From: Candidatus Hydrogenedentota bacterium
GTDB lineage: Bacteria; Hydrogenedentota; Hydrogenedentia; Hydrogenedentales; SLHB01
Direction: 5' to 3'
DNA: 55,528 bases
Assembly: GCA_045863295.1 (NCBI GenBank)
Contig: BTWA01000041.1
Span: forward strand, 1-55,528
The translations under genes and the position numbers were made by a program. Of the stretch, positions 1 through 55,528 are shown in pieces. Numbering within the stretch: the stretch's first letter is position 1; the number at the start of each line of letters is the position of its first letter. Below the pieces are notes generated by a model. It worked only from the letters and a program-made list of their open reading frames with translations, had not been told where the DNA came from and ran no database searches.

Positions 1-960
<960 letters not shown>

Positions 961-1102
961 TTATGAGGTCTCATAAAGTCATTAAGGCAAAAAGCAATCG
1001 GCGTCAATAATTACTCCTTACATTCAACTGTCGAGCTTTACAGTTAAATCTGTGTCCGATGCGAAGGCGGCGAAAGCCGTGCTTCGAGTACGGATCATGA
1101 GT

Positions 1103-1221
<119 letters not shown>

Positions 1222-1228
1222 CAAATGT

Positions 1229-1266
1229 AAACGCCCCTGAGGATTTCTCAGGGGCGTTTTACTTTT
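1229..1266 (+). terminator. Rho-independent terminator of the rRNA operon
   Basis: 13-bp stem AAACGCCCCTGAG/CTCAGGGGCGTTT followed by T-rich tract. Confidence 0.9.
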
Positions 1267-1331
1267 GGCCTACGTGGAACTTCCTTTTTGATTTTGCCGC
1301 CCATACGTGCTGATAATGGAATCGAGTCGCA

Positions 1332-2489
1332 TTGGTTGGGAGTTTGCCGGTGCGTTGGGCAATTGCAGACAGCATCCGCGCCAAGTTTTATTTCGGACTT
1401 CGTTCCGCCTTGGTTGTATGCGCCGCAATAGGCGTCGGTTCCGTTTCGCTCGTGGCGGCTCGATGGCAACCGTCTCTCCGCGAACCGGACAATGACCATC
1501 GATTGTTCACGCTGTCAACTTTGCCTGGTGACAACCATGTCGAAAGGTCGTTTTCCACATCCAAAGCCATCAAACACTGCTACGTCGCAGTTCGATTCGC
1601 ATCCCGCGGGAGTCCGGTCCGATTGTCCCTGCGGGGTTCCAATGGCGCGAGTTTTGAGGGCGACGTCGCCGATGGGATCCGGTTCACCTGGGGGAGCGAT
1701 TTTTCTCCGGGCACAACCATTTGGATGTCGGTAGTTAAAGGTCACGATCATCCGGATGTTACCGTATTCGTCGCCAGTCAACCGTTCGTCCGGGCGGGAC
1801 TTACCGGCTGGCAGATTCTGATTCTGCTCTGGATCGCGCTATTTATTGCGTCCGGAATTTTTGCCTGGATTTGTTTGAGTTCGCCCTCTCCAAAGCGACG
1901 AATATTGAGCGCCTATGTATTTAAGATGATAGCGCTTGCCGTTGGGGGCATGTTTTTTTATCTTCTATTTCACGAAGGGGGCCACGCCGTCACGTCCGAA
2001 TACTTTGGAGGCGGTGGCTTTGGTCGAAGCGACATATGGGGCATTCACGGATCGCCCCGTGCCGGAGGGAGTGCGGAACATTTCAAGCCGTGGCAGAGGG
2101 CGGTTACTTCGTTTGCCGGACCCGTTACCCCGACCCTGATTGGATGGTTGCTGTATCTTTGTTGGCGATCCAGTTTTGGTAGTGCCTTTCGATCCCGGCA
2201 CGCCGTTTTCGATCTTTTTCACACCTATCTCACGGGATTCTTGATTCTCCCATTTGCCGTTGTCACTTTACCTATGATGGCGGGGTTATTCAGCGACGGG
2301 GATTGGCGAGGCTTCATAGAGAATGTTCCCGGCGCCCGCTGGCGTGCATATCTTTTGCTTGTTGTAGCCGTAATACTTTCAATCTCAATTATTGCAAGGT
2401 TACTGCCACACTTCCTTCGTCTATTCAGGGACGAAACGGAACGATTGCGAATGGCTTCGCGAAATCCGTTTGCCTCGTCTTCGGCTTGA
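1332..2489 (+). CDS. M50-family (site-2-protease-like) membrane metallopeptidase with N-terminal extracytoplasmic domain
   Basis: HEGGH zinc motif at a TM helix, FAGP motif, distal SDGD, several hydrophobic helices. Start uncertain. Confidence 0.75.
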   Translation: MVGSLPVRWAIADSIRAKFYFGLRSALVVCAAIGVGSVSLVAARWQPSLREPDNDHRLFTLSTLPGDNHVERSFSTSKAIKHCYVAVRFASRGSPVRLSLRGSNGASFEGDVADGIRFTWGSDFSPGTTIWMSVVKGHDHPDVTVFVASQPFVRAGLTGWQILILLWIALFIASGIFAWICLSSPSPKRRILSAYVFKMIALAVGGMFFYLLFHEGGHAVTSEYFGGGGFGRSDIWGIHGSPRAGGSAEHFKPWQRAVTSFAGPVTPTLIGWLLYLCWRSSFGSAFRSRHAVFDLFHTYLTGFLILPFAVVTLPMMAGLFSDGDWRGFIENVPGARWRAYLLLVVAVILSISIIARLLPHFLRLFRDETERLRMASRNPFASSSA

Positions 2490-3605
2490 TCATTGCTTCA
2501 CGCGACGCACCACCATATTCCGAAACTCAACGGCCGTGTGATCTCCTTGGAGATAGATTGGACCTGGACGCGTCACATCAGACCAAAGTGCCCCGCCGGT
2601 GCATCCGGCGACACTCTTGTTGTCAATAATCGTGGCGCCGTTCAAAACTACCGTGACATGCTGCTTGACCAGTGTTATCTCAACCTGTTGCCATTCCCCG
2701 GCCGGGCGTTCCGCACTCGCAGCGGGCGTGATTCGACCGTACAACGCCCCCATAGTATGGGAGTCGACCGGTAATTCATAGCTGTCACGGATTTGAATCT
2801 CGTAGACACCGCGCAAATAGACGCCACTATTGCCATCTTCCGGTACGCGCGTTTCAAACATCAGTTTGAAGTCATCAAAAGTACTCTCGGTCACCAAGTT
2901 CCCGTAGCGAATATGTGGCTGGCTTGGCTGTTGAACTGGGTTATTGCGCAGAACGCCGTCTCGCACCGACCAGCCGCTCTGAACGGCTTCGTCCGTCGGT
3001 ATCCAGCCCAGAGAATCCTTGCCGGTCGAATCTTTGCCGGTTACTCCCCAATGTGCGCCTCCGGCGACCACCCATCCATTGAGGCTCTTTCCGTCAAACA
3101 GAACTTCCGGCTCACCAAACTGAATCGTGGCAAGGTCGGGGCGAGGCGGTATGGGGGACATTCGCTGGCCCGTGAACGACTGGCGGTACGCAGATTCACC
3201 CATCGGCGCCGGCTCCAGAAGAGTCCCGGACAGGACATCGTTGTTCAGCGTGGCGGTTAACAGGATTAAGTGCGGGATTGCCGCAACGTTGGCGGGGTCA
3301 TACACCATTCTCACGCCGTGAAGCGAATCGCCGTCTCGAAAAATCCGAACGAATGGCTCGGGGCTTCCGCCGATCCAAAGCAGTGACCCTGAAATCAGAC
3401 CGTCGCGCCTTTCGATTTCCAGACAGGCCGCTCCGCCTGACTCGGGGTCGAGTGCCCATCGTCCAATGAACGGATTGTCTTCGGCGAAAGCTGTCAATAT
3501 GAAAACAAGAGGCATGGCAAAAAGTACATGTGCCAGCAAGGTCTGCATCCTTTTCACGTCAGATGAATGAAACGAACCGGCAAAGCAGTGTAAACGCGCG
3601 CTCAT
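2490..3605 (-). CDS. Secreted DUF1080 (3-keto-disaccharide hydrolase-like) domain protein
   Basis: LFDGKSLNGW, GNSGVYLRG..EIQI, GEWQQVEIT, GPIYLQGDH..VEFRN motifs; signal peptide. ATG overlaps the hxlR-like stop; alternative start 3548. Confidence 0.85.
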   Translation of the reverse strand: MSARLHCFAGSFHSSDVKRMQTLLAHVLFAMPLVFILTAFAEDNPFIGRWALDPESGGAACLEIERRDGLISGSLLWIGGSPEPFVRIFRDGDSLHGVRMVYDPANVAAIPHLILLTATLNNDVLSGTLLEPAPMGESAYRQSFTGQRMSPIPPRPDLATIQFGEPEVLFDGKSLNGWVVAGGAHWGVTGKDSTGKDSLGWIPTDEAVQSGWSVRDGVLRNNPVQQPSQPHIRYGNLVTESTFDDFKLMFETRVPEDGNSGVYLRGVYEIQIRDSYELPVDSHTMGALYGRITPAASAERPAGEWQQVEITLVKQHVTVVLNGATIIDNKSVAGCTGGALWSDVTRPGPIYLQGDHTAVEFRNMVVRRVKQ

Positions 3606-3976
3606 CCCTTGATCGACATCTTCCTCGTTTTGGTATCGCTACTGCTTCCATACCACCGTTCGGCGATTTTGTCCAACTCAGTCATAACAGGATCCAATTC
3701 GAGCACGCGTTCGGCCAGGGTATACGTTACTTGGGGGGGGACAGTGGGTTCATAGTGCCGATGAATCCAACCTTCGGCCTCCAACATCCGCAGTCGCTCG
3801 GTCAATGTCTTGGTAGAAATAGTCCCAAGGCTCCGCTTCAATTCTCCAAAGCGCTTGGGGCCTCCCATGTGGAGCCTGTGAAGGAGCAGCATGGTCCAGG
3901 GGCTGGAAAGGATTCCGAGTAGTCTCGCCAACGGCTCATGGACATTGTTGGGGTCTTTTACGATAGGCTTGGCCAT
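3602..3976 (-). CDS. HxlR-family winged-helix transcriptional regulator
   Basis: RFGELKRSLGTISTKTLTERLRMLEAEGWIHR..PTVPPQVTYTL signature; start ATG 3976 with AGGGA RBS. Confidence 0.92.
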   Translation of the reverse strand: MAKPIVKDPNNVHEPLARLLGILSSPWTMLLLHRLHMGGPKRFGELKRSLGTISTKTLTERLRMLEAEGWIHRHYEPTVPPQVTYTLAERVLELDPVMTELDKIAERWYGSSSDTKTRKMSIKG

Positions 3977-4007
3977 ACTTTCCCTTTGTAAAGCCACTTT
4001 GCTTAGA

Positions 4008-4050
4008 GAAGCTACTTTACAAAAGTAACAATTGATTGTAAAGTTGCTTC
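4008..4050. promoter_or_regulatory. Putative operator between the divergent hxlR-like and SnoaL-like genes
   Basis: 15-bp inverted repeat GAAGCTACTTTACAA / TTGTAAAGTTGCTTC (1 mismatch) overlapping palindrome TACTTT-ACA-AAAGTA (4013-4027). Confidence 0.55.
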
Positions 4051-4115
4051 CGGGCCGTGCAACTGGCGCGCGGGCCATCTTAGCGCAAAGTCCACCCGAG
4101 AAAGGAATTCAAGTC

Positions 4116-4457
4116 ATGTCCAACACGCATCCATTGGCTCAGGCCTACATGCACGCAGTAAACTCGAAGGACGTTTCCAAGTTTCGTTCCCTTTTTGCGG
4201 AAGATGCTGAAGTAAATGACGCGGGTTGCTCATTTGCAGGGACGGAGGCCATAAGAAAGTGGAGTGACCGGGAGATTTTTGAAGCATCCGTTACCCTTGA
4301 GCTTATCGACGCGTCAGCAGAAGAAAATGATATTACGATCAAGACCATCGTCGATGGGAATTTTGACAAGGCGGGTCTCCCCGATCCGCTTGTCATTACG
4401 CATCGCATTTTGATCCGTGACAACAAGATAGCAAAGCTCGTGTGCCAGTTGGGCTGA
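4116..4457 (+). CDS. SnoaL-like / NTF2-fold protein
   Basis: YMHAVNSKD....LFAEDAEVNDAG..F.GTEAIRKW pattern; AAAGGA RBS before ATG 4116. Confidence 0.85.
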   Translation: MSNTHPLAQAYMHAVNSKDVSKFRSLFAEDAEVNDAGCSFAGTEAIRKWSDREIFEASVTLELIDASAEENDITIKTIVDGNFDKAGLPDPLVITHRILIRDNKIAKLVCQLG

Positions 4458-4556
4458 ACTTTTCTCAAGCAAACTGCTCCGAATAGCGTTCTCAATTTCG
4501 ATAGCCTCGCGGAATTTTCATTCGCGTGATCGAAGCATCAACTCGTGGCGAACTCC

Positions 4557-4830
4557 ATGTCAGATCCATCAATGGCATCGGACAACAGCCGTGGACGTCT
4601 GAATCCCCGGATGTTGGATCTGCTATCTGGAATTGTAATGGCCCATGGCTGGCGGTACCGTGGCACGGTTGGGCACGAAGCCGGAGCCTTGGTGCCATGG
4701 GCCATGTTAGGACTGGCGATATGAGACGCATCGGGTCGGCGCGACTGACATCGCCGAGCAGCGGTGTCCGGCCGTCGCATGGCTGAGTATCCGGTCGTAC
4801 GACCGGATCACAGGCCATCTCGACGTGGGT
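4557..4830 (+). pseudogene. Degraded remnant of an uncharacterised membrane-protein gene
   Basis: Frame from ATG 4557 reads ...GIVMAHGWRYRGTVGHEAGALVPWAMLGLAI*DASGRRD*HRRAAV. This resembles from memory a G-W-x-x-R-G-x-x-G-H-E-x-G-A membrane-protein motif followed by SGRxDWxRR. In-frame TGA stops at 4722 and 4746. Confidence 0.45.
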
Positions 4831-4970
4831 AGTACAGACCTCACCTTTCAGAATCATTGCATGTACTTTGACTGGCAACCCTACAAAGACCGCATGGCCA
4901 GTTCTGAACAAGAGCCTCAAAGGGTTCTATGACTGACCTGTTTTAGTGAATGAAATATCCGCTGGATGAC

Positions 4971-5009
4971 AAAAAATGAGGACGGAAGGGCGACTCGCCC
5001 TTCCGTCCT
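4971..5009 (-). terminator. Rho-independent terminator of the glycine-zipper lipoprotein gene
   Basis: Stem AGGACGGAAGGGCG/CGCCCTTCCGTCCT with A6 on the + side (U tract on the - strand). Confidence 0.88.
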
Positions 5010-5025
5010 GCCTACGTGCCAATCG

Positions 5026-5394
5026 TCAGTTTTCCGGCACCCAAACGCGCTCTTCGTACGTTTCGCCGGACTGTGTTGTCACGGTGCGCGTTTCCCAGTG
5101 TCCCCGTTGCGATGGCTGAGACGCAGGGGGCGGTGCGGATGCTTGCCGCGCCGCACGGCGATCGCGGCGCTCATCGACCTGATCGCCGATCAGTGCTCCG
5201 GTAATCGCGCCTACGCCGGCGCCAATCAAAGCGCCCTCGCCTTGTTTGCCCGATTGATGGCCAATAATGGCGCCCGCACCGGCGCCAATCGCCGCGCCGG
5301 CTACTGCGCCGTCCTGCGTAGGGGTCGTGTTGCAGCCCACCAACGAAGCGGACGCCATGGCCCCCAAAGTCAGCAGCGTTGCAAGCTTCTTCAT
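5026..5394 (-). CDS. Glycine-zipper lipoprotein
   Basis: Lipobox LVG-C after signal peptide; GAVAGAAIGAGAGAIIG..GALIGAGVGAITGALIG zipper; GAGGA RBS. Confidence 0.9.
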   Translation of the reverse strand: MKKLATLLTLGAMASASLVGCNTTPTQDGAVAGAAIGAGAGAIIGHQSGKQGEGALIGAGVGAITGALIGDQVDERRDRRAARQASAPPPASQPSQRGHWETRTVTTQSGETYEERVWVPEN

Positions 5395-5619
5395 GTTTCT
5401 ATCCTCACTTTACTGTCATTTGACTTCTATCCGGCCTTCACAAGAAACGATACCACATCCGGTACTTCTCATAACGGCACAAAACAGGACGACATTCCCC
5501 AAAGCCTATTCAACGAGTCGTAAGATATTGATTGCAAGGGGCTTGTAGTGTTCTAATCGGGCGTTGGCGATCCGTTCCATATTCAGCCGATACTATCCCC
5601 GCAAGAAGGATTTGGATTC

Positions 5620-6846
5620 ATGCCGTTGCCTCCCCTGCGATATCTTGATATCTCTCCCGTCGAACACAACGGCGAAACGATGATTTGTTTTCGCGATCAG
5701 GAGGGATATGTCGAAGACCCGATTGTGCTGAGTCCGCTGGCGTTCTTTATTGCGGCCAAGCTCGACGGCGAACGCGAAGTGGAAGATATTCAATCGGCGT
5801 TTTTCGAAGAATCCGGAGGCCGCACTTTGGAGTCGAAAGAGATTTTGAGCGTTGTTTCGTTTTTGGAGGAGCATGGGTTTCTCTATTCGCAAACATTTCT
5901 GAACCTGCGAGACAGAGTTATCCAAGAATACCAGGAGTCCGAGGTACGACCCGCGTATCTGGCGGGGAGATCCTACCCGTCCGATAGTACAACCCTCCGT
6001 CAGATTATCGATTCCTTCTTCACCTGCGGTGAAGGACCCGGGCGATTGGCCGCAGTGACCTCTTCGTCAGCGGATCGGGTTCGCTGCGTCATTGTGCCGC
6101 ACATAGACTTTGATCGCGGTGGGCCGGTGTACGCCCATGGCTATCTTCCGCTATTTGAAGGACCCAAGCCGGATGCCGTTGTAGTATTTGGGGTGGCCCA
6201 CGCCGGGGCGTCGACTCCGTTCGTCTTGACACGTAAAGATTTTGAAACGCCGTTTGGAGTGGTTCCAGCCGACCGTATGTTTATAGAAGAGATTGCCGGC
6301 AAGTGTGGCTTTGATCCATTCGAAGACGAGATCGTCCACCGAACGGAACACTCCGTGGAGTTCCAAGCGGTCATGCTGGCCTATCATTACGGTACTTCTG
6401 TTCCCATCGTTCCAATCCTCTGTGGGCCATTCGGATCCGAAGACGAACCCATTCACCCTGAATTTCGCGATTCGATCGCGGCATTCTTGGACAAGTGCGC
6501 CACCTATGCTGGCAACGAAGGCAAGTACATCGTGGTGCTCGCCGGTGCCGATTTAGCGCACGTTGGCCATCGATTTGGCGACGAATTCGATGTAGACGAC
6601 GAAATTCTTGCCCAAGTCTTGCGGCGGGATGAAGAAGACCTTTTCGCGGCGCAAACGGGCGATGCCGAGACGTGGTACGCCAGCGTCTTGAAGGACGGAA
6701 ATGCCCGGCGCGTTTGTGGTCTGAATTGCGTTTTCAGCGCGCTGAAATCCGCGGGCAGGCTGCGCCCGGGCACACTTCATCGCCATTCTCATGCCCCGGA
6801 TCCGGCCGGGGGGATTGTCAGTTTTGCGGGCATGACATTCCGGTAG
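5620..6846 (+). CDS. MEMO1-family protein (AmmeMemoRadiSam system protein B), long form
   Basis: VRPAYLAGRSYP, IVPHID, HRTEHSVEFQ, ADLAHVG.RFGD, VCG and GIVSFA motifs. Confidence 0.9.
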   Translation: MPLPPLRYLDISPVEHNGETMICFRDQEGYVEDPIVLSPLAFFIAAKLDGEREVEDIQSAFFEESGGRTLESKEILSVVSFLEEHGFLYSQTFLNLRDRVIQEYQESEVRPAYLAGRSYPSDSTTLRQIIDSFFTCGEGPGRLAAVTSSSADRVRCVIVPHIDFDRGGPVYAHGYLPLFEGPKPDAVVVFGVAHAGASTPFVLTRKDFETPFGVVPADRMFIEEIAGKCGFDPFEDEIVHRTEHSVEFQAVMLAYHYGTSVPIVPILCGPFGSEDEPIHPEFRDSIAAFLDKCATYAGNEGKYIVVLAGADLAHVGHRFGDEFDVDDEILAQVLRRDEEDLFAAQTGDAETWYASVLKDGNARRVCGLNCVFSALKSAGRLRPGTLHRHSHAPDPAGGIVSFAGMTFR

Positions 6847-6997
6847 TGGGTCCGTCAGGGGTCAGTTGCGCCCCTCGATTTTCAAAGGTAAATTCTAGCC
6901 ATCAATCAAAGTATTATTGCTTTTGTGTATTTTTACGCGTAGACTGGAAACTAGAGCAAGGTTTTTTTCGATCTCTGCTGGCGAGGCACATCAAGAC

Positions 6998-8563
6998 GTG
7001 GATCTATCCAGTGTAAAGCCGAGGGCGCTCGTCGTTGATGACGCGCCTGAAATACTTCACGTCCTTACAGAAACACTGAAGGGTGAGTACGCCGTTGTGG
7101 CAGCGACAACTGGCGAAAAGGCCCTAGAATTGGTAGCAAAGACGCCGTACCCATCGGTGATTCTACTTGATGTAATGCTTCCCGGGATCGACGGTTTTGA
7201 GGTCTGCCGCTGCATCAAGGAGTCCCATGCCCTTAAGGACATTCCGGTGCTTTTTGTCTCTGCGGTGACAGAGACCATGGATAAGGTTAAAGGGTTTGAA
7301 CTGGGCGGCGTAGACTACATCACCAAACCAATTCAGCCCGAAGAAGTGCGGGCTCGCGTGAACACCCATGTTCGCCTTTATCAGTTGCAGCGGGACTATC
7401 TGCTGGCCAAACTCGCCGCGGAGAAGGCTTCTACCGCCAAGTCTTCGTTCTTGTCCGCTGTGAGTCACGATTTGCGGTCGCCGTTGGGGATAATTCTTGG
7501 ATCTGCGGACCTTCTACAGCAGTCTGAGCTTGGCCCGATGAACGATCAGCAGCGTGAAAATCTGAATCGGGTCATTGAGAGCGGAAATGTGTTGCTCCAG
7601 CGAGTCAATGATATCATCGATTTTACGCAGATCGATGTAGATGAGTCCGACCTGCATTTTGAGTCTCTCGATGCAACGGAACAGGTCAACGCCATTCTCA
7701 GTTCATTTCAAACCGCCGCCCTCCACAAGGGAATTAAAGTTAAGGTAATCTCGGAAGCAGGTTTACCTCCGATATGGGCCGATCGGTTGCGTTGTCGGCA
7801 GATATTGATGAACCTCATTGACAACGCTGTCAAGCACACACCTAATGGCGGAAGCGTGACAATCGGCGTCGAGATGGCCGAGAATCACCGGTGCCGGTTT
7901 TCCATATCAGACAACGGACCCGGACTACCGGCGAGTGTGAGTGATGCTCTGTTTACCGATCAGCATCTAACCGATCTGTTGCGAGAGGCCGCACACACCG
8001 GAAAAGGAATAGGGCTTGCCACGTGCCGTCGTTACGTGCTGTTGCACAGTGGGGAAATAGGCGTATCGAGTAAATTGGGGCAAGGCAGCACCTTTTGGTT
8101 CACAATTCCCCTGGCAGACAAGGCCGCCTGTCCAGTCGTACCAGCTTCACAGCAGAGGCCTCCCTTGCCGGTCGATGGGAAGAGATTCCTCGGCCGGAAG
8201 GCCCTCATCATCGATGCCGATATGCAATGCCAGAATATTCTCGAAACCATGTTGTCCATGGAAGGTCTGAAAGTGGCCGCCACTCCTTCGGTTGGAGATG
8301 CCTGCCGACGATTTGCAGCACAACATTTCGATGTCATTTTTTCTGACCTGGTAACCCCGGGCGTGAATGGCGCAGATGCGGTTCCAACTTTGCGAAAGCA
8401 TTTCCGGCAGAAGGACTTGCCAATCATCATCACGTCTTCAATTTCCGACAACCGGGTGGTGCGCACGTGTATTGCGCAAGGTGTGCAGGATTACTTGATC
8501 AAACCCCTTCGCCGCGAGCTACTCATTCCCCGGCTCGAATTGCTCTTTCGGCAGGGAAAATAG
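6998..8563 (+). CDS. Cytoplasmic hybrid histidine kinase (REC-HisKA-HATPase-REC)
   Basis: VVDD..LLDVMLPG..KP receiver; SHDLRSPL H-box; NLIDNAVK N-box; DNGPG and GKGIGL; C-terminal receiver. ORF open from 6917, GTG 6998 preferred. Confidence 0.92.
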   Translation: MDLSSVKPRALVVDDAPEILHVLTETLKGEYAVVAATTGEKALELVAKTPYPSVILLDVMLPGIDGFEVCRCIKESHALKDIPVLFVSAVTETMDKVKGFELGGVDYITKPIQPEEVRARVNTHVRLYQLQRDYLLAKLAAEKASTAKSSFLSAVSHDLRSPLGIILGSADLLQQSELGPMNDQQRENLNRVIESGNVLLQRVNDIIDFTQIDVDESDLHFESLDATEQVNAILSSFQTAALHKGIKVKVISEAGLPPIWADRLRCRQILMNLIDNAVKHTPNGGSVTIGVEMAENHRCRFSISDNGPGLPASVSDALFTDQHLTDLLREAAHTGKGIGLATCRRYVLLHSGEIGVSSKLGQGSTFWFTIPLADKAACPVVPASQQRPPLPVDGKRFLGRKALIIDADMQCQNILETMLSMEGLKVAATPSVGDACRRFAAQHFDVIFSDLVTPGVNGADAVPTLRKHFRQKDLPIIITSSISDNRVVRTCIAQGVQDYLIKPLRRELLIPRLELLFRQGK

Positions 8564-8710
8564 ATGCGTTCAAGTCTGGACAAGTCGGCCCGGTAAATGG
8601 ATATACTGAACGGTAGTACAATACCAACCGAAGGTTCTGTACGTGGGTGGTCAGCACCCATGGATGGCGGCGGCAAGGTGGATCAGATTTTAACGGTGGA
8701 GGGACCGGAC

Positions 8711-9529
8711 GTGTCTTTAGTACACGCGAATCATCCCAAATTCCGGCTGAGCGACGGCCAGAAGGATTTCTACGAGAAGAATGGTTATCTGCTGGTCGAG
8801 GGGGTGCTCAGTCCAGAGGAAGTTGACCGTTATAAAGCGCGGGCGCGCGAGATTATATTGAGTGGGGGGCCACCCGGCGCCGGGAAGACCATTGTACGCG
8901 ATGTGCGCGTAGCCAAGGGTGAGTACATTCCAGACGATCCTGAAAAAGGCGTATGGAAACTGTTACAGCCCGACTGGTATGACGACTTGTTCAAGGCGTA
9001 TCCCGAGCATCCCAAGTTGCTTGATGTGTCCGAGACTTTTATCGGAGAGGACATTAAGGCATTTCTTACGATGATGATCTACAAGCCACCAGGAGTGGAA
9101 GCCGATCATCCGTTTCACCAAGATGCCTTTTACTTTACCTTTGGACCCCACGACCAGATACTAGGTACGTGGGTGGCTCTGGATCCGACCGACGAGGATA
9201 ACGGAACTCTCGTGGTCATTCCCGGTTCGCACAAGCTCAATCTGATCAACCACGATGTTCCCAAGGCTGATAAAGTGAACTTCGGCGTGTTTGGCGCGGA
9301 GGGGTTTGAAGGGCCCCATCCCGATGAGGTTGCGTTGCGGTTGCAACCAGGCGATGGTGCGTTCTTTCACTCCCGCACGTTGCATCGCACGGGACCCAAT
9401 TTGACCGATCGTCACCGGCGTGTTCTGACGGTTCATATGGCCAGCGCCAAGTGCAAGCCAACCGGCGACGTATTGCCCCAGCTGAAATTCAGGCTCGTGC
9501 GCGGACAGGAGTACAGCGGCTGCATTTAG
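8711..9529 (+). CDS. PhyH-family Fe(II)/2-oxoglutarate dioxygenase
   Basis: FYEKNGYLLVEGVLS, HQD facial-triad motif, WVALD..NGTL..IPGSH, LHRTGPN; GGAGGG RBS before GTG 8711. Confidence 0.92.
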   Translation: MSLVHANHPKFRLSDGQKDFYEKNGYLLVEGVLSPEEVDRYKARAREIILSGGPPGAGKTIVRDVRVAKGEYIPDDPEKGVWKLLQPDWYDDLFKAYPEHPKLLDVSETFIGEDIKAFLTMMIYKPPGVEADHPFHQDAFYFTFGPHDQILGTWVALDPTDEDNGTLVVIPGSHKLNLINHDVPKADKVNFGVFGAEGFEGPHPDEVALRLQPGDGAFFHSRTLHRTGPNLTDRHRRVLTVHMASAKCKPTGDVLPQLKFRLVRGQEYSGCI

Positions 9530-9662
9530 ACGTCACCCTGCAAACAGCATACAGGCACGGCTTGAGCCCAGCCAGATGCGAACGACCGCCATCGGCCGAT
9601 TGTGGTAATCGCATGCGTCAAGCGCTCGGGGGCCAATAGCCTACCATCGTGCTTGATGCGCG

Positions 9663-10454
9663 CTATTTCCCGACAAATCGGGCCTCGCGGCGCTCGACAA
9701 ACGAGGCTACGCCTTCGGCGGCATCCGCAGTGGACGAAAGCCTCCGGTTGGCCTCTTTGAAACCGGCGACCGCGGCGGATTCACCTTGCAACAGGTAGGT
9801 GAGCGAGGATGCTTTGGTTTCCCGCACAGCGAGCGGGGCGAGTTTTGCAATTTCTTCCGCGATGGCGATTGCCCGATCCAATTGCGTGCCCTGTTCGACC
9901 ACTTCCTGAACGAGTCCGATCCGGTAGGCTTCGCTGGCGGTAAACTCGTCTGCTCGCAGCAGGTGATACATGGCGTTGCCCCAGCCACACCGTTGTACAA
10001 AACGGATTGTGGCACCGCCCGTGGCAGAGATGGCACGTTTGGGTTCCAGTTGCGAAAAGCGGCAGTCAGCGGACGCAACAACAATGTCGCAGGCCAGCAT
10101 CATTTCGATGCCCGCGGTGAAACAGATGCCCTGCACTGCGCAGACTACCGGCTTCGAACATTTCTGGTGAAGACCAAAGATATCCACTCCATTGTTTGCA
10201 ACCAAATCACGCCCTGATTGCATCCATTCGACGAACTTGGGCAGGTCGAGTCCCGCGGTAAAATGCGATCCGTGCGCAAACAACACCATGACCCACAGGT
10301 CTGAATCGCGCTCGAACGCGTTGTAGGCCTTAGTCAATTCATCGAACATTTTGGGTGTCAGCCCGTTTCGCTTTTCCGGACGGTCTATCCCCGCCAGGAA
10401 TATGCGGCCATGGACTTCAGTGCTTATCTGGCCATCGGGATGCCGGTTGATCAT
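9663..10454 (-). CDS. Enoyl-CoA hydratase/crotonase family protein
   Basis: RPEKRN, FTAGLDL, KPVVCAVQG.CFTAGIE, EGVASFVERR motifs; ATG overlaps the sulfatase stop. Confidence 0.93.
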   Translation of the reverse strand: MINRHPDGQISTEVHGRIFLAGIDRPEKRNGLTPKMFDELTKAYNAFERDSDLWVMVLFAHGSHFTAGLDLPKFVEWMQSGRDLVANNGVDIFGLHQKCSKPVVCAVQGICFTAGIEMMLACDIVVASADCRFSQLEPKRAISATGGATIRFVQRCGWGNAMYHLLRADEFTASEAYRIGLVQEVVEQGTQLDRAIAIAEEIAKLAPLAVRETKASSLTYLLQGESAAVAGFKEANRRLSSTADAAEGVASFVERREARFVGK

Positions 10455-11878
10455 GGTTTTCCCCTGTCAGGTGCAGTGGCGGCTTGCCGTTCCTTGGCAG
10501 TCGGTGCGTTGGGAACGTTTACAGAAGGCATCCATTTCGCCATTTCTTTCTTCAGGTCGGTCAATTCAACTCTTCCTGCCAGATTCGTCCATTCCAGGGG
10601 ATCGTTAGAATGGTCGTATAGTTCCTCGCCACCGTCGGCGTAGCGGATATACCGCCAGCGTTCATTTCGCACCGCATGATTGTTTTGACCGTAGGTCGTA
10701 ACGGCGGGTCGTTGCCAATATGCCGCTGGATCCCGCAATAAAGGCACGATGCTTTGGCCTTCCAGACTGTCCTTGGGCGGCAGGCCGCAGGCGTCCACGA
10801 GTGTCGGATATAGATCCAGCAAACTCACGGGCCGATCGCAACGGCCTCCGGCCTTGGCTATACCCGGCGCGGCAATAATCAACGGATTTCGCGTGGCTTC
10901 TTCCCATAGTGCGAACTTGCGCCAGTGTGTTTTTTCGCCCAAGTGCCATCCATGGTCGCCCCATAAGACAATGATTGTATTGTCCGCGTGCGGACTTTTC
11001 TCCAAGGCATCTACCAGCCGGCCCACACAAGCATCCGCGAATGCGATGGAGGCCAGATAACAGGAAACGGCCTTGCCCCAGTTATCTGACTCTATCACGC
11101 TACGGTGGTCGGCGGTTCGCGCAAATTCACGGCCCATCGCCGGGACATCGCTGAGATCGTCATCTTTAATGGTGGGAATGGTCACTTTGTCCGCGGGAAA
11201 CATGTCCACGTATTTTTGGGGCACATACCAGGGAAGGTGAGGTCGTATCATGCCGGCAGCCAGAAAGAAGGGGCTCTCGTGTTTCTCCTGCAATTTGGAA
11301 ATGGCCCAATCGACGACCTTCCAGTCGCCCATGTCTTCGTCGGACGCCTGCAGCGGACCCCAGTCAAAGTGCGACTCATTTCCCGGGATATCATTCATGG
11401 GGAGCTTTGGCGGCTCCGGATCGGCAGGCCGCTTGAAGTACTCGTCCCAGTTTTCGGGTTCCTCGAAACCGCCATGGTAAATCTTGCCCCCACCCATGGT
11501 CCGGTATCCATTCGCATGAAAATACTGCTGGAGGGTTACGGCGTCTGGCATGACAGGTCGCCAAGGCTGGCTGTTGTAATAGACGCCCGTGGACGAGGGC
11601 CGCAGCCCGGTCATGATAGCCGTTCGCGACGGATTGCATACCGGCGCCGCGCAATACGCGTGCGTGAACAGCACGCCCTTGGCCGCCAGCCGGTCGATAT
11701 TGGGAGTCTTCGCATCCGGGTGTCCGCCGAGACAGCCAATCCAGTCGTTTAAATCGTCCATGGGAATGAACAGGACATTGGGTCTGTCCGCCGCAGAGAC
11801 TGAATCGATGAGCGGATGAGTTACAGCCGCGGCGACCACCGCCGAAGCGCTCTGCAGAAATGTGCGCCTAGTGACCAT
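10451..11878 (-). CDS. Tat-exported Cys-type (formylglycine) sulfatase, iduronate-2-sulfatase-like
   Basis: TRRTFL Tat motif; PNVLFIPMDDL; CNPSRTAIMTG; GKIYH; RPHLP; DHGWHLGEK. Confidence 0.93.
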   Translation of the reverse strand: MVTRRTFLQSASAVVAAAVTHPLIDSVSAADRPNVLFIPMDDLNDWIGCLGGHPDAKTPNIDRLAAKGVLFTHAYCAAPVCNPSRTAIMTGLRPSSTGVYYNSQPWRPVMPDAVTLQQYFHANGYRTMGGGKIYHGGFEEPENWDEYFKRPADPEPPKLPMNDIPGNESHFDWGPLQASDEDMGDWKVVDWAISKLQEKHESPFFLAAGMIRPHLPWYVPQKYVDMFPADKVTIPTIKDDDLSDVPAMGREFARTADHRSVIESDNWGKAVSCYLASIAFADACVGRLVDALEKSPHADNTIIVLWGDHGWHLGEKTHWRKFALWEEATRNPLIIAAPGIAKAGGRCDRPVSLLDLYPTLVDACGLPPKDSLEGQSIVPLLRDPAAYWQRPAVTTYGQNNHAVRNERWRYIRYADGGEELYDHSNDPLEWTNLAGRVELTDLKKEMAKWMPSVNVPNAPTAKERQAATAPDRGKP

Positions 11879-12121
11879 GGTTCTGCTATGCCCCAAGTTT
11901 GTTTGTGGATTCTCCGCAGTATCGCAAATATACAAGCGGTGACACCAGCCAAGGGGGAACTGCTCGAACAAGGGCAGCCGTTGCCCAAGGCTGGTCGCAT
12001 TGATAGTGCCGCTCACATCGTCTAGACTCAATGGTCATCGCCTGGGTGCACCAAATCGCTTCACCGGGGACGCGAACCGGGTGCTACCATTTCGCTTTAG
12101 GCCATTGGGGAGACGTCTGTT

Positions 12122-14326
12122 ATGCGATTAATTCCATTGTCTACATTAAGATTGGGAACCTTATTATGTGCACTATTCCTGGCTGCACAAGCCAGGCCGG
12201 TGGATTTACCCGGTCAAGGTGCCGATGCAGGCAAGGCGGTTGTCTATCGGGACACGTGGGGTGTCCCGCACATCTACGCGCCGGACATGGAGTCTGGTCT
12301 ATATGCGATGGGTTGGGCACAGGCTCAGGATCGGCCGGTAGAACTGCTGAAGAACCTGAAGCGCGGACTTGGCGAATTGGCCAGCGTCGAAGGTAAAGGC
12401 GGCATCAACAGCGATCGCGTGGCGCACATGTGGCGGCTCTACGATAGCTGTAAAGAAGATGCGGACAAGGTGCGCCCTGACATACGAAAGCAAGTTCAGG
12501 CTTTCGTTCGTGGAATCAACGACTACTATGCCGAGCATGCGGAGGATGTTCCCGAATGGTGGGGCAGTCGTCAGGTCGATGAATTCATGGTTGGCGCATT
12601 TGGCCGGTTGTTCCTGCAAAACTGGTCATTTGACGACGGCTTCGATGATTTGAAGCGCGGCGGTGTCGAACCCGGAACCGACGAGCGAGTACAGCGCGGA
12701 TCCAATCAATTCGCAGTTTCGCCTCAACGCAGTGCAGAAAAAGTGCCCATCCTCTATATCGATCCGCATCTGGGATGGAGCGGCGCTTCGCGCTTTTGGG
12801 AATTCCGGGTCCATGCAGGGGACTGGCATGGCAGCGGGTTTTCCTTGGCAGGAATCCCGTACGTAGGTCTCGGTCATAATGCCGACATGGCGTGGGCCAT
12901 GACCACCGGCGGGCCGGACACTGCGGATTGCTTTGAGTTGACGGTCAATCCCGACAATCCCATGCAGTACAAATACGATGATGGGTGGCGCGACTTTGCC
13001 ATTCGCAAGGTGACGTTGACCGTAAAGGATTCCGATCCCGAAACAGTGACCCTTGTGGATTCCCATCACGGTCCCGTTGTTGCGTTCAAAGGTGGGAAAG
13101 CCTATGCAATCCACTCGGCATATGTGGACGCGGTTCAAGGCAATGAGGCGTGGTACGAGTTCATCATGGCCAAAGATTACACCGGCGCAGTACGCGCCAT
13201 GGCTACCCAGCAGCTCTTCCCCCAAAATGTCATGGTGGCCGACACTTCCGGAAACATTTACTATCAGCGCACTGGCCGGGTTCCAAAGCGGGTCGAAGGA
13301 TACGACTGGTCAAAACCAGTAGACGGCTCCACCTCAAAGACGGAATGGCTTGGTCTTCACGAGTCCAGTGATCACCTGCAAGTGCTGAATCCACCACAAG
13401 GATTCATGCAAAACTGCAACATTCCACCCGACGCCATGATGCCCGACAGCCCTTTCTCATTAGCCAAGACCATCCCGTATTTGTTTGCTGATCTCAGTCA
13501 TGGTAACCGGCGAGATGGGTGGAGTAACTCACGCGGCGCACGTGCGGTCGAATTGCTGGCTGCAGACGACTCCGTTACCGTTGAAGAAGCGCTGGCCTAT
13601 GCCGTGGACACAAAAGTCTTCGGCGCCGATCGCTGGGTCGAGATCCTTCGTATGGCAAACAGCAAGTTCGGATCAGCATTGCGCAACAACGCGGCTCACG
13701 CTCGAGCACTGGATGATTTGTTGCAGTGGAACAACCGTCTCGACGTGGTCTCGACAGGGGCGCTCAAATACTACTACTGGCGCCGGCAGCTCAACACAGA
13801 CTATCCAGATGAAATGCCTGCCGCAGTGGCCAAAGTCGACAACTATCGCGCATCGCTTGGTGAGCCTTCGCCGCCTCTGGATTTCAATGACGAAGAATTG
13901 CAGGCGGCATTGGATAGCTTTGGAAGGGCAATGGATGCGCTGCAATCCGAACTCGGATCACTGGACAAGACCTATGGCGATGTCTTTCGGGTCGGGCGCG
14001 ACGCGGACTCTTGGCCTGTGGCAGGCGGTGGAGACAGCGATAAAGGTATGACCACGTTGCGCAACGTGAAGTATGGACGAGAGAAAGACGACCATACGCG
14101 ATGGGGCCAGAGCGGTCAGACGTCCACCCAGATTGTCGTATTGACCAAGCCTATCAAGAGCTGGACCTTTGTGCCGTGGGGGCAAAGCGACCGCGAGAAT
14201 TCTCCTCATTTTGACGACCAGGCGGAGATGGCATTTTCGCCGGCGAAATTGAAGGAATCCTGGTGGATGCCAGAGGACCTCGTCCAACACGTGGAATCCC
14301 GCACTGAATTGCCGAAAGCAAAGTAA
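12122..14326 (+). CDS. Secreted penicillin acylase family (Ntn-hydrolase, S45) protein
   Basis: RDTWGVPHIYA, GWAQAQDR, G-SNQFAV autocleavage Ser, DPHL; signal peptide. Confidence 0.92.
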   Translation: MRLIPLSTLRLGTLLCALFLAAQARPVDLPGQGADAGKAVVYRDTWGVPHIYAPDMESGLYAMGWAQAQDRPVELLKNLKRGLGELASVEGKGGINSDRVAHMWRLYDSCKEDADKVRPDIRKQVQAFVRGINDYYAEHAEDVPEWWGSRQVDEFMVGAFGRLFLQNWSFDDGFDDLKRGGVEPGTDERVQRGSNQFAVSPQRSAEKVPILYIDPHLGWSGASRFWEFRVHAGDWHGSGFSLAGIPYVGLGHNADMAWAMTTGGPDTADCFELTVNPDNPMQYKYDDGWRDFAIRKVTLTVKDSDPETVTLVDSHHGPVVAFKGGKAYAIHSAYVDAVQGNEAWYEFIMAKDYTGAVRAMATQQLFPQNVMVADTSGNIYYQRTGRVPKRVEGYDWSKPVDGSTSKTEWLGLHESSDHLQVLNPPQGFMQNCNIPPDAMMPDSPFSLAKTIPYLFADLSHGNRRDGWSNSRGARAVELLAADDSVTVEEALAYAVDTKVFGADRWVEILRMANSKFGSALRNNAAHARALDDLLQWNNRLDVVSTGALKYYYWRRQLNTDYPDEMPAAVAKVDNYRASLGEPSPPLDFNDEELQAALDSFGRAMDALQSELGSLDKTYGDVFRVGRDADSWPVAGGGDSDKGMTTLRNVKYGREKDDHTRWGQSGQTSTQIVVLTKPIKSWTFVPWGQSDRENSPHFDDQAEMAFSPAKLKESWWMPEDLVQHVESRTELPKAK

Positions 14327-14346
14327 GGCAATGACCAACTGAAAGC

Positions 14347-14378
14347 GTGGGCGGCTCGCCGAGCCGCCCACCTTATTT
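14347..14378 (+). terminator. GC-rich hairpin, probable terminator
   Basis: GTGGGCGGCTC-GCC-GAGCCGCCCAC followed by CTTATTT. Confidence 0.6.
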
Positions 14379-14465
14379 GAAGCAAAGCACGGAAATGGTA
14401 CGGGCTTATACGGTAGAATGCGGGGTGAGTTCGAGCCATTCGCTCGATCGAGAAGGAGACGTGGC

Positions 14466-17456
14466 ATGATCCGGATCTCATCCTGTTTTATTCTCACGCT
14501 TGCAGGGACGGCCTGGCTGCCCACTACCGCCGCTGCCGATGCCATCATTCCTGTGGAAGCCAGGGAAAGCGCACTTGTCATACCCACCTATCCAATCGGC
14601 CCCGAGGACGTGAATCCCCGATTCCCCGCATACGACGGATCAGTCATCTATCCCTACACCATGCAGGATCACTTGTCGGCAGGGAAGGAAGACAAGACTT
14701 ACCGGACGCTGGAGTTGGAGAACGAGTATTTACGTGTAACCTGCCTTCCCGAAATTGGGAGCCGGATCCACTCAGTTGTTGACAAGACGACCAACGAGGA
14801 GATGTTTGATACCAACGAGGTGATTAAGCCGGGACTGATTGGCTTGCGTGGAGCATGGGTGTCCGGAGGCATCGAATGGAATGCCGGCCCTCAAGCGCAT
14901 ACTGTTACGAGTTATTCGCCGTGCGATGCCACACTGGTCTCTCATCGGGATGGTTCGGCCTCATTGGTCATGGGAAACATTGAAATGGTCGGGCGAACCC
15001 GGTGGACAGTCTGGTTGACGCTGAGGCCCGGGCGTTCGTATCTCGAAGAACGCATACGAATGGAAAATCCCACGGACACTCCCAAGGTCTACTATTTCTG
15101 GAACAATACCGCGTTTCCATGTCATGACGGAACACGCTTTGTCTACCCTATGACGCTGGGTACTGACCATAATGGTACCGAGTTTTTCACCTGGCCGTTG
15201 CACAACGGCAACGATCTCACGTGGCTCAAGAACTATGATCGGCCGACTTCCGTTTTTGCCTACGAATGCGAATTTGACTTCTTCGGGGCGTACGACACGG
15301 TTCGCGATCGAGGTATTGTGCAAGTTGCCGATCACCGCGTGCTCGTCGGCAAAAAAGCATGGACATGGGGCGTGTCGGATGACGGTCTCATCAGTATGGC
15401 CAATCTCACCGACGACGGATCCCGCTATATCGAAGTGCAAAGCGGCCCCCTGGAAACACAAGCGGACTACGGCCTCCTGAACCCACATCAACATATTGAA
15501 TGGGACGAGTGGTGGTACCCGGTACACGGACTCGGAGAGGGTTTCGAGTTCGCGACGAAGGATGTCGCCATACAAACCATACCGAGTGGGGGAGCGGGGG
15601 GCGCCTTGTCATTGCGCATAGCTGCCACCGGCGATTTTCCCGCATCGAAAGTAATCCTGCACAAAGATGGAAAGCCAATCCCCGCCATCCCCGCGGATCT
15701 GTCGCCGCGCGGAGCGGTTGTCGTCGATTGCGGTGTGAGCAGTCCCGTGACTGTTACCATACAGGACTCCGATGGCAATGAATTGGCGGCTTTCACAACG
15801 CCTCTGGATATCCCCGTCAAGCGTCCGCCTGCGAACGAGCCTGACAACCCGGAAAAGACAGCGAGCGAGCATTTTCTCGAAGGCGTGTTGCTGAAGAAGC
15901 AGATGAAGCCCATGCAAGCCAAGTCAGCTTTCGAAAAAGCGATCGCGCAGGACGCATACTTCGCAGCGGCCTCTCGCGAGTTGGGCGTACTTGCACTCGA
16001 TTCGTTTGAATACACTGGCGCGATCGATTTGCTTGGACGGGCCACTTCGATTGACGCAGACGATGGCCTCGCATGGTACTACCTTGGCGTGGCCCAATTC
16101 CGCAACGGAGACTTTCAGTCCGCGCTGGACAGCGCCGGCAGGGCCATCCGCACACTCGCGTCCGCCGGCATTGGATACGATCTGGCAGGCCGGGCCCACA
16201 TGCGACTCGGCAATCCCGAGGCCGCGGCCCTCGCGTTTCAACATGCGGTTAACCGTAACGAACAGGATACCCAGGCGGAAAACCATCTTATGATGGTCCT
16301 TCGCGCAGCAGGCGACAACAAAGGTGAACAGGCGCTCGCCTTGAAGCGGATTATCGAGGATCCACTGGACCTATTGCCGCATCTGATCCACGCGCGGTAT
16401 TTGAAGCGCGAGGAAGCGATGTTTGACCGGTGCATGGAAATGATTGGGGAAGATGTTTTTGAATGTACGGAAGCGAGTATCGCGTTCGCGGAGTTGGGGA
16501 TGTTCGGGTATGCCCTCAATGCATTGCAGATTTTGGAAAAAAGGGAAGCCGTCGGCCCGAAGCCTATGGTGCATTACATGGCTGCGTATTACGCTCATTC
16601 CCTGGGCGAGGATGCGCTCGCGGCCGAACAACTGAATCTGGCACGTACGGTGAATGCCGACTACGAGTTTCCGTCACGTCCCGAACTGCTTCCGGTGTTG
16701 AACTACGCCATACAGGATAACCCGAACGATGCGCGCGCCCATATGTTGTTGGGGCATTTGTATGCAAGCGCGTTCCGCACGGAGGAAGCGAGCCAATTGT
16801 GGAGCCGTGCCGTAGAACTGGATCCAACATTGAGCGTTGCGCATCGAGCATTGGCATTTCACCGGTGGAAGAAGTCAAACGACAAATCCGCGGCGGAAGG
16901 CTCTTTCAGGGCCGCTATTGAGGCGCGACCCGCTGATCAGACGTTGTATAGGGATCTGGCGGGCCTGTTAAGTGAACAGGGCCGTCATGCAGATGCCATT
17001 TCACTGTTGGAGTCAATGCCGGTTCAAGGCCGTCAACGGCTCGATACCGTCATGTTGCTTGCCGAAGCGTACAATAGCCTCGGCCGCCATGCGGATGCTC
17101 TCGCCTTGTTGGAAAAGCAAAGCTTTTCCAATTGGGAACTTAATACCCGGTCGAGGGCCATCTTCGTGAGCGCGCACACGGCGCTGGGCAAACTCGCCAT
17201 GGAATCCGGCAAGGCCGACCTTGCCGCGACGCATTTCCAGGCGGCGTTGACCTATCCCGCCTTTCTTGGTGTGGGAAAGCCCGCGGAGCCTCAGGATGCG
17301 GAATCCTACTTTTGGTTAGGACAATCATTGCTGCAGGCAGGAAAGCGAGACGAGGCACGCCAGGCATTCACGGATGGAAAGAACAGCGCCGAGGGTTCGG
17401 ACAACCAGAAACTTCACAAGCAGAAATGCAGCGAAGCACTCGCGAACATGGGTTAG
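14466..17456 (+). CDS. Secreted DUF5107-domain protein with C-terminal TPR array
   Basis: LENEYLRVT.LPEIG.RI, VIKPGLIGLRGAWVSGGIEWN, GKKAWTWG, YIEVQSG motifs; many TPR-like helices; AAGGAG RBS. Confidence 0.88.
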   Translation: MIRISSCFILTLAGTAWLPTTAAADAIIPVEARESALVIPTYPIGPEDVNPRFPAYDGSVIYPYTMQDHLSAGKEDKTYRTLELENEYLRVTCLPEIGSRIHSVVDKTTNEEMFDTNEVIKPGLIGLRGAWVSGGIEWNAGPQAHTVTSYSPCDATLVSHRDGSASLVMGNIEMVGRTRWTVWLTLRPGRSYLEERIRMENPTDTPKVYYFWNNTAFPCHDGTRFVYPMTLGTDHNGTEFFTWPLHNGNDLTWLKNYDRPTSVFAYECEFDFFGAYDTVRDRGIVQVADHRVLVGKKAWTWGVSDDGLISMANLTDDGSRYIEVQSGPLETQADYGLLNPHQHIEWDEWWYPVHGLGEGFEFATKDVAIQTIPSGGAGGALSLRIAATGDFPASKVILHKDGKPIPAIPADLSPRGAVVVDCGVSSPVTVTIQDSDGNELAAFTTPLDIPVKRPPANEPDNPEKTASEHFLEGVLLKKQMKPMQAKSAFEKAIAQDAYFAAASRELGVLALDSFEYTGAIDLLGRATSIDADDGLAWYYLGVAQFRNGDFQSALDSAGRAIRTLASAGIGYDLAGRAHMRLGNPEAAALAFQHAVNRNEQDTQAENHLMMVLRAAGDNKGEQALALKRIIEDPLDLLPHLIHARYLKREEAMFDRCMEMIGEDVFECTEASIAFAELGMFGYALNALQILEKREAVGPKPMVHYMAAYYAHSLGEDALAAEQLNLARTVNADYEFPSRPELLPVLNYAIQDNPNDARAHMLLGHLYASAFRTEEASQLWSRAVELDPTLSVAHRALAFHRWKKSNDKSAAEGSFRAAIEARPADQTLYRDLAGLLSEQGRHADAISLLESMPVQGRQRLDTVMLLAEAYNSLGRHADALALLEKQSFSNWELNTRSRAIFVSAHTALGKLAMESGKADLAATHFQAALTYPAFLGVGKPAEPQDAESYFWLGQSLLQAGKRDEARQAFTDGKNSAEGSDNQKLHKQKCSEALANMG

Positions 17457-17465
17457 GCCAGCCCA

Positions 17466-18746
17466 TTATCGGGGTTCGTAGATCTGTACGCCAAAACGGT
17501 CATTGGACTCGAACAGGGCATATACCTTGCCATTCTTGTCAACCGTTGCCCAGTTTTCCTTGTGTTCGGAAACTTCCAAACTGATACCCGTGATGTAGTC
17601 GCCGTTATTGTTGTATTTCATAATGCTGATGGTTTTACCATCGTTGTCTTGGAGCGCGCCGCCGTAGCCGCGTTCTCCCCGTACCATCAGGTACAGGTTG
17701 CCCCACTGGTCGTCGCTCATGCTGTGCACATACACGTGGCCGTCAGGTGGATCGCCGTGTGCAAATGAGTACAAGTAGGCCCCGTTCGGAGCGAACTTTT
17801 TGCACGGACCGTAGTACCCGGTTACAAAAACGTCGCCCGCGGGATCCACCACGAGGCCATGTGGTGCATTGAAATCCGCGACGCCGGGTCCGTCCTGCCC
17901 AAAATCGAACAGGAATTTACCCGCACGGTCGTATACCGAAACACGCATGTTGTCGACATCGGTTATGTACAACCGCTGGTCTCTGTCAAAGTCCATGCCA
18001 TGGGCGCGAAGGATGTCGCCGTGGCGCGTGCCTTTTTCTGCAAAGATGTGTAGAAATGTGCCTTCGTGCGAGAATACCTGCACACGCGGCTTATCGCTCT
18101 TCTCGTCTGTAACGAATATGCGGCCATCGGGATCTGTGTAGACTACTCGAGGCTTCTTTACCTCACCCGGCTTTTCACCCGCCCCTGTTCCGATATCGCC
18201 GAGGTATTTGCCGTCCGTGGTGAATCGCAACACCCGGTCGCCGCCGTAGTCTGCAATGAGAATGTTGCCGTCCTTGTCAAAAGCAATGCAGTGCGGATCC
18301 GTGAAATATTTAGCTTCGGCTTTGGTCTCACCCCAGGTCCCCACAAATTCGTAGGCAGGACCGGGCTTCTCCATCAACACCGTCGCGAACAGGAATGCAT
18401 TGGTTGCGTCGGTGGTTTCAGCGCCTATGTGCAGTTCGCGAATAGCTGGCGCCGATTGGGGTGCGGTATAGACACCTTCTTTGGAAATGGTTCCCACGTC
18501 GCTATTGCCGCCCGTGATACCGTTGACCTTCCAGGTAACATTTGCAGCCAGCCGCGAACCGTGCATGCGCTGTGCCACGACGATTACCTTGAATTGCTGG
18601 GACGCGCCCGGATCCAATGTAGCCAGCGACGGCGAGATTCGCGCGCGGCCCATTTCCGCGAAGGAAGGGACAGAAAGCACTATTGTGACGATGACGGCCC
18701 ATACCGACACGCGACAAAATGAGACTGCACTTATATGGTGTTGCAT
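17466..18746 (-). CDS. Secreted Ig-like + NHL-repeat beta-propeller protein
   Basis: Signal peptide; VTWKVNG...GTIS..GVYTAP Ig-like motif; repeated F..P.....D..G.I.V.D....RV..F...G units. Confidence 0.85.
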   Translation of the reverse strand: MQHHISAVSFCRVSVWAVIVTIVLSVPSFAEMGRARISPSLATLDPGASQQFKVIVVAQRMHGSRLAANVTWKVNGITGGNSDVGTISKEGVYTAPQSAPAIRELHIGAETTDATNAFLFATVLMEKPGPAYEFVGTWGETKAEAKYFTDPHCIAFDKDGNILIADYGGDRVLRFTTDGKYLGDIGTGAGEKPGEVKKPRVVYTDPDGRIFVTDEKSDKPRVQVFSHEGTFLHIFAEKGTRHGDILRAHGMDFDRDQRLYITDVDNMRVSVYDRAGKFLFDFGQDGPGVADFNAPHGLVVDPAGDVFVTGYYGPCKKFAPNGAYLYSFAHGDPPDGHVYVHSMSDDQWGNLYLMVRGERGYGGALQDNDGKTISIMKYNNNGDYITGISLEVSEHKENWATVDKNGKVYALFESNDRFGVQIYEPR

Positions 18747-18971
18747 TGACGACTCCCCCAAGTAACTTCCCTTCCAGCCGGAAGACGAACGGCCGCGCCT
18801 TCCCACGCCGGAGAGGACTATAGCGCGTCGGCATGGGGTCAAGGCAACCTGTACATTTTTTCATGGTGGAACGACCGGCACCCCCTCTTGAAATCGCTCC
18901 GCCGGCAACACTTTAGCTTCCAAGAAACGGCTTGATCGGGGGAGGCGAAATTAGCTAATATTCCCGTCTGT

Positions 18972-19087
18972 AATCCCACCCGCACCGGGGTGGGATTCTG
19001 TCTGTTGCTGCCAAATTGGTGCGAGGCCGTATCCTGTATCGGTGGCAGCGGGGCCGTCTTTCCCTAACTTGGGGAATGACACAGACA
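18972..19087 (+). ncRNA. Candidate structured 5' leader (cis-regulatory RNA) of the arginine decarboxylase gene
   Basis: 10-bp hairpin (18972-18997) plus three-way junction: P1 18999-19005/19081-19087, P2 19006-19050, P3 19056-19080; ends just before the RBS. Confidence 0.45.
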
Positions 19088-19106
19088 TGGAAGAAGGTAT
19101 GGAAGG

Positions 19107-19679
19107 ATGACAAACGTGCCGGCGGAAGCGAAGGTCATGGTACCCCGCAAGATGTTTTTGACCAAAGGGGTGGGCGTTCATACCGAACGGCTGGCGTCTT
19201 TCGAAGCAGCGTTGCGTGATGCCGGTATCGAAAAATTCAACCTCGTTTACGTTTCCAGTATCCTTCCTCCGAACTGCAAAATCGTAAAGAAGGATCAAGG
19301 GGTTAAGCAGCTTAATCCGGGGCAGATCGTGCATTGCGTCATGTCTCGAAGCGATACGAGCGAACCCAATCGCCTGATCGCAGCCGCCATCGGCCTTGCC
19401 GTGCCCAATACACCCCACCATTACGGTTACATTTCGGAACACCACGCTTACGGGCAAAAAAGCGTTATCGCCGGTGAATATGCCGAAGATTTGGCGGCCA
19501 CCATGCTCGCGACCACGCTTGGCATTGAGTTCGACCCCGAAAAAGCCTGGGACGAACGCAAGGAAATCTATAAAGCCAGCGGGCTCATCATTACGACACG
19601 CAACATTGTACAATCCGCCGAGGGCCATAAGAATGGCTTGTGGACAACTGTGTTGACGGCCGTCGTGTTCATTCCCTAA
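19107..19679 (+). CDS. pdaD: Pyruvoyl-dependent arginine decarboxylase (PdaD/AaxB family)
   Basis: [32 protein letters not shown] with Ser-Ser autocleavage site, [18 protein letters not shown]. Confidence 0.93.
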
Positions 19680-19703
19680 GTCTCGCTCTATTCTCAAACT
19701 TTT

Positions 19704-19739
19704 AGGCCCCTTTCCCAATATGAGAGGGGCCTTTCCTTT
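19704..19739 (+). terminator. Rho-independent terminator after pdaD
   Basis: AGGCCCCTTTC/GAGAGGGGCCT stem followed by TTCCTTT. Confidence 0.75.
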
Positions 19740-19764
19740 GCCAGGCTGACGTATCGCTTTCCCG

Positions 19765-19782
19765 CTTGTAGATATCTACAAG
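19765..19782. promoter_or_regulatory. Perfect 18-bp palindrome, putative operator upstream of the giant surface-protein gene
   Basis: CTTGTAGATATCTACAAG is its own reverse complement; intergenic. Confidence 0.5.
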
Positions 19783-19954
19783 AAGGGTCTTAACCGCGCG
19801 AATTCACCACGGAATATGGTAGACTTTGGGAGACTGGCCGGTTCTCGTTCTAAAGAGCCGGTTTCTGGCTGTTGCAAGGCACGCACACTAGTAGTTCCAA
19901 AACGGATCGGGCGTCGGTCTGTCTTAATGTGCCAATACAAATTTGGTAGGGGCT

Positions 19955-22900
19955 ATGGGTTCTCTAATCAGACGGTTGGTGTGGTGCGTCCGGCGAAGCC
20001 GGGATATGGTCTGGGCGGCAGCGACGTTGAGCGTCTGCTCGTCATTTGCATCCGCTGATATCTCGTATCATTTCGAACGAATCATTCCGAGTGTCCCTAA
20101 GGCATGGGATTTGAACTCGCTAATCGCCATCGATATCGATGAGGAAGGGAAGGCATACCTCATCAAGTCCGATGGTTTGGCTAATATTGCGCAAGTGTTG
20201 AAGTATGACCGCGATGGCCGGCTTGTCACTACTTGGGGCAGCGTAGGCGTTGGCGCAGGCCAATTTACCAGCCCGCACGATGTTGCCGCGGACGCACACG
20301 GCTACGTGTACGTCTTGGAAGCAAACCGCGTCCAAAAGTTTACGGACGACGGAATCTTCGTGACGTCTTGGGGCGGAACTGGAGCGCTGGAAGGTCAGTT
20401 TCAGACCGCCCGCGGTATTGCCGTCGATGGTGTGGGCAATGTGTATGTTGCGGACACTGGAAACAACCGCATCCAAGTATTCGACGCGGATGGGATCTTT
20501 CAACGAGCGTGGGGTTCAGGGGGTGGAGACGACGGCCAATTCAACCAGCCGACCAGCCTTTGCGTGGACGATGCGGGGAACGTATTTGTCGTTGATCGCG
20601 TAAATGACCGTATTCAGAAGTTTTCCAGCGACGGCACTCATCTGGGCACCGCCGGCGGAATTAACGATCCCTTGTCCATTGATTGCGACGCTCTTGGAGC
20701 AGTCTATGTGGTCGACTTTTTCGCGGCCAATATCCAGGTTTTTGAGAATAATCTGGTTGCGCGAACCACCATTGGCGCCAGCGGCACGACATCCGGCAAC
20801 TTGGAATCGCCTTGTTGCATTGCTGTTTCTCGTGACAGCATCGCATTTGTCGCGGATCAGGTTGTTCCAGGCGTGCACATCTTTCAGGAGAACGGCCAGT
20901 TTCTTGGCAAGTGGAACACAGCCAGCGGCGATCTAGGCGATTTCCTGAATCCACTGGACGTGCATATCGGCCCCAACGGCAAATTGTATGTTGCAGACAG
21001 CGGTGTTTTTCGCTTGCAACAACTGACGATGGGCGGCATTCCCGAGGCTGCCGTGGGGGCGTTCGGCGTCAACGCAGGTCAATTTATTACAGTCAATGCG
21101 GTGGCCGCGGAGGAGAACAGTCTCGGGAATCTTATTATCTACGTGCTGGACGAGACGCAGAACAAGGTCCAAGCCTTCCAAGAAAATCTCACGTCATTTT
21201 ATCAATTCTCCGACACCCTCGATTTGCCCAATCCGGTGGACTTGGTCGCGGACAGCACAGGTGACATTCTCGTTCTGGATGGAACCAATAGCTATATTCT
21301 GAAATACCAGACCTCCACCGCGACGGCGTTCATTCCCCCGGCACAGCTGAACCCGCCTATCGGGTTGGGGCCGGGGGCAGGGAACGGACAATTTCAGTCG
21401 CCTTCCGGTATGGGGATCGACTCCAGCAACAATATTTACGTTGCCGATACCGGCAATGAGCGCATTCAGAAGTTGAATGCCGCCGGGGCTTTCGTTGCTG
21501 CATATCCCAAACCTATAACCGGGACATGGGAGCCTATCGATGTAACTGTCGACGCCGAAGGCAACATGATTGTTAGCCTGCTCGATCCGGCGGGAATCGA
21601 TGTATTGTCGCCCACGGGTACGCTGGTAGCCTCTCTTCGGGGCGAAGATATTTTCCAGCGGGGCTTAGCCGGGGTGGATGTGGATAGTGATGGAAACATT
21701 TACTTTGCGGATTCCGGCCGCGGGGCGGTTCATAAATACGCGAAAGCGGATTCTTCCTTGGCAAAGTTTGCACGTGTCGCGGCTCCCCCGGCGGTGAATA
21801 AGGCGGTCATTGTTTCGGGCGGCGGACCGTTTGACGGGAACTTCCTGTGGGACGCGACTCAAGTCTCAGCCAATGCGGCCTACTGGACGCTGCTTTATCA
21901 GGGATTTCCGAAGGACAACATACAGTACTTGTCGCCCGTGACCGACACCGACGTAGATGGAAATGGGGCGAACGACGATGTAGATGCATTTGGATCCGTG
22001 GCAAACATTCAAGCGGCCATAGAGACCTGGGCTGCGGGTCCTGAAGAAGTGGAGAATGTCACGATTTATCTGGTCGATCACGGTGGTACACAGTCGTTCC
22101 GCGCCAATCCATCCGAGATACTTAACGCTTCCGACCTCGCCCTATGGCTTGACACATTACAGGAGGAGATTTCTGGAACGTTGACCGTGGTGTACGACGC
22201 ATGTGAGGCAGGATCTTTTCTCAGTACGCTGGCTTCGGCTACGTATTCGGATCGCCGGATCGTCATTGCGAGTACGACCCCAGGTCAGGAAGCTTACTTT
22301 GTTACAGGCGGGGTCATCTCATTTTCCGGCATCTTTTGGATGGATATTCTCAACGGCGTGAGCGTTGCCAATGCTTTTGACGCGGCCGCCGGTGTACTGG
22401 ACACGTTGGACCAATCGCCGGTGATAGACGACAACGGCGATGGCGTTGGTAGTGAAGACACGGCGGGATCGGACGGTTCGCTTGCCAGCGACACCTACAT
22501 CACGACGTCGGTAACCGGACTAGGCATTCCCCAATTCTGGGCTGCACCAAACATTTCTGGCGTGACCATTACTCCGCCGTCGCCAGGTAGCAGCACCGGA
22601 ACGATTGACGTAGGAAGTGTGCAGATTGGCTCGGGTCATGTCGCGCGCGTTTGGGCAGTGATTCGCCCGCCCGAAGTGGTGAAGCCGGCGACGACCATAC
22701 CGGTCACCAAACTACCTACGGCCGAATTGCGCAGGACCATGGTCCTGAATGAATGGGAGGGGACCTTTCGGGGTTTTACCACTGAGGGCGAATACGACAT
22801 TACCATTCACGCGATCGACGATAATGGCATTCCAGCAATACCGTTTAACACATCGATTATCGTGGGAGGGCCGCCTCGCCGGCGGGTCTTAATCGTCGGA

Positions 22901-25870
22901 GGTGGAGCGACTTCAGATCCCGATCGAACGGCCATTGACAACCTTACGGTTGGCGCTTACAACGCGTTGCGTTTTCAAGGCGTTGCCGATGCGGACATCC
23001 AATTTCTTTCCCAGGCTTCTGGCGGACCCGTGGACGACCTCGCCTCGGTAGCCAACATTGAGAACGCAGTGACAACGTGGGCCGGGACCAATACACAAGA
23101 CTTGGTTCTCTACTTTGTAGGACCCGGGTTGCCTGCAGGGTTTGATGTTAATGGTAGCGACTTCCTCAACTGGTCCGACCTCGATGGATGGTTGGATACG
23201 CTACAGGCGACATTGCCGGGAACAGTAGTTGTCATTGCCGATACTCCGGCCTCAGGTGCCATTCTGCCTGTCATGACGCCACCGGCAGGCAGGACCCGCA
23301 TACTTGTTTCTAGTGCGAATGCCGGGCAAGACGCCATTTTCGCCGGGGCCGGCGTCATCAGCTTTTCGAAACTTTTTTGGGCGCATATCGCCTTGGGCGA
23401 ATCGGTGGGGTCCGCCTTCCAAGTCTCGGCCCCTGCCGTGGAAATCGTGTCCGGACAAACCGCTATGCTGGACGATAGTGCCGACGGGACTTACGACACC
23501 AAGGATGACGGTGCTCTCGCTGCTCTTTACTTTATTGGCGGAGGCATTGGCTATTCTGGCGATGAACCGGTAATAGGGGACTGGATGGAAGATGAAGTCC
23601 TGTCATCGCCTTCGGTAATTGAGATTTGGGCCGATCCGGTCACTTCGTTGCTAACGCTGGATGGAGCCATTGCAGTTATCACTCCTCCAAATGGAGAGGC
23701 AGTGGAAATAGTCCTGAACCCCGATGGCGAGGCCCGCTTTTCCAATACGTATAATTTCGATTCCTTTGGTGTGTATGGCATTGACATCCGCGCATTCGAC
23801 ACGCGTGGTGCCTCGTCGTTGCCGGCAACCGCCACCGTCTACTTTCCAAATCCCGCCGGAGTGACTCCCGATGCCTATGAAGAAGACAACGCCCCGGCGT
23901 CCGCACGGTGGATTGGGGTCGACGCATTTCCGGATCAACAACACAACTTTCATGAGGACGGGGATCAGGATTGGGTAGAATTCTTTGCCGCCTCGGGCGA
24001 AACCGTCACAATTGAGACGAACGCACTCGGAATCAATTGCGACACGCTCGTTGAATTGTTTCAAAGCGACGGGACAACGCTATTGGCCGACAACGACGAC
24101 CGAGGTCCATCCAATCGATCCTCGCGCGTTGTATATCCAGTTACGGCCAATGGCAACTATCGTATCCGAGTGTCAAAATCGCCCGCCGCGACTGTGACCG
24201 GTTATGGAGAGGGATCTGAATATAGCCTGCGCGTGTGGCATGAAACCGGCCCTGACCTGCCGGGCAGCCTCATAGTTACCGTGATGAACGATTTGGGTGT
24301 TCCGGTACCTGGGGCGCAAATCGAGCTGACAAGCAATGCGCCGTTTTGGCAGGTTTCCCAATCCTCCGGCGTGGGTGGAACATATTCCTTTCTCGGATTG
24401 GATGCGGGTTCCTACTCAGTCGTGGCCTCGGCTGCGGGGTATGGACCGTCATCCCCGACACCCGTCTCAATCTTTTCAGGGTCGAATGAGAATCGGCAGT
24501 TGGTTGTTCAGTCGAATCCGGGATCGATTCACTGTGTGATTGGACCGGCAAGTGCCGTGGCCGCCGGTGCTCAATGGCGAATCGATGGCGGCGTCTTCAA
24601 CAACAGCGGTGCGACGGTTGTCGCTTCACCCGGCAACCGTGTTGTGTCGTTTAAGGATGTGCCAGGCTGGATTACTCCCGCTCAGGTCAACGTATCCGTG
24701 ACCTCCGGTGTTACGGCGGAGGCCTCTGGTACATATGTTGCTGCGACGCTGCCCACTCCACAAAACGTCCAGGCCAGTGATGGCAGCTTCACGGATCGCG
24801 TTCAGATCACCTGGTCTGCCGTGGCTGGAGCGGGGGGATATCGTGTTTACAAGAACACGGTCAACGATTCTGCGACGGCTACCTTGCTGGGGGAGACGGG
24901 AGACCTCGTCGCGAATGACTTTGGTGCACAGCCACCCACCGTATCGGGTGGTGGATGTACGGGCCCCGGAAGCACCAACTTCACCACCTATTTTTATTGG
25001 ATACAAGCGGCCGCGCCGGGAGGATTGGAGAGTTCGCTAAGTACAAGCGATTCGGGCTATCGAGGCGCAACCACGAAATTGCTTACGGATATGTGGTTTT
25101 ATGACGTGTACGAATTGGCATTACCTTCGATTCCGCTTGGACAGGGGGTGCGCGCGGTGCAGCAGGACGAATGGATTGCTGTACGGCTCATGTCCGACGA
25201 TGAAGTCAACGCGGATTCAGTTCGAGCAACCGTAAATGGCGAGGACCTGCCTACCGATCGCGTGTCATGGGTTCCAGTGGTCAAGGGCTCGGGCGGTGAT
25301 GGCTGGGTGGTTATCCGCCCCGATGTCGAATGGGCCATGGAGACCGACTTGGCGATAGAAGCGTCGGGTGTCGACGGGCAAGGATTCGTCATCGAGTCGG
25401 ACCTGTTCGTGTTTCGTGTCGCCATGTATGCGTCGCCCGTTTACCCACCTTTGGAATCCGCGGTCTCGGGTATTGATCCGATTGTTATAGAAGATCCTGC
25501 AACACCCCTGTCTCCAGTTGATGTATATGTTCCTTACCCGGGGACGGCTTCGGTCGGGGAGGTGGATCTGTATTACTATGTCGAAGGTGAAGGTGAGGGT
25601 GAAGGAGCGTGGTACCCTGCCCATCAAGTGAACGGCTTGGATCCCAGGCTGGGTGATGACGTCGTATTACTCGATGGCATTCCGTCTATTCAACTCATTG
25701 TGAATCATGGTGGACTGTATCAATGGGGCGAGGCTACCGAATCCAGCGACGCACCTTCGGGATTTGTTGCCTCTACCGGAATCGGATTTGCGGGCGTCTA
25801 TGTGCTATCACTTTTGCTCCTATTCGGATGCCGACGATTATTCCGTCCAGCGCATTTCCGGTATCGGTGA
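19955..25870 (+). CDS. Giant surface protein: NHL propellers + two C13/caspase-like domains + PPC-like, carboxypeptidase-regulatory-like and FN3-like domains + C-terminal TM anchor
   Basis: Signal peptide; about 12 NHL repeats; YLVDHG...VYDACEAG His-Cys dyad; second copy FVGPG...IADTPASG; DAYEEDN..DQDW; ASDGSFTDRVQITW; hydrophobic tail followed by Arg-rich end. Confidence 0.85.
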   Translation: MGSLIRRLVWCVRRSRDMVWAAATLSVCSSFASADISYHFERIIPSVPKAWDLNSLIAIDIDEEGKAYLIKSDGLANIAQVLKYDRDGRLVTTWGSVGVGAGQFTSPHDVAADAHGYVYVLEANRVQKFTDDGIFVTSWGGTGALEGQFQTARGIAVDGVGNVYVADTGNNRIQVFDADGIFQRAWGSGGGDDGQFNQPTSLCVDDAGNVFVVDRVNDRIQKFSSDGTHLGTAGGINDPLSIDCDALGAVYVVDFFAANIQVFENNLVARTTIGASGTTSGNLESPCCIAVSRDSIAFVADQVVPGVHIFQENGQFLGKWNTASGDLGDFLNPLDVHIGPNGKLYVADSGVFRLQQLTMGGIPEAAVGAFGVNAGQFITVNAVAAEENSLGNLIIYVLDETQNKVQAFQENLTSFYQFSDTLDLPNPVDLVADSTGDILVLDGTNSYILKYQTSTATAFIPPAQLNPPIGLGPGAGNGQFQSPSGMGIDSSNNIYVADTGNERIQKLNAAGAFVAAYPKPITGTWEPIDVTVDAEGNMIVSLLDPAGIDVLSPTGTLVASLRGEDIFQRGLAGVDVDSDGNIYFADSGRGAVHKYAKADSSLAKFARVAAPPAVNKAVIVSGGGPFDGNFLWDATQVSANAAYWTLLYQGFPKDNIQYLSPVTDTDVDGNGANDDVDAFGSVANIQAAIETWAAGPEEVENVTIYLVDHGGTQSFRANPSEILNASDLALWLDTLQEEISGTLTVVYDACEAGSFLSTLASATYSDRRIVIASTTPGQEAYFVTGGVISFSGIFWMDILNGVSVANAFDAAAGVLDTLDQSPVIDDNGDGVGSEDTAGSDGSLASDTYITTSVTGLGIPQFWAAPNISGVTITPPSPGSSTGTIDVGSVQIGSGHVARVWAVIRPPEVVKPATTIPVTKLPTAELRRTMVLNEWEGTFRGFTTEGEYDITIHAIDDNGIPAIPFNTSIIVGGPPRRRVLIVGGGATSDPDRTAIDNLTVGAYNALRFQGVADADIQFLSQASGGPVDDLASVANIENAVTTWAGTNTQDLVLYFVGPGLPAGFDVNGSDFLNWSDLDGWLDTLQATLPGTVVVIADTPASGAILPVMTPPAGRTRILVSSANAGQDAIFAGAGVISFSKLFWAHIALGESVGSAFQVSAPAVEIVSGQTAMLDDSADGTYDTKDDGALAALYFIGGGIGYSGDEPVIGDWMEDEVLSSPSVIEIWADPVTSLLTLDGAIAVITPPNGEAVEIVLNPDGEARFSNTYNFDSFGVYGIDIRAFDTRGASSLPATATVYFPNPAGVTPDAYEEDNAPASARWIGVDAFPDQQHNFHEDGDQDWVEFFAASGETVTIETNALGINCDTLVELFQSDGTTLLADNDDRGPSNRSSRVVYPVTANGNYRIRVSKSPAATVTGYGEGSEYSLRVWHETGPDLPGSLIVTVMNDLGVPVPGAQIELTSNAPFWQVSQSSGVGGTYSFLGLDAGSYSVVASAAGYGPSSPTPVSIFSGSNENRQLVVQSNPGSIHCVIGPASAVAAGAQWRIDGGVFNNSGATVVASPGNRVVSFKDVPGWITPAQVNVSVTSGVTAEASGTYVAATLPTPQNVQASDGSFTDRVQITWSAVAGAGGYRVYKNTVNDSATATLLGETGDLVANDFGAQPPTVSGGGCTGPGSTNFTTYFYWIQAAAPGGLESSLSTSDSGYRGATTKLLTDMWFYDVYELALPSIPLGQGVRAVQQDEWIAVRLMSDDEVNADSVRATVNGEDLPTDRVSWVPVVKGSGGDGWVVIRPDVEWAMETDLAIEASGVDGQGFVIESDLFVFRVAMYASPVYPPLESAVSGIDPIVIEDPATPLSPVDVYVPYPGTASVGEVDLYYYVEGEGEGEGAWYPAHQVNGLDPRLGDDVVLLDGIPSIQLIVNHGGLYQWGEATESSDAPSGFVASTGIGFAGVYVLSLLLLFGCRRLFRPAHFRYR

Positions 25871-26034
25871 CTCGCCGCTCATTCTCTGTCGAATCCATAT
25901 GTGTGGTTGGGCTTGCCCAATTCCGTTCTCAAAGTTGCGTCATTGCCGCACAACCTATAGGTTAGTACATAGTTTGCGTCATGCAACGGCTCTTTTAGCC
26001 GGGTATTCTGCATTCTGAGCAGGAGGAGAAGTTC

Positions 26035-27351
26035 ATGCTGTTGCGTCAATGGGCACTAGCTGTGCCGCTGTTTTGGGCCTTTGTGTGCCCTGTGCCCGCA
26101 CAAGAGACTGGGGAGACAACGCCGGCCGAGACTCCCGAGACTGCCATTTCCCCCGAAGAACGAGTCCGGGCATTGGCCGATTTCTATGCGAGCCTCGATT
26201 CGTTCTCCACGGAGTACACGGAGTCTATGAAAATCGAGACCCAGGGCATGAAACAGGCCATGGACACTCACTATTTCTGTGCGGTGCAGAAGCCAAACCG
26301 GTTTGCTCTTACTCACAAGAGTGGCATGGCCGGCCCCACGCAGATTTCAGACGGCGTCAAAATGACCACCTATATGCCTAACATGAACCAATATACTGTT
26401 GAGGATGCCCCTGCCACCCTTCAAGAGATTATCGAACCCCTGGATATGTTCTCCGGCCCTGTAAGTTCTGGAGTGGTTTGGAAGACGCTTCTGGGCGAGA
26501 AACCCTATGATCTGATAATGGAAGGTGTGGGGAAGTCAGAGTACGTGGGAACCGTCACGGAGAATGGCAAGACGTTGCACCAAATCCGCCTCCTCAAGGA
26601 CAAGATGGCGGCAGACCTTTGGATACTGGACGGAGACACCCCGTGGCTCTCGAAGCTCTCTTTTGACCTTTCGAGTTCCATGAAGGACATGATAGGGGAT
26701 GACGCCGCCAAGACCGCGCCCATGTCGTTCGTCATTGAGTTTATCTTTCAACAGTGGACAGAGGTCCCTCAACTTTCGGACGATACTTTTCGATTCTATC
26801 CACCAGATGGCGCCAAGCAAGCCGAGTCGATTTACGACATGTACGGAATGGAAGATGCCGACAAGGGGGTTGAGCATCTGATCGGGACAGATGCTCCTGA
26901 TTTCGAACTCGACGACCTTAGTGGCAGCAAAGTAAAGTTGTCTGAACATTTTGGAAAACAGATAGTCGTCTTGGATTTCTGGGCGACCTGGTGTCCACCG
27001 TGTGTAAAAGGATTGCCCATTGTTTCTGAAGTCACAGATATTTACAGAGAAAAGGGTGTCCTGTTTTATGCTGTAAATCAGCAAGAAACCAAGGAGGTCA
27101 TCGAGGATTTTCTTGAGAAAGAGAAACTTGACATACAGGTAGTCCTGGATCGGGATGGCTCAGTTGGCGATCGCTACGCTGTAACCGGAATTCCTCAAAC
27201 TGTTATTGTCGGCAAAGATGGGAAGATTAAGTCTGTACACGTGGGGCTGCTCCCCAATCTGGACAAACGGCTCGGAGACGAGCTTGAATCGTTGATAGCC
27301 GACGAGATTCAAGCCGTCGACGTGAGTACATCTGATTCGGGGCGTCAATAG
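26035..27351 (+). CDS. Exported DUF2092/LolA-like domain fused to TlpA-family thiol-disulfide oxidoreductase
   Basis: Signal peptide; QKPNRF..ISDG....Y.P..NQYT N-domain; APDFEL.DL.G, DFWATWCPPC, GIPQT cis-Pro; AGGAGGAG RBS. Confidence 0.88.
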   Translation: MLLRQWALAVPLFWAFVCPVPAQETGETTPAETPETAISPEERVRALADFYASLDSFSTEYTESMKIETQGMKQAMDTHYFCAVQKPNRFALTHKSGMAGPTQISDGVKMTTYMPNMNQYTVEDAPATLQEIIEPLDMFSGPVSSGVVWKTLLGEKPYDLIMEGVGKSEYVGTVTENGKTLHQIRLLKDKMAADLWILDGDTPWLSKLSFDLSSSMKDMIGDDAAKTAPMSFVIEFIFQQWTEVPQLSDDTFRFYPPDGAKQAESIYDMYGMEDADKGVEHLIGTDAPDFELDDLSGSKVKLSEHFGKQIVVLDFWATWCPPCVKGLPIVSEVTDIYREKGVLFYAVNQQETKEVIEDFLEKEKLDIQVVLDRDGSVGDRYAVTGIPQTVIVGKDGKIKSVHVGLLPNLDKRLGDELESLIADEIQAVDVSTSDSGRQ

Positions 27352-27446
27352 CGCATTACGTAATTGATTGACTATTCTAAGGCGAAACGCATTTTATAAT
27401 CAAAGGTAGATATATCAGTATACTTGTATTTTCTTGCGGATTTTAC

Positions 27447-27475
27447 TTGACGATATTCTCATATAGTGATACATT
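27447..27475 (+). promoter_or_regulatory. Putative sigma70 promoter (extended -10) for the FapA/CheY-like operon
   Basis: TTGACG-17 bp-TACATT with TG at 27467-27468, in an AT-rich intergenic region. Confidence 0.6.
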
Positions 27476-27784
27476 TGTCTCAGTCTGGAAATGTGTGCCG
27501 TAGTTCGTGAAATTCCGACCTGATATCCCTGGGTCGAATGGCTGTCTTCTCCACCCATATTCGGGTACAGCCGTGGAGCGTGAAGCACATGTTGGATGGG
27601 GCTCTGGATAAGACGTTCGGCCGTAACGTAGGCTGCCCTGATTATTTGTATGTTTCATTTGAAACACACCCTGTTCACTTCTTGTTTTGTAATGATTTAT
27701 ACGAAACATATGCGCACAAGGCCGCTCCCTTTCTGCCTGATCTATTCTTAACTTGCCTACAAATGTGCAACGCCGAGCCACACT

Positions 27785-29179
27785 ATGGATCCTAAGCCCG
27801 CTGTAGCACTCGAGATTAGCGAGGACCGTATGGAGGTCAGGCTCGACTGCCGCCCCAGTGGGTTTCCGCTCGACGAGTTGCTACAGTTGGTTCAGCAGGA
27901 ATTGGACCGCTATGGCCTCCCTGCAGCCACTCTTACGGAGCAGTGGGAGGAGAAGCTCGAAGATGCTCTAAAGGAGTCGGAAATCCTTGAGGGATTCCTG
28001 CTGGTGGAAGGCCAACGTTCCACACCACCTGTTGGCGGTTCCATTGAATGGGCCGGCGATTTCTTTAGCCAGGGCTTCGTCGTTGACCCTGAAACCGGGG
28101 CGGTGGACTTCCGAGAGCGAAAGGCGAAACCGGTAGTCTCTGAAGGACAGGCACTGGCTCGCATCATCCCCCCAATTGAAGGTACGGACGGAACGGATGT
28201 ATTCGGAAAGCGCGTTCCAGCCAAAAAAGCTGAATGGCCACGTCTGAAGCCCGGCAGAAACGTATTGTATGACGAGGAGCAGCTTGCCTTTACCGCGGCC
28301 ACCAGCGGACGAGTCCGGCTTCAGGGGTATTTCCTCGTGGTCGACGAAGTCTTGTCGTTGCCGGGCAGTGTAGGACTTGCAACGGGCCATATAAGCCATC
28401 CTGGGGCATTGGAAGTGGGGAAAGACATTGATCCAGGCTCTCGAATCCGGGCACACGGCGACGTCCACGTAGTGGGGTTTATAGAATCGGCCGACATTAG
28501 TGCCGGCGGCAGTCTGATAGTGGGAGGCGGTATCAATGGCCATGCGGCGGAAGCCATACACGCAGGCGGAGAGGTAAGGGCCCGTTACCTCAACGAGACC
28601 CGGGTAGTCGCCGAGGGCGACATTTCCATAGAGAAGGAGATAATCCACTGCTCGGTGGAAACCCGAGGGTCGTTGCATATGCCGAACGGACGAGTTGTCG
28701 GTGGACGCGTCGTTGCCAAGATGTTAATTGACGTTCGTGAGACGGGCAGTGCCAACGGAGTCCGCACCGAATTGGTTGCCGGTTGGACACCCGAGGAGAT
28801 GCGGCTCATTCAATCTCACATGAAACGAATCCACCATATCAAATCCAAGGTGTCCGAAATTCATCATGCGTTGGATCCATTGATGACGCGTGTGGATGAG
28901 TTTCAAGGCAACAAGCGCGAAATGATTTCTCAACTCATGGCCAAAAGCTATGAGTTGGAACAGCAATTGGCGGAAGAGCAGCATGCGTTGGACGAGATTA
29001 CCGGCGGTGGGCATCCGACTATTGTAATAAGGGGCAGGATGTTTCCCGATACCCTGTTATGCATAAACGGAACACGGTTGTTGCTGCGTGAAGAGGTTCA
29101 TGGGCCATTGCGCGCGATTACCGGAAACGGGCGGGTGAAACTGCTACGTGCGACCGTGAAAGGCGACTCAGTGATTTAG
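27785..29179 (+). CDS. FapA/DUF342 family protein
   Basis: LEISEDRMEV, VDFRE...V..GQ.LA...PP..G..G..VFG, V...TG.I...G.L.V..DI beta-helix and C-terminal coiled coil. Confidence 0.88.
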   Translation: MDPKPAVALEISEDRMEVRLDCRPSGFPLDELLQLVQQELDRYGLPAATLTEQWEEKLEDALKESEILEGFLLVEGQRSTPPVGGSIEWAGDFFSQGFVVDPETGAVDFRERKAKPVVSEGQALARIIPPIEGTDGTDVFGKRVPAKKAEWPRLKPGRNVLYDEEQLAFTAATSGRVRLQGYFLVVDEVLSLPGSVGLATGHISHPGALEVGKDIDPGSRIRAHGDVHVVGFIESADISAGGSLIVGGGINGHAAEAIHAGGEVRARYLNETRVVAEGDISIEKEIIHCSVETRGSLHMPNGRVVGGRVVAKMLIDVRETGSANGVRTELVAGWTPEEMRLIQSHMKRIHHIKSKVSEIHHALDPLMTRVDEFQGNKREMISQLMAKSYELEQQLAEEQHALDEITGGGHPTIVIRGRMFPDTLLCINGTRLLLREEVHGPLRAITGNGRVKLLRATVKGDSVI

Positions 29180-29229
29180 CGGTTTGTAGTCAAACGTGGG
29201 CGAATACCAAGCGGCGTGGGAAGACGATT

Positions 29230-29625
29230 ATGAAAGCGTTGGTGGTTGACGATTCGTCGGTAATGCGGCGAGTGCTTTTGGGAGCGCTGGCTCGTGTTAA
29301 TGTAACGGATGTGGATCAAGCGGTTACGGGAGAGCATGCCATTGATTTGGCGTCGACACGCAGCCACGGACTTATACTCCTTGATTGGAGCATGCCGGAT
29401 ATTCCAGGCATTGAGGTGTTAAGATCGATCCGGCTGCGCGGCGTAACGGCACCTGTCATCATGGTATCGACCGAGGCAGAGCGAGGCCGTGTATTGGAGG
29501 CCTTTAAGGCGGGCGCCAACGACTATGTAATTAAACCCTTCGAAACGGCGACGATGATCAATAAGATTCAGACGATCATCGCTCAGTTGTCCCTAACTAC
29601 GGATCGAACGGCAGCTGAAGCCTAG
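29230..29625 (+). CDS. Single-domain CheY-like response regulator
   Basis: MKALVVDDS, LLDWSMP, VST, YVIKPF. Confidence 0.92.
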   Translation: MKALVVDDSSVMRRVLLGALARVNVTDVDQAVTGEHAIDLASTRSHGLILLDWSMPDIPGIEVLRSIRLRGVTAPVIMVSTEAERGRVLEAFKAGANDYVIKPFETATMINKIQTIIAQLSLTTDRTAAEA

Positions 29626-29746
29626 CCTTCCTTTGGCATGTTTCAAGTTCTTGAATTCGTAGCGCGAATCGGGTCTGATACGTTCAGGCGCGATGCCGGA
29701 TTCGTTGCTTTGCTCCACGTCATTCAAGTCCACCTGTTCGAGCCAT

Positions 29747-31591
29747 ATGCCAAAGGAAATACAGGAGACCGTGCAGTTGAGTCCCATGTTGGGTTTGGCG
29801 GTAATCCTAGTCATAGGCATTGCCTCACAATGGTTTGCTTGGCGGATCCGCGTGCCTTCCATTTTGATTCTACTGCTTTCTGGAATACTCGTAGGCCCTG
29901 TACTGGGTTGGGTACAGCCCGTAGCCTTATTCGGCAGTGCATTGACGCCTATTGTTTCATTCTCGGTCGCGTTGATCCTATTTGAGGGCGGGCTCAGCTT
30001 AAATTTCCGAGAATTGAAGGACATCAACCGAACGCTCTGGTTGTTGGTGTTGATCGGGGGAGTCGCAACGTGGCTATTGTCAGCGTTATTGGCCTGGACA
30101 GTACTTGGATTTGACGTTGAGCTGGCACTTTTACTGGGAGCTATTCTCATCGTGACTGGCCCCACGGTTGTGGGCCCGATCTTGCGTCAGATTCGTCCAA
30201 CGGGACCTGCGGGCCGTCTCATCAAATGGGAAGGTATCGTAATCGACCCGATAGGCGCCATGTTCGCCGTGCTCGTTTTTGACGCTATTCTGGAAGGAGA
30301 ACACGGTGGCGCGCCGTGGCTGATAGCATCGGGAATACTCAAGACCGTATTGGCCGGTGTTATTTTTGGGTGGGTGGGTGCGTGGGGGTTGGCAACTTTG
30401 TATGCACGGCGGTGGGTTCCGGACGAGTTGGACAACCCGGTAGCCGTAGCAACAGTCTTGTTGGCGTTCGTGTGCTCAAATGCCATTCAGAATGAGTCCG
30501 GATTGTTCACAGTTACGCTGATGGGGGTGCTGCTGGCCAATTGGCCGAAAATTGATATAAAACACATCGTTGAGTTCAAGGAAAACCTGCGGGTTTTCTT
30601 GATTTCCGGCCTGTTTATCATCCTGACGTCCCCAATTACCGTTACTGATATCCGTAGCTTGACCCTCTATCACGGCATCTTTCTTGTCCTGCTGATTCTT
30701 GTTGTACGTCCAGCTTCGGTACTTCTATCCATCGGTTTATCCAAATTGAACTGGCGCGATATGGCGCTCGTGATGAGCTTGGCACCTCGCGGAATAGTTG
30801 CGGCTTCTGTCGCCACCATTTTCTCTCATCGATTGGAACAAGCGGGGTTAGTGGGCGCGTCCGAACTTGTCCCCACGGTGTTTTTGGTCGTCGCGGGCAC
30901 CGTGGCGATTTATGGCCTCGGTGCCGGCCAAATCGCGTTACAACTGGGACTATCGGTTCCCAATCCCCAGGGGTTTTTGATCATAGGCGCGCACGATTGG
31001 GTGCGCAAGGTGGCAATCGCGTTGCGGGATAGCGGCGTAAAGGTTCAGGTGGCAGACACCAACTGGCGCAATGTGTCCGCTGCGCGTATGGAAGGGTTGG
31101 ATACTTACTATGGAAATGTACTGTCGAGCCGTTCCCGCGATGAACTGGATTTGGTGGGTATAGGAAATGTAATTGCAATGACTCCCAATGACGATGCGAA
31201 TTCTCTTTGCGCATTGAATTTCGCAGGTATATTGGGTCGATCCCATGGATTTCAATTGGCCGAAAGCAAGGCCAATCAGAAGCGTCCCGATTCCCAGCCG
31301 CATTCACACTTGCGCGGGCGCGAGGTGTGGAACAGTGGCTTGGATTTCACGGAATTGCAGAAGCGATTTCGAGATGGCTATTTCGTAAAGGTTACTACGT
31401 TGACGGATTCTTACGGGTTTGATGATTTCCAAAGGCACTACACTTCGGATGCGTGTGTGCTTTTTGTTCTGGGTCCGTCTGCGGGCGACGTGCGGGTTCA
31501 ACTGCCCGATTCGACCGCCAAGCCTCGAACCGGCCAGAAAATAATCGCGTTGATACCGCCTGCACGCGACGAAATTGAGTCTTCTTCTTGA
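29747..31591 (+). CDS. CPA1 (NhaP-like) cation:proton antiporter with TrkA-N/RCK-like domain
   Basis: About 12 TM helices; LFEGGL, TGPTVV.P, WEGIVIDP, APRGIVAA; C-terminal IIGAH Rossmann-like domain. Start uncertain (29747 or 29771). Confidence 0.9.
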   Translation: MPKEIQETVQLSPMLGLAVILVIGIASQWFAWRIRVPSILILLLSGILVGPVLGWVQPVALFGSALTPIVSFSVALILFEGGLSLNFRELKDINRTLWLLVLIGGVATWLLSALLAWTVLGFDVELALLLGAILIVTGPTVVGPILRQIRPTGPAGRLIKWEGIVIDPIGAMFAVLVFDAILEGEHGGAPWLIASGILKTVLAGVIFGWVGAWGLATLYARRWVPDELDNPVAVATVLLAFVCSNAIQNESGLFTVTLMGVLLANWPKIDIKHIVEFKENLRVFLISGLFIILTSPITVTDIRSLTLYHGIFLVLLILVVRPASVLLSIGLSKLNWRDMALVMSLAPRGIVAASVATIFSHRLEQAGLVGASELVPTVFLVVAGTVAIYGLGAGQIALQLGLSVPNPQGFLIIGAHDWVRKVAIALRDSGVKVQVADTNWRNVSAARMEGLDTYYGNVLSSRSRDELDLVGIGNVIAMTPNDDANSLCALNFAGILGRSHGFQLAESKANQKRPDSQPHSHLRGREVWNSGLDFTELQKRFRDGYFVKVTTLTDSYGFDDFQRHYTSDACVLFVLGPSAGDVRVQLPDSTAKPRTGQKIIALIPPARDEIESSS

Positions 31592-31654
31592 GACGGATAT
31601 TGGCATCTCGTCTGTGTTTGGCCGCGAATTACCCAAACGTGAACGGTTGAATAA

Positions 31655-33112
31655 ATGGTGTATTCAGATCGCCCTTATCAAACATTTGGCCCTGCACCGG
31701 AACTTCCGGCGGACTTGGAATGGGTTAATGTATCGGAGCCATTGACGCTGACGTCGAGTCGCGGCAAAGTCGTGTTGCTCCTGTTCTGGGCGCAGAGCAA
31801 TATTCACTGCATTCATGTAATTGACGATATCAAACACCTAATGGACTTGTACGGCGGCGCATTAGTCTTAATGGGCGTACACACACCCAAGTATCCGCGT
31901 GAATATCAGTCCGATGCCCTGCAAATGGGCTGCCGGAAATACGGTATTGAGTTTGCGGTCGCGAACGATTGCAACAGTGCGGTTTGGAAGCAGTACGGGG
32001 CGACGGCGTGGCCAACCCTATGTGTCGTCGACCCAGAAGGACGTGTTGCAGCTGCGTTTGCTGGCGAGGGACATCGCAATGACATTGAAGAGTGCATTGA
32101 AGAGATAGTTTCTTTTCATCGACGGGAAGGTCAATTGCACGAGAATTCCTCGCACCAATCATTGAATCTTTCGAACACGGATGCGAATACACATATGCCG
32201 GCCAAATTAGCCGTGGACGAAACCACGGGCGATGTGTTTATCAGCGATTCCGCTTACCACAGGATCCTTTGGACTGATCAAACGGGTAGGATTAAGTCTA
32301 TCATCGGTAACGGGAGTCCCGTGCTGAAAGACGGCACCCTCCAAGAGGCTGGCTTTTGTCGTCCGATGGGTCTTGCGCTTGGCGGCTCAAATTTATACGT
32401 TGCGGATTCGGGAAACCACGCAATTCGAATCGTTGATTTGAAGCAAAGAATGGTTTCCACGTTTGGTGGAAGCGGATTGCGTGGCAATGTGTACACCATG
32501 ACCGGAGGTACGGGCAGTCTTCTCAGTTCTCCGCAGGATCTCATCCTCATTGACGGCACCCTATATATTGCCATGGCGGGCAGCCATCAGATATGGAGGG
32601 CGTCGATAGCGACCGCGAACTTTCGACCGTTTGCGGGTAGCGGCATCTTGGGGTTAAAGGATGGGCCTGGATCTTCAGCACACTTGGCTCAGCCCAGTGG
32701 CATTGCGGCGGGGCGGGGTATTCTCTATGTCGCTGACGCGGAAAGCAGCGCCTTGCGGGCGGTAGATTTGCGCGATGAAGGAAGTGTTCACACGTTGGTG
32801 GGCACTGGGCTGTACAGTTTTGGAGATAGCGTTGGATCGACCGCAGAAGCTCGCCTGCAGCACCCAACCGGGGTGTCATACCACGACGGGAAAATCTACG
32901 TGGCGGATTCATACAATCACACGATTAAGATTGTGTATCCGGCCACCAAGCAGGTGGAAAGGTTTGCTTTGGATCATTTGGATACCGGACTTCTCGACCC
33001 CACAGACATTGTTGTCGCTTGCGGCCGCCTGCACATCGCTGACACTGGCAACGGGCGCGTAGTCGTTTTGAATCTGGAGGACAATACACCGATGCCCTTC
33101 GAACTTGTCTAG
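31655..33112 (+). CDS. Thioredoxin-like + NHL-repeat protein (NHLRC2-like)
   Basis: APEL....W.N, RGKVVLL.FW, GVHTPKY..E, AWPT, GEGH, YIAMAGSHQIW, LAQPSG, LQHP.GV. Confidence 0.88.
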   Translation: MVYSDRPYQTFGPAPELPADLEWVNVSEPLTLTSSRGKVVLLLFWAQSNIHCIHVIDDIKHLMDLYGGALVLMGVHTPKYPREYQSDALQMGCRKYGIEFAVANDCNSAVWKQYGATAWPTLCVVDPEGRVAAAFAGEGHRNDIEECIEEIVSFHRREGQLHENSSHQSLNLSNTDANTHMPAKLAVDETTGDVFISDSAYHRILWTDQTGRIKSIIGNGSPVLKDGTLQEAGFCRPMGLALGGSNLYVADSGNHAIRIVDLKQRMVSTFGGSGLRGNVYTMTGGTGSLLSSPQDLILIDGTLYIAMAGSHQIWRASIATANFRPFAGSGILGLKDGPGSSAHLAQPSGIAAGRGILYVADAESSALRAVDLRDEGSVHTLVGTGLYSFGDSVGSTAEARLQHPTGVSYHDGKIYVADSYNHTIKIVYPATKQVERFALDHLDTGLLDPTDIVVACGRLHIADTGNGRVVVLNLEDNTPMPFELV

Positions 33113-33113
33113 T

Positions 33114-33464
33114 CTATTTGGTCTCCAATGTGCCTGTGGCTGCTTCATGGAGTCTTCGTTCGTATATCCCGTGATGCGAAGCATTCCACACTGCTTTGCC
33201 ATCGTCTACCAGAATAATTTGCGGAGACTTGTGAAGCACGTCCAACCGTTCGGCAATACTATTGGAAACGGGCCGTTCTTCAATAACGCGAACCATGTAG
33301 ACCACGGGATCACTTTCGCGACGGGATTCGGAGTACCTATCCACTTCGTGAAGCGCTGCTTGCGAAATGGGGCACGCTGTACTGTGCTTAAACAGAAAGA
33401 TGGGATTCTGAGCCGAATCGTTTAGGGCGGCTTCCAGTTGATCCAGACTGGCAAGGGGTTTCAT
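33114..33464 (-). CDS. ytxJ: YtxJ/BrxC-like monothiol redox protein (DUF2847)
   Basis: FLFKHSTACPIS, R.VSN.IAE.L.V.H.SPQ, WNASH motifs; AAAGGAG RBS before ATG 33464. Confidence 0.85.
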   Translation of the reverse strand: MKPLASLDQLEAALNDSAQNPIFLFKHSTACPISQAALHEVDRYSESRRESDPVVYMVRVIEERPVSNSIAERLDVLHKSPQIILVDDGKAVWNASHHGIYERRLHEAATGTLETK

Positions 33465-33561
33465 GAATGCTCCTTTGGGGGGAGACTGAAAGATCGAAAT
33501 GAATCGTTTTTGAACGAACTCGAAGATCATATCACAGTTGCTTTCCATGTATACAGTCTGC

Positions 33562-35277
33562 TCATACCTGGTCGGTGGTGAGAGACTGTTGTGGTGATCC
33601 GGGAGGTGCGACGCAGACGCGATTCCGGCCTTCGGCTTTGGCACGGTATAGCGCTTTGTCTGCCTGTGCGATAAGCAATTCGCCCGCGGATCCATGTTCA
33701 GGAAAAGAACAGACTCCGATCGATACCGTAATTGCGGGCAAGGTCTCTCCGTTGTGCAACACCGACAATCCTTGAACCTCTGAAGCGATTTCCTCTGCCC
33801 TGCGACATGTGTTCTCAAAGTCGGACTCCGGCAACAAGAGAGCAAATTCCTCACCGCCATAGCGGCAAGCGAGATCGCTCCCCCGCACCCGGCTCTTCAG
33901 GATTTGTCCAAACGATTTCAGCACAGCGTCGCCGGCTTGGTGACCGAACTTGTCATTAAACGACTTGAAGTGATCGACATCGATCAGCATTACTCCGACG
34001 CCATGCTTGCTTCTGTTGGCGCGGCTAATCTCACGACGCAACGATTCTTCAAGATAGCGCCGGTTGAACAGTCCTGTCAGGCTGTCGGTTATGGATTGAT
34101 TCAACAACTGTTCGCGCAACAGGAGATTGGACAAGGCCATCCCGACGCCGCGCGCGACCGATTCCACTACGTTCCGCTTTGCTTCGTCCATGTCGTCCAG
34201 ATCGATATCCGCCAAGACCATGGTTCCCAGTGTTTCCCCCAGCGCGCTCATTGGCATACATGTGAACGATCGTTCAACAGGCCGGTCGTGATGACTACAG
34301 CCGATGCCGGCTTCCTTGCGGGTCACGTGGGGCCGTCCCATGCGCAACGCCCAACAAGACTGAGGATCGAAATCGTGGTTGCCGGGTGGATGGTCGCCCC
34401 AACGGGCTTCCACAGATACGAGATTGCGCGACGAGCGCGTGATACACAGCGCGCCGGAGGTGCCAGGAAAGGCCCTCTCCAAGAAGCTCTGCACTGCATC
34501 ATAGGTTTCCGAACGGTTGCGACACGCCTGAAGTATATGTCCCAATTCGCCCAACGCAGAAATTTCGGCATTTCGCGATTCGAGTTCAGTAATCCAGCGG
34601 GTCATCTGTTCGTTCGCGTTGCGTAGCTCCTTTTCCGCCAATTGCCTAGTGAGCACTTGCTGATTCAACAGCATCATGCACGTGAGCAGCACAATGAAGC
34701 CAAACGCCATGCCCGCAGTAAGCGCATACATAGTGTTGCGTTCGGCTGAATCGCGACGTTCCCTGCGCGCTTCAAGAAGGTTCAATTCGGATTCTTCAAA
34801 ATCGATTAATGCAGCGTGAAATTCATTGGCGAGCGCCATACCCTCCTGAATGGCAGCCCATTGTTTCACGGGCAAGTTGGCTTCGCTCTCCGTCGCTTTA
34901 AAGGCATTCTCCAACTGAACGTGGCGTTCGTTCATGAGCGTGTTGATGGCGGTGAGGCGATTGCGTTGTTCGGGATTGTCTTCAGTAAGGTCCCAAAGTT
35001 CTTCGTAGAAGACCCGAGATTTTTCCATTGCGACGGCAAATTCACCGGCCAACTCGCTGCTGGGAGAAAGTGCCGCTGCCCGGCGGACGCTTTCGGCTTC
35101 GCGCATTGCGGCGTTGAGCGCCTGGGTCTTCGCGATGATTACGTGGGTGTGTTCGACCCACCGCGCCTCGTCAAACAACCGGTTTGCAATCCATAGCGCG
35201 CCCAAGCTGACTATCGCCATGGCCGCACACGCTAATAGCAAGGCCGTTGTTAATTTGGGTCCGACGTGCCACTTCAT
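33562..35277 (-). CDS. Membrane diguanylate cyclase (CHASE3-GAF-GGDEF)
   Basis: Two TM helices flanking WVEHT..V..AES..R..LTEDNPEQ (CHASE3); CWALRMG GAF; DSLTGLFNRR, DVDHFK..ND..GH..GD, RGSD I-site, GGEEF. Confidence 0.93.
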   Translation of the reverse strand: MKWHVGPKLTTALLLACAAMAIVSLGALWIANRLFDEARWVEHTHVIIAKTQALNAAMREAESVRRAAALSPSSELAGEFAVAMEKSRVFYEELWDLTEDNPEQRNRLTAINTLMNERHVQLENAFKATESEANLPVKQWAAIQEGMALANEFHAALIDFEESELNLLEARRERRDSAERNTMYALTAGMAFGFIVLLTCMMLLNQQVLTRQLAEKELRNANEQMTRWITELESRNAEISALGELGHILQACRNRSETYDAVQSFLERAFPGTSGALCITRSSRNLVSVEARWGDHPPGNHDFDPQSCWALRMGRPHVTRKEAGIGCSHHDRPVERSFTCMPMSALGETLGTMVLADIDLDDMDEAKRNVVESVARGVGMALSNLLLREQLLNQSITDSLTGLFNRRYLEESLRREISRANRSKHGVGVMLIDVDHFKSFNDKFGHQAGDAVLKSFGQILKSRVRGSDLACRYGGEEFALLLPESDFENTCRRAEEIASEVQGLSVLHNGETLPAITVSIGVCSFPEHGSAGELLIAQADKALYRAKAEGRNRVCVAPPGSPQQSLTTDQV

Positions 35278-35587
35278 CGGAGGATCCTTTTCCCCAGCAT
35301 CACGGGCAAATCGTATGTAAGTATATCATATCACAGCGATTAGGACCAGTCGACAAATGATTACGCATATATATGGCATTGCTGCGCACAAATATTGAAT
35401 ATAGACCTAAGGTATAGTAATGAGGTCTTTTTGCGCTCATCAGCAGCGATGTTTTATCCATGGCAGTTGACACTGCCTTTCAACTCATGACCGTCAGTTA
35501 CGCGAAAGCACAAATTGAGCAAAAGCACCCATAACTGCTATGATTTCAAGGTCTTGAGGCAAAGTTGTGTAAAACCTGGGATACTCC

Positions 35588-36934
35588 ATGGCGGACAAAG
35601 CATATATCCAGACGTTTGGCTGTCAAATGAATGAACACGATAGCCAGCGCATGGGTGAAGTCCTCAAATCTGAGGGTTACGAGATCACTGCGTCGGTAGA
35701 CGATGCGTCGCTCATTTTGGTGAACACCTGTTCTGTACGCCACAACCCTGAGAACAAGGTCTACAGTCAACTGGGCCGTTGGCGTTCAGTGAAGGCGGCG
35801 AATCCGAACGTAATCATTGGGGTAGGCGGCTGCGTGGCTCAACAGGAAGGCGAAACCATTCTCAAGCGAGAGAAGTGCGTCGATATGGTTTTTGGTCCTG
35901 ACAACCTGTTTAAGCTTCCTGAGATGCTTGCCCGGGTCAAACAGGGTGAGCGGGTACTGATGACCAAGTGGCAGAAACGCCCCGCCGACCGCATCCAGAA
36001 TTTTGTGCCGGAGGAATGGGTAGAGCGTGGCCATGTGGATGGTTGTAAGGCCTACGTATCCATTACGAAAGGCTGCGACAACTTTTGCACATTTTGCGTC
36101 GTACCCTTTACCAGGGGGCGGGAAGTCTCGCGCGATCCCGCCAATATTCTGCGTGAAGTACGTTCATTGGTTGAACATGGGGCTCGGGAAATCTGGCTGT
36201 TGGGACAGAATGTCAATTCCTACCGCGCAGGGGATTACAGTTTTTTCGAGTTGCTTGACGAAATTTCCCGTGTGGATGGGCTGTATCGCGTTCGCTTTAC
36301 GTCGCCGCATCCCAACGATTGGAACAACCGTCTATCGGATTTGATGGCCGATCGTAAGACGATATGCAATCAATTGCATCTCCCTTTTCAATCCGGATCC
36401 GATCGGCTGCTTCGTATAATGAACCGGCAACACACGCGTGACGAGTATCTGGCAAAGATTAGATATATGAAGGACATCAACCCTGACATCGAACTAAGCA
36501 CCGATCTGATAGTCGGGTTTCCAGGCGAGACCGAAGACGATTTCGAATGGACGTTGCGCATATTAGGTGAAGTTCAATTTGGCCAGGTTTTTCCGTTCAA
36601 GTACTCGCCTCGTCCAGGTACCAAGGCGTCGGACATGGCTGACGATGTTCCGCGCGAAGTCAAGGAAGAACGCCTGGCGCGTGTGATTGACCTGCAGGAA
36701 TCCATTAACGAATCCTTGATTGAGGGGTACTTGGGAACCGAACAGGAAGTGCTCATTGATAGCGCGTCATCCAAGAAGCGGGGGGTAATGAATGGTCGAA
36801 CCGACGGCTACCGTCCGGTAGAAGTCCACGACGCCCGCCTCGATATCGGTGATCTGGTTCGTGTCCAGATAAGTGGCCGTCATAAGTATTGGCTAGAAGG
36901 TATTGTCGAAAAAGGTGCGTTGGCGGCGATTTGA
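35588..36934 (+). CDS. miaB: tRNA-2-methylthio-N6-dimethylallyladenosine synthase MiaB
   Basis: TFGCQMNEHDS, NTCSVR, GCVAQ, CDNFCTFC radical-SAM motif, FTSPHP, YSPRPGT, TRAM domain. Confidence 0.95.
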   Translation: MADKAYIQTFGCQMNEHDSQRMGEVLKSEGYEITASVDDASLILVNTCSVRHNPENKVYSQLGRWRSVKAANPNVIIGVGGCVAQQEGETILKREKCVDMVFGPDNLFKLPEMLARVKQGERVLMTKWQKRPADRIQNFVPEEWVERGHVDGCKAYVSITKGCDNFCTFCVVPFTRGREVSRDPANILREVRSLVEHGAREIWLLGQNVNSYRAGDYSFFELLDEISRVDGLYRVRFTSPHPNDWNNRLSDLMADRKTICNQLHLPFQSGSDRLLRIMNRQHTRDEYLAKIRYMKDINPDIELSTDLIVGFPGETEDDFEWTLRILGEVQFGQVFPFKYSPRPGTKASDMADDVPREVKEERLARVIDLQESINESLIEGYLGTEQEVLIDSASSKKRGVMNGRTDGYRPVEVHDARLDIGDLVRVQISGRHKYWLEGIVEKGALAAI

Positions 36935-36991
36935 TGTGTTGTCCGGCTCGGCCGACGCTCGATGTACCAGTGGCAGGGTGAATCTACATAC

Positions 36992-38518
36992 ATGAACGTT
37001 CGTTTGGTATTGAATGAATCCCTCGGGACTCCCAGCGGAGACGCTTGTCTGGTCTATGCACTCGGTACAGGGGCATCCGGCAAAATGACCGACGACGCCA
37101 TACGTTCCGCATCGGTCCGCTTGCAGTCTGACGGCGTGCTGAAGTCGGACACGGGATCGTGGTTTTTATTGCCTACGCCCGGGGGAGCGTATCGGGCCGT
37201 TGGATTCCTGGGAGCTACCGGCACCAACGAACTCGGCGACCGAGAGAAATTTCGTAGGGCCGGCGGAACGGCCGCCGCTTCCATTGCGACGATGCAGGCC
37301 ACCACCTTGATAATCGATGCCACAGGCGATACACGGTGGCCTGTGGAGGCGTTTCTTGAAGGCCTTGTTTTGGGTCAATACCGTTTTGACAAACACTTCA
37401 AGCAAACCGAACGTGATAAGCCCTTGTTTTTGGACGAAGTCGTTGTCGTGGTGGAGAACGAAGTCCAGAAAGGTCTTCTGTCTTCCGTGTGCCGGGAAGC
37501 TGTCCAGGCGTGTGAACATGCGAATTGGGCGCGCGACCTTGCAAACGAACCGCCCAATCGGCTCACCCCCGCACAACTCGCGTATGAAGCAAAAACGCTA
37601 TGCGAGCATTTTGGCTTGACGTATGACTTTGTTGACGAAGGCCAAATGGCGGAATTGGGGCTTGAAGCGTTGCTTAGCGTGGCCAAAGGGTCTCGCGAGC
37701 CGGCCAAGCTCGTATTTGTTTCGTACCACTACGGCGATCATGTGCCAACCGTGGCGCTGGTGGGCAAGGGTATTACCTTTGACACCGGTGGGGTCAGCAT
37801 TAAGTCGGCGGAGCGCATGCACGAAATGAAGTACGATATGTGCGGCGCGGCTGCTGTGCTGGGCGCCGTCCGGGCCGTTGCCTCAACTAAACCTGCACTA
37901 AACGTTATTGGCGTATTGCCTCTGGCGGAGAATGTGGTGGGCTCCCGAGCGATGAAACCCGGAGACATTGTCCGGGCGTTCAATGGGAAGACAATAGAAA
38001 TACACAATACGGACGCCGAGGGCAGGTTAATTCTGTGCGACGCCCTCGCCTATACGGCGGCTGTATACAAACCTGACATGATGATCGATCTGGCTACGCT
38101 GACTGGTGCCGCCATAGTGGCATTGGGGCACTACGCCGCAGGCATGATCGCCACGTCCGATTCTCTAGCCGCGGACCTGGAGGCGGCCGGCCAAGAGTGC
38201 GGTGAACGACTTTGGCGGTTGCCGTTGTGGCAGGACTACCAGGACATGATCAAGGGCACGCACGCCGATCTGTGCAATATAGGCCCTGCCCGTGAGGCTG
38301 GTACGATTGTAGGCGGTGCGTTTCTGCGTGAGTTTGTGGGGGAGATACCTTGGGCTCATCTGGATATTGCCGGAACGGCTTGGGGTGTACGCGGGGTGCC
38401 ATACTGGAGTGAAAAGCATGCGACTGGATTCGGCGTGCGGCTGTTGCTTCAGTGGATACAAAACGAATCAGCCAAACACCAGGGCGACAAAGCCCCTGAA
38501 ATGACGCTGCCAAAATGA
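36992..38518 (+). CDS. pepA: Leucyl aminopeptidase (M17)
   Basis: LVGKGITFDTGG, MKYDMCGAA, NTDAEGRL, DLATLTGA, WAHLDIAG. Confidence 0.95.
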   Translation: MNVRLVLNESLGTPSGDACLVYALGTGASGKMTDDAIRSASVRLQSDGVLKSDTGSWFLLPTPGGAYRAVGFLGATGTNELGDREKFRRAGGTAAASIATMQATTLIIDATGDTRWPVEAFLEGLVLGQYRFDKHFKQTERDKPLFLDEVVVVVENEVQKGLLSSVCREAVQACEHANWARDLANEPPNRLTPAQLAYEAKTLCEHFGLTYDFVDEGQMAELGLEALLSVAKGSREPAKLVFVSYHYGDHVPTVALVGKGITFDTGGVSIKSAERMHEMKYDMCGAAAVLGAVRAVASTKPALNVIGVLPLAENVVGSRAMKPGDIVRAFNGKTIEIHNTDAEGRLILCDALAYTAAVYKPDMMIDLATLTGAAIVALGHYAAGMIATSDSLAADLEAAGQECGERLWRLPLWQDYQDMIKGTHADLCNIGPAREAGTIVGGAFLREFVGEIPWAHLDIAGTAWGVRGVPYWSEKHATGFGVRLLLQWIQNESAKHQGDKAPEMTLPK

Positions 38519-39870
38519 ATTCGGGAGACTTCACTCGTAACCATGCCAAACGGGCATCCGTGCATACGCTGGGGTGCCGGCTCAATCAATCCGAATCGGC
38601 GATTCTCGAAGAGCGTTTGACCCAGGACGGGTACGAACTAGTGCCGTTTGGCGAGCCTGCCGATTTAGGTATCATCAATACGTGCACGGTAACGGGTGAG
38701 GCCGACGCAAAATCCCGCCAGTTGCTCCGCTCGTTTATTCGCAAGAATCCAAATGCTTATACGGCCGTCATTGGCTGCTATGCGCAGATGGGGCACAAGG
38801 CACTCGCTGAAATAGAAGGTGTTGACCTGATTGTCGGCAATCAAGAGAAACTGAACATTCTTGACTATGTAACCGCAGGGAAAAACACAGCTCCACTGGT
38901 TGTGCGTGACCGGATAGACAGAGACGATTTCGCCATTGAAGTATCCGGGCTGGGAGAATTGACTCGCCGCAGCAACCTCAAGATACAAGACGGCTGCGAT
39001 TTTATGTGTAGTTTTTGCATTATTCCGTTTGCGCGAGGGCGTGCCCGCAGCCGGTCTCTCGACAATATTCTTGAAGAAGCCCGCCGATTGGTGGAGCGCG
39101 GTGCGCGCGAACTTATAGTAACCGGTGTCAATGTCGGCACCTATGAATGGAACGGGTACACCCTTTCCGATGTTGTTAGCCGTCTGAACGAAAATGAGGA
39201 CCTGAAACGCATACGTATCAGTTCCATTGAGCCGACAACGGTTCCCGAGGATCTGCTGGAATGGATGGCCGATCCGGGCCATAAGCTAGTCCCGTACTTG
39301 CACTTACCGCTACAGTCCGGGTCCAATTCGATATTGAGTGCAATGCGCCGGAAATACACCCGGGAAGAATACTGGTCGTATATCGATCATGCATGTGCCT
39401 GTGTGCCAGACCTGTGTGTCGGATCGGATATTCTGGTGGGTTTTCCTGGCGAGGACGACGCCACATTTGACGAAACACTGAATTTGCTCCAGAACAGTCC
39501 GCTGGCCTACGCGCACGTGTTTAAGTATTCCGAGCGGGCGGGTACGGCTTCGGTACGGATGGGAGCCAAAGTGTCGCCACAGGTAATAAACCGTCGAAGT
39601 GCCCTTATTCGTAGGGTGAGCAACGAGAAAAAACGTTCCTTTTTTGAGTCCTTCGTGGGGAGAACGGTCGAAGTCCTTTTCGAATGTGAAGAAAACGGCT
39701 TTTGGACGGGGTACACAGGGAATTACATTCGCGTCGCAGTGCGTTCCACCATCAGGTTGACAAATTTGACGAAGAAGGTCACTCTGACAGGGGTCCAAGG
39801 TGACTGGGCAATTGGCTGTCTAACAATGGAATCCGGCATTGATGCCGGATCGGTGGTGTATGCAGACTGA
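38515..39870 (+). CDS. mtaB: tRNA t6A37 methylthiotransferase MtaB
   Basis: TLGCRLNQSES, INTCTVT..AD.KSRQ, GCYAQ, LKIQDGCDFMCSFCIIP.ARG, RISSIEP, HVFKYSER.GT. Confidence 0.93.
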   Translation: MNSGDFTRNHAKRASVHTLGCRLNQSESAILEERLTQDGYELVPFGEPADLGIINTCTVTGEADAKSRQLLRSFIRKNPNAYTAVIGCYAQMGHKALAEIEGVDLIVGNQEKLNILDYVTAGKNTAPLVVRDRIDRDDFAIEVSGLGELTRRSNLKIQDGCDFMCSFCIIPFARGRARSRSLDNILEEARRLVERGARELIVTGVNVGTYEWNGYTLSDVVSRLNENEDLKRIRISSIEPTTVPEDLLEWMADPGHKLVPYLHLPLQSGSNSILSAMRRKYTREEYWSYIDHACACVPDLCVGSDILVGFPGEDDATFDETLNLLQNSPLAYAHVFKYSERAGTASVRMGAKVSPQVINRRSALIRRVSNEKKRSFFESFVGRTVEVLFECEENGFWTGYTGNYIRVAVRSTIRLTNLTKKVTLTGVQGDWAIGCLTMESGIDAGSVVYAD

Positions 39871-40696
39871 TATTTCTCCAGAGACGGCAGTAGAAAAAGA
39901 GCAGAGGCTCAAGATTATCGTGCGAGAATACGGGACGCTGGCTGTCGCCTATTCGGGCGGAGTGGACTCGTCCTATCTGGCTGATATTGCACACGAGACC
40001 TTGGGCGTGAACGCGCGAATTCTACTTGCAGATTCTCCCAGCGTACCGCGATCCGAGGTCGAGGAAGCGACGGAGTTGGCCCATAGACGTGGATGGCAAT
40101 TCGAGATTATCTACACGACCGAGTTTGAAAATGACGCCTATCTAAAGAATGACGGTACTCGGTGCTATCATTGCCGGTCCGCGCTTTTTCATACAATGGC
40201 CGCCTATGCCCGCTCCAACGGAATTAAAGTGATGGCTTACGGCGAAATCGTGGACGATTTGCAGGATCCCACCCGGTTGGGCGCTGTGGCCGCGAAACAG
40301 TACAAGGTGGTGGCGCCGCTTACCGCGGCCGGTCTGTCAAAAGTAGAGATTCGCATGCTCAGCGAGCGTCGTGGATTGCCCACGGCAGACAAGCCCTCAT
40401 TTGCCTGCCTGTCTTCTCGATTCCCGGTAGGCACGCCGGTTACCGTGGACGATTTGAAGAAGGTAGAATCAACCGAGGAAGCCTTAAAACGCCTCGGATT
40501 CCGGCAGTATAGGGCGCGCCACCATGGTGATCTGTGTCGAATTGAAATCGACTTGGAGGATGTGCCCAAGCTGTTGGACCGTTCCACTCGCGACAAAGTG
40601 GTGGAGGCTGCCAAAGTTGCCGGGTATCGTTTTGTGACACTGGATCTGGTCGGGTACAAAACAGGAAGTATTGCCGGCATCGTAAACGATTATTGA
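39860..40696 (+). CDS. larE: LarE-family ATP-dependent sulfur transferase
   Basis: AYSGGVDS PP-loop, RCYHCR, KPSFACLSSRFP.G, RARHHG..RIE, FVTLDL.GYK.GS. Confidence 0.9.
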   Translation: MQTDISPETAVEKEQRLKIIVREYGTLAVAYSGGVDSSYLADIAHETLGVNARILLADSPSVPRSEVEEATELAHRRGWQFEIIYTTEFENDAYLKNDGTRCYHCRSALFHTMAAYARSNGIKVMAYGEIVDDLQDPTRLGAVAAKQYKVVAPLTAAGLSKVEIRMLSERRGLPTADKPSFACLSSRFPVGTPVTVDDLKKVESTEEALKRLGFRQYRARHHGDLCRIEIDLEDVPKLLDRSTRDKVVEAAKVAGYRFVTLDLVGYKTGSIAGIVNDY

Positions 40697-42105
40697 GGAA
40701 TGTAGATCAGCGTCAGCGATTCATAAGCAGCCGCCAATGCCAGCCAAAGACCAATGAATACGATTCCAGTCGCCAGTCCTTGCAGTGATTGGATGCCTGC
40801 GTGCCTGTCCCGGAATAGTATCCACTTAATCATGCCTATCGCATAAGCGACGATAACAAACAGGGCGATGGTATAGGCTTCGACCTCAATCGCGACCGTA
40901 ATGGAGTGGTAAGTATACCCTGCCATGATCCCTGCCCAATTGGGGCACAGAGCAAATCCCGCCACGGCCAAACTGAGCAGCATCTTACCGTAGCCGAGTG
41001 CCGTGCCTAAAAGTGGGACGAAACCCGGCAATAAGACGGTGGCAAATGTCTGCACCACGAAATTGTTGCGCCAGGTTTGCCACGTGGCAGCAGCGACGTT
41101 TTTGGATATGTAGGCGTCCCCAAGACTCTTTAGTTCGCCTTGAGTAAAGATCTCCGTGACGAATTGCAGGACCTGTAGATGCATATGCGGAAATGCCAAT
41201 GCGGCCATCATGGGAATCATCAAAGCAGCATATGTAGACACGTGAACCGCGAACAACAACGTGCGATGAGTTTGGAACATGCGCGTAAGAGGCCGTAAGG
41301 CTGCGACGTTGCGACTGGTCCATTCAACCAACCTCAATTGCAGTATGGCCGATGCAACGATGACCAAGAGCAGCCCTGCAATGGCCAATATGGCCGGCGC
41401 GCGCGAAACGTACACCATCGGCATAACCAGACTTGCGTCTTCCGACTTCAGCAGCGGTTCCAGTTCGTCTCGCCAATCGGGATGGTCGGTTTGACCGTGT
41501 GGTGCGTACCAACCTTTCAACGCCTCCGGATGATCGTCAAACATCGAATCGAACGCGGCCGCCTTGGGAAGGAGAAACGAGAACAACAGTCCGGCCGAAC
41601 CGCCTTTCAAAATTCCTGTGACCTCAAACCTCTGTCCGTCCATCACAAACGAATCGACCCGGCATAACGGGCCGGCTAGTACACCTGAGCTGCCTGGGGT
41701 GGGCAAATGTCCGCTTGCCAATACGGACTCGAGTACCGTGGTATCGAACTCAGCGTATACGACCGACTCACGAAGATTAAGACCGAGCAATTCCGCGGCA
41801 ATTTTACCGTCATCGGTTGTTTCCAATTGCTCGAGCAAGGAGGATTTGGGTGGGAAGTTCTCGTCGGGTAGCTTGCGGCGGAGCACCGGAAGGGCCTCGT
41901 CCCAAATCGGATCCGTGCCGAGAACAAGAAGCGCGTCCTTCCACGGCTCACTTTTCAGCGTGTGGTTTTCCCACACGGTGGCCAGGGCGATTATGGAAAC
42001 GCCCAACAGGACGAGGCAAGTCAGCAACAGGAAATGCGGTCTGGTCGCTGCCTCAGCGTGTGCTGCAGCGCCGTCGTCGAACGGGGGGAGAGACGTCTGT
42101 GTCAC
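40690..42105 (-). CDS. Membrane protein with extracytoplasmic MacB-like segment and C-terminal SpoIIM/DUF95-like domain
   Basis: N-terminal TM; SGHLP...VLAG...DGQRFEVTGIL; multiple C-terminal TMs with W.NNF and H.....E.EAY; GTG overlaps the upstream stop. Confidence 0.55.
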   Translation of the reverse strand: MTQTSLPPFDDGAAAHAEAATRPHFLLLTCLVLLGVSIIALATVWENHTLKSEPWKDALLVLGTDPIWDEALPVLRRKLPDENFPPKSSLLEQLETTDDGKIAAELLGLNLRESVVYAEFDTTVLESVLASGHLPTPGSSGVLAGPLCRVDSFVMDGQRFEVTGILKGGSAGLLFSFLLPKAAAFDSMFDDHPEALKGWYAPHGQTDHPDWRDELEPLLKSEDASLVMPMVYVSRAPAILAIAGLLLVIVASAILQLRLVEWTSRNVAALRPLTRMFQTHRTLLFAVHVSTYAALMIPMMAALAFPHMHLQVLQFVTEIFTQGELKSLGDAYISKNVAAATWQTWRNNFVVQTFATVLLPGFVPLLGTALGYGKMLLSLAVAGFALCPNWAGIMAGYTYHSITVAIEVEAYTIALFVIVAYAIGMIKWILFRDRHAGIQSLQGLATGIVFIGLWLALAAAYESLTLIYIPQ

Positions 42106-43514
42106 GCGGCGGGCTGCTCCAATGGTGCCTCCGGCCCATTGAGTAAATTCACAAGTTGGTGCAATCCTTCTGCAAACCAGGCTTCTTGATCCGGTCCAAA
42201 CCAAGACATAACGTACATTTCATAGCTGTCATCACCACTCGGCTTGGAAGTTGTATAGTACCGTGCGGGTGAAACGTAGCCAATGTAGTCGCCGTTGAAA
42301 CTGAGCACCCAGAGTGCTAAGCCCTGTTCCTTTGCCCATGCCTCCATTTCCACGCTCAGTTCTCCGCTGAAGTCACAAGGTGTGCCATAAAAGAACTGAT
42401 TGCCGATGCGCAGCCCGTGTATCCATGCATCGTTGTCCACGCCGGCCAAGCCCAACAGAAATGGCGATACTCGCCAACTCGGATTGATGCGAAGCTGGAA
42501 TGGCGGCGTCTTGAATTGTGCAGAAGTCGAGGCAATGTCCACATGAGTTTCAAATGCGGCCCCCGCGCACGCTTCCTTTATGCGCGTAGCCAGTGCATTT
42601 CCCATTGCCTCTGCGCGCGCAAATCCGTCAGGGCCTTCCGGTGCCTTGGGGCCCATGCTGCCAACGGCGCCTGCCAGGTATACAGCGAAGGTGTCGGGCT
42701 CCCGTTCGAGTGCCCGCTGAAGATAACCCGGAAAGTCTCCGCTGAATTTCATATTACTTCCACCCAACACCGTGGAATGGGCCGAGTAACGGCTCACAAT
42801 GCAACGCTTGCCGTCGTCCCGTTCAACAATCATGTAATTCAACCCGGGATCGACGGCTGCTTCGCGCGACCGGTTCCTTATGTAATCCGGCGCGTCCAAC
42901 CGGCCTGACGCAATCTTCGCTTCGGACAAATCGCCGTTGGCGCTTGTAATGGCTTCGACGAAGCCCTTAGTAATTGCCTCAGGTATCGCAGGGTCGTATT
43001 TGCCCATAAACATGGAAGCCATCAGTCCGGGACCAAACCCGCCCGGTCCTGAATGCGAATGCGAGGCGTTGAACAACAGGTTTCGCGGATCGAGATCCGT
43101 TTGTTCCGCAACTGCTGCTCGTACGGCATCGGCCACGTTTTCGGGTACGATGAGCATATCGGATCCGACTAACGCAATTTTGTCATGCCCATCCGTCATT
43201 ACTATTGCTTTGGCAAAAAGTTCGTCGGCAATTCCGATTGAGGGTTTGCCGCCGCGATCGCCATACCCGGCCAACGGAATGCCTACGCGGGGGATGATGC
43301 TGCCTTTACCCCAACCCGCGCGAAGCCGGCCGGGAGTTGACGAAATCTGGGACTTTGCCGCTTGTTGCTCCAAGGACGTTACCATGGACTTGAATCGTTT
43401 GGACGCTTGCACGTCTGAGGGGCCATATGTCGGCCACGGGCCGATTAGCGTCACGAAGGCAATGACAAGAACCACAACGACGCCCAACGCAATCTTCAGA
43501 ATTCTCTTCAACAT
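42102..43514 (-). CDS. Neutral/alkaline ceramidase N-terminal-domain protein, membrane-anchored
   Basis: PLAGYG.R, NASHSHSGP, AHST, SGDFPG, GAVGS, FNGDYIGY motifs. Confidence 0.85.
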   Translation of the reverse strand: MLKRILKIALGVVVVLVIAFVTLIGPWPTYGPSDVQASKRFKSMVTSLEQQAAKSQISSTPGRLRAGWGKGSIIPRVGIPLAGYGDRGGKPSIGIADELFAKAIVMTDGHDKIALVGSDMLIVPENVADAVRAAVAEQTDLDPRNLLFNASHSHSGPGGFGPGLMASMFMGKYDPAIPEAITKGFVEAITSANGDLSEAKIASGRLDAPDYIRNRSREAAVDPGLNYMIVERDDGKRCIVSRYSAHSTVLGGSNMKFSGDFPGYLQRALEREPDTFAVYLAGAVGSMGPKAPEGPDGFARAEAMGNALATRIKEACAGAAFETHVDIASTSAQFKTPPFQLRINPSWRVSPFLLGLAGVDNDAWIHGLRIGNQFFYGTPCDFSGELSVEMEAWAKEQGLALWVLSFNGDYIGYVSPARYYTTSKPSGDDSYEMYVMSWFGPDQEAWFAEGLHQLVNLLNGPEAPLEQPAA

Positions 43515-43523
43515 GTTCGCAAC

Positions 43524-44558
43524 CTAGTCCTGGTCTATGGACACTTTCAACACATTTTCGGACGCCTTGGAAACTATCTCAAACCCTTCGCACGTCTTTT
43601 CCAAAGGTAGGTTGTGGGTGATAACCGAACTCACATCAATTCGTTTTTGTGCCACGAGCGTAATGGCCGTGGGAAAGTTGAATAGAAAGCGCCGGCACCA
43701 CGTTAGGGTCAGTTCTTTGCGCCGGGCGATATCCACCGGAATCACGCCGTTTTGCTCACCCGAGATCCCTACCATTACACCTCGCCCCGCCGGACGCATG
43801 ACGTGGCAGGCTATGCCGGGCGTCTCGGTGGATCGGGCACAGTCTATCGCTACGTCCACACCGCGACCCCGGGTCAATTCCTTGATTGTTGTAACGGTGT
43901 CGTGAAGGCCTGCGTTAAACCCGGTATCCACACCGTACTTCAAACTGGCCTCGACTCGGTAATTCAGCAGGTCTGTGCCGTAAATGGTACCCGCGCCCGC
44001 CAGTCGCGCGCACTGTGCCGTCAACAACCCAATGGGTCCCAGCCCCAATATAGCCACCGTTTCTCCCGGAATGATTCGGGCCAATTCCACCGCATGGAGT
44101 GCCACGGCGAGCGGTTCAATCATGGCCGCCTCCGCCGCCGAGACTTCTTCGGGCACCGGGAAACAGAATGCCGCATGAACCGCAATGTATTCGGCAAACG
44201 CGCCGTTGTTGGGCGGCATTCCGGGAAAAGTGAGTGTTGGGCATACATTGTAATGCCCTTTCTGGCAAAACTCGCAACGTAGACATGGGATGCCGGGTTC
44301 CACCGCCACCCGTTTTCCAACGAGGCTCGGGTCAGCTTCGCTTCCTACGGCCTCAACGATGCCGGCATATTCATGTCCAAGTATGAGGGGCTCGGTGAGA
44401 ACCGTGCGTCCAATGCGCCCCTCTTCAAAGTAGTGCATGTCCGAACCACAAATTCCGGTGGATTCTATTCGGATTAAGGCTTCGTGAGGAAGGGGTAATG
44501 GTTTGGGAATGTCCACCATACGCATCGTGTGAGGTGCAACCCATTGAACGGCTTTCAT
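43524..44558 (-). CDS. Zinc-dependent MDR dehydrogenase (sorbitol/polyol dehydrogenase-like)
   Basis: GICGSD.H, GHE, CLRCEFC.....NVC structural Zn site, EPLAV, GLGPIG. Confidence 0.93.
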   Translation of the reverse strand: MKAVQWVAPHTMRMVDIPKPLPLPHEALIRIESTGICGSDMHYFEEGRIGRTVLTEPLILGHEYAGIVEAVGSEADPSLVGKRVAVEPGIPCLRCEFCQKGHYNVCPTLTFPGMPPNNGAFAEYIAVHAAFCFPVPEEVSAAEAAMIEPLAVALHAVELARIIPGETVAILGLGPIGLLTAQCARLAGAGTIYGTDLLNYRVEASLKYGVDTGFNAGLHDTVTTIKELTRGRGVDVAIDCARSTETPGIACHVMRPAGRGVMVGISGEQNGVIPVDIARRKELTLTWCRRFLFNFPTAITLVAQKRIDVSSVITHNLPLEKTCEGFEIVSKASENVLKVSIDQD

Positions 44559-44621
44559 AGTGGAAAATCTTCCTTGGAGTAGGGGGAGATAGCACGTTAC
44601 CATTACCATGTGCGTCAAGGC

Positions 44622-44661
44622 AAAAAGAAACGGCGGCAACAGGTGAAACCGTTGCCGCCGT
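44622..44661 (-). terminator. Rho-independent terminator of the degenerate GGDEF gene
   Basis: ACGGCGGCAAC/GTTGCCGCCGT stem followed by TTCTTTTT on the - strand. Confidence 0.85.
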
Positions 44662-44676
44662 ATTGGAAACTACGTC

Positions 44677-45249
44677 TTAGTGGATTGTGCCGGGTTGCGA
44701 TTGAGTACCCGCTTCAGGAGCGTTTGGTCGGAGATGGCGGGCCACGGAATTGTGCCTGTCCATCGCCAGTTTGAGGAAGTCGTCGGCCAGGTTGGCATCG
44801 ACCGGAAAACTGGTCAACGTGTAGCCGTATCCGCGCATGAACTGTTCCAGATCTCCGTTAATCCGATCCAACACTTTCTGAGCACCATCTTCAGGGGTCT
44901 CTACAAGCAAAATTGCCAAACCGTGTGTGCTGAGGGAAAATACCTGATCTGATGCACGGAGTTCTTCTTCGAGGCGTTTGCCTAAATTGAAAAGGATTTC
45001 TTCTCCGTTCACTGGAGCACACAATGTGACCAGCGTGGTCGAAGACGGATAACGGATAGACCTCTCGATTTCTTCTGTAACTCGTGCATGCAAGTACGTT
45101 TCCGTACGAAGACCAGTACTTGGGTCGCGATAGGCGAGCTTCTCGAGGAGATGGCAGCGCCGTTCCAACTCGCTTCGCTGGCGAATCTCGTCCCGGAGGC
45201 GCGCCTGCAAATCTTCTATTGCGGACTTTAACGACTGCAAATCATCCAT
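44677..45249 (-). CDS. Coiled-coil + degenerate GGDEF protein retaining RxxD I-site (putative c-di-GMP receptor)
   Basis: AYRDPSTGL...EEIERS.R entry motif; RASD-QVFSL-STHGL in place of RxxD-x5-GGDEF; LLVETPEDGA.....RI; SFPVD; GGGAGAG RBS. Confidence 0.8.
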   Translation of the reverse strand: MDDLQSLKSAIEDLQARLRDEIRQRSELERRCHLLEKLAYRDPSTGLRTETYLHARVTEEIERSIRYPSSTTLVTLCAPVNGEEILFNLGKRLEEELRASDQVFSLSTHGLAILLVETPEDGAQKVLDRINGDLEQFMRGYGYTLTSFPVDANLADDFLKLAMDRHNSVARHLRPNAPEAGTQSQPGTIH

Positions 45250-45275
45250 GCTGTCTCTCCCACTCATCTTGAAGG

Positions 45276-45292
45276 AGCAAAACACATGCCAA
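45276..45292 (-). promoter_or_regulatory. sigma54 (-24/-12) promoter for the degenerate GGDEF gene
   Basis: TTGGCATGTGTTTTGCT on the - strand (GG-N10-GC), about 27 bp upstream of ATG 45249. Confidence 0.8.
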
Positions 45293-45346
45293 GGCGTGCA
45301 AACGGGCCATTATCCTTCCAACCCCTTAAAACTCGACCCCTTAGGC

Positions 45347-45375
45347 AATATATTGTATTTGTCGAGGGATGTCAA
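45347..45375 (-). promoter_or_regulatory. Putative sigma70 promoter, leftward
   Basis: TTGACA-17 bp-TATATT on the - strand. Confidence 0.55.
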
Positions 45376-45453
45376 TCCTCTATCAAGTGGGCGTAAGGTG
45401 TTCAACTTTGACAACTTTTTTACTTGATTAGACATATTGGGTGTGTCAATCGC

Positions 45454-45482
45454 TTGACATCCCACATGATGTTGTTTAGCAT
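45454..45482 (+). promoter_or_regulatory. Putative sigma70 promoter for the pseudo-kinase/activator operon
   Basis: TTGACA-17 bp-TAGCAT. Confidence 0.6.
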
Positions 45483-45617
45483 AAAGCGGGTCAAGCTTCG
45501 GGGAGCCGACCTAACTCGTTGCTAACGGTAAGCTTCGGTGGCTTTTTTGTGGATGCCTGACGGTCTACGGAAAACCAGTCCGTCAAAATGTTACATCGTT
45601 GTCAAAAGGGCTAACAA

Positions 45618-47288
45618 TTGTCCGAAATACCCAAAGCTAGCACGCCCCCCCGTGTCCTCCTCGTGGAAGACGAAGTAATCCAATTGGAATTCCTGTGCCG
45701 TCTTTTGACCAAAGAAGGCTATATCTGCGATTCCGCCACAACCTGTGCAGAAGGGAAGCGACTCTTTGAAAAAGGGCGTTATGCCTGTGCACTGGTCGAC
45801 CTTGGACTGCCCGACGGAAATGGCCTTTCACTGATTGAGGCATTTCACGAGATTGACCCATGCCTCGTTTCGGTCGTGCTCACGGGGGATTCGTCGGTCG
45901 ATACCGTGGTTGGCACGTTGCGATCGGGAGCATTCGACTTCCTTGCGAAACCTGCAGGTATTGAGACATTGCAGGCCACTCTCAAGCGAGCCATGTCTCA
46001 CCATCAACTTTTGATCGAACGAAACGAGTTGCTTCAGCTCTTGTTGGAGGAACGCGAGCAGTTGCGAGAAAGGGTGGAGGCTGCTACGGCCGATATCCGT
46101 GCGTTTGCCGCCGCCACCGAAGTGAGCAACGCGCGATTGCGCACACTTCTGCGATTGACGCAGTTTGCCCATACCAACTACGGGGAAGACCAGCTTCTTT
46201 TGCAGGTGGTGGAAGAGCTCCGGAGACATTTGCCTGTGCGCGCCGTAGCCGTGTGCGACGTGACACGGATGAGATTTGCCGCGGTCTGCGTGTTCGAGAA
46301 TGGCGGCACGGAATTCATTTCTGGAGAAAGCGGACAATCGCAAACATCTATAGATTCAGTCATTTCGCAGCGCGATCCGGGCATGTTGATCTCAAGTTGG
46401 TTGGAGCAGAACACGGATCTTGACGTTGGACAATTGCAGGGGTTTGTATTCACACAACGCTATTCCAACCAGACTTCATTCATCGTGGCGATATATAGTG
46501 AGTCCGATCCTGCGCACGATTTGTCCAGAGAAGAGTTCCTTGATATGTGCGCCCATTTCATCGGAATGGAATGGGAACGCACGGGCTTGCTCTACCACGT
46601 GGCCCACCAGGCCAGCTTGGGAAATATAGCAGTGGAACTGGCCCGGAACTTTGTACAGCCGTTGACGGCGATTCAGACTGCGGCTGACTATGTTAATGAA
46701 GCGAACCCAAGCCCGGAAGTAACGGAAGGAATGACCATTATCCAGGAAAGCGTCGATCGATTGCGCCGGCAAGTGCAAGAGTATCGCAAGCTATCCTTGC
46801 AGCGGGAAGATTCCGTCGAAACAGTACGACTCGATGAGTATGTATCGCAAGCCATCGGCATGCTTACCGTGGCTATTCAGAATCGGGGCGTAAAGATCCA
46901 AACGGAGTTTATGGACGATTGCGAATGCATACTCTTGAATGGAACGGCGCTGGCCCGCACATTTCTCGACGTGGTGCTGGGTGCGCTGAGGGAAGTGGAA
47001 ATTGGCGGAAACCTTGCATTGCAACTGGCGGCCATTGGTCACGATCATGTGAATTTTTCTGTTATGTACATGGCCCAGCGCGAACGGGGAGAAGGAGATT
47101 CCCGCGGCTTTGCGTCGTCGTCGGCAGACGTCGGCATTGAACCCATTCTGCAACTGGCCGAGCGGACCATCCACCGTTGCGCAGGCACGCTTCGAATGGA
47201 TCGCGACGACGACGGCCAGACGGCAATCCGCATTGTGCTGCCCCGGAATGCGACCCGCACTGGAGAAGCGTGGGAGGCCGTACGGTGA
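45618..47288 (+). CDS. Receiver-GAF-like-degenerate histidine kinase (pseudokinase)
   Basis: Intact receiver (VEDE, VDLGLPDGNG, LTG, KP). H-box reads SLGNIAVELARNFVQPLTAI with no His; N box and DxGxG absent. Confidence 0.8.
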   Translation: MSEIPKASTPPRVLLVEDEVIQLEFLCRLLTKEGYICDSATTCAEGKRLFEKGRYACALVDLGLPDGNGLSLIEAFHEIDPCLVSVVLTGDSSVDTVVGTLRSGAFDFLAKPAGIETLQATLKRAMSHHQLLIERNELLQLLLEEREQLRERVEAATADIRAFAAATEVSNARLRTLLRLTQFAHTNYGEDQLLLQVVEELRRHLPVRAVAVCDVTRMRFAAVCVFENGGTEFISGESGQSQTSIDSVISQRDPGMLISSWLEQNTDLDVGQLQGFVFTQRYSNQTSFIVAIYSESDPAHDLSREEFLDMCAHFIGMEWERTGLLYHVAHQASLGNIAVELARNFVQPLTAIQTAADYVNEANPSPEVTEGMTIIQESVDRLRRQVQEYRKLSLQREDSVETVRLDEYVSQAIGMLTVAIQNRGVKIQTEFMDDCECILLNGTALARTFLDVVLGALREVEIGGNLALQLAAIGHDHVNFSVMYMAQRERGEGDSRGFASSSADVGIEPILQLAERTIHRCAGTLRMDRDDDGQTAIRIVLPRNATRTGEAWEAVR

Positions 47289-48730
47289 GCGCATTTAATC
47301 CTGAGATGGAAGTATCAGACGGAGGCGGGTTCGGCGAGGATGAACCCACCCAGTGGGTAGTTGTCCTGGATACAGATCCTGGAGTGCGATGGGCCCTTCA
47401 GAAAGGACTGGAAAGGTCAGGTTATTTGGTGGAAGCGGCCACCACTATTGCGGATGCGCTGCAACGCGTGAAAGACCGACAGGCCGCGGCCGTTATATTG
47501 GAAATCCTACCGGAAGCAGGACTGACCGCCGAAGCCCTTACCATGCTTGTTGAAACAGAACCGGCTACGCGCGTGATTTGTGTTTCGATAGATACTGCGC
47601 CGCAGATGGTCATTGAATGTATGCGAAGGGGAGCATCCGATTTTCTACCCAAACCGTTTAATCTCGCCGAAATTCGGGCGGCGCTGAGCCGTGCCCTTTT
47701 GCCAGGCGAAGGCAGGCGTCAGATGCTACGTCCCCGGGCTGCCGCGAAGGCTGCCGAGCCGGGGCAGTCGTTTCTCATTGGTATCAGTCCCCTGATTCAA
47801 GAACTCCGCGACGTAATCAAGCGCGTTTCTCAAACCGACCTGAATTGCCTGATCCGCGGAGAAAGTGGTACTGGCAAGGATATGGTTGCTCGAGAATTGC
47901 ACCGTTTGTCTCGGCGCAAAGACAAACCCTTTGTGAAAGTGAATTGCACCGCGTTGCCAGAGCAACTGCTCGAGAGTGAGCTTTTTGGATACGAGAAAGG
48001 TGCATTTACGGGCGCAATCACCTCCAAACCAGGACGCTTTGAACTCGCGCATCGAGGCATCATTTTTCTCGATGAGATCGGGGACATGCACCCGAACTTG
48101 CAAGCAAAGCTTTTGCAGGTCATCGAACATAAGGAATTTACAAAGCTTGGGGGCCGCAAATCAATCCATGTAGATGTGCAGATCATTGCAGCGACAAACG
48201 CCGATTTGGAGTTAAAAACTCGGAATGGGTCTTTTCGAGAAGACCTCTACTTCCGGTTAAATGAAGTCTGCATCTGGGTGCCTCCGCTATCCGCTCGTAA
48301 GGAGGACGTACCCCTGTTGGTGCGCCATTTCATTCAGAAGCATGGAAATTTCGCAGGGGGAAATTCCGTACAGATTGCGGGCTCCGACCTCGAATCGCTC
48401 ACCGCGCACGAATGGCCTGGCAATGTGCGCGAGCTGGAGAGCACCGTTAAGCGTTGGATGGCACTCGGGCAAAATGCCCTGACCGTAGGCAACCGAACGC
48501 AGACTGCGAATGAGCCCAAACACGCGCAGGCACCTTTGTCGGCATCCATCACTGCTTCTGCCACGAATTCGCGAAATCCTGTGGCGGAGCCGGAAATGAG
48601 TGAAGAAGAACGCATTCGGCGGGCGTTGGAGGTGCACCAGTGGAATCGTCGCAAAGCGGCGGACGCGTTGGGGATGAGCTATCAAACGTTGCGACGCAGG
48701 ATTGAAAAGTTTGAGTTGGACCTGCCCTGA
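47285..48730 (+). CDS. sigma54-dependent Fis/NtrC-family activator with atypical receiver
   Basis: GESGTGKD, ESELFGYEKGAFTGA, FLDEIGD, FREDLYFRLN, WPGNVRELE, C-terminal HTH; receiver VLDTD...VILEI. GTG overlaps the upstream TGA, with GGGAGG RBS. Confidence 0.93.
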   Translation: MSAFNPEMEVSDGGGFGEDEPTQWVVVLDTDPGVRWALQKGLERSGYLVEAATTIADALQRVKDRQAAAVILEILPEAGLTAEALTMLVETEPATRVICVSIDTAPQMVIECMRRGASDFLPKPFNLAEIRAALSRALLPGEGRRQMLRPRAAAKAAEPGQSFLIGISPLIQELRDVIKRVSQTDLNCLIRGESGTGKDMVARELHRLSRRKDKPFVKVNCTALPEQLLESELFGYEKGAFTGAITSKPGRFELAHRGIIFLDEIGDMHPNLQAKLLQVIEHKEFTKLGGRKSIHVDVQIIAATNADLELKTRNGSFREDLYFRLNEVCIWVPPLSARKEDVPLLVRHFIQKHGNFAGGNSVQIAGSDLESLTAHEWPGNVRELESTVKRWMALGQNALTVGNRTQTANEPKHAQAPLSASITASATNSRNPVAEPEMSEEERIRRALEVHQWNRRKAADALGMSYQTLRRRIEKFELDLP

Positions 48731-48931
48731 TGCGCCAAATTGCTAATCTGCTTGTTCAGTATTGAGCAACCCTCCCGCAGAAATGATTACAAAAGCAAAC
48801 TCTTGTCTGCCGTTATGCCATATTTCCGCCAGTTTGGTGTACAATAAGGATAAGGTTGAGCGACCTGAAAGGTATATTATAGTTGGATTTATGGAATTTC
48901 ATAATTATCGATTTTGTTAAGAGATAATTTA

Positions 48932-48981
48932 TTGTTCAATTCTGAATATGTTCTGTGACGAAATTGTTCATATCTGACATA
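48932..48981. promoter_or_regulatory. Tandem putative enhancer (UAS) sites
   Basis: TTGTTCA-ATTC-TGAATAT and TTGTTCA-TATC-TGACATA, 32 bp apart and about 100-145 bp upstream of a sigma54 promoter; related copies at 48752 and 45399. Confidence 0.55.
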
Positions 48982-49076
48982 CCTTCCATGGCCTCACCAT
49001 CCGTTGGCGGACAGTTGAATCCAGGCAAAAATCAGTATGTGACTGATTTTAAAGCACTTACCTCTGTGCCAACTTT

Positions 49077-49093
49077 TTGGCATGGTTTGTGCT
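49077..49093 (+). promoter_or_regulatory. sigma54 (-24/-12) promoter for the PEP-CTERM gene
   Basis: TTGGCATGGTTTGTGCT (GG-N10-GC). Confidence 0.75.
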
Positions 49094-49220
49094 CAATATT
49101 TGGCGTAGAGGTGACTAGGGATGGCACGCGGGTGAATCTTGAGATTCCGGCGCTCCCACAATCACCTTCAAATGACCTTAAAACCCAGGGCTAGGCAAGT
49201 TTCCCTAAGGAGAAAAGAAG

Positions 49221-50012
49221 ATGAAACGCCTGACAGTGGTAGCGACGGTTCTGATAGCTGGGTTGGTGACAACCTCAGCTTTCGGGGACATAGTAACCCC
49301 GCAGGAACCGAACGGTGGCGAACCGTGGCTGTATGAAATCTACAACTCACTTTACGGCACCTCGTTCACGCAGAGCAGCGACCTTCTCGCCGTGCAGACC
49401 GGCTGGGATACGATGACGCTTGATGCCGATGTCGAATCGTTGACCTTCGAAGCGGTTTGGCGGCAGGCATACATGCAGGGCAACTATGGTATTTACACGG
49501 TGAATGGCGGCGTGGCGGATTACACCGAAATTGGCGGCCCATTCGACAATGCCGGCCCAACGTTTGGCCAAGGCCCAATCACGGGCGATTCGCACACGGT
49601 ATTGGTGGGTGACATTGGAAGCACGACGATAGGATTTTACGAGCGTGCGACGACTCCTGACAATCCGTTGACCCCCGAATTTGAAGCCAACTTCCAAGAG
49701 GGCTTCATGTGGCACGGCGAAAATGGCCGTAATTTTTCCATCAACGATTCGTCGTGGGATTCGATTATCTCGCAGCAAGAGCACCTGTTGATTCTGACGA
49801 CGTCGGACCCGAACGTGTTCTTGCTTGCGTTTGAAGACTTGCCCTTCAGCTTCATCAGCTCTTCGGGCGAGGAATTGGGCGACAGCGATTACCAAGACTT
49901 GCTGGTCCAAGTGACGCTGAATCGGACTGTGGTCCCGGAACCGGCCACGATGGCGTTGCTGGGATTGGGCCTCGCGGGCTTCGCAGTTCGCCGGCGGTTC
50001 ATGAAGAAGTAA
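49221..50012 (+). CDS. PEP-CTERM sorting-domain protein (DUF4114-like region)
   Basis: Signal peptide; AFEDLP..DSDYQD; VPEPATMALLGLGLAGFAVRRRFMKK; TAAGGAG RBS. Confidence 0.95.
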   Translation: MKRLTVVATVLIAGLVTTSAFGDIVTPQEPNGGEPWLYEIYNSLYGTSFTQSSDLLAVQTGWDTMTLDADVESLTFEAVWRQAYMQGNYGIYTVNGGVADYTEIGGPFDNAGPTFGQGPITGDSHTVLVGDIGSTTIGFYERATTPDNPLTPEFEANFQEGFMWHGENGRNFSINDSSWDSIISQQEHLLILTTSDPNVFLLAFEDLPFSFISSSGEELGDSDYQDLLVQVTLNRTVVPEPATMALLGLGLAGFAVRRRFMKK

Positions 50013-50046
50013 GTTTGGCCTAGTCCCTCCATGTGAGGGTTAAAAA

Positions 50047-50105
50047 TCCGGCTTCGGCCGGACGGGCGGCAAGGTAGAGCGCAACCTTGCCGCCCTTCTA
50101 CTTTT
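50047..50105 (+). terminator. UUCG hairpin plus Rho-independent terminator after the PEP-CTERM gene
   Basis: TCCGGC-TTCG-GCCGGA, then 12-bp stem GGGCGGCAAGGT/ACCTTGCCGCCC followed by TTCTACTTTT. Confidence 0.8.
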
Positions 50106-50254
50106 GAAGCAAGCATGGTTAGGCGCGACATTTGCTCGCTTTCGGATGTACAATAGATACCGTTGGACATTCGGTAAGCGAAGTGGGGTACGCCCGGGGG
50201 AACGGCGTATTCCTGTTGGATTTGCTTCCATCTGTCCATTTTGGGGGAACCGCA

Positions 50255-51631
50255 ATGAATGAATACACCATAGGCCTCGATCCGTCTGAAGCGCCTGATT
50301 ACTGGTACAACATTACGCCCGATTTGCCCGTACCCATGGACCCGCCTTTGCACCCGGGAACGCTGAATCCATTGACGCCCGAAGATCTGACCGCAATATT
50401 CCCGGAGAATCTAATTGAACAGGAAATGTCGCACGAGCGGGAGATTTCCATACCTGGTGCAATCATGGACGCGTATCGCCTGTGGCGTGCCACTCCGTTG
50501 AGGCGCGCGCACCGGCTGGAAAAGGCGCTGGATACTCCCGCGAGAATCTACTACAAAAATGAGAGCGTATCGCCGTCGGGTAGCCACAAGATCAACTCCG
50601 CCATCGCGCAGGTCTATTACAACAAAGCAGCGGGGGTGAAGGAGATGGCTACCGAGACTGGCGCAGGACAGTGGGGGACGGCGCTGTCGATAGCCTGCAG
50701 TATGCTCGACGTGAAATGCACAGTCTATATGGTTCGCGTCAGCTACAACCAGAAACCCTACCGGCGAATTCTCATGCAATCGTATGGCGGCCGGGTGATC
50801 GCCAGTCCAAGTGAAACGACGGAATCGGGGCGAGACTTCCTTATGCAGGACCCCGGCACTTCAGGCAGTCTGGGAATGGCAATCTCCGAAGCGGTCGAAG
50901 TGGCTGCGAAGAGTGGGGGGTACATTAAATATGGTTTGGGCAGTGTGCTTAACCACGTACTTTTGCACCAGACGGTGATAGGACTGGAAGCCAAGAAACA
51001 GATGGAGAAGTCGGGAGACTATCCGGACATCGTGATAGGGTGTTGCGGAGGGGGCTCCAATTTTGCGGGACTTGCATTTCCCTATGTGCAGGATAAGCTC
51101 AAACACGGCAGGTCCATCGATATCATTGCGGTGGAACCTTCGGCATGTCCGACCTTGACCCGGGGCGTGTACGCCTACGACTATGGTGACACGGCCCATT
51201 TGACGCCCCTGCTCATGCAGTACACGCTTGGGCACCGGTTTATGCCGCCCGGAATCCATGCAGGCGGCTTGCGATATCACGGGGTGGCCCAGCAAGTGGC
51301 GTTGCTGGCGCGCCACGGAGTGATTCGCGCGGAAGCGCGTACGCAACGGCCTTGCTTTGAAGCGGCATTACTGTTTGCAAAAACAGAGGCAATTGTGCCC
51401 GCACCCGAGTCGAGTCATGCGATACGTGTGGCAATCGACGAGGCATTGAAATGCCGGGAGTCTGGTGAAAGCAAAACCATTCTGTTCAATTTGAGTGGAC
51501 ATGGTCATTTCGATATGTCCGCCTATGAAGCATATCTGAGTGGTGAGTTACAGGATCTTGAACTGGAGGATGATGTCATCCGAAAAGCGGAACAAGACAT
51601 TCCTAAAGTCGATTTGGCGGCGATTTCTTGA
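50255..51631 (+). CDS. trpB2: TrpB2 (TrpB-like PLP enzyme, stand-alone tryptophan synthase beta type 2)
   Basis: [21 protein letters not shown] lysine, [46 protein letters not shown]. Confidence 0.93.
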
Positions 51632-51725
51632 CGACGAGCTGTCAAGTTAAGTGATTTCAATGCACACGAAGATGCAGTGCTTCCTTTGGCCAGCCAGCCA
51701 TCGTTTGCCGCTTCTCCATCAATCC

Positions 51726-53357
51726 TTACTCGGCGTCAACTGGAGGCTCAGGGGAAAGAGGCGACGGAATTGGATTGGCCGGAGCAGGCGGCGAAACCGG
51801 CGACGTTGATGTGGAATTCTCGCTCGTCGAGTTCAGTGAGCCGGCGACGATATCCTGATCCAGGGTAGGCGTATCCACTGTTACCTCCGTTGGTATCGGC
51901 ACCACGACCTCAGGAATCTCGCCGTACTGATCCGACCATGACCCGCCGATCGCTTCTTCCAGGGAAGCGGCGGCAAGTTGCATATCCCGTATTGCGCTGA
52001 GTTGGTCGAGTTCAAACGCGAGCAAGACCTGGATACTGTCCAGCATGTCAATGAAATCGGTTTCATTTCCGCTCGCGTATGCACTCTGGAGGCTGGAATA
52101 CGTGGACTCGGCTTGGGGCAATAGCGCAGTCTTCAGCGTGTTGTAACGGCGCTTGGCGTCTACAAGTTCGAAGTGCGCCATTCGGGCGTTCGCATCGAGT
52201 TCGAGCGCCTTTCCCTCCCGTTCGTCGATGATCTCCTGCTCCATGTGTTTTGCCTCGGCAATTCCTGCTTTCACCTTCTTACGCCAGATGGGTAGGTTCA
52301 TTTGAACCATCAGCATGATATTGTCCTCTCCGCCGTCCGAGGATTTCGCGGGCTTTAACTCGGTCGCTAGCATATAGGCGTCCAGCAGCGGATTTCCCAT
52401 GGGCGGATTAGGTGCCGTAACAGGCTGGCCGGTCAGTACTTGATTGACGAAAGTATTTCGATTGGTTTGTGCGTTATTGACATATCCATCCCACAGCATG
52501 AGGACGTCCGGCGCGGGATACGGCATGCGTTCTTGGCGTGGTTTGCTAATCGACATGTATTCCAGACCAATCATGAAATCCGGAAATCGTTTCTTCTTCG
52601 CGAGCGAGATTTCCATCCGTTGGCTCTCGACGCGTTGGTCGTACGAACGAAGCGCGGGATTTACAGTGCGGAGCCGGGCAGAGACAATTGGCGCGGGCGG
52701 CGCGTCAGGCGGTAGTGCAGCCGCTTGCGGCCACGGCATTTCCTCTGTCGGAGCACGGCCTATGGAGGTTGCCAGCCGGGCGGAAAGGGCGGGGCGGTTT
52801 TGCAGAAGTCCGTTGTATTGGTCTTCCAGTTTTGTCTGTTCAATTTGAATCCTCAACATTTCGTCTTGTCGCGCTAGCCCAAGTGCGTATTTTGCGCGCG
52901 CGACATCCTCTGCGTAGGCCAGGATTTGCGCCTGGGACTGGGTCAAATCGATAGTCTCGCCAAGGTAGGCGTAGTCGAAATAGGCGCGCTTGACCTCCGC
53001 AAAGATTCGGTTGCGCTCGGCATAGAGATCCTCCAAGGCAGCGTCCGCGGCCAGTGCGGCTTTCTCCCCGCGGGCCTTAAGCGTCCCAAACCAGGGGAAA
53101 CTCATCGACAAAGAAATCTTGAATCGTTCCATTTCCGATTGCAGGAATTGGCCGTAGGACAACATGGGATCGTCGAGGGACTTCGCCTGCGGAATTCTTT
53201 CGAGAGCGGCAAGCCAGGCACTGTGCTTCGAGCGAAGCATGGGATGGCGCTCGGCCGCTTCCAGCAGGTATAGGCGCAACTCCTCGTTTGGCGCGGCAAT
53301 CGCAGGGGTTTGCAGTTCAGACGTCGCCGCGACAATCAGGACCAGCACTGTGAACAT
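51726..53357 (-). CDS. TolC/CusC-family outer-membrane efflux protein
   Basis: IPQAKSLDDPML, FPWFGTLKARG, PDF.IG..Y, NLPIWRKK..A, AY.SG...F..MLD; GGAGG RBS. Confidence 0.88.
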   Translation of the reverse strand: MFTVLVLIVAATSELQTPAIAAPNEELRLYLLEAAERHPMLRSKHSAWLAALERIPQAKSLDDPMLSYGQFLQSEMERFKISLSMSFPWFGTLKARGEKAALAADAALEDLYAERNRIFAEVKRAYFDYAYLGETIDLTQSQAQILAYAEDVARAKYALGLARQDEMLRIQIEQTKLEDQYNGLLQNRPALSARLATSIGRAPTEEMPWPQAAALPPDAPPAPIVSARLRTVNPALRSYDQRVESQRMEISLAKKKRFPDFMIGLEYMSISKPRQERMPYPAPDVLMLWDGYVNNAQTNRNTFVNQVLTGQPVTAPNPPMGNPLLDAYMLATELKPAKSSDGGEDNIMLMVQMNLPIWRKKVKAGIAEAKHMEQEIIDEREGKALELDANARMAHFELVDAKRRYNTLKTALLPQAESTYSSLQSAYASGNETDFIDMLDSIQVLLAFELDQLSAIRDMQLAAASLEEAIGGSWSDQYGEIPEVVVPIPTEVTVDTPTLDQDIVAGSLNSTSENSTSTSPVSPPAPANPIPSPLSPEPPVDAE

Positions 53358-53359
53358 GG

Positions 53360-55528
53360 TTATTCCTCCTGAATAGCCCGCGTGCCGGCGAGGCCGCGCC
53401 ACTTGAATTTGATTTCCTGAACCCAGCAATAGAGTACCGGCACCATAAACATGTTGATGAGGTCGAGAGTCATTCCGCCAATGGATGGAATTGCCATTGG
53501 CACCATGATATCCGATCCCCGGCCCGTGGACGTGAGAACCGGGAGCAGCGCAAGAATCGTCGTTGCTGACGTCATCAGGGAGGGCCGTATGCGCCGCTTT
53601 CCGCCAGCTACCACCGCAGTACGAATGTCTTCAATGCTCTCTTTCGGTTTCCCCTCAAACTGTTGGTTGAGATACGTGGCGATTACGACGCCGTCGTCGG
53701 TTACGATACCGAAGAGGGCCAGGAATCCCACCCAGATGGCAACACTGAGATTGATCGGATGGATTTGAAGCAACTGCCGTACGTCCTGACCGAACACACT
53801 AAAATCGAGGAACCACGTTTGTCCATACAACCAGATCAAAATGAAGCCACCTGCCCATCCAAGGGTAATTCCGATAAACACAAGCATGGTGGTGGAGATC
53901 GCTCGGAATTCAAAGTACAGCGTCATAAAGATAAAAAAGAGTGACAGCGGCAATACCAGCATGAGCGTCTTTTGTGCTCTAATCTGATTCTGGTAATTGC
54001 CCGCGAAGGCAAAGCTCACGCCGGAAGGTAGAGATAATTCCCCGGAAGCCATTTTTTCCAGCAGTAGTCGCTGGCACGCTTCAACAATATCGACCTCGGC
54101 AATACTGTCCTGCTTGTCGAATAGAACATAGCCAACAAGCATCGTGTTTTCGCTCTTGATCATATCGGGTCCGCGTACATAGTCGATGCTGGCAACTTGT
54201 TCCAACGGTATTTGCGCACCGTCGGCTGCAGGCACCAGAATTCGGCCAATGGACTCCATGCTATCTCTCAGTTCGCGCATATATCGAACCCGCACTGGGT
54301 AGCGCTCGCGTCCTTCGACAGTCATTGTCAGTGGGATGCCGCCTACCGCCACCTCTATGACATCCTGTACCTTTCGAATATCCAGGCCGTAGCGAGCGAC
54401 AGCGTCACGATCAATACTGATTTCCAGATATGGTTTTCCAACAATACGATCAGCGAACACGGTTTCAGGTCGCACGCCGGGTACTTCCCGCAAAGCCGAC
54501 TCGATAGCGAGTCCAGCTTTGTCGATGCTGTCCAAGTTCGGGCCAAAAACCTTGACTCCCATGGTAGCACGCATGCCGGTCTGCAACATGATGAGCCTCG
54601 TTTCGATGGGTTGCAGTTTTGGCGCGGAAGTGACTCCGGGAATCTCGGCGACGCGGAGGATTTCGTCCCATATGTCGTTGGGTGACTTTATCTCCTTGCG
54701 CCACTGCCGGTACGGTTGGCCGTTGGTATCGGGAATCAGCTGGCCGTCAGCATCCCTCTCAAAAGTATTCGAAGCAGTATCGAAACGAAAAAGCAGTTTT
54801 CGGCCGCTATCGTCGATCTTATACTCCGATTTGTAGTTGATTACTGTCTCCACCATCGAAATGGGCGCGGGGTCAAGGGGACTGTCTACCCGTCCGATTT
54901 TCCCTACTACGGATTCCACCTCGGGTATCGCTCCGATAGCGGCATCCTGGTAACGGATGACAGCAAGTGCTTCACCAATGGATGCGTGCGGCATGGTAGA
55001 CGGCATGAAAAGAAAACTGCCTTCGTCCAGCGCGGGCATGAATTCTTTACCAAGACCCGGCAATTGCTCCGAACTCCATTTCCATACGCTCGTCTCGGTG
55101 ACGCGTGTCGGCGAAATGCCGAGTTTTGCCACGGTGATAGGTAGAAATCCAAAGACCCGGTCAAATCCAAGCCAGACACACGCACCGAAGATAACCAGTA
55201 GAACCGGACCGGACATGTAGACGAATTTGTGATCGAGGCAAAATCGCAACACGGCGGGATAAGCCCACTGAAAGAACTCGAAAAAAAGGAGTAACGCTGC
55301 GATTGTGGCACAAACGACAAAGAGATTTGTGGAGAAACCGATTGCCGGACCCAGCGGAAGCCAGTCGTCGGCCAGATAAATGGCGACTACTCCAAGTACG
55401 ACCAGGTTTCCTGCCCAATATCCGGACCGGCGTACTGTATGTGGCAGGCGATCGGCGATCGCATTGAATAAGCCGGAAAGGGCAACTATAAGACCAATCC
55501 ACCAAGAAACGGTGAGAGAAAGCAAGAC
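53360..55528 (-). CDS. cusA: CusA/CzcA-family heavy-metal efflux RND permease, C-terminal part (5' end outside window)
   Basis: EFMPALDEGSFLFMPSTMP, GKIGR.DS..DPAP.SMVET, QPI.TR..ML.TG, VEGRERYP, GFLALFGI..DDGV, RIRP.LMT; CusA/SilA-like Met pattern. Confidence 0.92.
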   Translation of the reverse strand, partial: VLLSLTVSWWIGLIVALSGLFNAIADRLPHTVRRSGYWAGNLVVLGVVAIYLADDWLPLGPAIGFSTNLFVVCATIAALLLFFEFFQWAYPAVLRFCLDHKFVYMSGPVLLVIFGACVWLGFDRVFGFLPITVAKLGISPTRVTETSVWKWSSEQLPGLGKEFMPALDEGSFLFMPSTMPHASIGEALAVIRYQDAAIGAIPEVESVVGKIGRVDSPLDPAPISMVETVINYKSEYKIDDSGRKLLFRFDTASNTFERDADGQLIPDTNGQPYRQWRKEIKSPNDIWDEILRVAEIPGVTSAPKLQPIETRLIMLQTGMRATMGVKVFGPNLDSIDKAGLAIESALREVPGVRPETVFADRIVGKPYLEISIDRDAVARYGLDIRKVQDVIEVAVGGIPLTMTVEGRERYPVRVRYMRELRDSMESIGRILVPAADGAQIPLEQVASIDYVRGPDMIKSENTMLVGYVLFDKQDSIAEVDIVEACQRLLLEKMASGELSLPSGVSFAFAGNYQNQIRAQKTLMLVLPLSLFFIFMTLYFEFRAISTTMLVFIGITLGWAGGFILIWLYGQTWFLDFSVFGQDVRQLLQIHPINLSVAIWVGFLALFGIVTDDGVVIATYLNQQFEGKPKESIEDIRTAVVAGGKRRIRPSLMTSATTILALLPVLTSTGRGSDIMVPMAIPSIGGMTLDLINMFMVPVLYCWVQEIKFKWRGLAGTRAIQEE

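Follow-up and report, generated by a model that had tools for sequence, protein, structure and literature searches.

In Hydrogenedentota bacteria, a signalling module appears to activate genes for PEP-CTERM surface proteins, together with a gene for a dead cyclase-like protein, via protein contacts and not via phosphate transfer. The module was read in a 55,528-nucleotide stretch of DNA (hereafter, the window) and includes a pseudo-histidine-kinase (pHK), a sigma-54 activator (EBP), and a degenerate GGDEF protein. Taken as a whole, the best explanation—judged probable, if by a modest degree—is a lineage-specific Hydrogenedentota module for sigma-54 control of exosortase cargo (PEP-CTERM) genes. 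Its hosts are uncultured Hydrogenedentota bacteria, and RNA evidence for the module is negligible. The original prediction, a phosphotransfer-independent substitute for the PrsK/PrsR regulators, stands as regards the conserved losses, the synteny of the pHK-EBP pair, the cis-elements, and the link to exosortase; it falls short in that the module would still be phosphoryl-responsive, and its c-di-GMP input is putative.

The three signalling proteins were said to lack catalytic or phospho-acceptor residues, and open reading frames, Pfam domains, and motif registers bear this out. The pHK (556 aa; 45618..47288, + strand) is laid out as a receiver (residues 12–114; Pfam REC, 66 bits), a long helix (115–183), a GAF-like sensor fold (190–300), a DHp domain (302–394), and a CA-like fold (400–545). 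Pfam HisKA reaches 17.5 bits, under its cut-off of 26.9, and the protein has no Pfam match to HATPase_c. The H-box register A-x-x-x-x-P-L-T-A-I places Arg343 at the His position, Gly replaces Asn in the N-box, and the G1 box is absent, as the original prediction had it; lid residues 489–507 are disordered in the structure model. Of the proposed REC-GAF-kinase layout, the REC part is confirmed, whereas the GAF label is a lead only: Pfam finds no GAF match in pHK, the Atlas feature score for GAF is 0.91 with few shared features, and the fold aligns with the GAF_2 parts of FhlA-type clusters at a TM of 0.62–0.65.

The N-terminal receiver of pHK retains Asp18, Asp61, Thr89, and Lys111. It is canonical, which contradicts the description of the module as all-degenerate, and hence the module would still take phosphoryl input. 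The signal would enter at pHK through phosphorylation of this receiver by some other kinase, with a ligand on the GAF-like domain as a possible further input. Orthologues of pHK share 36%–52% identity. In the best 120 of 146 family members, the His position is occupied by Arg (96), Lys (23), or Asn (1), and never by His. Mean identity is 0.56 for DHp, 0.43 for CA, and 0.48 for REC; by these values, live and degenerate domains are conserved to a similar degree, and the residue losses look fixed rather than decayed.

The EBP (481 aa; 47285..48730, + strand) is NtrC-type and comprises a receiver, an AAA+ domain, and HTH_8. Its GTG start codon overlaps the TGA stop of pHK (GTGA), with GGGAGG 7 nt upstream of the start. 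As predicted, Glu73 (in 'ILEILPE') occupies the phospho-Asp position of the receiver while Walker A (GESGTGKD), the DE of Walker B, and GAFTGA are intact, as is HTH_8. All 23 orthologues carry Glu at the phospho-site and retain the DxD, Ser, and Lys-Pro elements, except for one Arg in place of Lys; the HTH region is conserved across them, and the docking face and acidic pocket of the receiver are strongly conserved. The pair would derive from an AtoS/NtrB-type kinase and its activator, His having been replaced by Arg/Lys, the ATP-binding boxes lost, and the phospho-Asp of EBP exchanged for Glu. With all three lost, phosphate passage from pHK to EBP would be impossible.

The third protein (190 aa; 44677..45249, − strand) consists of an N-terminal helix (residues 2–39) and a GGDEF fold, and a terminator-like (intrinsic) hairpin of 13 pairs with a T-run lies just 3′ of its gene (44630..44661, − strand). 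Pfam GGDEF matches over part of the domain at 26.9 bits (cut-off 23.8). The predicted retention of RxxD beside a lost catalytic motif is read directly from the protein: R98-A-S-D101 is followed, five residues on, by STHGL in the GGDEF slot, and the segment of 11 residues holding the metal/GTP site is deleted. Among 117 relatives, GG[DE]EF occurs in none—90 different pentapeptides are found at that position—and Arg98 and Asp101 occur in every one. Arg129, also retained, is invariant in 14/14 sequences and, in the alignment used here, falls at the offset of PleD Arg390, an I-site residue in the part of the PleD account available (PMC7288161). These three invariant residues suggest that the protein may bind c-di-GMP; it would most likely serve as a c-di-GMP receptor whose production is confined to the on state of the module. 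The source genome has c-di-GMP signalling, with 17 GGDEF-domain matches. The feedback loop of the original prediction amounts solely to the GGDEF-like gene being a target of the module.

Could the three genes have lost all function, as leftovers of a cyclase and a two-component system in decay? Catalytic motifs are missing throughout, and in the relative G007, pHK is divergent, contains an in-frame TGA, and lacks an adjoining EBP. Open frames are, however, full-length in 24/25 loci, which span at least 9 of the 13 families searched, conservation of non-catalytic residues is high (56%–72% identity among orthologues of the GGDEF-like protein versus 36%–52% for pHK), and the cis-elements are conserved as well. 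The degenerate residues are likewise kept, not restored, in relatives (pHK Arg/Lys in 119/120, EBP Glu in 23/23, GGDEF in 0/117). Decay is already contradicted by these conservation data and is very improbable.

The pairing of pHK with EBP is conserved. EBP adjoins pHK in 23/25 loci, and its start codon overlaps or abuts the pHK stop in 19/24, in keeping with the translational coupling first proposed; in one metagenome protein (P0166), the two are fused in frame, which may be an assembly error. The expected synteny of all three genes holds only for this pair, as the GGDEF-like gene is present in just 16 of the 29 searched genomes that have it. A complex of two pHK chains (300–556) with the EBP receiver (18–150) was modelled, as had been suggested for the module's proteins, at a score of 0.62 (runs 0.60, 0.62, and 0.63), against 0.32 for the best of three controls, one in which chain 1 was replaced; the mark applied is met by 116/157 solved complexes and 2/215 mismatched pairs. 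At least 82% of contacts are shared between runs, with a partner pLDDT of at least 81. The modelled interface comprises residue 343 and residues 346–361 of DHp helix 1 in pHK and residues 30–44, 75–78, 102, and 123–130 of the EBP receiver. This favours docking in the canonical kinase-receiver mode, with the DHp helix of pHK on the receiver, although the score may echo likeness to solved kinase-receiver complexes and not binding. A stoichiometric complex would form through the old docking surface, in which DHp helix 1 meets helix 1 and the β5-α5 face of the receiver, with the Arg/Lys of pHK placed opposite the acidic Glu pocket. Whether acting as activator or inhibitor, such a complex would decide whether EBP assembles into an active ring.

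Two other arrangements of the pair bear on this evidence. pHK and EBP may be independent, the Glu being a phosphomimic that renders EBP constitutively active and controlled only by its level or a small molecule, with pHK merely an operon mate (for example, a phosphate sink or adaptor). NtrC D54E is reportedly a partly constitutive variant, and the source genome (G000) encodes a second activator (C15, L157:4042-5427) with Glu at the phospho-site and no kinase-like neighbour; hence, Glu-receivers can stand alone there. This independence is nevertheless unlikely given the conserved adjacency and start/stop overlap of the pair, DHp being the best-conserved domain of pHK, a His position that is basic in 119 of the best 120 family members (the other is Asn) and so does not vary freely, the passing complex model, and, subject to the caveat above, the P0166 fusion.

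Alternatively, pHK may be an anti-activator of NifL-type geometry, its DHp and CA-like domains clamping the AAA+ domain of EBP; the Glu-receiver would then have another role or none, and regulon and inputs would be as in the preferred explanation. In the part of the account available, NifL is kinase-like, has no kinase activity, and forms a stoichiometric complex through its DH and GHKL domains on the AAA+ domain of NifA (PMC12998190); the pHK and EBP genes are likewise coupled, and the CA-like fold, which has no ATP motifs, keeps a mean identity of 0.43. Against this, DHp-versus-receiver, the sole geometry modelled, reached the mark, a role for the receiver is indicated by its strongly conserved docking face and acidic pocket, and the NifL GHKL domain binds ADP, whereas the CA-like domain of pHK lacks the boxes. 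The clamp, too, is improbable.

Under the preferred reading, in which pHK docks on the receiver, transcription would begin at a sigma-70-type promoter serving the two-gene operon of pHK and translationally coupled EBP. A sigma-70-like candidate, TTGACA-17-TAGCAT, lies at 45454..45482 (+ strand), and the same hexamers are seen by eye upstream in the orthologous loci L014, L015, L021, and L022. The two outward-facing sigma-54 promoters of the original prediction are in place and conserved across genera. The −24/−12 element of the GGDEF-like gene, TGGCATGTGTTTTGCT (45276..45291, − strand), matches TGGCAY-N5-TTGCW exactly, and the transcript would start about 15 nt before the ATG; that of the PEP-CTERM gene, TGGCATGGTTTGTGCT (49078..49093, + strand), has one mismatch. 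The predicted TGTTCA-N4-TGA upstream sites also recur across genera, as a palindrome, TTGTCA-N4-TGACAA. A copy, TGTTCAACTTTGACAA (45399..45414), lies 123 bp upstream of the GGDEF-like promoter; TGTTCAATTCTGAATA (48933..48948), TGTTCATATCTGACAT (48965..48980), and a weak copy, TGTTCAGTATTGAGCA (48753..48768), lie 145, 113, and 325 bp upstream of the PEP-CTERM promoter.

The four matches to the pattern TGTTCANNNNTGA in the window (45399, 48753, 48933, and 48965) all fall in two intergenic regions, against 0.42 expected, and none of 100 shuffles reaches four. The sigma-54 pattern is not rare (5 matches with up to one mismatch versus 4.3 expected), and the putative promoters are therefore carried by conservation, not count. 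With up to one mismatch, a promoter stands in the same place in 13 of 14 loci with a whole GGDEF-like gene and before the downstream PEP-CTERM gene in 7/7 loci with one. In 11/13 GGDEF-like promoters, the palindrome is found at −121 to −125; it lies 84–115 bp upstream at most PEP-CTERM genes, where it is weaker (up to two mismatches in only 4/8). In the 10 loci without the GGDEF-like gene, the vicinity of the operon yielded neither site nor promoter.

Across 41 genomes, the exact composite of site and promoter gives nine matches against none for a reversed control: three GGDEF-like promoters, five unlinked PEP-CTERM genes, and one pilin-like gene. A half-site composite gives 29 against none and adds three PEP-CTERM genes, so that both patterns together precede eight unlinked PEP-CTERM genes in relatives. 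Genomes G017 (half-site search) and G030 (exact search) have the composite and the pair, with the GGDEF-like gene absent. In G000, only the two local promoters fit, and a good site is absent at the other PEP-CTERM genes found by pattern (C5:42090 and C6:137882). EBP bound to the palindrome would fire sigma-54 promoters 85–125 bp downstream.

The palindrome and both promoters might instead belong to another of the roughly 25 sigma-54 activators encoded in the source genome, with the local EBP acting elsewhere. Besides this number of candidates, relatives, some of them lacking pHK, carry a similar half-site, arranged in everted form, ahead of pilin-like genes. The best-conserved copy, however, is the one next to the operon, in the region of divergent promoters, its distance being fixed in 11/13 loci; all composites that precede PEP-CTERM or GGDEF-like genes came from pair-bearing genomes; and the HTH region of EBP is conserved. 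Another activator is accordingly quite doubtful, and EBP is the preferred binder.

The PEP-CTERM protein (263 aa; 49221..50012, + strand; PF07589, 36.2 bits against a cut-off of 20.7) has a signal peptide and a C-terminal VPEP-hydrophobic-RRR sorting tail. Its gene is a single-gene unit, followed by a terminator-like (intrinsic) hairpin of 12 pairs (50064..50095, + strand), and a downstream PEP-CTERM gene is present in only 7/26 loci. The targets would be such single-gene PEP-CTERM units, linked or unlinked, and, in one subclade, the divergent gene for the catalytically dead GGDEF protein. The source genome encodes rpoN and an exosortase. Strong EpsH matches occur in 26/29 genomes with pHK versus 0/12 without, a co-occurrence weaker than its counts because related genomes are non-independent samples. 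No PrsK or PrsR scores above the NCBIfam cut-offs in the source genome; this and the tracking of exosortase by the pair agree with the proposed substitution.

Among known proteins, the structural neighbours of the pHK model include DivL (4q20) and RetS (6dk7), and the top match is LvrB (8vc9). DivL, in which a different residue replaces the His, uses its DHp domain to bind a receiver protein. Both DivL and RetS are kinase-like and signal by binding instead of phosphotransfer, but in other pathways and with other partners, and neither is paired with a sigma-54 activator bearing Glu at the phospho-site. LvrB is a hybrid kinase sharing the receiver-first layout of pHK; the title of its entry describes a live phospho-protein. 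PopA and PelD are degenerate GGDEF receptors that bind c-di-GMP at an RxxD I-site. The GGDEF-like protein resembles them in keeping fold and RxxD with the catalytic motif lost; it differs in the deleted 11-residue segment, which normally holds metal and GTP residues. It is soluble, with the coiled-coil stalk and GGDEF fold of the SiaD/DgcR/DgcB stalk-cyclase layout, and also keeps a second Arg, equivalent to Arg390 of PleD as described in the available part of PMC7288161.

In its proposed working, the module is like NifL-NifA and PrsK/PrsR. The latter (with PrsT) is described, in the portion of the account available, as the two-component system regulating PEP-CTERM genes in Proteobacteria (Haft et al. 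2006, PMC1569441). EBP scores 331.8 against the PrsR family TIGR02915, short of the cut-off of 502.6, and the best TIGR02916 match in the genome (118; cut-off 300) is not this pHK. PrsK, by that partial account, is a transmembrane kinase whose His is live, whereas pHK is soluble and receiver-first with Arg at this position; EBP differs from PrsR in carrying Glu in place of the Asp, the two systems have different upstream motifs, and the degenerate GGDEF gene is an added target. As far as the same portion goes, both systems nonetheless pair an NtrC-type activator with a kinase-like partner in tandem genes, serve single-gene PEP-CTERM units whose long upstream regions hold an activator site and a sigma-54 −24/−12 promoter, and track the exosortase system across genomes (PMC1569441). 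Sequence-family membership with NifL-NifA is absent. NifL, in the part of PMC12998190 available, has PAS domains and an ADP-binding GHKL domain and targets the AAA+ domain of NifA, whereas the sensor end of pHK is a phosphorylatable receiver with a GAF-like fold and its CA-like domain lacks nucleotide boxes; NifA lacks a receiver and has a GAF domain, while EBP keeps its receiver, with Glu. What the two share, on that account, is a kinase architecture without kinase activity that controls a sigma-54 activator from co-expressed genes, through a stoichiometric protein complex and not through phosphotransfer (PMC12998190).

The pseudo-histidine-kinase pHK (45618–47288, + strand, 556 aa, receiver–sensor–kinase-like) and the sigma-54 activator EBP (47285–48730, + strand, 481 aa) are encoded by consecutive genes, with the GTG start of EBP overlapping the pHK stop codon as GTGA and GGGAGG lying 7 nt upstream. 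The stop and start overlap or abut in 19 of 24 loci, an arrangement that favours equal output of both proteins. Divergent from pHK is the gene for a degenerate GGDEF protein, here termed GGDEF-like (44677–45249, − strand, 190 aa), and a 490-bp gap after the EBP gene leads to a PEP-CTERM gene (49221–50012, + strand, 263 aa), whose product matches PF07589 at 36.2 bits (cut-off 20.7) and TIGR02595 at 26.1 bits (cut-off 16). Strong terminator-like hairpins are located directly 3′ of the GGDEF-like gene (44661–44630, − strand) and 3′ of the PEP-CTERM gene (50064–50095), and therefore, each of these genes forms a single-gene unit. The module is flanked by genes for a Zn-dependent dehydrogenase and a TrpB-like enzyme (Pfam, NCBIfam), which look unrelated to it, and an Rfam scan of 44400–50300 at E up to 1 returned zero matches.

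EBP is, as predicted from its domains, a full NtrC-type activator with the make-up of a bacterial enhancer-binding protein, matching Sigma54_activat (PF00158, 228.8 bits), REC (PF00072, 54 bits), and HTH_8 (45.6 bits) in Pfam. The original prediction of a glutamate at the receiver phospho-Asp site, combined with intact Walker A/B and GAFTGA motifs, is borne out in the window and in 23/23 orthologues: GESGTGKD, GAFTGA, and the Walker B DE are present throughout (one reads ERGAFTGA), and the phospho-acceptor site closing β3 is occupied by Glu73 in EBP itself and by Glu in every orthologue, set within a conserved LE(I/L)LPEAGL. The remaining pocket residues (DxD, Ser, and Lys-Pro) are kept in the orthologue alignment with a single Arg exception; EBP thus has a receiver fold but lacks the aspartate of a phospho-accepting response regulator. 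Among the 12 activators with a receiver-like N terminus in G000 (the window's genome), nine carry Asp at this position, two Glu, and one (on contig C54) neither. A second G000 activator with Glu at the phospho-site (VLITELSA; L157:4042–5427, − strand, contig C15) is without a kinase-like neighbour, and a HEAT-repeat protein gene comes next.

For pHK, proteins from 25 loci (L014–L038), one each from 25 of the 40 related genomes, were aligned. The original prediction held that each protein of the module lacks canonical catalytic or phospho residues; for pHK the losses of the phospho-His, N box, and G1 box stand, but its own N-terminal receiver is canonical in 25/25 loci. The H-box histidine register is occupied by Arg343 in the window and by Arg or Lys in 24/25 loci (Gln in L036), and among the best 120 of the 146 members of the wider family (E up to 1e-5) 96 carry Arg there, 23 carry Lys, and one carries Asn. 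Positions of the N, G1, and G2 boxes were assigned from consensus motifs. The N-box Asn position is variable (Gly 55, Ser 28, Asn 11, and others, in the best 120 of 146 relatives), the G1 box (DxGxG) is absent from the orthologue alignment, and the lid region differs in length between sequences. Pfam accordingly gives a receiver at 66 bits, HisKA at 17.5 bits (under the 26.9 cut-off), and no HATPase_c match. Neither the phospho-histidine nor the ATP-binding boxes that mark a histidine kinase (HisKA plus HATPase_c) are therefore found in pHK.

The fold of a histidine kinase is nevertheless retained in the AlphaFold model (mean pLDDT 80.2), which comprises a receiver (residues 12–114), a 70-residue helix (115–183), a small alpha/beta domain (190–300), a DHp four-helix-bundle hairpin (302–394), and a CA-like alpha/beta domain (400–545) with a disordered lid (489–507). 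Foldseek matches to kinases reach E 1e-13 to 1e-9, the whole-chain TM being low owing to the multi-domain make-up of the model. The receiver-first hybrid kinase LvrB (8vc9), LOV-kinase chimeras, and phytochromes head the list, DivL (4q20) and RetS (6dk7) stand lower, and the closest NCBIfam kinase match of the core is AtoS (E 7.9e-12). The middle domain had been labelled GAF in the original prediction, an identity for which Pfam and NCBIfam return nothing and for which the whole-model Foldseek search leaves PAS and GAF unseparated. Atlas features match it to GAF in all cases at 0.91, with few features in common, and TM values of 0.62–0.65 to GAF_2 parts of FhlA-type clusters are obtained; the label is thus kept here only as a lead, and the domain is referred to as GAF-like.

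The original prediction set a test of its own, in which orthologues that restore the canonical residues or show decay would count against it, and the finding withstands this test. The orthologues keep the altered residues: mean identity to the window pHK is 0.56 in the DHp, 0.54 in the coiled helix, 0.48 in the receiver, 0.43 in the CA-like domain, and 0.29 in the sensor-like domain, and across the same genomes identities are 56–72% for GGDEF-like, 54–69% for EBP, and 36–52% for pHK. Judged from these alignments, the degenerate parts are not drifting, and the losses are real and fixed. A single locus, L036 (contig C37 of G007), is suggestive of decay or of a switch of partner: its pHK is divergent (37% identity), with Gln in the His register and one TGA in frame, and no EBP lies within 5 kb, though G007 has a strong exosortase match. 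In a single ENA metagenome contig, protein P0166 (791 aa) joins the C-terminal half of a pHK orthologue, in frame, to a complete EBP orthologue, which is either a natural fusion or an assembly frameshift at the overlapping stop/start.

Association of the two proteins was modelled with two copies of pHK 300–556 and EBP 18–150, both with alignments. The complex scored 0.62 (runs 0.60, 0.62, and 0.63) against 0.32 for the top of three controls; the same mark is reached by 116/157 solved complexes and 2/215 mismatched pairs, although the pass may mirror likeness to known structures because kinase–receiver complexes have already been solved. At least 82% of contacts are shared between runs, and the partner pLDDT is at least 81. 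The modelled docking is classical, with pHK contributing DHp helix 1 (residues 343 and 346–361) and the EBP receiver contributing residues 30–44 (acidic loop and helix 1), 75–78, 102, and 123–130. The model supports, short of demonstrating, binding of the EBP receiver by pHK. Because the basic residue 343 at the interface faces the pocket holding the acidic Glu73, a salt bridge between Arg/Lys343 and Glu73 is proposed.

The GGDEF-like protein was originally described as carrying STHGL in place of the GGDEF motif yet keeping RxxD, and the family confirms this. Its 120 clusters all span 105–198 aa; among 117 aligned members, 90 different pentapeptides occupy the motif position and none is GG[DE]EF, whereas Arg98 and Asp101 of RxxD, five residues before that position, are kept in 117/117. 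The Pfam GGDEF match is marginal and partial (26.9 bits), and a profile search against solved structures places an 11-residue deletion where the DxD...ND...GD metal/GTP-binding segment aligns, so that both GG[DE]EF and the metal/GTP segment of a diguanylate cyclase are missing. In the account of PleD in PMC7288161, the I-site consists of RxxD plus Arg390. Arg129 of the GGDEF-like protein, unchanged in a 14-sequence alignment (14/14), is the equivalent of PleD Arg390 by its register against solved cyclases and its offset from RxxD, and hence, at the level of residues, the I-site of GGDEF c-di-GMP binders is present. In the model (pLDDT 82.8), a helix of 38 residues leads into a GGDEF fold, the nearest structures being the stalk-plus-GGDEF cyclases GCN4-WspR, DgcR, SiaD, and DgcB. 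From the three invariant residues and the 17 GGDEF-domain matches carried by G000, the protein is a candidate c-di-GMP receptor. The top GGDEF domain score of the genome (179.8 bits) falls at 33619–34092 (− strand) of the window, within a 587-aa open frame some 10 kb from the module.

Two outward-facing sigma-54 promoters were originally predicted, and both hold up: an exact TGGCAY-N5-TTGCW at 45291–45276 (− strand) before the GGDEF-like gene and a copy with one mismatch at 49078–49093 (+ strand) before the PEP-CTERM gene. The pattern occurs five times in the window against 4.3 expected, which is insignificant alone, and the claim therefore rests on conservation: of the 14 complete GGDEF-like genes, 13 (all but L024) have a promoter with up to one mismatch at the corresponding position, and 7/7 downstream PEP-CTERM genes are preceded by one. 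Both predicted promoters are intergenic and gene-facing, and rpoN is present in G000.

The upstream TGTTCA-N4-TGA sites of the original prediction also stand, recast by alignment of upstream regions as copies of a 16-bp palindrome, TTGTCA-N4-TGACAA. TGTTCA-N4-TGA has four copies in the window against 0.42 expected, all within the two module intergenic regions, a number reached in none of 100 shuffled sequences. The best palindrome copy (up to two mismatches) lies 121–125 bp upstream of TGGCA in 11/13 GGDEF-like promoters and at −117 and −134 in the remaining two. It is weaker at PEP-CTERM promoters, with up to two mismatches in 4/8 and up to three in 7/8, mostly at −84 to −115. In L017 and L020, which lie at contig ends, the palindrome and an outward two-mismatch promoter are still present, and the GGDEF-like gene is probably cut off. 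EBP is a candidate binder of the palindrome on the basis of position and co-distribution.

The pHK–EBP operon itself is faced by a sigma-70-like promoter, TTGACA-17-TAGCAT (45454–45482), which recurs by eye in orthologous regions. Another, TTGACA-17-TATATT (11/12; 45347–45375, − strand), lies between the palindrome and the GGDEF-like sigma-54 promoter and could supply basal GGDEF-like expression; it was not seen by eye in orthologous regions. Of the sampled words, only 5–8% occur in two sequencing runs, X1 and X2, both stored as contigs; X1 is probably DNA, and such libraries can contain DNA. In the RNA library X2 (bioreactor metagenome), identical contigs are found only at 49115–49393, covering the PEP-CTERM leader and 5′ end; these begin around 10 nt past the expected sigma-54 start, reveal neither start, strand, nor level, and are given no weight here.

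The palindrome–promoter combination, or composite, recurs beyond the locus. The exact form, TGTCA-N4-TGACA-N85-120-TGGCAY-N5-TKGC, has nine matches in 41 genomes against none for a reversed control: three coincide with GGDEF-like promoters already identified, five lie ahead of unlinked PEP-CTERM genes (G030:C6, G010:C17, G024:C24, and a tandem pair on G009:C69, given as relative and contig), and one, in G040, precedes a type IV pilin-like gene. A half-site composite has 29 matches (control, zero), of which 26 were classified by script, with L142, L144, and L153 falling outside the position filter. These comprise six PEP-CTERM genes (in one case the tail, by eye, is an AEP variant), of which those on G024:C110, G017:C40, and G003:C11 are new, in addition to two GGDEF-like genes, seven distinct pilin-like genes, and ten others or none. 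Most pilin-like genes carry an everted site, TGACAA-N4/5-TTGTCA, with a sigma-54 promoter (L118, L127, L135, L147, L148, and L150, in G040, G034, G016, G035, G026, and G010, respectively), also in genomes without pHK. Because genomes lacking pHK have it too, this set is read as the regulon of a different activator, probably of PilR type, with a half-site resembling that of the palindrome. G017 and G030 carry the pHK–EBP pair without the GGDEF-like gene, and in both the composites stand before PEP-CTERM genes. The latter therefore seem to be the core targets, to which the GGDEF-like gene seems to have been added in one subclade.

A genome-wide scan of G000 (palindrome and promoter each with up to two mismatches) gave no further convincing target. 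Its other matches have no PEP-CTERM gene downstream, two of them lying on C4 between divergent genes of other types, and are probably due to chance or to another activator. At G000:C6:137882 (+ strand), a sigma-54-like site, TGGCGCGCGACTTGCT, lies 72 bp ahead of the start of another PEP-CTERM gene, which lacks a good palindrome and may obey a different activator. In G037, which has the pair and is without an exosortase match, a one-mismatch palindrome and sigma-54 promoter precede a glycosyltransferase-like gene (L131, G037:C28:36180–36298) around 10 kb upstream of pHK on the same contig. An unlinked second GGDEF-like copy in G009 (184 aa; L156:3099–3653, + strand, contig C177) has neither palindrome (up to two mismatches) nor sigma-54 site (up to one) within 3 kb.

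Orthologues of pHK (E up to 1e-39) occur in 29/41 genomes and a strong exosortase match (at least 160 bits to PF09721) in 26/41, including EpsH at 213.9 bits on C14 of G000. All 26 exosortase genomes are among the 29 with pHK, and none is among the 12 without, a co-occurrence that is suggestive rather than statistical because related genomes are non-independent. The pHK-bearing genomes without a strong exosortase are G009 (93% complete, with composite-bearing PEP-CTERM genes), G023 (84% complete), and G037. The GGDEF-like gene occurs in 16/41 genomes, always beside pHK except for the second G009 copy. A locus search with peptide patterns from the pHK alignment found 79 loci, 76 of them generic receivers and three orthologues; the peptides came from the receiver domain, and the search hence carries little information on pHK distribution. 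Sources label the members of the pHK and GGDEF-like families 'Candidatus Hydrogenedentes', 'Hydrogenedentota', or 'Hydrogenedentales', and Candidatus Hydrogenedentota is the most frequent taxon in the Atlas cluster for the pHK family. Taxon labels conflict for G027, G029, and G037 (same order), whose contigs are titled uncultured Nitrospirales/Nitrospiraceae; the majority label was followed.

The most likely reading is that the module would apply NifL–NifA-like logic built from a former AtoS/NtrB-type pair. pHK would hold or release EBP by protein contact, switching state when its own receiver is phosphorylated and perhaps also when the GAF-like domain binds a ligand, and EBP would in turn drive the PEP-CTERM genes and the GGDEF-like gene. 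A more far-reaching joint reading is tentative and, taken whole, rather unlikely: that replacement of His/Asp by an Arg-or-Lys/Glu charge pair turned a phosphotransfer interface into a permanent salt-bridged complex, gated by phosphorylation of the pHK receiver and, in one subclade, also by c-di-GMP via a co-induced dead-GGDEF adaptor that feeds back, and that the pair is the master regulator of Hydrogenedentota exosortase cargo, evolved independently of PrsK/PrsR.

Haft and colleagues (2006, PMC1569441) state that PEP-CTERM genes beyond the Proteobacteria have to be governed by different regulators and DNA motifs, as yet undiscovered. The module is a concrete candidate for such a regulator: an activator, a predicted site, promoters, and a regulon can be named for it, in a phylum where experimental genetics hardly exists. 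In the field of two-component signalling, it is a deeply conserved natural example of partners that lost their phospho-residues together and retained their docking surfaces, so that the role of a kinase–receiver interface incapable of phosphate transfer becomes directly testable. A small stalk-GGDEF family (about 120 clusters at 90% identity) is also added as a candidate c-di-GMP receptor. Outside subscription journals, no paper was found describing the module or treating Hydrogenedentes together with PEP-CTERM.

With PrsK/PrsR, the module shares what is controlled, namely PEP-CTERM genes. PrsK has a transmembrane kinase architecture, whereas pHK begins with a receiver domain, and pHK is not among the 52 PrsK matches (TIGR02916) in G000, the top of which reaches 118 bits against a cut-off of 300. 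Against PrsR (TIGR02915, cut-off 502.6), EBP scores 331.8 bits; eleven other G000 activators score higher, none reaching the cut-off. The original prediction of a PrsK/PrsR substitute is partly supported, in that neither protein is found above cut-off in G000 and PEP-CTERM targets recur in relatives, but complex formation and wiring are modelled or inferred. With NifL–NifA, the module shares how control would work, and the resemblance is mechanistic only. As described in PMC12998190, NifL is a PAS-PAS-DH-GHKL anti-activator with an ADP-binding GHKL, NifA has a GAF domain and no receiver, and NifL-type contact is with the AAA+ domain of the activator; the domain make-up of pHK and EBP differs. 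By family scores and domain composition, the module belongs to neither the PrsK/PrsR nor the NifL–NifA family, and its unusual feature is the joint, phylum-wide swap of both phospho-sites for opposite charges with the docking surfaces kept.
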